Source: Amoebidium appalachense
Taxonomy: Eukaryota > Protista > Ichthyosporea
Direction of reading: 5' to 3'
NCBI GenBank assembly: GCA_963693365.1
Contig: CAVNZM010000011.1
Coordinates: 5,165,921 to 5,229,920, forward strand
Length of the DNA stretch: 64,000 nucleotides
The position numbers were made by a program, and so were the translations under genes. Numbering within the stretch: position 1 is the first letter of the stretch; every line of letters starts with the position of its first letter. This document shows, piece after piece, positions 1 to 64,000 of this stretch. Under the pieces are notes generated by a model. The model was not told the DNA's origin. It saw only the letters and a list, made by a program, of their open reading frames with translations, and did no database searches.

Positions 1-81
1 AGCAGCATGATACACAGATACTTGGTTTATTTCGTGCATGAACTTCTCCCGGAAGCACATCAAACAACTTCCAAGCCCTCC

Positions 82-185
82 CATGCTAACACCATCCCAT
101 CAAACCAACCCCCATCTAGCTCATGCTAACACCATCCCATCAAACCAACCCCCATCTAGCTCATGCTAACACCACCCCATCAACC
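82..185. repeat. 40-bp tandem repeat, ~2.5 copies
   Basis: CATGCTAACACCATCCCATCAAACCAACCCCCATCTAGCT at 82 and 122, partial at 162. Confidence 0.9.
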
Positions 186-205
186 CCCCCCCCCCCCCTC
201 AGCCC

Positions 206-1069
206 TCACTCAAGCTCCGCAACAACCTTCATCACCCAATCATACCCCTCCCGCAGGCGCTGCTCAATCATCTCCATGTCCTGAACAAAATAGTGGTTGC
301 CCTCATCCCACCAAACGGGAACCTCCACCGCCCACTCATCGATCGATGCCGCAAGAGCAGAGTCTCTCTCCTCCGCCCCCCACACATCGTCCGAGTCGAT
401 ACGTTTCCCGGGAGGGTACTTCGGATCCCTCTGCACTCGATCAAACAGAAATATCTCGCACTGCCGGAGCACGTTGCCACTTGCAAGCTCCCCGGGTGTG
501 AGCGCAAAGGGGACGAGGTTTGGACGGGGAGAACCGGGGGGGCGGGGAACGTAGGCGAACTGGCCGGGCCCCTCCCCGCCCTGGCGGCGGTGGACACGTT
601 CGGCAATCCGATGGCGCAGCGCTTGCTTGTTGCGCTCCACAGCATCCTCCGCCGACCAAAAACCCACATACCCGTCCTTAACAGCCCGAGCCGCCTCTGC
701 CATGTCGTGGAGCGCCTGCGCCACCGCCCGTGCCTTAGCCGCGCCCACGACGTTGCGCCCAGGCTGCTGCAGGTACTGGCGCAGACCCGGCACGACGGAC
801 TGTGCAGCCACGGCGCACCCCCCGAACTCCGTGACCAACGGACGCACCTTGTCGCGCGCGGGCCCGACGGCGTTCTCTGCGGCGACGAGGGCAAGGATGG
901 CGTCCTGGCAGTGGTTTAATTCCCTGCACACCTTCACATGCGAGGGGATCTGGTCGCTGTGCATGTCAGCGACACAAGCGCGGCACTTGACCATGTATTT
1001 GTCCTTGGTGTTCTTAGTGAAAAGGTGATCGGTCAGCCATTTGTAGCTGCGCTTGCCTACTTGTTCCAT
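206..1069 (-). CDS. Hypothetical protein (287 aa) with N-terminal BED-like C2HC zinc finger
   Basis: ATG at 1069 (MEQVGKR); motif W..H...KCRAC-x11-HVKVC; long GC-rich open frame. Confidence 0.6.
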   Translation of the reverse strand: MEQVGKRSYKWLTDHLFTKNTKDKYMVKCRACVADMHSDQIPSHVKVCRELNHCQDAILALVAAENAVGPARDKVRPLVTEFGGCAVAAQSVVPGLRQYLQQPGRNVVGAAKARAVAQALHDMAEAARAVKDGYVGFWSAEDAVERNKQALRHRIAERVHRRQGGEGPGQFAYVPRPPGSPRPNLVPFALTPGELASGNVLRQCEIFLFDRVQRDPKYPPGKRIDSDDVWGAEERDSALAASIDEWAVEVPVWWDEGNHYFVQDMEMIEQRLREGYDWVMKVVAELE

Positions 1070-1909
1070 GGTGTGTGTGTGTAGAAATGGGGGTGCAAAG
1101 CGAAAAATCAGTAAAAGGCGACCTAACAAGCGACTTCAAAGCCTTTGATGTTGACACTACAGAAGGTGTGTGAAAGTGACACCCTATCAGCTGTGCCGTG
1201 CCCTTAGAAGCCAATTCCCAACTGATGCTGACGAAATGATATCCAGTCACGCGTTTGATTGGGAGAATGCTTTCAGATCCAGATCACCAAACTGCACGAT
1301 TGGCTGCTGGGGATTGGATCACACCCAATTCAAGATCCAATCAGATCCCGCGAAGAGCAGGCAATGCCAGTGCTTCAAGATTTTTCAATGACAGCTGATG
1401 GCTTTTTCTCTTCTATCCCTTAGAACCAAACATAAGAATAAAATCAAACGTTTTATACCTAATTTCATATTCAAGATAGTTTTATAAACAATTCGGTCAC
1501 ATTTCAAACAGAAATCGCGAAGAAATAGTCCTTTCAACGATTACAAACAGATTCTGAAACCTTGGTCAGGATCTTGAACGCTTTCGACCAATCAGATCGA
1601 ATAGCGGGGTAGCCAACTGCGCGCTGCTTTGGCCGTTTATTGGCACATCTGGCGCTGCTTTGGAACGAAGTTGTGGTTCCGCGTTGCCTGTTCCGGGGCC
1701 TGGGGGGGGCGCCTGTGGCACACAGACCCGTGAGACCACTGTGCCATCCGTGCCTCGCGTGCCCCTCATGCCCCCAGGCCCCGCTCCTAGGAAAAAGCAA
1801 TCGGCGAACAGGGTCCACCCCCGGCACCTGTTCTCCAAGGATCCGGGAGACATGGTTGGGGATGCCATGGTGTTCTCTTGGGTTCCGGGAGACATGGGGG
1901 GGACCGGCG

Positions 1910-2449
1910 ATGCTGTTCTCTAGCAAATCACGGGCCAAACGTTCATGGGCACTGCCGTGTTCTCTCTGGTTTGTGGAGAAATCGGTGGACTGGGTAGGGG
2001 GCGGGGGGCAGGAGAACAGGGTGGTGAACAGGGTGGTGCGCTTTGCGCTTCCCGCAGGCTGCAGTCATCAGTACCTTGCACCGTTCAAGATCGAAGAGGC
2101 TCTCAAGCGTCTGTTCGAAAGGACACGCACCGAACTCCAAGGCTGCAATGACGTTCTCGGTGCCATACAGGTGGCCGCCCGTTTCCTCGGGGAGTTCCTC
2201 TACATCCACCCGTTCAGCAACGGCAACGGGCGCGTCGCCCGTCTGTTGGTCAGCGTGCTGATATCGCCCTATATTGCCGTTCCCCTCTCGTTGTACACAG
2301 ACCGCAGCTCCCGCGAGCGCTACCACTCGCTGCTGCTGGCCGCGCAGAGCCAGCCGCCCCCCCACGACTACTCCGAGCTGGCGGCCTTCGTGCTGGACTG
2401 CGCAAGGGCAAACCTGGTCTCGGTGTGCAACGCCCTGGATTTGGAATGA
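1910..2449 (+). CDS. Fic/Doc-family (Fido) domain protein, N-terminus uncertain or truncated
   Basis: FLGEFLYIHPFSNGNGRVARLL matches the Fic motif HPFx(D/E)GNGRxxR with N at the acidic position. Protein-like sequence starts at ~2058 after a possible acceptor CTTCCCGCAG; the first nearby in-frame ATG is 1910. Confidence 0.8.
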   Translation: MLFSSKSRAKRSWALPCSLWFVEKSVDWVGGGGQENRVVNRVVRFALPAGCSHQYLAPFKIEEALKRLFERTRTELQGCNDVLGAIQVAARFLGEFLYIHPFSNGNGRVARLLVSVLISPYIAVPLSLYTDRSSRERYHSLLLAAQSQPPPHDYSELAAFVLDCARANLVSVCNALDLE

Positions 2450-2759
2450 AGCCGTCAACTCTTATCGCGCCCTACATCAACATGGACACACCCTCCCAAG
2501 CCAGGACACGTGTGCGGATATTTGTGCTAGTCTGTCTCTGACAGACGCCTCGTCGTAGTCGGCCATCATATAAGCACAAAGAAAAAAAAAACATCAAGCC
2601 CAAGCGAGCCGCCGGTGAGCCACCGTGCCTCCCCCGTCCTCCCCGGCCCCATGCTTAGTGTGCCACCCCCAGCCACTCCCAGCCCCCCATGCCCCGCCGC
2701 GGTAGCTTTGAAAGCTGTTTTCAGACTAAGTGCAAGACCTGCTTGCTCGTCTCTAACGT

Positions 2760-3230
2760 TTATTGGATGTCGACATGGTGTTTTCGGATGTGATACCAGA
2801 GACTGGCTCGCTGGCGATATGACACCTGGCAGCCTGGTTCCTTACATTGGTATGGGCGGTCTCCAGTGTGGCGATTCATGTGCACTACGAGTGCGTCTTT
2901 ACTATTAAAGTTGGCTTCACAACCATCCCATGTGCATTTAAATGCTCTTGCATCTGTGTGCTTGTACTGGTGCATTTTTAGTTGGCTTTTACATCTAAAC
3001 ACAGCTTTACACCCATCCCAACTGCATTGGTATGGTGCTTCCCCCGTGTGAAGCCGATAGTGAACCTCGAACGAGTGTTTCTGTGTAAATCTTCTTATGC
3101 ACCCTGGCCACGAACAGACATGAGGACGGTGACCCAGGTGTGTGAGAGTGTGTCGCCTGAGTGCTGCATTACTATCAAAAGGCATTTTACAAGTCTCCCA
3201 ATCACACACAAAGGCTAGTTGCGCCTCCAT
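2760..3230 (-). CDS. C2H2 zinc-finger protein, 5 tandem fingers (156 aa)
   Basis: Five Cx4C-x12-Hx3H fingers (mostly CxWxxC) with HTGEAPY and HTGDRPY linkers; single exon. Confidence 0.92.
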   Translation of the reverse strand: MEAQLAFVCDWETCKMPFDSNAALRRHTLTHLGHRPHVCSWPGCIRRFTQKHSFEVHYRLHTGEAPYQCSWDGCKAVFRCKSQLKMHQYKHTDARAFKCTWDGCEANFNSKDALVVHMNRHTGDRPYQCKEPGCQVSYRQRASLWYHIRKHHVDIQ

Positions 3231-3373
3231 GTTTCACTGTAAACTCTGGATAAAAAAAAAATATTAACCATCTGGACTGATCGGGGGTTCTCTGATGTCG
3301 ATTATCGCAACCCCCAAAACACCCTATCCTCCAATCAAATGGCTCCGTTTTTTGACCTCCCCTAGGCTCAAAC

Positions 3374-3538
3374 CCTCTCCCGACCTCCCGATTCTCCCGA
3401 TAAAATAACCTTATATAGAAGCAGTAAGAAATCAATTAGAAAAACTGCAAAGTTACGTGACTTTTAACCAATCATTATCTCCCGATATCTCCCGATGTTG
3501 GATTTCGACCGGGAGATCGATCTGGAGATATCGGGAGA
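3374..3538. repeat. Iterated CTCCCGA motif with 15-bp inverted repeat
   Basis: CTCCCGA three times at 3374-3400; TCTCCCGATATCTCC (3478-3492) pairs with GGAGATATCGGGAGA (3524-3538). Confidence 0.75.
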
Positions 3539-3543
3539 ATTGT

Positions 3544-5070
3544 TCAAGCCTTAGCAATGGCTCTTGGGCATAATATATAGCAATCTGCCTTCGCGCTGGT
3601 ACCGGTTGGGGGGTGGTATGGCCATCTGCAGATGTTTGCTTCCAGTGTAGTCTTCGGCTTGCCCAGAATTTTCCTGATAGCCATCCCAAAAGTCCGGTTG
3701 CTTGGCAGTTTTGTGTCTCGGGCATTGATCTTGTGCCAAGCTTGGTACAGCTGAAACAGGCCTGTAGGGGTAACAGCACAGCCGCTGTAAATGAAGTCAA
3801 ACTCCTCACAGCCATTTGTGTGAGAGATGAGGTCCTTGAGAAATTGAGCCTCGTCGCTCCGGCTAATCGATTTGATGTTCATCTTTGTGTCGTTATCCAT
3901 AGGCCTGGGCATTGTTTGGGGGATGTCTGGCATGTTCATGAAGTCGTGGTAAATTGCTGCCAATACGTCAGGACGTCTGTGATACTCCACAAAGGCCTCG
4001 AAATATTTGTGGTCACCAATCCGTTCCGGACTGACCCCAAAACATGCCCATCGCCTATCACTGGTCTCCACACGTACAGGCCAATCTTCGTTAGACAAGA
4101 CAACATATCGCTCATACGAGTTGGTGTTGATTGCATCACATCCTTTCTTCTCCAACATCATGGTGGGCTGTGTAATGCGCGCCTTCATTAAGTTGTTAGT
4201 TTCGTGTGAACCACCCCACGTCACCTCGTCGCACAGCACAAGAAGTTTGTTTGCAATGTGCTGGTTGAACTTTCCCGACATGTGCTCCCGGTGAATGACA
4301 TAGGCGTAGTACTCTGGTGAAAGGATGTCCATGATTGCCTGCCACCACACGTTCTTTCCGGTTCCTTGTTCAGATACAAACAGCAGTGCTGTACCTGGTT
4401 TGCTTCCAGGGTACTGAAACAGGTGGGCAACCCACATCCGCAGATAACTGTACTCGTCTTCCCGGTTGTTGCACAGAACCCTTCTGGCATGCTCGTGGAA
4501 CGAGCTGGTCAGGTCTTGACGCAGACAGTACTCTGGGTCAAAATTGAAACGGAGTCCTCGATAGATATTGTATGGACGATAGACCGAATCGGTATTGTCT
4601 GGCTTTCGTTTTCCGGTTTTGGGGTCAGGATCAGCTGGGTCAAAGATGATCTTGGTGTAGATGGGGATTGCGGTTGTTTTTAAGATTTCTGTCCCATTAA
4701 TTGGAGGTTGGGGCTTCCATTGTTTTCCAACCTTCATGTTTGGCTGCCGAAATGAAAAGAGTGAAAGTGTTGCATAGATTTCCTGCTTGCTGACGATCTT
4801 TGCAACATGCTGTTTAATCTCATGGTCAAATGTTTTCAGGACAAATAGAGTTGTCCCGCTGATGTGTGCAACATTGGCGCCTATGAATTCCTCCACCTCC
4901 TCTCTCGCCCACTCTCTGAATTCGCAGGTCGCTGGGTTCATCATCAGCCCCCTATAGGCATCAGCCCCGAGATACTCAAATGCTTCAAAGCGCTCTTTGC
5001 TTCTCTTTCTGATACGCTCTTGATCGATGCCAAACATTGTCTCTTGTCCAGTTTGTTGGTGTGTCTGCAT
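3544..5070 (-). CDS. SF3 / D5-like primase-associated helicase (DUF5906 / NrS-1-like C-terminal helicase), 508 aa
   Basis: Walker A SEQGTGKN, Walker B LLVLCDE, motif B' EKKG, motif C VVLSN, arginine finger SDRRW; preceded by WVAHLFQYPGSKPGTAL typical of this family; probable C-terminal winged helix (LFQLYQAW...SNRTFGMAI). Confidence 0.9.
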   Translation of the reverse strand: MQTHQQTGQETMFGIDQERIRKRSKERFEAFEYLGADAYRGLMMNPATCEFREWAREEVEEFIGANVAHISGTTLFVLKTFDHEIKQHVAKIVSKQEIYATLSLFSFRQPNMKVGKQWKPQPPINGTEILKTTAIPIYTKIIFDPADPDPKTGKRKPDNTDSVYRPYNIYRGLRFNFDPEYCLRQDLTSSFHEHARRVLCNNREDEYSYLRMWVAHLFQYPGSKPGTALLFVSEQGTGKNVWWQAIMDILSPEYYAYVIHREHMSGKFNQHIANKLLVLCDEVTWGGSHETNNLMKARITQPTMMLEKKGCDAINTNSYERYVVLSNEDWPVRVETSDRRWACFGVSPERIGDHKYFEAFVEYHRRPDVLAAIYHDFMNMPDIPQTMPRPMDNDTKMNIKSISRSDEAQFLKDLISHTNGCEEFDFIYSGCAVTPTGLFQLYQAWHKINARDTKLPSNRTFGMAIRKILGKPKTTLEANICRWPYHPPTGTSAKADCYILCPRAIAKA

Positions 5071-5175
5071 TATTAGTATTGCTGAGAAAATATTTACGCA
5101 GGGACACTGCTGGAAAATACTGAATTTTCTGCCTTTTATACCCTTGGGGTTGGGGCTGCCGGGTCCAGAAAACTC

Positions 5176-5670
5176 TCAATTTTTCGATGCGTCGCCCTGG
5201 AAAATGTTGAACGTCCGGCTATGGGTAGACGTGTAACGCGGGTTGCGAACGCCAGTCTCGGGATCGGGGTCGTTGCGGTCGAAGACGATGCCACCGTGGT
5301 AAACGACCATATGACTGCTGTCCAAGTGCCACGATCCCTTGTATATCTTTATCTTCTTGCCTGTCGGGTTGTATTTGAACTTGTACTTGGACAGCATGTC
5401 GGCCACATTCTTCTTCGACTTGATCTCGAAGACGAATCTCCCATCCTTGAAACGCTTGAAGATGTACGCACCGTCCGGGTGGGAATATGCCACCAGAGTA
5501 CGGCAGAACGTATGAATCTGCTCCTCCGTCCACTCGTGTTGCTCAACGATGTCCGCGTCCAACCAGTTGTTGCGAGTGCCTGTTGTCCTCTCAAACTCCT
5601 CGTATGCTGCAAGCTTGAGCTGCTCGTTCTCGGACATACCCGTTGCTATCTTCATGTACAGATCTTCCAT
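5176..5670 (-). CDS. Short paralogue of the helicase N-terminal domain (164 aa), no ATPase
   Basis: IVFDRNDPDPETGVRNPRYTSTHSRTFNIFQG aligns to helicase IIFDPADPDPKTGKRKPDNTDSVYRPYNIYRG; ATG at 5670 with TATAAATA ~60 nt upstream. Confidence 0.75.
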   Translation of the reverse strand: MEDLYMKIATGMSENEQLKLAAYEEFERTTGTRNNWLDADIVEQHEWTEEQIHTFCRTLVAYSHPDGAYIFKRFKDGRFVFEIKSKKNVADMLSKYKFKYNPTGKKIKIYKGSWHLDSSHMVVYHGGIVFDRNDPDPETGVRNPRYTSTHSRTFNIFQGDASKN

Positions 5671-5731
5671 GTTGTCCGTTGTATATATGGTTAGATAATA
5701 TCTGACGGGTGTCGCCTTGTGTTTGGGGTAT

Positions 5732-6170
5732 TTATATCGGCTCGGATGCTGAACCCACCAGCTCGGGGTGCGCGGCTCTGACATGGCAGTTGAGCGCAGC
5801 CGACCGGTTGAACGCAGATGTACATCCCACAGACGGACACCTGAGGGTGTTCCGCACAGGCTGTTTTGGCGTCTTGTTTTCCTTGTGGACTAAGCGCCGG
5901 TGCCACCACAGTGCGGCAGGGTACGGGGAAGTCGGCCGGGCACGTGTCACAGACGTATGGCCGCTCACCGGTATGCATTCGCACATGCAGCTTCATGTAA
6001 TCGCTGCGGGTAAAGGTAGCAAAGCAGCCTTCATGGGGGCACGTGTAAGGGCGTTTCTCGGAGTGTGTTGCGGCACGGTGTCTTTTCATGCTTGCGTTTG
6101 TGGTGAACGTTTGGGCACAGTCGGTGCATGGAAATACTCTCTTGTGTGGGGGTCTGCATGGTTCAGCCAT
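5732..6170 (-). pseudogene. C2H2 zinc-finger gene (4 fingers) with a 1-nt frameshift
   Basis: Fingers 1-2 and half of finger 3 in ORF 5691..6170; remainder (PYPAALWWHRRLVH...CPSVGC...HVRAAH) in ORF 5732..5986. Removing one base from the G4 run at 5925-5928 restores CDTCPADFPYPAALWWHRRLVH. Confidence 0.8.
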
Positions 6171-6215
6171 TGCTAAAGAAAGGGTAGAAAATGAATGTGG
6201 GCCCCCCCCCCCCCC

Positions 6216-6470
6216 CTACCACCTGTACACCAGCAGGCCAGCGAGCAGCACGAGCAGTACCATGCATGCAAGCGCTATGCCCCTCCACATCGAAGCCCTC
6301 TTGAGCTGTGCATCATGGTCGTCCAATGAAGTGCCCATGTAGAGCATGAAGCGCGTGTTGTTGTCGATGGTCAGGTGGTACTCGTGCGGGTCAGCGGCAA
6401 TGTCATCCCTGCGCAACCACGAGTTACTCGGGTTGTCAAATCTCAGGTTTGCAATGTTCGGAGAAGTCAT
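6216..6470 (-). CDS. Small hypothetical protein with C-terminal transmembrane helix (84 aa)
   Basis: ATG 6470 (MTSPNIAN...); ends GIALACMVLLVLLAGLLVYRW. Confidence 0.5.
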   Translation of the reverse strand: MTSPNIANLRFDNPSNSWLRRDDIAADPHEYHLTIDNNTRFMLYMGTSLDDHDAQLKRASMWRGIALACMVLLVLLAGLLVYRW

Positions 6471-6550
6471 ACCTTCCGAAGAGATAGTTTGGAGCGCCCC
6501 CTCCCCAGCAACTCGGGGAGCACACACAGAGATTATGCATCGCAGTGCTA

Positions 6551-6922
6551 ATGGAACCTAAAAACCGCTGGGACGTAGGGCGCGCCAAGACGGAGGACGC
6601 ACTGACGAGGTACATGGACAGGGTGTGCTCGGGTGAGGATCCGGAAGGAACATGGTGGTTCACCACCATGGCCCCGGGCGGCGCAACCACCGAGGACCTG
6701 AGCACAGCACTTGAAGATTGGGGTGAGCGCTGGCTTGACTATTTTTTCAAAGAGGTCGGCCACGTGGTGGAGGCAGCAGGGCTGCCGCTGCGCGAGGGTG
6801 TCTTTGACAGAGCCTACGGGCGCAACCGCAACCAGGAGTTCGAGGGGGTGGGTGCGGACCTTGATGAGTGGAACGAGGGGACCCCCTGGAGCAACGCGGG
6901 CAACGTGGGGCATGCCTTATAG
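6551..6922 (+). CDS. Hypothetical acidic, Trp-rich protein (123 aa)
   Basis: ATG 6551, GC-rich open frame followed by AT-rich intergenic DNA; no recognised domain. Confidence 0.5.
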   Translation: MEPKNRWDVGRAKTEDALTRYMDRVCSGEDPEGTWWFTTMAPGGATTEDLSTALEDWGERWLDYFFKEVGHVVEAAGLPLREGVFDRAYGRNRNQEFEGVGADLDEWNEGTPWSNAGNVGHAL

Positions 6923-7590
6923 CAAAAAATCTTAAACAGTTTCGGGGTGAATATATAATGTAAATCCAACGATCCAAATAATGGTTTTGCAACTTCACAT
7001 TGGGGTGAATATACAATGTAAATCCAACAACAGAAATAAAAATATCAATGTGCTTGGCGCTTTACTCGCACACTCTGTCGGAGCACCAGTCTCCGGTATT
7101 TTGGCATGAACTCGTCTGCATAGACGTACTTCCTTGCACGTCTGTGACCCCTCTTTTTGGACCGACCTCTTCGTTTTGACATGACGTTCACCCAAAAATT
7201 GTGGGCGACCTCTCCTAGTGAAACCACTTTCTCCGCTTACACCCTGCGGCACATTGGTTGCTGGTCCACGCGCCCTCCTCGAGCTCGAGATACACCTTGC
7301 GCCACCCGGGCTCCGCGCGCTTGATCTCGCACGCCACCACAATGTCTCCCGGTCGCACACCTGCGGTCCACATGCTTGTGCAACAGCGCACGCTCAGCAC
7401 CTCACACTCCGATTCGGGCCCACGTACACACACACCGAAACACGCAAGCGCGCACTCGTGGTCATGCAGCGCCTCGAGAACTGGCACCTTGCGAATGAGT
7501 GTGCGCCGACGCAGGCGGGGACTCTGGAGGGTATAAAAGCGTGTGTCTGACACGGGGAGCTGCCAGTCTGAATCTGCACCAGAACCGACC

Positions 7591-8109
7591 ATGGCTTTTG
7601 AGCAGGACCTGAAGCTATTTGTCAATCGGCTGTCGCTGCTTGTATCCAACATGACGTTCGACTCGAACGGCGCCGGGAGGGTGGCAAGCCGGCCGCTACA
7701 GCTCCACGCAAGACTCGGGAAGGGCGACACGATGCTGTCGGACACGATGCTGCCGCTGCAGTCGGTGGAAACGTCGAACAGGACTGGACTCAACCACCTT
7801 GTGTTTTCGACGTGTCCGCTGGAGGGGGCCGGGGATGCGGTGACCATCGACCTGGATTGGGGCAAGTCGTTTCGGCTGACCTGGGAGCGCTGGGACACCA
7901 CGCTGTCGCTGCTGCCACCGAGGGATCCGACGGAGGAGGAGGGCATGAGCGAGGGACGAGCTGTCCCCATGGAGGCAAAGAGAAAACGAACAACCCTTCT
8001 GCGAATCGACTTTTTGAAGGACTTCCTTTGGCATGACATGGGGTGCGACATTCTGTCGCTGCAGTTATATGAATCAGTACAGAAAAATAGGCGGCAGTGT
8101 AGAGAATAA
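7591..8109 (+). CDS. Hypothetical protein (172 aa)
   Basis: ACCATGG start at 7591; TATAAAAG at 7532-7539. Confidence 0.55.
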   Translation: MAFEQDLKLFVNRLSLLVSNMTFDSNGAGRVASRPLQLHARLGKGDTMLSDTMLPLQSVETSNRTGLNHLVFSTCPLEGAGDAVTIDLDWGKSFRLTWERWDTTLSLLPPRDPTEEEGMSEGRAVPMEAKRKRTTLLRIDFLKDFLWHDMGCDILSLQLYESVQKNRRQCRE

Positions 8110-8503
8110 TGCAGGTATCACGCAGTGCGTGTGTGTGTGCGACTGCCGGTGAAGGTGCAACTGTGCCCTGGATGGCGCAGCATGTGAATATAAGGAGGCC
8201 CACAGCCAGGGAGTCATCGGAGCACATGTCTGGTGTGCGTTGGGATTATGGTCGATAATATTGTTACAAATATGTGGGTTTGGAGTGTCCATTAGGGAGC
8301 CAGCCCTACACTCAGGATATATATATATATATAAGTATAAGCAGATACACGTCACCTGAAACTTGTTGCACTGAGTAACAATAATTATCTTACTCAAGGT
8401 ACTGATTCTGAGTAACACAGACAAGTGTCCCACACTAGATGTTACTCGACCAAATATGGTAAAGGTTTCCTTTTTAGGTATAAAAATATGCAATTGTCAT
8501 ATA

Positions 8504-8638
8504 GTGAGTAGGATGAGTAGGATGAGTACGTACTCATCTACTGCGGGCTACGGGTATACCTAAATCTCAATCCAAAAGGAAATTGGAACACCCGGGGGGA
8601 GACCAGATGAGTAGGTACTCAAGCTACTCATCCTACTG
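8504..8638. repeat. Iterated GATGAGTA motif with perfect 18-bp palindrome
   Basis: GATGAGTACGTACTCATC at 8521-8538; AGTAGGATGAGTAG (8507-8520) is the inverse of CTACTCATCCTACT (8624-8637). Confidence 0.8.
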
Positions 8639-8649
8639 ACCCCATCACT

Positions 8650-8859
8650 GCCTATAGGCATGCCCCGTGTGCAGGGCACTGATTTCTACCCTCTTCTGGT
8701 TGGTGCCAAGAGGCAGTGCCCTACACGTGTGGTGTCTAAACAGCCTATAGGCATGCTCCGTGTGCAGGGCACTAATTTGTTGTGCCTTCCTTTTTTGGTT
8801 AGATCTATACCCGGCCAATGGTTAGCAGCCACGGGTTTGTTTTCATCAAGCTTAGACGT
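8650..8859. repeat. Left arm of ~210-bp inverted repeat (partner 14049-14257)
   Basis: Reverse complement of 14049-14257 with few mismatches; includes ~1.3 units of the 92-bp array. Confidence 0.92.
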
Positions 8860-8917
8860 TAATACATACTAAGTAACAGAATGAAATCACTCGCAAGTGT
8901 TATCCCTCATGATTGTA

Positions 8918-9274
8918 TCAATCCGTTTCATCCGGAGTCTTAGCGGACTGGCCCAGCCGTATGAGACAGGCCCGTAGAAAGTCCTTTTGCTTCTTCAGCT
9001 TGTCGTTTTCCAGCTGCAGCTCTTGGTTCTCCACCACCAAATTCTTGTTCTCTTCGCACACCTTGTTGCGCTCCTCTTGCAGGCCCTTGATCACCTCCCG
9101 CTGGTTCTTGTTCATTGTGCGCAGCGCGTCGTTGTCCTTGTCCATGTCGTTGTTCAACTCCCTCAGCTGCTGGATCAGCCCGTGCAGCCCCTCGTTGGCC
9201 TCCTTCAGCATCTTGTTGGTCTCTTGCAGCTGCTCGGTGTGTGCATCTTGGCGCTGTGTATCTGTTTCATCCAT
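8918..9274 (-). CDS. Coiled-coil hypothetical protein (118 aa)
   Basis: Continuous heptad pattern LQETNKMLKEANEGL...LQLENDKLKKQKDFL. Confidence 0.65.
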   Translation of the reverse strand: MDETDTQRQDAHTEQLQETNKMLKEANEGLHGLIQQLRELNNDMDKDNDALRTMNKNQREVIKGLQEERNKVCEENKNLVVENQELQLENDKLKKQKDFLRACLIRLGQSAKTPDETD

Positions 9275-10134
9275 TGTGTCGTTTGCAGCCGGTTGGGCAG
9301 GAGGTGTTTAGTTTTTATCCACGAAGCAAAGCAGTGTGAACAAAAAAAACGTCCCTCTTATTTTTACGAAGCAAAAGTGTGACCCAAAAAAAAAACGTTC
9401 CTCTTACACAATGCAAAATAAAGCAAAATCCTATGATGCGCAAACACACCGTGAACTAAAAAAACTCGCCACTGATTATTTACAAAGTAAAGCAGTGTGA
9501 ACAAAAAAAAAAAAGCGCTCCTTACACAGTGCAAAATAAAACACACACACACACACACCAAGCCATTTGTATCCAGCTCGGACCCCTTTTTGTGCGCACA
9601 CTTCTGGTTGGTGTATAAGTATTGGATCCACGTGAGCGCGAGTTTCCTAAGTGCTGCTCAAAAAGTGACATGTTGTTCCCAGCAGGCAGTGCACCGATTC
9701 GCTATCAATTGACATCGTGTTCAAGCAGTCAGCACCATGTGATTGTGTACTTTTCCTGACCAATTTTTGTATCCCTGATAGACAGAATAATGCTCGTAAT
9801 TGTTGGGAAGCATATTCGTGTTTTTTTAGGAGTTGCTACATCAAAATACATTGTGTTCAAACACTGACGGCCAAGTTGCAAAGATCGGATTACAATCCAA
9901 TCTGTCAAATGACAATTCTCAAGTCAAAACATGCTCTTGTTGATCCAATCAGAATTCATCAATCAGTCAGCAGATTTGGTTGAGCCCCAACTTATCGGAT
10001 ACACCAAGATGCCCAAATGACAATTAGCCAATCAGATATTCACGCGATCTCTAGATCCAATCAAGCGTCGCGGCTGGGTTATATCCAACCAATCTAATGC
10101 AATAAAGCATCTGATGCCAAAGCCGGGCACGGCA

Positions 10135-10142
10135 TATAAAAG
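10135..10142 (+). promoter_or_regulatory. TATA box TATAAAAG, preceded by several CCAAT boxes
   Basis: 85 nt upstream of ATG 10227; CCAATC repeated in 9940-10095; the same octamer precedes ORFs at 5133-5140 (-), 7532-7539 (+) and 13932-13939 (-). Confidence 0.6.
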
Positions 10143-10226
10143 CCCATACTCTCTTCAATCCACACACCTTTTCCATGTTAGCTAGCTTCTCCCTTGCCAC
10201 ACAACGTACATCCAACTGTCACGAAA

Positions 10227-10931
10227 ATGAGTTCTAACATCAAAGATCTAGAAAGGCGCGCTAAAAAAATAGAGACAAGACTCAAGACTTTGGAGGAGGA
10301 TGCAAAGGTCCTGCGGGACACCCAGACCCGTTTCGCGTGCGCCCTTGCTAGGCACGCCCGCATGGCTTTAAGCAAGCGCACCACTACAGCAGCAACCGTG
10401 GCACCCCCAGCAGCAACCGTGGCACCCCCTGTCCTGGCAGCGGCACCTGCACTTCGTGCTGGCGAGCATGGCAGCTCCTATCCCGTGGACTTGGCCCCCC
10501 AGCCCCTGCAGCGCTCACGTTTGCACATCACACAGGGGTCCAAGACACGGGAGAAACCACGAAGACAGCAGAAGAGGACACGAGAGGAAGTCAGAAGCTC
10601 TGGGTCGGAGGAGGAGCACCATTCTCCAGTGCCTCCTTGGTTCAACTGGAAGACCTTCACACAGGGGTCCAAGACACGGGAGAAACCACGAAGACAGCAG
10701 AAGAGGACACGAGAGGAAGTCAAAAGCTCTGGGTCGGAGGTACAGGAGGAAGTGCCTCCTTGGTTCAAGACCTTGCTATGGGGACCTGAGGAGTACTCGT
10801 CTTCTGAGGAGCACTCGTCTTCCGAGTCCAAGACCTTGACACGGGGACAGCAGAAAAGGGCACGAGCCAGTGAAGCCAGCAGCTCTGGGGCGTCTTCCGA
10901 GTCTTCAGACGGAGATATCAACTGGCCTTGA
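10227..10931 (+). CDS. Hypothetical protein with N-terminal coiled coil and internal duplicated basic/Ser-rich repeats (234 aa)
   Basis: ATG 10227; TQGSKTREKPRRQQKRTREEVxSSGSE...VPPWF present twice in frame. Confidence 0.6.
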   Translation: MSSNIKDLERRAKKIETRLKTLEEDAKVLRDTQTRFACALARHARMALSKRTTTAATVAPPAATVAPPVLAAAPALRAGEHGSSYPVDLAPQPLQRSRLHITQGSKTREKPRRQQKRTREEVRSSGSEEEHHSPVPPWFNWKTFTQGSKTREKPRRQQKRTREEVKSSGSEVQEEVPPWFKTLLWGPEEYSSSEEHSSSESKTLTRGQQKRARASEASSSGASSESSDGDINWP

Positions 10932-11010
10932 CACGGTGAAAAAAGGGGCCGCTATTAGAGAGTAGCCTCAGGCTATTCTAGTGCTTGTGTGCAGGTGTAC
11001 TTAACATTGA

Positions 11011-12195
11011 GTGTACTTAGGGTGGGGCTGTGCAGACGTGTACTTAAAGGGTGGGGCTGTGCAGACGTGTACTTAGGATGGTGCAGACGTGTACTTAAAG
11101 GGTGGGGCTGTGCAGACGTGTACTTAAAGGGTGGGGCTGTGCAGACGTGTACTTAGGGCTGTGCAGAGGTGTACTTAGGGTGGTGCAGAGGTGTACTTAG
11201 GGTGGTGCAGAGGTGTACTTAGGGTGGTGCAGACGTGTACTTAGGGTGGTGCAGAGGTGTACTTAGGGTGGTGCAGAGGTGTACTTAGGGCTGTGCAGAG
11301 GTGTACTTAGGGTGGTGCAGAGGTGTACTTAGGGTGGTGCAGAGGTGTACTTAGGGTGGTGCAGACGTGTACTTAGGGTGGTGCAGAGGTGTACTTAGGG
11401 TGGTGCAGACGTGTACTTAGGGTGGGGCTGTGCACCACAGTGTACTTAGGGTGGTGCAGACGTGTACTTAGGGTGGGGCTGTGCACCACAGTGTACTTAG
11501 GGTGGTGCAGACGTGTACTTAAAGGGTGGGGCTGTGCAGACGTGTACTTAGGGCTGTGCAGAGGTGTACTTAGGGTGGTGCAGAGGTGTACTTAGGGTGG
11601 TGCAGAGGTGTACTTAGGGTGGTGCAGACGTGTACTTAGGGTGGTGCAGAGGTGTACTTAGGGTGGTGCAGAGGTGTACTTAGGGCTGTGCAGAGGTGTA
11701 CTTAGGGTGGTGCAGAGGTGTACTTAGGGTGGTGCAGAGGTGTACTTAGGGTGGTGCAGACGTGTACTTAGGGTGGTGCAGAGGTGTACTTAGGGTGGTG
11801 CAGACGTGTACTTAGGGTGGGGCTGTGCACCACAGTGTACTTAGGGTGGTGCAGACGTGTACTTAGGGTGGGGCTGTGCACCACAGTGTACTTAGGGTGG
11901 TGCAGACGTGTACTTAGGGTGGTGCAGAGTGTACTTAGGGTGGTGCAGAGGTGTACTTAGGGCTGTGCAGAGGTGTACTTAGGGTGGTGCAGAGGTGTAC
12001 TTAGGGTGGTGCAGAGGTGTACTTAGGGTGGTGCAGACGTGTACTTAGGGTGGTGCAGAGGTGTACTTAGGGTGGTGCAGACGTGTACTTAGGGTGGGGC
12101 TGTGCACCACAGTGTACTTAGGGTGGTGCAGACGTGTACTTAGGGTGGGGCTGTGCACCACAGTGTACTTAGGGTGGTGCAGACGTGTACTTAGG
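11011..12195 (+). repeat. 22-bp minisatellite GGTGTACTTAGGGTGGTGCAGA (~50 units) with variant units and higher-order repetition
   Basis: Directly visible; variants GGGGCTGTGCACCACA and AAAGGG recur in ~400-bp blocks. Confidence 0.95.
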
Positions 12196-12600
12196 TGGGT
12201 GTCTTGTGGTGAAAGTAAAGTTTATGGCATACAGGCAGATGTGTGCTTTAAGCCTTAGGGAACTGTGGGCAGACATGTCAACACTTGGGCCTATGGGTAG
12301 ACGTGTACACACTTAGTGTATTTGTTTGTGTCTCTCATGGTTATTTTATAGCATGAAGCACTGCAAAAAATGGTGTATGTTTCCGTGGTCCACGTACACA
12401 GAATCCTTTAATATGAACACAAGTGATTGTATAGAAAAAGAGTACGTACGTACATGATAGTCTAGTCAGATTACAAAGAACAAATCAACTTGGACCGAGT
12501 ATATTCAAATACAAACTAAAAGAGAAAAGAAACAAATAAATCAAGACCGATCAATTCAAATACAAATCAAAAGAGAATGCCACTTAGTCGACCAATCAAA

Positions 12601-13836
12601 TCAGTACATCTCATGCTCATACTGGTCAAACTCTTCCTGGTCAAGATCAATGAGGGGAATTTCTTCAGTTTGTTTATGTTTGGGTTCAGGTTTGCGGTCA
12701 TACACGACCGACTCACGATCAGACGCAGATTCGTCATCTGTCATATCATCGAGTACCTGATTTGCCCGTCGTTTGAGCCGCTTGGGGTTGAATGCTTCAT
12801 CTGAGTCCCAATCACATTGATCATGGACGCGTTTGGCGGGTGAGGCAGGTGAAGAGACAGACTCATTACCACCTGTGTATGCCTTCAAGTTCTTCTCCCG
12901 TCGCAGAATCTTCCTTCGGATGCTTTTTATGGTGTTTTGGGCTGCACACACAGCAGCAATGGCCAGGCCCTCCGCCATTTCATCTTCAGCCGCCTTTGCC
13001 TCTTTGACACGCTCTCGAGCATTCTGGAGCTCCCCCCTCACACTAGTTAGCTGTGCATCGAGGTCCATCGTATGGTCATGCAACGAAGTCTCAGGTGTTT
13101 TGGTGTGCTTGGGCCTGGGCTTAGCGGCAGGGGTGGTCTTGGCAGGAGTGGTCTTGGTGGTAGGGGTGGTCTTGGCAGGAGTGGTCTTGGTGGTAGGGGT
13201 GGTCTTGGCAGGAGTGGTCTTGGTGGTAGGGGTGGTCTTGGCAGGAGTGGTCTTGGCGGCAGGGGTGGGGGCAGTCACAGGGGCGGTCTTTGCGACAGGG
13301 GTGGGGGCAGTCACAGGGGCGGTCTTTGCGACAGGGGTGGGGGCAGTCACAGGGGCGGTCTTTGCGACAGGGGTGGGGGCAGTCACAGGGGCGGTCTTTG
13401 CGACAGGGGTGGGGGCAGTCACAGGGGTGGTCTTTGCGGCAGGGGGGGGGGCAGTCACAGTGGTGGTGTTGGCGGCAGGGGTGGGGTCAGCAGTCACAGT
13501 GGTGGTGTTGGCGGCAATGGTAGTCTTGCGAGGGCCACTGAAAATGTAGTTTTCATAGGCCACCTGGCCATCCCGACGGGGTGCTGCAGCCCGTTGCAGG
13601 CTGGCAAGCTCGGCCTGCAGGGTCTTGATCTGCTCTTCGGCTGCCCTCAGTCGTGCCTCTACATCAGAGGGCTGGGGTTGGGGGGGTCGGGGGGTACGCG
13701 CAGCATTCTCATTGGTCACTTGACTGCGGAGGCTGATGAGGTCGGTGTGCAGGGCCGTTAAGCGAGACGAATGGTCCGTGTACAGAAAATCAAAGCGCTT
13801 CTGCAGCTGTTGAAGCTCCTCTTTCAAAGAATCCAT
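12601..13836 (-). CDS. Coiled-coil protein with central Thr/Pro/Ala repeat linker (411 aa)
   Basis: Heptads at both ends; in-frame repeats PVTAPTPVAKTA and KTTPAKTTPTT; basic NLS-like and acidic tail; TATAAAAG 96 nt upstream. Confidence 0.75.
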   Translation of the reverse strand: MDSLKEELQQLQKRFDFLYTDHSSRLTALHTDLISLRSQVTNENAARTPRPPQPQPSDVEARLRAAEEQIKTLQAELASLQRAAAPRRDGQVAYENYIFSGPRKTTIAANTTTVTADPTPAANTTTVTAPPPAAKTTPVTAPTPVAKTAPVTAPTPVAKTAPVTAPTPVAKTAPVTAPTPVAKTAPVTAPTPAAKTTPAKTTPTTKTTPAKTTPTTKTTPAKTTPTTKTTPAKTTPAAKPRPKHTKTPETSLHDHTMDLDAQLTSVRGELQNARERVKEAKAAEDEMAEGLAIAAVCAAQNTIKSIRRKILRREKNLKAYTGGNESVSSPASPAKRVHDQCDWDSDEAFNPKRLKRRANQVLDDMTDDESASDRESVVYDRKPEPKHKQTEEIPLIDLDQEEFDQYEHEMY

Positions 13837-14048
13837 GTTTCGTGTGAGTGTTTGAAAAACAAGTTTGTTGTGTGTCGCCTTTTACTATTGAGTGTCAGTG
13901 TTGAAATGAGTGAATGTGACCGTGTGTGCTGCTTTTATATGCCACGGTACAAAGCAGCTTACAGCAATGGTGCCAAGGCTCAATGGGATAGATCTGACCA
14001 ATCAACGGTCATTGTCACTCAAACGGCTTTGATGATTGGCAAAGTATC

Positions 14049-14257
14049 ACGTCTAAGCTTGATGAAAACAAACCCGTGGCTGCTAACCATTGGCTGTGTA
14101 TAGATCTAACCAAAAAAGGAAGGCACAACAAATTAGTGCCCTGCACACGGAGCATGACTATAGGCTGTTTAGACACCACACGTGTAGGGCACTGCCTCTT
14201 GGCACCAACCAGAAGAGGGTAGAAATTGTGCCCTGCACACGGAGCATGACTATAGGC
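14049..14257. repeat. Right arm of ~210-bp inverted repeat (partner 8650-8859)
   Basis: ACGTCTAAGCTTGATGAAAACAAACCCGTGGCTGCTAACC... is the reverse complement of the 8650-8859 block. Confidence 0.92.
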
Positions 14258-14737
14258 TGTTTAGACACCACACGTGTAGGGCACTGCCTCTTGGCACCAA
14301 CCAGAAGAGGGTAGAAATTGTGCCCTGCACACGGAGCATGACTATAGGCTGTTTAGACACCACACGTGTAGGGCACTGCCTCTTGGCACCAACCAGAAGA
14401 GGGTAGAAATTGTGCCCTGCACACGGAGCATGACTATAGGCTGTTTAGACACCACACGTGTAGGGCACTGCCTCTTGGCACCAACCAGAAGAGGGTAGAA
14501 ATTGTGCCCTGCACACGGAGCATGCCTATAGGCTGTTTAGACACCACACGTGTAGGGCACTGCCTCTTGGCACCAACCAGAAGAGGGTAGAAATTGTGCC
14601 CTGCACACGGAGCATGCCTATAGGCTGTTTAGACACCACACGTGTAGGGCACTGCCTCTTGGCACCAACCAGAAGAGGGTAGAAATTGTGCCCTGCACAC
14701 GGAGCATGCCTATAGGCTGTTTAGACACCACACGTGT
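14136..14737 (+). repeat. 92-bp tandem array, ~6.5 near-identical copies
   Basis: Units start at 14136, 14228, 14320, 14412, 14504, 14596 and 14688; a single GACTATAG/GCCTATAG polymorphism. Confidence 0.97.
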
Positions 14738-14814
14738 TGTGGCTTCTGCCTTTATCACCCACACACCCACACGTGCCAACATACACTATCCTCCCCGTGA
14801 GTGGCATGCCAGTC

Positions 14815-15231
14815 CCCCCTGCCCCCCTGCCCCCCTGCCTCCCCTGCTCCCCAGCCCCCCTGCCCCCCTGCCCCCCTGCCCCCCTGCCCCCCTGCCCCCC
14901 TGCCCCCCTGCCCCCCTGCCCCCCTGCCTGCCGGAACCAGGCCCCCCAGTGGTGGCATTCCAACACGTGCATGCTAGAAGATCGTGCTACATGAACAAAT
15001 GGTCTTAACTCAGCCATACACACAACCATGGTTCCCCCACTCTCCCCAGCCTCCTGTGCACGTGTGCCCTCCCCTGCCCCCCTGCCCCCCCTGCTGCCGG
15101 AACCACGGCCCCCAGTGGTGGCAGTGAGTGTCCCCCCTGCCTCCCCTGCACGTGTGTCCCCCCTGCCTCCCCTGCACGTGTGCCCCCCCTGCCTCCCCTG
15201 CCTCCCGGAACCACGCCCCGGCGCAGTGGCA
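14815..15231 (+). repeat. C-rich 9-bp repeats (CCCCCTGCC) with three CCGGAACCA...GTGGCA units
   Basis: Visible low-complexity subterminal repeats. Confidence 0.8.
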
Positions 15232-16219
15232 GCTATTTTTAGATATAGAGATTCCATGGCCACATGGCCAGATGGCCAGATCATTTTGCTCACCGTTTTA
15301 TCCCGTTTTATCCACCTTTTTCCACACACTGAATTTGACCTGGCCATCTGGCCATCTGGGTAGAGACCGTTTTCTGTTCTAATATTGGAGAACTGTCTGA
15401 TGGTGATAGCAAATGTCATTCGAAGAACAATCGGGAAACCCCGTGGTGTGACAACCAATCAGAATGAAGCAAACCTTTTTCAAACCTTAATTTTACTATG
15501 AAGCAGTTCGCGTATCAAAGCAACGGATCAGTTTTTTGAAAAATTAGATACCAAGGCTGATTTGCGGACAGACCGCGGATCTACAACCTGGCCAGATCCA
15601 CTTCTGACTTTAGGTGACTCGGACTGGGACTACCCACAAGTGCATAAAAAACAAAAAACAAACAGAATGTGATGATTTACACTTTTATCGATGAAGCTTT
15701 ATAAATTTTGCCACTTTTCAACTTTAGCCTTTATAAACAACCTACAAACGTGGCGGGTTCCAAGTCACGTTCATGTCACATTTCACAACGGTTACGTAAT
15801 CACCTCACCGGTTGGCTGACAGTCGCCGACTCATGTGTCAGGCAGCCCCCCCCCCCCCCCTCCCCCCCCCCCCCCCCCCCCCCCCCCCTCCCAGCCCCCT
15901 CCCTCCCTCCCTCCCCCCCCATTACTAAGTTATACACTACGGACCAGCCTCATACAGTATACATACAGTGTACATACAGTACAGTAATAATAGTTATAGG
16001 AGAGAAGATAGCTATATCGATATACGAGTGTACTTCCTATTCTTGTGTCTACCACGACGTGTGTGTTCGTCAAGTCGTGGACTTTGAAGCGGTATATATG
16101 AAGCATGACATAGTGGGGCTGTATATATGTGCTCCGTACAATAACTATGTCGATACGTCAGCGGTGCACCATCTGGCCCTATGACACATAGCCACACGAC
16201 CTTTAACCTGGTTGAATGA

Positions 16220-17280
<1,061 letters not shown>

Positions 17281-17561
17281 TAGAAAGAGGGGGGCGGAGG
17301 GGGTGAGGGGAGAAGGGAATTCGAGGGCATAGAAAAACTAGGGAACAACTCAATTGAGGACAGCTCACCACAAAGAGGCTGAGCATCGTGTAGATTAAAT
17401 TTACAACACACCAGGTCCTGCCGGTGTGGACAGCGTTCAAGATCTGAAAAACGGCTGGTGCCAACTACAGAGGATTTTCAAAAGTTTTTTTTTTTTTTTT
17501 TTTTTTTTTTTTGGTGGAGGAAGGGGAGGATTGGGAGGGGAGGGCTGGGGAGGGGGGTGTT

Positions 17562-17597
<36 letters not shown>

Positions 17598-18240
17598 GGG
17601 GAGGGGCTGGCTGGCTTGTATAAGATAAAAGGGGTGAAGTGCACGTGGTGTGTGACCTTCCAATTTTTGTTCTGCCTCGACGGTCCACCGGTCTGGCCGC
17701 CCCCTAGAAGCCATCACCCCAGACCACGCCAAGCAGCACCACCAATTTGTTATTATCCGGCCGCAAGACATAACGTCATGAACAGCACCGGCCCTCTGAC
17801 GTCGACGGCACGCCGCTTGGGCATCCTGGCCCAACGTTCAGGTGGGAGACCAATCCGAGTCACCGGCCACGGTTCGGGTCAGCGTCCTGGGCATGGGGTC
17901 TTCCCTTTCAAGTCTTTATGTTTGTGTATGTGTCCCGGGTCGCTCCCGGCTGGTGTTGTTAAAGTGAGCTGTGCTCACTTCCCCACTAGCGTTGCTGCGG
18001 CTAGAACCGTGGGATAAGGCGTAACTAAAAATAGTGCCAGTTGGGGTCAACTTGTAGAATCCTGACATATGAGTGTGCTATACAGTACGATCTGTGTCTA
18101 GGCGGAAGACGGTAAGCTCCCCTGAGGCAGTGCCTCGCCGGGAGTGAAACGGAATAAAATAAAAAAACACGTGGTGTGTGACGGAACAGTGTGTGTGCAT
18201 GTGTGTGTGTGTACGTGTGTGTGCGCGCGCGCGCGCGCGC

Positions 18241-18303
<63 letters not shown>

Positions 18304-18430
18304 CGTGCGTGCGTGTGTGCGTGTGTGTTTAGGGTAGAAACCGGAGAGGAGGATGGGGACAGAGAGGCCGAACCTGTTAGCGTGTGGACAGCCCTATACT
18401 TAATTTGACCAACCACAGGTGTCTGCATGT

Positions 18431-18525
<95 letters not shown>

Positions 18526-19985
18526 TTCCTAATTTTTGAAATTATGTGTTCTTTCCCTGGGCAGAAACGATCTGAAAATCAAGCTCAAATCTTCCGGAAC
18601 CACGGTTCGAGTCTAGATGATGTACATACGGCTAAACACGCCATAAACCTATAGTTTGTCTATAAACGGTTTGAACACAATGACCTAGAAAACAAAAGAT
18701 AAGGGCTCCAAAGAAACCCAAGGTCGTGGTGCACAATGAAAAAGAAACACTACCGTTCAAAAGCATACATGCCTCTTAAAGTTTAACCGTTGTTGGTAAT
18801 AAACCAGTTCATCTAGTCACGACCATATGTTTACGAATGCAGCAGTCTACCAAGTATTCCGTGCATGTTTGTCTCCCCAGAATCATAGTAAGTTACCAGT
18901 CACCAACAAAAATCCAGTCGGACACACCTGCACACACACACAAACAGGGAATGTGGGGGGGGGGGGAGGGGGGGAGAGAGAGGGGGGAATGCATAATAAA
19001 CTCATGTGTCCGTGTGAGAGAAAAGAAATGGCCCCCCGAGGGGGAGGGTGTTGGGGGGGGGGGGGGGGGGGGGGGGGGGGTTGGAGGGGGGAGGGGAGGA
19101 GGCCGGGGGGGCGGGGGGGGGATATCTTGAAACCCAATATCTCAGGCGAATCAAACATACCCCAACCGGCAGATGCACCTATGCTGTTACTGCGTTTTTG
19201 AGGGGTAAAAAAAGGGTTGTTAGCCAATTGCAGACACATGCGTATACACGTAAGCGAAAGACCGAATGCTTGTCAATGCTAACATACTACTCCCCGGTGT
19301 GTTCGTGTACAAATGCGGCGGCGGGAGACTGGAGAGGACTCCCAAGTTTCAATGTTCACGTTTCGGGAATGTATGTAAACCGCTGCTAAATCATAGTACT
19401 ATTATGACGCTGATACATATGCATAGTCATGGCTGCGCACTGCAGTGCACGGATGGGGCTGGCGCCGGGGGCACCCCTCCTCGGGTGCCCCCCCCCCCCC
19501 CCCCCCCCCCCCCCTCCCCCCCCCCCCCCACCCCAGCCGCGGCGGTGGGTGTGTCCCGTCTCCCTCCCCCCACCCCCTTTTTTTTTTTTTTTTTTTTTTT
19601 TCCCCTCCAAATCCCGTTTTGTTCCCGGAGGGACCTTTTGGGCCCTCAGGGGGAACTACCGTCTGGACCACCCAGTACCGACAGTACTCTAGCTAGGGTG
19701 CTACGGTATATTATTAGCTAAGCTAACACACCTTTAAACAATTAGGCGTAACTATTTGCACACACTTAGCCCAGGGTATTCACCCCAGCCACGCCGGTGG
19801 GTAACCCCTCCCAAAAATAAAGTCTCTCTTTTCTATGGGGGGGCCCCCCGACCCCCTCCTCCCGAGGCTCCCCCCTCCCCCCTCCCCACCCCTCTCCCCC
19901 CCCTCCCCAAACCTCTGCTAGCTAGCCTAAGGGGTGCGTGGGTCCCCTCTCCCCAGAGGGTGGGACCCACCGGTCCAACCCCCCC

Positions 19986-20016
<31 letters not shown>

Positions 20017-20050
20017 AAGTAAAGCTTCTTGGTCCTCCTTCCCCCCCCTC

Positions 20051-20084
<34 letters not shown>

Positions 20085-20270
20085 CCCACCCTTCCCCCCT
20101 TGCCCCCCCGATTTTTAAATTCAGGAATCCTCATTCCGTGTAAGCTCCTTGAGTTGAGCCAGTCTTCACATTGCTCTTGTGTGCGTGTGCTTGTGTGCGC
20201 GTGTTTGCGTGTGTTTGTGCCACTATTATTAGTGTTGTTGCCGGCTTGGTGTGTGTGTGGGTGGGTGGGT

Positions 20271-20302
<32 letters not shown>

Positions 20303-20723
20303 GTCCGGGTTGGTTGGTTGCGATTGGTCAGCTGTTCGCGCCAAAATTTGCGATAATCACGTCATCATTTTGTTTTCGTTGTTTCAGGAAGCTCTCTGAC
20401 GGTTTTGCTTTAAATTTGTCAGACTTGGTATTGTCTACCAGCAGAAAGGTTTTTCCTTTTTTTTATGTTTTCACTCACACTTACTGTAGCTCCACTTACA
20501 CCTGCAGTGAACTATACTTAGCACCAAGTTCCTTGGCAAAAATCAGGCCTTGTAAGGCTTGGTGTTGGGTGTTCTTCCTATTCATAATCTGAACTTTCCG
20601 TTTATCGCCCTGCCTTTTCTTCCTTTTTCCTTCCTTTTGCTTTTTCGTTCACCCATACCCGATCCACGAAGTATACACCACCTGTCGTTGGTTTCGCCAC
20701 CTTCCCTTGCACACACCAACACC

Positions 20724-22276
20724 ATGGCAGCGGCTGGCAATCCTCCCGCTTCTTTCCCTCCGCAAGATCCAAACGACCCCTTCTTGTTTTCGGATGATGA
20801 AGATCTAGACGACATCATGTTTGGCGAGGTTGATGTTGATGTCACAAGAGAATCCGCACGGTTGCTTGGCCAGATACGACAATAGGGTTTTGTTTGGTAC
20901 CTAGTGTTATCGCCATGAACGAGTGCCTTGACATGGTTGCAGACCCAACCCACCCGCGCATCAAGAAAATGGAGCAACACGACCTGGACAAAGGTGAATC
21001 ATGCCCAGACACACTCTATGTTGAGTTCAAGTCAAGCGTTCCCATGATCAAATGGAAGGCTAAAGCGGAGGAGCTTTTCGCCAACACCAAGCAAGCGCCT
21101 ACGAATGGCAGTGTGGCTATGCGCAGTTGGATTAACAACACCCAGTTTGCTGATGTTTCGTTCATCCTGTCCTCAACGGGCGAGAAGATATACGCACACA
21201 AGGTCATTCTTGCCGCCCGCTCGGAGAAATTTGCGGCCATGTTTCGCTTTCACGACCTTGCCACACCGGGACAGGTCTCTTCCTTACACATCGATTGCAA
21301 CGAGGTGGTAGTGTTTCATGCGCTCCTCGAATTCCTTTATACAGAGACCACATCCTACGACACACGTCATGCGCTGATGAAGCTACCAGGGAAACATGGC
21401 TACCAACATCTACTCGTTTGGCGAACGAATATGGGTGCCCAGACCTTGTGTCGCTGTGTGAGGGATCGGTTACGAGGGAGTTAGGCGTGGAGGACAGGGG
21501 GAGAGATTATTATGGTGTGTATGAGAGGAACCATGAGGAGAAAAACCAGGCGAGGGACCGAATGATGAAGGAAAACGTGGTGCAAGCTCTCAACCTACTT
21601 GCCTTTGCAGATAGACACATTGCACCCCGACTTCGCTCTTACGCACTGTATATTCTTCTTGCGAACACGCACTACACCAAGTTCTTTTTGGGCGACGAGG
21701 AGGCAGTAGCAGATGTGTTTGGAGGCGAGGATGGTGGGGAAAGCGATGCTGTTTTGGGGGAATTGAAGAGATTGGTTACGTTGGTCCCGGATGATGTGAT
21801 GGCTGGAACATGGACAACCACGGCACTTGATCAGGATCGACCTGTCTGTCCCCCGGAGGAACTATACGTCACACATCCCGAATTCTCACCCGTTCACGTC
21901 GACGAGAAAGAGGCGGAGAAAAATCGCGCGAAAGATGGTAGAGGAGGAGGGCAGCACACGTGAAATGCTTCGGGCCATTCTGCAGTTGGATGCGAATCGG
22001 GGGTTTGGGCATTTGCAGGAAGCGAGTGACCTGGATTGCAGCATGAGAGCGGAGGTGATTCCCGAAACATGGCAGGTTCTAAAAACGGAAGCACGTCTGA
22101 TGAGCTATGACACCGACGGGATCTGGGCAGAGGAGGAGGAGGAGGAAGATCAGTGCGACGTATATGAGGAGGCAATTAATGAGTGGCGGGTGAACGATGT
22201 GAAAAGGAAGATTGTGGGGGCGCTGCAAATGAAAAAGGGAGGCACTCCGTGTGAATTAATAGAGGGAGGGGCGGGG

Positions 22277-22321
<45 letters not shown>

Positions 22322-22342
22322 GGGGGGGGGCTTCCGACATAA
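20724..22342 (+). pseudogene. Intronless BTB/POZ(-BACK-like) domain gene with ~3 frameshifts
   Basis: FADVSFIL...IYAHKVILAARSEKFAAMF...FHALLEFLYT (BTB), then LANEYGCPDLVSLCE and LLAFADRHIAPRLRSYAL in another frame; segments 20724-20885, 20894-~21415, ~21415-~21930 and ~21930-22342. Confidence 0.8.
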
Positions 22343-23271
22343 CACAAACGGAGAATTTGAAATACTTTTGTGTATGTCTGTATGTGAAGTATAAAAAGAA
22401 GGTTATTTACACAGTGGGACACGTGTGGTAGGGGCATCAAGAAAGATAGTCTGGGGGGACATGAAGGGAGTTGGGGGCTAGTATTCAAGCTGTGAAAGAA
22501 AGGTGAATGTGTCATACGTGGATTTGATGTGTCTAGGTTATTTTTTCGTGCAGCTCTGTATACGTAAACCGTTTTGGTTCTTCGGTATTTCCAGGCGAAG
22601 TTGTTCTAAGGTTGGTTTGGCTGGTGTGAGTTTTCGGTTTTTCAGGCAATATTGTTGGAATATTAAAGACCTTCCAATGATTCAATACAGTTTCTATCAC
22701 GGTATTAGTGTTAGGTGTCTATCAATCTGGATATATGCTGTTTGTCGACCGGGTGTTATAGCTATAGTATATTAGAAGTGCAAAAGAGTTTTTCCCGTAC
22801 GTATATGGTATGTCGTGGCTTGTATGTATGTATGTCACCGGGTCTTGTTTTACGTGCAACGCCACGTGGCAGGTGTCTATTCGGATATATACTGTTTGTC
22901 GACCGGGTGTTATAGCTATAGTATATTAAAAGTGAACAGATTGTTCCCCGTACGTATATGATATGTAGTGGTTTGTATGTAGGGTCTTGTTTTCATACGT
23001 GCTACGCCAGTTTACAAAGATACTCGAGCAATTGGCAATAGGTAAGCAGTGCGTACTGGTGAAACCGTGCACATGAATTTCATCCCCCCCCCCCCCCCCC
23101 CCCCTCCCTCTCCCCCCCCCCCCCCCCCCCTCCCCCCCCCAAAACACACATGTATACACACACACGCGCGCGCGCACACACACACACACACGTGACGCAC
23201 ACGCACACACGAGGAAGACCTAGGAACCCATGCTGTTTAAAACTTCAAAATCAAGGGCGGCCCGTGTCGTA

Positions 23272-23326
<55 letters not shown>

Positions 23327-23378
23327 AGACACAGTACACACACACACAGAGAGAGAGAGAGACAGAGATCTAGACACA

Positions 23379-23427
<49 letters not shown>

Positions 23428-23667
23428 GAGGGCAAGACCTTGGCACCCGTGGGTTTCATGAAAATTCAAAATCAAAAATGTCCGTGCTGTAGCCGTGCAC
23501 GTGGCCTCTCAGAACTTTAAAATTTTTAACCTGCAAGCTCGCCTGCCCATCGAAGCCTGCTAGATATTCGAATCTAGAAAAACAAGCGACAACGCAAAAG
23601 CGGCACGCAACACCCGATTTGGTTTTTTTTTTGTTTTTGTTGTTGTTGTTGTTTGCACTGTGTGTGT

Positions 23668-23719
<52 letters not shown>

Positions 23720-23863
23720 TTACAAGAAAGCAATCTCTCTTTATTTTCTAGGGTACACTCGCAAACAATGAGTTCCCCCCCCCCCCCCCCCCCTCTCCCC
23801 CCCCCCCACACACAGTATCTAGTTCTCTCTCTCATTCTCTCTCTCTCTCTCTTTCTTGCTCAG

Positions 23864-23907
<44 letters not shown>

Positions 23908-24994
23908 GGGGGGGGGGGGGCATAAAAACTGTAAGCGGAGACCTGGGTGTTACTGCAAAAAAGCAACAATCAGCCATTTAACGTTTGAAAATACAGCGGC
24001 TACCATAAACCTAAAAAGAACAAAAAACAAAACAAAACAAAACATTTAAATTTAATCACTGAGAATAATAATCTTGCAGGTGGTTTGAGTTCAGATCACG
24101 CGGCACTCAGATTGAAGATTTGCAGATTTAGGTGCAATGCAAAACATTCGGTGTAATGCAGAACATTCGGCGAGATGCAAAAAATTCCTGGCTCCAGGCC
24201 CGGGCAATCTTTTGCTTTCGGATCAAAAAACAAATACATACTCCCAAAGAGAGCCATCGGGAGCTAAAGATTTTAACATGCAGCAACGGTCTAATTTAGA
24301 ATAGACGTGTCAGTCGGCGCGACACGGTCTGTGTGTTTGTATTTATGTCGGTTGCAAAATCAAATGTGAGGGTGTGCTCACACTATACATATTTTATGTG
24401 TCGGTGGAAGGGGTAAAAAAGTGAGTGTGTGTGTGAGTGTGCTTGCGGTGGTGGTGGTGGTAGTGGTGGTGGTGTTGGTGGTGGTGGGAGGGGGGGGGGT
24501 TTGAATGCGGAAAACGGTACGAAGTACGCATACACGACGAGAAGCATGGTGCAGGACACATGCAAAGGCAAACATTCAAGTATGCAACATCAGCCATGTG
24601 CACAGTATGCGTCATAAGCAGAGCCCATCCTCAGGGAGGACCCAAGTCATCAATTGCGTCTGAGTTTCGACCCCTTAGCCCGCGTATATACGACGCTCCA
24701 ACTCAGACAGCAGCATCAACTGAAGGGGGGGGTTTGAATGCGTCAAAAAGTACGAAGTATACAAGAACAAACGGATAACACGATGCAGAATGCAAGCCAT
24801 ACATAAAGAGTATGCATAATAGGGGGGGGGGGGGGGGGGGGGGGGGTGATAAAGGAGAGAGAGGACTGAGTTACACTGTCGGACGGCCTGGTCTAATAAA
24901 TAAAATAATAAAATAAATGAAAGTACATGTGGCCGAGATAGCTTTTGCAAAACGGTTCTTGATACAAGTTTGGTGCGGCAGGTAAAGACCCCCC

Positions 24995-36875
<11,881 letters not shown>

Positions 36876-38714
36876 GGTGTCGATTGTTTGTGGTGTGTTG
36901 GGGAAAGGAACTGGTTTTGGAAAAAAGGGAGTGTTCAAACGTTGGCGAGAGGGCTATATGCTGTTGTGCAGTCGTATGTGTGTTCTACAAAGAGCTTTAG
37001 TTAGAGTTTGCCCGTACGTTCTCTATTGACAAATGAGAGCATACAGAGCATACAAAAGTGAAATCTATCGGCATCTATCGGCATTCCCCTCCTTCCCTGT
37101 CACTTCTGTCTCGCTCTTCTAAGCTTCTTTTGTTTCTTTCTTTTCTTTCTCAGTGTCAAAAATTATTTTAAGTGGGCTGTGCTGATTGAACAGATACCTC
37201 CCGCTCTTTTCCCCTTATCCAATGAAAGCTGAGATCGGCATAGGCCAGTGCTCAGTCCAGATTTCGAAAACATGAAAACTTCGTGTTTGACTGCGAAAAT
37301 TCGAACTGCGGCGACTTTCGATAAGGGAGGCTCTTTCTGTGTCAGCCGGGCTTTTGAGTCTTTGACTTGCCCATGAAACCCTATGTATGTGACATATGAA
37401 AGGGACTCTCGGTCAACCATCCAAGTCTAGAACGTACAATCGTGAATACAGGACGTTGCGTTAGATCTCGGACTGACGGAATACGATTCTTGAAATAATG
37501 TAGCTAATGCTGAAACGCACAGCACTTGAAGTCAGGGCATACATACTATTAGCAGGTTGGGAGGGGATGCTGTGTGTGATTGTTGGAGAGGAAGGGGAAT
37601 TCAAAGAATGAAGACAAGGGTTACCTCATATTTTCATTATACCCAAGAGAACCAAGGCACTCCAAACTGTGTAGCACAGCCTGGCAAATAGCGGGTAGAA
37701 CACAAGTCACGATGATTGAGCACACTACGTGACGTAAAACAAGACAAACATAATGCTGCAACAGCCTGTCACCCGCAACCGAACAACATGCCTAATAAAT
37801 GTGTGGCAGAATGCCAAGATTGCCAAAAATCATTCAAAGCACGTGAGTGTTGACCCATTCACCTTCGGGGAGGAGTGGGTGGGGGTGCGGGGGGAAGGGG
37901 CCGGGGCGGGGGGTGCCGGCACACGGTGGTGTGTGTGAGGGGCCGAGGGGGGAGGGGGGAGGGGGGAGGGGGGCGCGTCAGACTTTGAAGTACAACTGAT
38001 ACAGGCATACAAATCGCCCTTCCCGACCCCACCTGCTTTTAGGTCATCTAATATCAACCCTATATTAACTACAATAACCCCTTCTTCCCATGTCCAACTG
38101 AAATCCTGCCTGCTCGGCCTCTGCACACCTCTCGCACTCTTCGCCCTCTAGCCATTTCGACGAACTGTGTCACAAACGGTGCTCTTAAGTACGCCTGGGG
38201 AATTCGGGAGGAGGGAAGGGGTACCGGTGGGCGGCGGCGGGGGGGGGGGGGGGGGGGGGGGGAGGCAAGTGTTGCACGAAGGTGAGCACACCAAGAAGGG
38301 AAGCATAAACAAAGACGATAATAGCAAAAACACCACGTGCACCTGTACAGACTGAAGCACCAAAGAGACACTAAGTCCAACAGAGTCCCTCAAGGAGTTT
38401 CAGGTTGCCCCACCAAAAGAACACTATCGACCTCGAAACCTCTACATGTGAACATAAATTGATGTGTTTCCCAACCCAACCCATCTTGCAATGAGGGGGT
38501 GAGGGGGGGGTGAGGGGGGAGGTTGGGGGGGGGGGGGGGGGGGGGGGGGGGGAGGGTGGTGGGGGGTGGTGATGTATGCAAACACATACTGTATACACAC
38601 ACACTCACAATAGAGGCCATCATCAGGGGGGGGGGGGGGGGGGGGGGGAGGGGGGGGGGGAGGCAAGGGGCGGGGGGAATGTGGTTGCACGAAAGCGCCT
38701 GTGTTGGTGAGAAA

Positions 38715-38746
<32 letters not shown>

Positions 38747-39105
38747 TATATGGTTGAACGAAGGGCCTTGTGTTTGTTCATAACTGCAGTGAGAACTGGA
38801 AGTCAAAGTTGGTGTGCTTGCACGACGTACATAAAGCGCTATCGCCTAAGTGCACGTTCCGATCGCTAGCCTTTGCACCCACGAACGCACGCACGCAGGC
38901 ACCCATACACCTATTGTGAGTGTGTGTGTATACAGTATGTGTTTGCATGCTTGTGTGCGTTTGTGTGTGGGGGGGGATGGGGGCAAAGGCTATGCACTGT
39001 GTCGGGGCTATGCACTGTGTCGGGAATGGATGTGTGTTAGCGAGAAGGCGTGTGTGTGCGTATATAGGGGGCGCGGGGGGGAAGGGTGGATGGGGGTTAA
39101 GGGGT

Positions 39106-39147
<42 letters not shown>

Positions 39148-39504
39148 AGGGCTGTGCACTACGTGGGGGGTTAGATATTGCTTAGCATGCACTCCTGCAG
39201 GCTTCGGCAAACACACGCACTATAGGCTGTTAAAAGGAAGGGAAGGTTAAGTATTTAGGCTTCGAAGCCTTATCTCATTGAAAGGAGCATTGCGAGAGCG
39301 GGTGAGGGGCGGAAAGGGAGGGGATAAGGGGGGGGGGGCAGCGGGAGCACACATATACTACGCAAACGTCACAACTGCGGAATATGAAGCTGTTCTGCGT
39401 CAAAAGGAACTCTTTATTTTTAAACAATCAGACGGCAGCCCCATAGTCGCTCGTGGGCATCACATCATCCTCCGTGTCACTCCCACTTCCTTCACCTTCT
39501 TCCC

Positions 39505-41075
39505 CTACATCTTCCCACATGCTCCTCCCCCTGTATCTCTCCTCCCACTCCTCCTTTGCGCTCTGTTCCCCTCGCCCTCCTGTGCGTACTCGCTTTCGCT
39601 AACATCCTGCTCCGCATCATTGGTGGTGTTGTTCGGTTTCGCTGCGGCGCTTGTGTTCTCCAACCCCTTGTTCCGTGTCTTTAGGTGCCGCTTGCACAGT
39701 CGCACCCCTCCGTGTTCGTGGCTTGGCATGGCTTTGAGGCCACAAAGTTCCCCCGACTGCTTGTTTGCTTGGCAGGGACCGATAACCAGTGCCACTAAGG
39801 CCTTTTGCTTCTTTCTTCCCTCCGCTGCCTTTGCCCGTTCCTCCTTCTTCTGCTTCTCCTCCGCCACAACACGTTCCTTCTCTCTTCTGCCGTCCAAGTG
39901 CTGCTCGCTTGTTCCGATCATGCACCCCTGTTGCTTTTTCCGTTTTCGCACTATCGTGGCGTTGCTGTTTGGGTTGCGTTCTGCGAGTGGTGCTCGACCG
40001 TGTGGTGGTGTTTGCTGGGGCGTGCTGGTGGGGTCGGCTGTTTGCGCGGGGGGTTGGGTGGGGAGGGGGCCTGCCTGCTCGGGACGAATGTTGTGCACTG
40101 TACCGAACCGCTGTCTTGCTGTTTTGAGGGCAAAGACTTCTGCCTCCAATTCGGGTGTCGCCGGGTGTGCTCGAGGTATATTGTGCTGGTGCTCCAACCG
40201 TCATCAGAGTAGGCTAGCAACGCGTCTGGGTGGATATACTTAACGGCCGTTTCCATTTCCTCTGACATGAGACGCGAGGGCACTACAATGGTGGGGGGGA
40301 GGGCGTCACCGGACGCAACAATAGTAGGAATGATGGATAGGTGCCAGTCTTGCTCAGCAAACCCATAGCCGACTTTGTAGGTGTTTTTCATGTCTGTGAC
40401 CGTGAGAAGTTTCTGACCCGCACGCCCGTTGGTTATGCGCAGTTGTTTCTCGTCGTCATTGAACAGATTCTTCTCCACGTTTATCTGCTTTTCTTCCACC
40501 AGTTCCTCCATCATATCAAACCACGAATTCATCTTCTCCTCCGTGAGAGCGGAAACGCGCGCTTTCGAAAGTTCGTTTGGTTTGCGGAAAGTGAGGTTGT
40601 AACCGTGCTGTTTGGCACGGCGTTCGAACAAATAGAACCACGCCTCACCCGGAAGCCCGTCTGCTGTATTGTATTTTTGGCCGTTACGCTCAGCAATGTC
40701 CCGTGCAGACCTGAGAACTTCAGCACGAGAAACCCCCAACCCCCTCCCAGCCAGGAACACCAGCCCACTAGCAAGGCCAATCTCCTCATCTGCTGTTAGA
40801 ATGGGCTTAGGGCCCGGTTTCTTGTTTCCATACTCAGGGTCTTTTGCGTGTCTGTATAGGGTTGCAACGGAAATGCCAGTGGTTGCAGATACTTCGGCAA
40901 CCCGTTGCTTGACTGAGCTTCTCTTCTTTAGCTGTCTAGTTGCCTGTTCCATGAACATGGGATTATACTTGGGCCCGTACTTGTAACCCTGCTTTATTAC
41001 ACTAGGTGCACTGGGAGTGGGCCCTTTTTTGCGAAGCTTAGGCATAGGCTTGTTTTTTTTGGGAGCCTTTGCCAT
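39505..41075 (-). mobile_element. pogo/Fot1-like (CENP-B HTH + DDE_1) transposase, internally deleted and frameshifted
   Basis: HTH (GISVATLYRH), CENP-B-type HTH (ILTADEE...PGEAWFYLFERR), first catalytic region NLFNDDEK, ASGDALPP, YSDDGW. At ~40167 it jumps to the charged C-terminus with a Cys/His knuckle in another frame. Second and third catalytic motifs are absent; TIRs not found. Confidence 0.85.
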
Positions 41076-43592
41076 TTTCTGACACGCAGTTACAAAAGTG
41101 CTGTACTATGCTAGTGTTGTGGTCAGTAATGAAGGCCAATGCTACCCCGAGCATCACGTGCTCACACCAGCTACCTAACCCTACACAGTTACACCCAAAC
41201 AAAGGCCCAAGCTACTCAGAAACACTTATTTAGTTGAAAAGAAAGTGGTTTGTGCCCGTTTATTACGTAGAAAACATGTCTGAAGGGTTTTGGCCCGCAG
41301 CTCATGAGAGCTCACATTTCACGTTCTGGGTATCGGAGAAGCGCCGTTTTTTTTTGCCGTTGCAGGCCTGAGTGCCAGTAACCGCCCCACCCATTTCCCC
41401 GCCCATATTCAAACAAAACCAATGAGAAAAAACGCACAAAAAAAGAAAATAACCAAGTATGGGATCATAAGTTTCTCACGATTTACAGGTCTCTCACGAT
41501 TGGCGGCGCGGGCCCGGACCCGGCCCGGCCCGCCGTTTTACACGCTGAGCCCTTGTTAGCCCCAAAAAGTGACCTTTAGATCCATGCGCAGCTGCCTTAT
41601 ATAATATGATCTGAAACTTTTGTCCAATGAAAATCGTTATCGCTCCCAATTTGGAAAGTGACTTTCGGGCCAAAAAGCTACCTAATCGGTCGCTAAAACG
41701 GTTTGGGTCTCTGCACGGTAGTATACCCGTGACTACTGAACCGGCCCGTATGAAAGGGATAGATATACGCGGCAGCGTTTTGATTCCTTTGACAACTTCA
41801 TGCCGAGTGAAGGGAGTACTTGCTTGTGTACTTACCCCCCCCAAATGAAAATTTTTGTGTTTTTCAATTTTAAGGTTTGGGCATTTCAGGGGCTGAACAA
41901 ACTGTAGCCCGAACTCACCACACCACACACACACAACTTCTTTGCAGTGTACAGCAGTTCCCGTAAAGTTTCTCGTCTGTGCTTAGGGGTTTAGCACACA
42001 CGCCATACACCGGCAACACCAGCACGCTTAGCTATAAGGACGCCTGGGGCAGGGACTTTAGCGCTAGTCCACTAGATCCATTCTAGACCACACAGTAGAT
42101 AGGGGGGTGTGGTGACGGCCTCCCCAGGCCTCACCCCTCTTTGGTGTAACTGCTGTTGGCTGAGCACCTTATAGCATAGCTGGTTTTACACGGTCTGCTC
42201 TTGTACACCTACACACACCGACACACAACATAAGTATACGAAAATACAGTGAATACACTACAAAATACACCACCTAGATCTCCTGGGCCAATCATTGAGA
42301 GACTTCCGGCAGTGTCCACGCAATAAAAAGTGTGTAAACCCCCACTTACCAGAGAATCTTCAAAACTTTAAATTTGATATTGTAGATCCGGTATCACATA
42401 CAGCCGCACACTGGCCGCTGACGCCGTACATATAAGAAGTTTTTGCTTACCTGATATTCATGTTAACACAAAGATGAAATCACAAAATAGAAAGCATGTG
42501 TACATGTACACATGTGCATCATGTGCATGCCTGACTGATCATGCATAGACTTGTGCGCCGTCCAGGGTAGGAGGTCTTGCACAGGGGCACGCACATCATG
42601 TGGGCCGTGGACGTCATGTCCCGTGTACTTATGACACATATACACATGTGCACTGCATACGCATGAATCCGACTAGAGCATTGGCACATGCGCATGTAAA
42701 TGTATCATGAGATTCATAGCATTGTGCATGCGACTATCTATCATCCATTCTTAGATATGAATCATTATTATGAAGTCGGTGAGATATATTTGAGATAACT
42801 ACATTTCAGAAAAAGAGATGAAATTGTGAGAAAGTATTACGCATGCTGATCAACGTCCCACTTTATGTGTGCGTCTGCATGTGACCGCCGCGGGGCTCAC
42901 GCCCATCATCAGTTGGGCCGTGCTAACCTGTTTGTATGTACGTGAAACGGGCCCATTTATGATACCTGGAGCACGTCCATATGTACGTGAAACTGGCCCA
43001 TGTTTGATTCAGCGGGCCCCGGGGGAACACGTCCATTCCAACTTCAAAACCTGCTCACGTTCGATAAGTCTTGCGTCAATCGCATGTTTCGATTAAAGAC
43101 CAAATATGGCTACACTTAAACAGTACCAATCATTGCACTTACATTTACGTACAAAGAACTGATTGGCTAAGCCATACAGAGACTAACCAATCGGAATTTT
43201 GAAAGTAGCTGGCAGTTCGAATTCCACATGTCACTTCGTCGTCGTGGCTGCGGCCGGGCCGTTCCTCAAAGAAAACCCGTCTAAGAACGAACCATTCTCG
43301 ATGCCCTTGCCAAGTTGCCATATGATGAGTCAAGGCTCGGGAATCACGTACACCCAGGTACTTGTCCGGGAATGTGTTTAGGGTGAACACCAAATAAAAT
43401 AAGCCAATCAAAGCCCGTTAAATAAAAACGACTCATTCTTTTCTTAAAGTTGCACAGATCTGGATGTAGATCTAAAAAAAAATTGTCACACGCAGTGCAA
43501 ATTGAGCCAATTTCGCTAGTAGGCTAAAGGAGCTACGAAATCAATTATAACATCGTTTTCTTAGTTGCTTCATTTTTATTAAACCAAGTAGT

Positions 43593-44054
43593 TGTTGGAA
43601 GTAGAGTCCGCTGTGACTAGGGTCGTCGTGGCGCGCTTGGGCGCTGACCCGTTTTTTACTGCTTTCAGTGTGTTAACTCCATGACTGAACTCCATGAATA
43701 ACTCCATCACTGAACTCCATGACTAACTCCATGACTGAACTCCATGACTGAACTCCATGACTTAACTCCATGACTGAACTCCATGACTGAACTCCATGAC
43801 TTAACTCCATGACTGAACTCCATTTCTGCACCTGGCAGAGCCGTGGTTTATATACCCGTGGGGCAGCAGTCTGGAATGTAATCCGGATGCCAGGCGCTAA
43901 TCGGATTGGTTACTTTCATTTAGAGATCTCTGGGACCAGTGAACCAATCGTTTGCAGTCAAAACACAATTGGCAACATTCCTCAACTATGCAGATGTGCA
44001 TGTGGTGATCGAGTGTCAGCGTGTGTCTGTGTACACGGAACCAATTGTAAAGCT
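43593..44054 (-). repeat. LTR-A, partial copy lacking its first 44 bp
   Basis: Same length (462 bp) and same diagnostic variants as 49168-49629. Confidence 0.92.
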
Positions 44055-44819
44055 TGTTGGACATTGTGTTCATAGAAGCTAGTTCTAGTGCACGTTGTTC
44101 CTTCTGTAAGTCAGAAATGATTGCATCTTGTGAGGCCAACCTCTGCTCCAGTAGTTGGACTAGTTGCTGCAACTGTAAGTTGTCAGACATAGTGTCGTGT
44201 ATGATGGGTAACTAGTCTATGTGTTTTGTGCACTGGAAACGACAGTAGAAAAGTGTAAATCAAACGTTCTGCTTCCCATGTTTGTGACATGGGAGGCACT
44301 GCTTTATATAGTCGTTGGCCACCTCATGGTGGCCTCGTGTGCACCCTGGTGGTGGGCCATGTACAGCATGGCCGAAAAGAGAGCACAATGAAAACAAGTC
44401 GTTAAAGATATAAAAGTTAACTGTGCACGTTGAGTGGCTAGTTAACTTGCACTAAAGCACACAAATAAACGTGTTTAACACACCAATTGCAGTTAAACGT
44501 AAATCTTGCTTCACACAACTAAAAATATTCTGAGAATATCCGGGAATAAAGCACACTACCACTCTAAGAATAGAATCCTGTGGCAAATATAGACATGACA
44601 TCATCTGAACCGGGAATATTAATTAATGAGCACAATTAGCACGTTGCTAGTGAAGCTCGTCATTGGTACAGTTTTGGCTCAAACATATAACTACCATATA
44701 TGAATATGACCGTAAACAAAAGCTCTATGCACTCGAGTGAGTGTTGAAACAGTTATTCAATTGCTCAGAAACTTTCTCTAACAGACATTGCTAGCCGGGA
44801 GTACCAGTGTACTCCAACA
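44055..44819 (-). repeat. LTR-B (765 bp), 3' copy
   Basis: TGTTGGAGTAC...TGTCCAACA on - strand; preceded by GAGTAGGGG; matches 50600-51136 plus 52327-52554 (537+228=765 bp). Confidence 0.92.
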
Positions 44820-45005
44820 CCCCTACTCAATTGGATAATTGTGGTATGAATTAATGCAACTGAGCTCGAGTGCTTCAGGTGCACAAAATACAGACAATAA
44901 AGATTCCCCTACTCAATTTTAGTATGGTACACGTAGTTGCACAGTCGGATGCAACTCTCTCCCCCCCCCTGAAGTATGAGGGCGCAGTTGGTTGATGACG
45001 GGTGC

Positions 45006-48000
45006 TCAGCACATGTTGAGCATCCCCACGGCCTTGGTGAAGAAAGAGGCAGACAGGGCCTTGGTGAACATGTCGGCCTTGTTGTCAGCAGAAGCCACCG
45101 GGACCACAGTGATGTTGCCCAGCAGGTGATGTTCCTTGACGGAGCAGTAGCGGACGTCGATGTGCTTGGTCTTGGGCTTAACCCCCAGGGTGTCCAGCAG
45201 GGCCCGGGCAGACTCATTGTCCCCATGGATGGGCACCGGGGTGGGCTCATTGATAGGATTAAGGCCCAGGTCGTCCATCACATAGTTGAGCCATAGGGCC
45301 TCGTTCGTAGCAGCAGACATGGCCACAAATTCAGCCTCAGTGGAGCTGTGGGTGGTGATGGACTGGAGCCGAGACACCCAGGACACAGGGGAGGAGTTTA
45401 TGAAGAAGACATAGCCCGTGGTGGAGCGCCGGGTGTCGCGGTCCTCGGCGTAGTCGGAGTCGGAGTAGCCAACAAGGTTGGGGGGGCCGGGACGGTAGAC
45501 AATACCCAGGTCGATGGTGGCCAGCAGGTAGCTTACAACTCTGGTAGCCATAGTCCAGTGGGTGACGGTGGGCGCATGAATGTGTCGAGTAAGGACTCCC
45601 AGAGCCTGGGAAATGTCGGGGCGGGTGGTACGCGCAATCCACAGCAGGGCACCGACCAGGCTGGCATAGTCCTCCTTCTTGCTGTAGGCTGGGGTCTTGT
45701 TGCTTTCACTGGCCTGGCCCGGGACGATGGGGGTCTTGGTGCCGGACATGTGGGTGAGACGAAAACGGGCAGCCAAGTCGATGATGTGTTGACGATGGCC
45801 CAGACGCAGAGACCCGTCCTCCAGCCAGGTAAGAGTGTGCCCGATGAGCAGGGTAGGACGACCCAGGTCCTTGGCAGAGAAACGAGCATCCAGCTTGGTG
45901 AAAAAATCGTCGATGAGCGCATCAGTGGCGGCCGTCACGGTGAAGTCATCCACGTAGGCAGCAAGGGCAATAAATGTTGGGGTCCCGGCATTCTTGATGA
46001 ACAGGCACGGGTCAGCAGCACTCACAATGAAGCCTTGGTCGAGGAGATGGTCACGGAGGGCCTCATACCACTGGCGCGGTGCCTGTTTTAGGCCGTAGAG
46101 CGCCTTGTGGAGCAAGCCGACAGCATGGGGGGCCGAGGGGTTGACGAAGCCAGGGGGCTGCTCAATGTAGATGGTCTCGTTGACGGTGCCGTTGAGGAAT
46201 GCTGTGTTGACGTCGATGTGGCGCAGAGGCAGACCTTGGGCCACGGAGGTAGCCAAAACCAGCCGGATGGTAGCCAGCGCAGCCACAGGTGACTCGGTGA
46301 CGAAATAGTCCTGGCCAGGCTGCTGGTAGTTGCCCCGGGCCACAAGCCGGGCCTTGAAAGCAGTGACGTTGCCGACGTTGTCCTGCTTGACCGTAAAGAC
46401 CCAGCCGACCGGAATGACAGTGGAGCCATCCTCTGGACGGGGCACAAGGGTGAAGGTGCCGTTGTCTTCCAGGGCCTTGAGCTCACGGTGTGCAGCCTCC
46501 TCCCATTTCAGACGCTGGGGACTCTTGAGTGCAGCCCGGACAGTCTTGGGGACAACAATGGTGGAAGCCTTGATGGGTGTTGATGCAGGAGCCGTAGCCT
46601 GGGGGGCAAGGGGGGCCGTAGCAGCAGCCACGTTGGCAGTCGGGCCTCGACGTTGGTCGTTGTACACAGCGCCACTACGGGTCGTCCGGGGGAGCCGATG
46701 TGCAGGCTCGGGCAGGATCGGAATGTCCAATTGATCACTCGGCGCTGTCCCATTGGCTGACAGACGAGACGAATCAGATTGCTGATCATTCCGGACGATG
46801 TGATTGGCTGGCTGATTTGACGAATCAGATGACTCCAAAAAATGATGAATTGCCGGTGCGGTCGACCAATCAGATGGGACATCACGGAGGGGGTGCAGAA
46901 TAGCAGCCTCGTCGAACTGCACGTCACGGCTGACGGTCATCTTGTGTGCTGCTGGAATCCAGACCTTGTAGCCCTTGATGTTAGGAGGGTAGCCCACGAA
47001 GACGCCCTTGACGGCACGAGGCGCCAGTTTCGGTGTATCCTGTTGATGGACGTAGCAGGGAGAGCCCCAGACACGGAGCCGGCTGTAGTCGGGAGGAATG
47101 CCGGTCCACAGCAGAGCGGGAGACGATTGGCTGCCGGTGGCTCGCGACGGGAGCATGTTGCGTATAAAAGCCGCGGTCACAGCTGCCTCGGCCCAGAATC
47201 CCACCGGAAGGCCGGACTGCTGCAGGAGTGCCCGAACCATGTCGAGGAGGGTCCGGTTCAGTCGTTCGGCAGTCCCATTCTGTTGAGGAGAGCCGGTGGT
47301 AGTGATCTGATGGCGAATGCCATGCTCACGGTTGTAGTCCCCGAAGGCCGTGCCCATGTACTCGCCCCCCCGTCGGACTGAAACACCTGCATGGGAACAC
47401 CGTGTTGGGTAACCGCCGCCTTGTGGTACGTCACATATGCAGCCAGTGTGTCCGACTTCTTGACGAGGGGCACGGCCGTGGTGTGGCCGGTGAATTCGTC
47501 GTGGAACGTCGCCAAGTACTGAGCACCACCGATCGCGGGAGGGAAGGGGCCGCTGATGTCGCTGTGAACCTTGGCTAGGACCCGGGGAGCTTGGCTAGTT
47601 GATTCGGAGAAGGCAACACGGTGGGCTTTGCCGAGGGCACAGGGCTCACACACACCCGGAGACTTGGCACCGCCACCCACCAACAGGCCTGCAGACTTGA
47701 TGACCGAGCGTACAGCGTCAATGCCAGCATGGCCCAGACGGTAGTGCCACGTGTTGAGGTCGGCAGTAACCTTGAGGATACGCGGAGCAGTGGTGGTTTG
47801 GGCGTCCGGGGTTGTGTCCGCGCGCAGAAGAGACACCGCCATGTGGTACAGCTTGGTGCCGACAGCCGAGCCGGTGGCCAGAATTTGATCGCCGTAGCAC
47901 AACTTAACGCCGCCGCGGGTGTCAAAGCGGGGTAAAACACCGTTGGTAGTTGCCGTGAACACACTGATGAGAGTGTCGGGGATGGAGGGCACGTAGAGTA

Positions 48001-49162
48001 CATCCGTCAGCTGATGCACCGCAGTAACGCCGTCGATGGTGCTGGAAAAGAACACGTCGCCCACCCCAAGCACTGCACATGCACCCTTGTCGGCTACTTG
48101 GACCGTGGAGTAAGGCGCCGCACGCATGTTGATGAACACATCGGGCCGGGGGCACACATGGTCAGTGGCTCCAGAGTCGAGGAGCACCTTGTTGGTGCCA
48201 CAGTCGTTGCTAGACATGAGGAAAGCCCGGGGAGCGGCAGCCCCCCCCTTGCACTGTGCCGTAGTGTGGGTAGTAGAGGCAGGGTGGTTGATGCAGGACC
48301 CAGGCAGGAGGGGACCACCCTTAGGTTTGCGGCCGTTGGCACGGTTGCCCCCCTTGCACATGGCGGTAGTGTGACTGGTAGACAGTGGGTGGTTGACGCA
48401 GGAACCCTTGGGGTAGGTGCTGGCACGGTTGTTGCCAGAGTTGCTGTGTTGGCCGTTGCCGTTGGGGCACTGAGACTTGATGTGGCCTGGTTTGCCGCAG
48501 CCGTGGCAGATGACAGGTTGAGGAGCCCGTGTGGTGAAGGCGGCCGGCCCGGAGCTGGTAGTCACACGTGCACGTGGGTGGCTGGTCTCATATGCCCGTA
48601 GCTGTTGGAGGAGGCCCATCACGGTAGGCTTGGGTGTCATCTTGTAGGCAATTACAGGCATTTCGTAGTAAGGCACCTTGCCGAGGTCGTTGGTGAGCTT
48701 GGTCAGCACTTGAGCATCACCAATTTGTGTGCCGTAATCGGCCAGGCGCCGCACGTAGCCGCGGAGTTTCATGGCGTATTTCGTCGCGGTGTCCGTAGGT
48801 TCAGGCGTAGAATTCATGTACAGCCCGATAAGGTCGTACTGATTGGCCTCAGATTGCTCCAGGTAGTGGGCAGATAGGGCCGACCATATCTCCGCAGGTG
48901 TGGTGGTGCGTGTTAACCCTAGGATACAACGCACGTCAATCGAGAGTGCTTGCCACAGGTAGGAACGGGCAGTGTCGACCTGTTCACGGGTAGCCGGGTG
49001 CTCCGTACTGGGCGCGATGGTGTGGAGAAGACCAGCACCAGAAAGCTGGACATACATGGTTTCGGCCCATGTGTGGTAGTCCGTGCCTGAATCATTATCA
49101 ATGCCAGTGAAGAGAGGGATGTCGACCTTGAACTTGATGGAATCATTACGTGAGGGGCCCAT
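45006..49162 (-). CDS. Copia Gag-Pol polyprotein with one frameshift at 47365-47371
   Basis: CCHC knuckle CHGCGKPGHIKSQC; protease LLDSGAT; integrase WHYRLGH/CEPC, HSDISGP, SD(G)GGEY, QQNGTAER; RT FKARLVARG, LYGLKQA, YVDD; RNase H YSDSDYA, STEAEF, KHIDVRY, ADMFTK. Confidence 0.95.
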
Positions 49163-49167
49163 AACCC
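49155..49167 (-). promoter_or_regulatory. Primer-binding site GGTTATGGGCCC (half-tRNAiMet, copia/Ty5 type)
   Basis: Immediately follows the LTR end CCAACA; also at 49961-49975 and 50585-50599 (-) and 51548-51562 (+). Confidence 0.85.
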
Positions 49168-50599
49168 TGTTGGAAGTAGAGTCCGCTGTGACTAGGGTCG
49201 TCGTGGCGCGCTTGGGCGCTGACCCGTTTTTTACTGCTTTCAGTGTGTTAACTCCATGACTGAACTCCATGAATAACTCCATCACTGAACTCCATGACTA
49301 ACTCCATGACTGAACTCCATGACTGAACTCCATGACTTAACTCCATGACTGAACTCCATGACTGAACTCCATGACTTAACTCCATGACTGAACTCCATTT
49401 CTGCACCTGGCAGAGCCGTGGTTTATATACCCGTGGGGCAGCAGTCTGGAATGTAATCCGGATGCCAGGCGCTAATCGGATTGGTTACTTTCATTTAGAG
49501 ATCTCTGGGACCAGTGAACCAATCGTTTGCAGTCAAAACACAATTGGCAACATTCCTCAACTATGCAGATGTGCATGTGGTGATCGAGTGTCAGCGTGTG
49601 TCTGTGTACACGGAACCAATTGTAAAGCTAACATACACATATTGTGGAGTGAGCGTAAGTCTGCACTCCAACACCCCTACCCAATTGGAGAAGTGTACAC
49701 ACCACTAGAGAAGAGAGAGTGAGTGTGGCTACTTGCAGGGTAGACCGGGGTGTGCATTCCACTGTGGTGCTTGCCCCGCCAATGAAGTGGAATACTTGAC
49801 GTTGATGTCGCAGGCTGCTGCGGATGGAGTTTGTGGAAGCGAAAGTCTCTACTTCACGGAAATACGCTCGCGGGTGTAGGGTACAGCCTAGAAGTCGGGT
49901 TCTGGCTCCTCCGTTCAAGGCGTCGTAGGGGACGTGAAGTTAGAGGCCGCGGTGTCGTGTCTGGGCCCATAACCCTGTTGGAAGTAGAGTCCGCTGTGAC
50001 TAGGGTCGCCGTGGCGCGCTTGGGCGCTGACCCGTTTTTTACTGCTTTCAGTGTGTTAACTCCATGGCTGCACTCCATGACTGAACTCCATGTCTGAACT
50101 CCATGTCTGCACCTGGCAGAGACGTGGCTTATATACCCGTGGGGCAGCAGTCTGGAATGTAATCCGGATGCCAGGTGCTAATCGGATTGGTTACTTTCAT
50201 TTAGAGATCTCTGGGACCAGTGAACCAATCGTTTGCAGTCAAAACACAATTGGCAACATTCCTCAACTATGCAGATGTGCATGTGGTGATCGAGTGTCAG
50301 CGTGTGTCTGTGTACACGGAACCAATTGTAAAGCTAACATACACATATTGTGGAGTGAGCGTAAGTCTGCACTCCAACACCCCTACCCAATTGGAGAAGT
50401 GTACACACCACTAGAGAAGAGAGAGTGAGTGTGGCTGCTTGCAGGGTAGACCGGGGTGTGCATTCCACTGTGGTGCGTGCCCCGCCAATGAAGTGGAATA
50501 CTTGACGTTGATGTCGCAGGCTGCTGCGGATGGAGTTTGTGGAAGCGAAAGTCTCTAATGAAGTTAGAGGCCGCGGTGTCGTGTCTGGGCCCATAACCC
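49168..50599 (-). mobile_element. Tandem TRIM units: core' (50599-50380), LTR-A (50379-49976), core (49975-49674), LTR-A (49673-49168)
   Basis: Each core starts with the PBS, ends with the purine tract GGGTAGGGG before TGTTGG and lacks retroelement coding; core' has an ~80-bp deletion. Confidence 0.88.
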
Positions 50600-52554
50600 T
50601 GTTGGACATTGTGTTCATAGAAGCTAGTTCTAGTGCACGTTGTTCCTTCTGTAAGTCAGAAATGATTGCATCTTGTGAGGCCAACCTCTGCTCCAGTAGT
50701 TGGACTAGTTGCTGCAACTGTAAGTTGTCAGACATAGTGTCGTGTATGATGGGTAACTAGTCTATGTGTTTTGTGCACTGGAAACGACAGTAGAAAAGTG
50801 TAAATCAAACGTTCTGCTTCCCATGTTTGTGACATGGGAGGCACTGCTTTATATAGTCGTTGGCCACCTCATGGTGGCCTCGTGTGCACCCTGGTGGTGG
50901 GCCATGTACAGCATGGCCGAAAAGAGAGCACAATGAAAACAAGTCGTTAAAGATATAAAAGTTAACTGTGCACGTTGAGTGGCTAGTTAACTTGCACTAA
51001 AGCACACAAATAAACGTGTTTAACACACCAATTGCAGTTAAACGTAAATCTTGCTTCACACAACTAAAAATATTCTGAGAATATCCGGGAATAAAGCACA
51101 CTACCACTCTAAGAATAGAATCCTGTGGCAAATATAGTGCAGACTTACGCTCACTCCACAATATGTGTATGTTAGCTTTACAATTGGTTCCGTGTACACA
51201 GACACACGCTGACACTCGATCACCACATGCACATCTGCATAGTTGAGGAATGTTGCCAATTGTGTTTTGACTGCAAACGATTGGTTCACTGGTCCCAGAG
51301 ATCTCTAAATGAAAGTAACCAATCCGATTAGCGCCTGGCATCCGGATTACATTCCAGACTGCTGCCCCACGGGTATATAAGCCACGTCTCTGCCAGGTGC
51401 AGACATGGAGTTAAGTCATGGAGTTAAGTCATGGAGTTAAGTCATGGAGTTCAGTCATGGAGTTAACACACTGAAAGCAGTAAAAAAACGGGTCAGCGCC
51501 CAAGCGCGCCACGACGACCCTAGTCACAGCGGACTCTACTTCCAACAGGGTTATGGGCCCAGACACGACACCGCGGCCTCTAACTTCACGTCCCCTACGA
51601 CGCCTTGAACGGAGGAGCCCAGAAACCGACTTCTAGGCTGTACCCTACACCCGCGAGCGTATTTCCGTGAAGTAGAGACTTTCGCTTCCACAAACTCCAT
51701 CCGCAGCAGCCTGCGACATCAACGTCAAGTATTCCACTTCATTGGCGGGGCACGCACCACAGTGGAATGCACACCCCGGTCTACCCTGCAAGCAGCCACA
51801 CTCACTCTCTCTTCTCTACAGTGGTGTGTACACTTCTCCAATTGGGTAGGGGTGTTGGAGTGCAGACTTACGCTCACTCCACAATATGTGTATGTTAGCT
51901 TTACAATTGGTTCCGTGTACACAGACACACGCTGACACTCGATCACCACATGCACATCTGCATAGTTGAGGAATGTTGCCAATTGTGTTTTGACTGCAAA
52001 CGATTGGTTCACTGGTCCCAGAGATCTCTAAATGAAAGTAACCAATCCGATTAGCACCTGGCATCCGGATTACATTCCAGACTGCTGCCCCACGGGTATA
52101 TAAGCCACGTCTCTGCCAGGTGCAGACATGGAGTTCAGTCATGGAGTTAAGTCATGGAGTTAAGTCATGGAGTTAAGTCATGGAGTTCAGTCATGGAGTT
52201 CAGTCATGGAGTTCAGTCATGGAGTTCAGTCATGGAGTTAACACACTGAAAGCAGTAAAAAACGGGTCAGCGCCCAAGCGCGCCACGACGACCCTAGTCA
52301 CAGCGGACTCTACTTCCAACAATATAGACATGACATCATCTGAACCGGGAATATTAATTAATGAGCACAATTAGCACGTTGCTAGTGAAGCTCGTCATTG
52401 GTACAGTTTTGGCTCAAACATATAACTACCATATATGAATATGACCGTAAACAAAAGCTCTATGCACTCGAGTGAGTGTTGAAACAGTTATTCAATTGCT
52501 CAGAAACTTTCTCTAACAGACATTGCTAGCCGGGAGTACCAGTGTACTCCAACA
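50600..52554 (-). repeat. LTR-B, 5' copy, interrupted by a nested TRIM
   Basis: 50600-51136 and 52327-52554 together reproduce 44055-44819; its last 136 nt (50735-50600) encode MSDNLQLQQLVQLLEQRL... Confidence 0.9.
51137..52321 (+). mobile_element. Nested TRIM (LTR-A - core - LTR-A) in opposite orientation
   Basis: LTR-A 51137-51547 (first 7 nt missing), PBS, core 51548-51852, LTR-A 51853-52321; flanking duplication ATATA at 51132-51136 and 52322-52326. Confidence 0.9.
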
Positions 52555-52876
52555 GTAGTTGCATTGGATATTTCCTTAATATTTGAGAGTATATGCCAGT
52601 CTGCAGAATACTTTGGCATCAAGGTGCTTTTTGGCCCGCGGGCCTGGCAGAGCCGGGCCGGAGTCCGCCTGCAAAATTATTGGGCCTAACACTAACTTAC
52701 ACGCGTTCACGGCGGTTGCAATGCATATATTGGGTTGTGTTTAGGTTAATTGTTTGCGTAATATCACCTCTCCTAAGCCTTCCCCTATCTCCCATTTAAT
52801 TCCCGTCCCCCCCAGGGAGGTGGGTGGGGGGAGGGGGGAGACGGGTCTCCAGGGGGGGGGGGGAGATGGGTCTCCA

Positions 52877-52913
<37 letters not shown>

Positions 52914-53209
52914 CGGCCCGAACAGCACCAGGGTCAGACTAGTGGCCCAGCCCGCCACATCTATCATCCGATTCCTTTTGGACCGAAGACCAGGATCCGG
53001 ACCGTCCTCTGTGTGTGGCAAGCCGGCACAGTGATTGGTAGATCTGTGAACGCCAGTTATTTTAACCACACATACACAGCACGCCTTGCCAAGTAGAAAA
53101 AGGAGCCACAGCCCCGCAGTGTCATGCACTTTCTTCTCGCCTCGAGTCCTCGACAACGACTCTCACTCCTCCTAGCTCACTCTACGGCTGCCTCCCCGCA
53201 CCACGAACC

Positions 53210-55718
53210 ATGGCCCTCCCAACTGCATGCCTGCTCCTCGCCGGCTCTCTCTCTGTCGCCAACGCAGCTGTTGCTGGTGCCTGGAACTATGAGCCAGAAA
53301 TCAACAAAAACTGGGCGGCACAGTTTCCAAAGAATTGTGCTGGAAAGCAACAGTCACCCATCAACATTGAGGCAGCAAAGGCCATTGCAATAAAGCAGGG
53401 CACGGCGAAAAACAAGGACCCTGCGCTCAAGATTGACACGTCGAGCTCGGCGTTGAGGTTTTACGACGTGCACAACAACGGCAAGACTCTACAGGTGTGT
53501 CCTCATTCCTGTGCCTGAAGAATATGTTGGAATATGATTATGCGGTATACATTTAGTAATATGTCTGGTGTCTCGAACTGGGTGCATGAATTGTGCAGGT
53601 GTTTCCTCCTCCTTTGTCCATTATAATAATGTCCCATATCTCAGTCTCTGGATCATCTGCGTAGTCATATATGATGTGAGTTTTGATTCTGGGGACACTT
53701 ATCTGTGCAGATATTAGTTCACTGAGTAACCATGTGCCACGGGTTGAAACCATCAGTTAAAGCCCTGCTAACTCTAGATTTCCCCAAACTTCCTTTTTTA
53801 AATTTTGTTCAGGTCAATGTCCGTCATGAACTCAACAAGGATGATGCCATGAAAATCTCCATGGGGCCTCTCAAGGACACGTACATCCTCACCCAATCCC
53901 ACATGCACTGGAGCACAAAGAATTCAGAAGGCTCTGAGCACACGTATGTTCATGGGACTCGACCCCCCCCCCCCCCCCCCCCCCCCACACACACACACAG
54001 ACACACACACACACCTCCCCCCCAACCCCCTCTTTCCCTGTGACTTTCGAATTTATATCCCTCCCGCCATCGCTGCGTCTGCAGTTTGTAGTGCTTTATT
54101 GGTCAGTAGTAGCTCTCTGTTAGTGTCCAAACTTTAAGGACCCTAGAGACCTCCTCCCCCCCCCGACCGTCCCCCTCCCCCCTCCCCCTCCCCCCCCCCC
54201 CTCCCCCCCCTTTCTGACACCCTCCACCACCGTCCGTCCCGATCCTCGAGCTCCCTCCCTCCCTCCCTCCCTCCCTCCCTTCCTCCCTTTCCCTCCCCAC
54301 CCCCCCACCCCTTCTCTCCTCTCTTCCCTTAAACATAAGTCCGAACGTGGCTCTCTCAAGTCTCCTCCTCCTCTATAAACCCTTCCCCCCCCCCGCCGCC
54401 CTCCCACCCTCCACCCTCCCCCGTGACCCTCCTCCGTGACCCGTCCACCTCCCTCACCTCCCTGTATGGCATGCGCTACCTTCGTTCCCCTCTTGATTCG
54501 AATCTAGAATTAAGCCCCGCCCCCTCCCCCCTCCCCCCCCCCCCCCCCCCCCCCCCGCCGTACTTCTCCCCTCCTTCCCTCCCCTCCCCCCCCCCCCCCC
54601 CCCCCCACCTCTGAGCAACAGCAACACTGATTTCGGACACATCGTCACGGCTACAGGTTGAACGGCAAGGCCACACCCATGGAGCTCCACCTTGTGCACT
54701 ACAACTCCAAATATGGCAACATCAGCGAGGCAATCAAACACAAGGACGGACTGGCGGTGCTCGGTGTGTTCTTTAAACTGGGCAAAGAGAATCCTGGCCT
54801 GAAGTTCCTGGAGCCCTACATTTCGGATGTTTCCAACAAGTAGGTGACATACTTTTGCAGCCTACACACACTTATACCAATGGCATGATGCATGAACGAT
54901 CAAATCGAGACACACGCTCACGCTCACACACACATGTGGGTGCACACACAACACACACACACACACACACACACACGCGAACACACGAACACAGGCCCTG
55001 CACCGTAACATGTGGCACACAAGCACACAATCCACTGTGATACTGTACACATGTAGTAGGGCCCGTTATTAAAGTGTCACCTCTGCCTTGCCAAGTTGGC
55101 GCCTCCATCCCCCCCAAACACGCACAGCGAGAGGGAGATACACAAAACACAAGCACAAATGCACCAGCACCACAGACTACTGGGAATTCCTGACATCCCC
55201 CCCCTCCCCCCCCCACCGCCCCTTGCCAACTCCCCCCCCCCCCCCCCCCCCCCCCCCCGCCCTCCCCTCCCCGCCATTCCTCCTCCTACGTGCCGCTGCT
55301 CGACACACACTTATTCCCATCCTCCCTCAATCCAACCACACGACCCCCCCTCCCTCCCCCCTCCCCTCCCCCTCTCTCCCCACCCTTCCCCCCCCCCTCC
55401 TTCTCCCCCTGGCCTTCCCTCTCTGCCGCACTCCCCCCATCACATTCAGTGCTGCAATTGTTAAAGTAATCCATATGCACACACGGCTTATCCAATACAG
55501 TGCACGCGGGCGGTTTCCCTCCTCCGGCAACAAAACGGGATAAAATCCAAAAAAAAAATAAAAAAATATAGATCCCGTCACTCAAACACTTGGTATATGC
55601 AGTGAGGATTCGACCACTGGGGAGGCGGATGCGGAGGCTGATGATCTGATCCTCGTGAAGTCTAAGCCACTGCCCCTGCTGTCGTTGGTGCCCAAGAGCA
55701 GAAAGTACTGGACGTACC

Positions 55719-55753
<35 letters not shown>

Positions 55754-57655
55754 TTGTGCACGTGCCTGCCCGTGTGTGTGCTGCTACTAGTGTGTGTGTA
55801 TGAGTGTGTGGTGTCATGGTGTGTGTGTGCGTGCTGTATTACTGTGGTGTGTATGTGTACGGTGTGTCACGGTGTCGCCCCGGTGTGTGTGGTACTGTAA
55901 TACCATGGGTGTGTGTATATACACATTATATACACACACCCATGGTATTACAGTACCACACACACCGGGGCGACACCGTGACACCGTGACACACCGTACA
56001 CATACACACCCGTGTCTGTTTGTGTGTCTGTTTGTGTGTGTGTTTGTGTGATTTGTGTGTGGTCGCGTGTGTATGCACAGTACGTGTGTGTGTATATGTA
56101 CAACGATGTGTGTGTGTGTGTGTGTCTGTTTGTGTGTGTGTTTGTGCGTGTATATATACGCATGATGTGCTCACCACCCCCAACTTCCGGGCCTCGTTTG
56201 CCTCGCTCCCAACATACACACCCAGATCTTATGCCCTCCGAGCAGTACGTGTTCTTTTGGGGAACCATCCCCCCCTCCCCCCCCCCCCCCCTCTCCCTTC
56301 CCTCCCTCCCTTCCTCCCTCCCTCCCCCCCCCCCCCCCTTGTAATCTTCGCTTATTTATGTGTGTGTGTATGTGTATGTATGTTGTGCGGGGTTGCACAC
56401 ACCGGTGTCTACTTTTCTTCCCACTGTTTCTCTCTCCACATACTTCATCTGTCCACTTCTGCATACCCCCTCTCATAGCTATAGACACACTTCACAATTG
56501 CGTTGCTATAGACACACTTCACAATTGCGTTACGCGCACGCATGCACACACTGCTCTGTTGGCGACAGCTCCCTTGGAACCCATACGGCATGGTAACAAC
56601 TCGGACTATCGATTTGGCTTTTTTCAAGCCCAAAGCAATGGGTGATACCATATTTCCGGCTGACATCCGGGGGCATAGCGGGGGCATAGCTTTCCGTTCA
56701 AAGACGTTATCCGTTCAAAGACGTTAAAGTTCCGCCCTAGTAAGCGTGTTACTACCCTGCGGTGTGGGTCAAATCTCATATTTTTCCCTCTGATTGTGAA
56801 TTCTGCGGCCTTCGGGACTTAATTCTTTTCAGCTGGTGTAGTATGTTAGCCAACCAGCTGAAAAGAATTATCGATTTAGGTAGCGACGGGGGAGCTTCCT
56901 AGGGTGTAGTATGTTAGCCAGGGAAGTATCGATTTAGGTAGTGACGGGGGAGCTTCCTAGAAGCCCCGTCTCCTGACTCCAGGAAGCTCCCCCGTCGCTA
57001 CCTGATCTTGCAGCAGTAAGCAGAAGCAAGAAAAATAACTTTAACCCCCCGGCCTTTCCCACTGCCCTTGCCTGTATAAGCAGCCCTGCTCGTCTCTGAT
57101 CAAGACGGGTGACCTACCCATGTTCAAGACGGGTGACCTACCCATGTTCAAGTGAAACAGTATCTGATTTGGGGTTCGTTAACGAGGTGAATAGGTCAAA
57201 ACTCGGGTATTGTGGATGACGTGGGCCCCTCCTGAGGATGGGCTCTGCTTATTATGCATACTCTTTATGTATGGCTTGCATTCTGCATCGTGTTATTCGT
57301 TTATTCTTGTGTACTTCGTACTTTTTGACTCATTCAACCCCCCCCCCCCCCCCCCCCCCCCCCTCCCCCCATCAATTCTCCCACCCCTCCCGGGTGCCTC
57401 CCAACCAGTTTCGATTCACACTTTAGCGGGCATATGAGCTGACACACATTAATACCAAATTACTAGACAAAACATCTACTTCACCGTGTTCGTTTCTAAA
57501 TTATTCCCCCCCCCCCCCCCCCCCCCCCCACCTCCCCCATCCCATTCTTTTTACTTAATTGCTCCCCTTCGACCATTCTCATTCACACGCAACCTCCACA
57601 CCATCCCCCCCCCCCCCCCCCCCCCCCCCCGCTCTCTTTTGTCCATACACGCAAG

Positions 57656-57733
<78 letters not shown>

Positions 57734-57930
57734 GCTCCCTGACCACGCCTGTGTGCAGTGAGGTAGTGACGTGGATTGTCCTCCAAGAGCCCCTCAGCCT
57801 GAGTGCTTCCCAGCTCCGTCTTCTTCGCAGCCTGAAGAATAACGACGGCAAATCTCTGGCCCCCAACTTCCGCCCCACCCTCCCACTCAACGGCCGTAAG
57901 GTTAAGGCCTATAACGGCCCGTCCAAGTAA
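53210..57930 (+). CDS. Secreted alpha-carbonic anhydrase, 5 exons
   Basis: Exons 53210-53494, 53813-53943, 54657-54839, 55603-~55721/55723, 57733-57930; signal peptide, WNY, CAGKQQSPINI, QSHMHW, GSEH, ELHLVH, GLAVLGV, GSLTTPVC.E.VTW, NFRP. Confidence 0.93.
55846..56010. repeat. Long near-perfect hairpin (~75-bp arms, ~7-nt loop) in carbonic anhydrase intron 4
   Basis: GTCGCCCCGGTGTGTGTGGTACTGTAATACCATGGGTGTGTGTATAT pairs with ATATACACACACCCATGGTATTACAGTACCACACACACCGGGGCGAC. Confidence 0.9.
57153..57337 (-). repeat. Inverted copy of the dispersed ~180-bp repeat family
   Basis: Reverse complement of 31751-31934 with scattered substitutions. Confidence 0.85.
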
Positions 57931-58351
57931 TCTTTTTTGTGAAATATGTTCGATGTGAAGTTGTTGATTTGATGTGATGGGATCGATTACTAAAACTCGC
58001 AGATGCATTGTGTGACAGTTAATAACAAAATCCGGGTTGAATATACCGGAATAACTCTTGTCTAACATACGCTAATTAGTCTTAGTTGCTGATGAGACTG
58101 AAATATAACCGGGGAGGGAGAAGAAACATTGAAGCGGACTGCTGCCGGTAGACAAACGGGCTTTTTGCACGCTTTACCAACACTTCCGACCTCGGTAATT
58201 ACATAAGATAAAAAATAAATCATCAAACCACCAAAAAATAAATCATCAAACCACCACTAACGTTTCTGGCCTGTATGAAAGTTTTGGCTGCCATTGTTTC
58301 TGGCCTGTATGAAAGTTTTGGCTGCCATTATAAAGTGTTGGTGTGGGCTCT

Positions 58352-58382
<31 letters not shown>

Positions 58383-58846
58383 TCTCTCTCTCCCCTCCCC
58401 TCTCTCTCCCCCTCCCCTCCCCCCCTCCCCCCCTCCCCCCTCCCTCTCCTTCCTGCATGCACGCTCTGTTTTTGTTACGTGCACGGGTGTGCGCATGGGT
58501 GTGCATATATTGTGCGCATATGTGTGTGTGTGTTTTTAACTGTGTGAGTTGTGTGTGCCTCCGTGGACGTGCACTTGTGGATGTAGCATCTTTTCTGATA
58601 ATGTGTTGGTGGATGGTTGAGTGGGCTCTACAGTCAAAACCGCGGCCGTATATACGTACTTTAGCCTAAGAATTAGCCTACGTATACCGTTTGAATGCTG
58701 TGTGTCTAACCTGTATTAGCATGTGATTTTTCGAAGTTATTGTCTGCACTGCAATGGCGGAGTCATTAACATATAACCAAGCTTGTACTTTCAATGATTT
58801 TGTAATTTCCCTGGGACAAACTCATGATCAGTCGCTGTACCTATCA

Positions 58847-58878
<32 letters not shown>

Positions 58879-59897
58879 TGACCCCGGGGGCCCCGCGTCA
58901 ATTCGTCCCATCCCTGCCCTCCCCCCTCCCTCGAGTAGCTAATAGTTCTATGCGGCCCATTATAAACACCCCGCTAATATCAGCTGGCTCAACCACGTGC
59001 ACAGGAATACAGATCTCACACACATGCAGACACACATACACCCACGCACCCACGCACCCACCTACTCAACACCCGCACATACACATTAATCAACACCCCC
59101 CCCCCCCCCCCCCCTGCAGGCAGATCGCTGAGGAATGAGAAATATCCCCCCCCAAACCGGTGGGGATAGAATTTATTTTCATGTATATTACGAGCACCGG
59201 AGGCTTTAAAGCTACTCCGACACCCCAATTGACACATGGTTAGGCACACCGAAAGAGCCGGTTGCCAGTACGGCCCAAAAAAACAACAACAACATAAATC
59301 CAAATTTCACACACACAGTGTGTTCTTTCAATCATAACTATCCATATACGGTTACTATCTGAAGGTGCTAACCACATCATAAGGGCATACAATACTAATA
59401 AATTTCATTCTTGTTGACATGCAATTTTATTACATCATTCGAATATTGAATAAGTTAAACAAGCGTGTATTTGTGCAGAAAGACCGCAAAGACTATCAAA
59501 CCATCATGTGAAAAAGGAATTTTAAAGGTAACAATCACAATTTTTGTCTTTGAATGCTCTTCTAAGCTTTAACGCAAACAATACCAAAAGTCGATCGTTG
59601 GCATACCAACCAACACACGATCGTTATGTCAAATACAAATCTTTCCAACCGTCAAACGTAAGCCTCAAAGAACAATCAAAAAGATACGTGTATATACTTA
59701 TCCCATAGAAAGGCTGCGCGCGATTTGTAATGTCTCGTTCGGTTCTATTACAGTAAATCAAATACATATATAGCATGCAAGTCGCTTATCTTAGACTTCG
59801 ATACATCCAAAAAGACAAAAAAAAAAAAAAAAAAAAACAAACAAACAAAAAAAAACACCCTGCACAAATCAGAAACACAAAGACGTGCACCATGTCC

Positions 59898-59946
<49 letters not shown>

Positions 59947-60047
59947 AAAGCGACAACACAAAGACGTGCACCATCTCATACACTGGTTGACAAGCATGCG
60001 CCCACACGCGTATATGCGCACGTGTGTGTGCATGTGTACGTGTGTGT

Positions 60048-63995
<3,948 letters not shown>

Positions 63996-64000
63996 CTGCA

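What the first reader, a model, noticed from the sequence alone, without database searches (positions are those of the whole stretch)
43593..52554. Copia element carrying a TRIM parasite inside itself: two LTR types, four PBSs, one TSD
Seen, in element orientation: LTR-B - PBS/core' - LTR-A - PBS/core - LTR-A - PBS - gag-pol - LTR-B - partial LTR-A, flanked by a single GTAGT TSD. The integrated DNA therefore began with LTR-B and ended with LTR-A. The two LTRs share only TGTTGGAGT...TCCAACA ends and similar PBS/PPT context. The LTR-A copies at 43593 and 49168 share private variants, implying the chimera itself was reverse-transcribed. Inference: a non-autonomous TRIM recombines into its helper at the shared TCCAACAGGGTTATGGGCCC junction and is mobilised in cis, a helper-satellite system beyond ordinary tandem TRIM arrays.
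Basis: partly seen in the sequence, partly recalled or inferred. Interest (0 to 1): 0.8.

Follow-up and report, generated by a model that had tools for sequence, protein, structure and literature searches.

The report
Hybrid retrotransposon with two different ends
A copia-type jumping gene carries a block of a miniature parasite element wedged in at their shared primer site and ends in that parasite's terminal repeat, likely a one-off copying accident inserted as one piece that cuts the host element's capsid gene off from its own start codon.

Summary
The layout is real in the window: LTR-B, core', LTR-A, core, LTR-A, gag-pol, LTR-B, LTR-A lacking 44 nt, between one GTAGT duplication (chance about 1 in 970). 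The fourth PBS belongs to an ordinary inverted TRIM nested in the 5' LTR-B. LTR-B is the native LTR: gag starts inside it, and all 7 runs laid show the pure B-PBS-gag joint. LTR-A/core is an independent TRIM sharing only the half-tRNA-iMet PBS, the PPT and the LTR tips. The TRIM block sits at the shared 20-nt LTR-end/PBS block and separates gag from its start codon, which argues against a self-mobilising 'cis' satellite. The odd feature is the mismatched ends: B's exact end is fused, without microhomology, to position 45 of an exact copy of the internal LTR-A. Best reading (0.5): two cDNAs primed at different PBSs of one hybrid RNA were joined and integrated as one unit. No second copy was shown; the three internal chimeric joints were neither confirmed nor excluded, because the read tables were cut and no genome was held. 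A new variant of known template-switch and tandem-TRIM chimeras; interest 0.4.

The parts
43588..43592 (.). left target-site duplication GTAGT
   Evidence: sequence; matches 52555-52559; chance about 1/970
43593..44054 (-). A': TRIM LTR-A positions 45-506, exact U5 end at the host junction, first 44 nt missing
   Evidence: 462/462 identical to A3 incl. 12-unit 13-bp array; X3 contig host-to-A', 27 letters on the A side
44055..44819 (-). 3' LTR-B (765 bp), native LTR of the copia element; its exact end is fused to A' position 45 without microhomology
   Evidence: pure B-PBS-gag joint 49167->44055 in 7 of 7 runs laid
44820..44832 (-). polypurine tract of the copia element
   Evidence: sequence; 20/23 alike to the TRIM core end
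45006..47594 (-). pol, second frame: integrase core (part), SH3-like, reverse transcriptase, RNase H region
   Evidence: Pfam RVT_2 E 1.4e-53, SH3_retrovirus 8e-26, rve_3 2.9e-5
47258..49167 (-). gag, protease, pre-integrase, start of integrase; one frameshift in a homopolymer near 47360-47370
   Evidence: Pfam Retrotran_gag_2, zf-CCHC, Pol_BBD, gag_pre-integrs; contigs of 7 of 7 runs differ from the window at this place, so it is copy-specific or an assembly error
49155..49167 (-). PBS of gag-pol, 13-nt match to the anticodon arm of initiator tRNA-Met; lies inside the gag frame (NRVMGP)
49168..49673 (-). A3: full TRIM LTR-A (506 bp) in place of LTR-B directly upstream of gag
49674..49975 (-). 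TRIM core (302 bp) with PPT (49674-49686) and 15-nt PBS (49961-49975)
49976..50379 (-). A2: full TRIM LTR-A (404 bp, 4-unit array)
50380..50599 (-). core': TRIM core with an 83-bp deletion, PPT and 15-nt PBS (50585-50599); the deleted form also exists in runs X3 and X1
   Evidence: joint 49851->49935 at depth 270 (X3) and 17.7 (X1)
50600..52554 (-). 5' LTR-B, interrupted by the inverted TRIM; holds the native Gag start codon at 50735
   Evidence: 765/765 to the 3' copy; B-encoded 50 aa match the N-terminus of relative P0007, 22/51, E 2e-7
51137..52321 (+). complete A-core-A TRIM nested in inverted orientation in LTR-B; ATATA duplication; first LTR lacks 7-8 terminal nt; its two LTRs differ (5 vs 9 array units, 1 substitution, 1 indel); fourth PBS at 51548-51562
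52555..52559 (.). right target-site duplication GTAGT
   Evidence: sequence; this junction was not tested in reads

Best explanation
This is a half-tRNA-primed copia element (LTR-B, gag-pol) with a two-unit block of a TRIM spliced in at the shared primer site and an exact copy of most of the internal TRIM LTR fused to its right end, and it was likely made in one aberrant round of reverse transcription and likely integrated once as a single, probably dead-end unit. Shown: the parts, the identities (A'=A3, B=B), the single TSD, the exact B end and lack of microhomology at the B/A' joint, the native gag start in LTR-B. Inferred step 1: the TRIM block entered at the 20-nt TCCAACA+PBS block common to both elements, by template switches between co-packaged helper and TRIM RNAs or by annealing of a TRIM cDNA's single-stranded PBS tail. 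Inferred step 2: on the hybrid RNA, priming at the first PBS gave a normal B...B cDNA, while priming at the PBS behind A3, with the core PPT in front of it, gave a separate LTR-A3 cDNA with no strand transfer needed. Inferred step 3: the B end of the first cDNA was joined to the trimmed A3 piece (integrase half-site attack or end joining), and the two outer ends, B on the left and A on the right, both ending TG...CA with the same tips, were integrated together and made one TSD. Inferred step 4: another TRIM cDNA inserted into the 5' LTR-B at that time or later. Inferred consequence: the native Gag start now reads into the TRIM core and stops after 133 codons, so the hybrid would depend on intact B-gag-pol-B copies in trans unless an in-frame ATG in A3 is used.
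For: One TSD flanks a B start and an A end. A' is identical to A3 across U3 and the hypervariable array while the three other A copies differ, so it was copied from the same template, across a span that only an RNA running through the whole of A3 offers. The B/A' joint falls on B's last base with no microhomology, as expected of a free cDNA end. Both PBS joints fall in the shared 20-nt block. The nested TRIM has unlike LTRs although it sits in LTR-B copies that are 765/765 identical, and both it and A' have an exact U5 end and a trimmed U3 tip, which fits non-canonical cDNAs being integrated in this system (n = 2). Pure helper and pure TRIM forms exist as parents: B-PBS-gag in 7 of 7 runs, core-PBS-A and A-PPT-core in X8, X12, X1, X15, X19. 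Precedents: co-packaging template switches (PMC1950507, whole text) and PBS-directed cDNA annealing at related elements (PMC11042837, passages).
Against: No donor copy carrying the two PBS joints was shown, and none of the three internal chimeric joints appears in the displayed rows of either lay (the tables were cut by 13 and 15 joints, 215 and 219 loose ends, over 6,700 pieces each). Steps 2 and 3 need several rare events and rest on one locus. In X3 the A3-type letters make up roughly 9-23% of summed depth at three places (a noisy figure, no copy number), so A3-type LTRs may be more common than two copies, which weakens the identity argument. Unlike LTRs in the nested TRIM could also come from later gene conversion and array slippage. 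The canonical mechanism gives identical outer LTRs, which this element lacks.
Confidence: 0.5

Rival explanations
1. Nesting first, copying later: a B-gag-pol-B element inserted by ordinary integration at position 45 of a TRIM LTR-A elsewhere; a read-through RNA was primed at the TRIM PBS behind that LTR, giving a composite B+A' end, and switches at the 20-nt block brought the TRIM array to the 5' side; the product integrated here.
For: Explains the exact B end by normal integrase action and A'=A3 by copying. The family nests in itself: inverted TRIM in LTR-B; in X3, B starts joined to gag-pol positions 46112 and 48732 at depths 39 and 45 (one contig each, sides 27-28, unverified). The TRIM PBS matches the tRNA over 15 nt against 13 for gag.
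Against: Needs about three template switches to leave a pure B on the left. The predicted donor joint (B start to LTR-A position 49; 44819->49625) is not among the 15 displayed joints, although two other joints from 44819 are; 15 more rows were hidden.
Confidence: 0.17
2. Post-insertion history at this site: an LTR-A (solo or TRIM) made the GTAGT duplication, the B-TRIM-gag-pol-B hybrid inserted at its position 45, and a 49-bp deletion between the shared TGTTGGAGT starts of A and B removed the left piece of A; A'=A3 comes from a common subfamily or gene conversion.
For: Each step is ordinary; the 9-nt shared start exists; it explains the exact B end and the TSD; nested insertions and recombination are the bulk of complex LTR structures (PMC1950507 table 1: 20 recombinant complexes, 2 by template switching).
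Against: Needs the target LTR to equal the passenger's internal LTR over 462 bp including a 12-unit array that differs in all three other copies, plus a deletion landing exactly in register.
Confidence: 0.15
3. One reading: the chimera is a replicating lineage in which the TRIM rides inside its helper and is mobilised in cis, Gag-Pol being made from an ATG in LTR-A3.
For: A3 offers two in-frame ATGs and an open frame into gag. X3 shows a pol-to-core joint 46310->49804 at depth 48, which could be a deleted second copy or an independent hybrid, and a B-PBS joint to a third internal sequence.
Against: The native, conserved Gag N-terminus is lost; nine out-of-frame ATGs precede the in-frame ones; in X8, X10, X12, X1, X15 and X19 the listed contig that reaches the gag start goes on into B, not A; the 46310->49804 joint is one contig with a 29-letter side in a run with many low-depth stray joints.
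Confidence: 0.1
4. Misassembly or consensus polishing joined or homogenised repeats.
For: 100% identity of both outer pairs; a homopolymer frameshift not shared by any run laid; internal joints unconfirmed; no long reads seen.
Against: The chimeric joints share only 0-20 nt, too short to mislead an assembler; four A copies keep distinct variants; the TSD matches; X3 holds host flank running into an A end.
Confidence: 0.08

Closest known systems
Template-switching complex LTR insertions (Sabot and Schulman 2007, PMC1950507; whole text read)
   Same: Internal LTR(s), one TSD, origin in co-packaged RNAs during reverse transcription; the paper also names VejuL and BARE2 as products of jumps between different RNAs.
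   Different: There the outer LTRs are alike and the partners are of one family; here the outer ends belong to two unrelated LTRs and one partner is a TRIM.
Tandem-array TRIMs and chimeric TRIMs (Gao 2016, PMC4717578; sugar beet study PMC13570524; Cassandra arrays PMC7215508; passages read)
   Same: LTR-core-LTR-core arrays, mostly keeping a TSD; chimeras with LTRs donated by another TRIM family; TRIMs reported in algae too.
   Different: The passages seen describe TRIM-TRIM chimeras, not a TRIM array inside a full gag-pol element at its PBS.
Integrase-independent, PBS-directed insertion of Tf1 cDNA at Tf2 elements (PMC11042837; passages read)
   Same: cDNA anneals through its PBS tail at the PBS of a related resident element and makes tandem or hybrid elements; a direct model for the two PBS joints.
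   Different: Tf1 and Tf2 share long homology; here only 20 nt are shared; it does not explain the B/A' joint or the mismatched ends.
Hemivirus-type copia elements (Ty5, copia, Osser, 1731; PMC1181622 passages) and anticodon-loop-primed fungal TRIMs (Helenus, PMC10886601 passages)
   Same: PBS complementary to the anticodon arm of initiator tRNA-Met in both helper and TRIM; little LTR homology between TRIM and helper.
   Different: No tRNA-like or 5S-like piece in LTR-A, so not Helenus or Cassandra; no tree with named hemiviruses was built.
LTR swapping between autonomous and non-autonomous partners in soybean (Du 2010; title seen in a reference list only; text not held; content recalled)
   Same: Helper and non-autonomous partner exchange LTR parts by recombination.
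   Different: Recalled as partners with homologous LTRs forming multi-copy subfamilies; here unrelated LTRs and one known copy.

Membership tests
Ty1/copia LTR retrotransposon | gag-PR-IN-RT order with copia-type RT | tested here: met
   Pfam hits in that order, RVT_2 E 1.4e-53
Ty1/copia LTR retrotransposon | TG...CA LTRs, PBS, PPT, 5-bp TSD | tested here: met
   pure form as one closed B+gag-pol contig of 5,043-5,144 bp in X1, X8, X12
Hemivirus-type (half-tRNA priming) | PBS complementary to the anticodon stem-loop of tRNA-iMet | tested here: met
   13-15 nt match to the internal part of a tRNA-Met(i) oligo printed in PMC1797187 (compared by eye; the host's own tRNA was not available); definition
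Hemivirus-type (half-tRNA priming) | priming by a cleaved tRNA shown biochemically; placement among named hemiviruses | not testable with these tools
   no reference sequences or assays at hand
TRIM | short LTR pair, non-coding core with PBS and PPT, own TSD | tested here: met
   A-core-A at 51137-52321, 1.19 kb, ATATA duplication, no Pfam or Rfam match sought beyond; pure form in other runs; slightly above the 1-kb size quoted
Helenus / Cassandra TRIMs | tRNA-like or 5S-like sequence in the LTR | tested here: not met
   ARAGORN 0 genes; Rfam 0 matches to E 1 over 43500-52700
Template-switching complex insertion (Sabot and Schulman) | one TSD and internal LTR(s) | tested here: met
Template-switching complex insertion (Sabot and Schulman) | outer LTRs alike | tested here: not met
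   left end is LTR-B, right end LTR-A; no similarity beyond the tips
   no genome; read tables cut; chimeric joints not displayed
   native start in LTR-B is separated from gag; one frameshift, possibly an assembly error

The most novel reading that the evidence does not exclude
In this half-tRNA-primed family, TRIM arrays routinely splice into the helper at the shared primer site, and priming at internal PBS/PPT pairs yields cDNAs whose two ends come from unrelated LTRs, which the helper integrase accepts; helper-TRIM hybrids with mismatched ends are then a recurring, heritable product (the pol-to-core joint and the third B-PBS partner in run X3 being further cases), and the TRIM both hitch-hikes and disables its helper by decapitating gag.
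Probability: 0.18. Interest if true: 0.7.

Novelty: new variant of a known kind. Interest (0 to 1): 0.4.

Why it matters
It is a rare direct physical link between a TRIM and its helper when their LTRs share no homology, a pairing that papers call unknown for many TRIMs. The minimal shared signals (9-nt and 7-nt LTR tips, PBS, PPT) are read straight off the sequence. If the one-unit origin holds, an integrase accepted ends from two unrelated LTRs, and the rule that a new insertion has identical LTRs fails, which matters for LTR dating and for annotation tools. As one apparently dead-end copy its biological weight is modest.

Tried and rejected
No whole genome is held, so the genome-wide catalogue could not be made. 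The look-up of sequencing runs listed 24 runs, 20 holding part of the stretch; no RNA holder listed; 7 of the 24 were laid, all as contigs. Two lays were set up to show the chimeric joints; the tables were cut and the joints were not displayed, which is neither support nor refutation. X8, X10 and X12 give no cover of the unique host flank next to A': no conclusion on an empty site. X19 is only guessed to be RNA; its high depth on LTRs and TRIM against gag-pol is not used. The 20-nt junction motif found 1 metagenome contig (L001) with no other likeness to the window, 0 viral and 0 prokaryote contigs: the motif is not private to this pair. No pol relative in viral contigs. Host group not determined: named RT relatives are only about 31-40% identical (green algae, plants, an oomycete, an arthropod) and a BTB fragment found no relative. 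No tRNA or Rfam match. Rejected: LTR-A as the native LTR (its frame matches P0007 only at NRVMGP); plain tandem double insertion (no TSD between B and A'). Literature searches for a TRIM inside a helper with two different terminal LTRs gave no direct report (0 papers; 45: 1 unrelated; 46: 6 listed, only the sugar beet study relevant; also 13, 40, 47); the library lacks most subscription papers and no supplements were read, where such single structures may be listed.
Full report
Observation. In element orientation (minus strand): LTR-B (52554-50600), PBS-core'-PPT, LTR-A2, PBS-core-PPT, LTR-A3, PBS-gag-pol-PPT, LTR-B (44819-44055), LTR-A positions 45-506 (44054-43593), between GTAGT at 43588-43592 and 52555-52559. 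A 5-mer match has a chance near 1 in 970. No other copy of these parts lies in the window.

The helper. The coding region is copia: gag, zinc knuckle, protease, integrase, RT, in two frames with one frameshift in a homopolymer near 47360-47370 that the contigs of all 7 runs laid do not share. The PBS matches the anticodon arm of initiator tRNA-Met, not its 3' end: 15 nt in the TRIM core, 13 nt before gag, compared by eye with an oligo printed in PMC1797187 (one passage). That is the Hemivirus mode (PMC1181622, passages). The closest protein found, P0007 (86% over the RT-RNase H query, unnamed Logan record), starts with about 50 residues that match a frame beginning at the ATG at 50735 inside LTR-B (22/51, E 2e-7) and running through the PBS as NRVMGP; the frame from LTR-A matches only that motif. 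So LTR-B is the native LTR and gag starts inside it. Independently, the joint 49167->44055 (gag-PBS directly on LTR-B) is present in 7 of 7 runs laid, from six named studies and one unnamed; X3 may be the assembly's source. In X1, X8 and X12 LTR-B plus gag-pol is one closed contig of 5.0-5.1 kb.

The TRIM. LTR-A (404-506 bp, with a 13-bp array downstream of a TATA box) and the 302-bp core share with the helper only the tips (9 and 7 nt), the PBS and 20 of 23 nt at the PPT. The pure form is shown by the nested copy and by core-PBS-A and A-PPT-core contigs in X8, X12, X1, X15 and X19. The deleted core' also occurs in X3 and X1, so it is a TRIM variant, not damage at this site. No tRNA-like or 5S-like piece was found. 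The 20-nt LTR-end/PBS word also occurs in an otherwise unrelated metagenome contig, so it is a constraint of this priming mode, not proof of co-evolution.

The joints. Two lie in the shared 20-nt block (B/core' and A3/gag): the net effect is a TRIM block inserted at the helper's PBS. In the hybrid the native Gag start reads into core' and stops after 133 codons; gag can only be entered from two in-frame ATGs in A3, behind nine out-of-frame ones. The third joint falls on B's last base and A position 45 with no microhomology. A' equals A3 over 462 nt, array included, while A2 and the two nested LTRs differ by 4-5 letters and carry 4, 5 and 9 array units instead of 12. The nested TRIM's own LTRs differ from each other although it lies in LTR-B copies that are 765/765 identical.

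Reads. One X3 contig runs from the host flank into A' with no other letter at depth 48.5, but with 27 letters on the A side, below the tool's bridging rule. The internal chimeric joints are in none of the displayed rows; the tables were cut, and contigs drop rare forms, so this is inconclusive. In the six other runs the listed contig at the gag start continues into B, so the chimera is not the main form there. X3 also shows, each on one to three contigs with sides mostly under 30 letters and therefore only as leads: a pol-to-core joint 46310->49804 (depth 48), B starts joined into gag-pol (46112, 48732), head-to-tail A-A joints (depths 60 and 118) and B-PBS followed by a third internal sequence. 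Against my reading, A3-type letters are 9-23% of summed depth in X3 at three places, a noisy figure that leaves room for more than two A3-type copies.

Mechanism. Ordinary reverse transcription makes identical outer LTRs (PMC1950507, whole text), so a B-left/A-right unit needs something else. I favour (0.5) one aberrant round: the TRIM block joins the helper at the PBS by template switching or PBS-tail annealing (precedent PMC11042837, passages); priming at the first PBS gives a B...B cDNA, priming at the PBS behind A3 gives an A3 cDNA; B's free end is joined to the trimmed A3 piece; the outer ends integrate together. The parts and identities are shown; every step of this order is inferred. 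Rivals: earlier nesting of B in an LTR-A elsewhere followed by read-through copying (0.17); nesting here plus a 49-bp deletion between the shared starts (0.15); a replicating cis lineage (0.10); misassembly (0.08).

Comparison with what is known. Tandem-array TRIMs are common, also in algae (PMC4717578, passages; PMC7215508, passages); TRIM-TRIM chimeras are reported (PMC13570524, passages); tandem LTR elements with one TSD are common (PMC11899658, abstract and discussion; bioRxiv 10.1101/158386, passages); recombination during reverse transcription is reviewed in PMC6894440 (passages). My searches found no report of a TRIM array inside a full helper with two unrelated terminal LTRs, but the library is partial and I read no supplements. 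Unchecked notes of this scan describe copia-TRIM fusions at a shared PBS in other genomes; they are leads only and, if right, make such fusions a recurring accident.

Verdict. A real-looking, unusual hybrid that ties a TRIM to its helper and has mismatched ends, but one copy, with gag cut from its start and no shown mobility. New variant of a known kind; interest 0.4. The bold reading, recurring mismatched-end hybrids as a regular product of internal priming, has probability about 0.18 and would merit 0.7.

Noticed in passing
window 3544-5889 (-): ORF of 543 aa with DUF5906 (E 6e-20) and a weak VapE-like hit, a D5-like primase/helicase type, preceded by a 237-aa ORF in another frame; may be part of an endogenous DNA virus or Polinton-like element.
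   Followed up: no
window 1613-2449 (+): Fic/DOC domain ORF (E 4e-11) next to the DUF5906 gene.
   Followed up: no
window 20840-21484 (+): BTB/POZ domain exon (E 1e-13); no relative found among longer proteins.
   Followed up: partly
window 51137-52321: Nested TRIM with unlike LTRs and one end short by 7-8 nt despite a clean duplication; like A', exact U5 end and trimmed U3 tip.
   Followed up: partly
run X3 laid on window 49673/49976 and 49674/49167: Head-to-tail LTR-A/LTR-A joints with 1-3 letters between, like 2-LTR-circle junctions, at depths 60 and 118.
   Followed up: no
run X3 laid on window 46310/49804 and 44055: A pol-to-TRIM-core joint at depth 48 and LTR-B plus PBS followed by a third, unknown internal sequence; LTR-B depth is about 8-10 times gag-pol depth in X10, hinting at solo LTRs or a B-type non-autonomous family.
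   Followed up: no
L001 252-271: Same 20-nt LTR-end/PBS word in an otherwise unrelated metagenome contig.
   Followed up: partly
window 11010-12199, 14130-14751, 16640-17280, 25060-25480, 33046-33780: Long minisatellite and microsatellite arrays, several sharing a unit.
   Followed up: no
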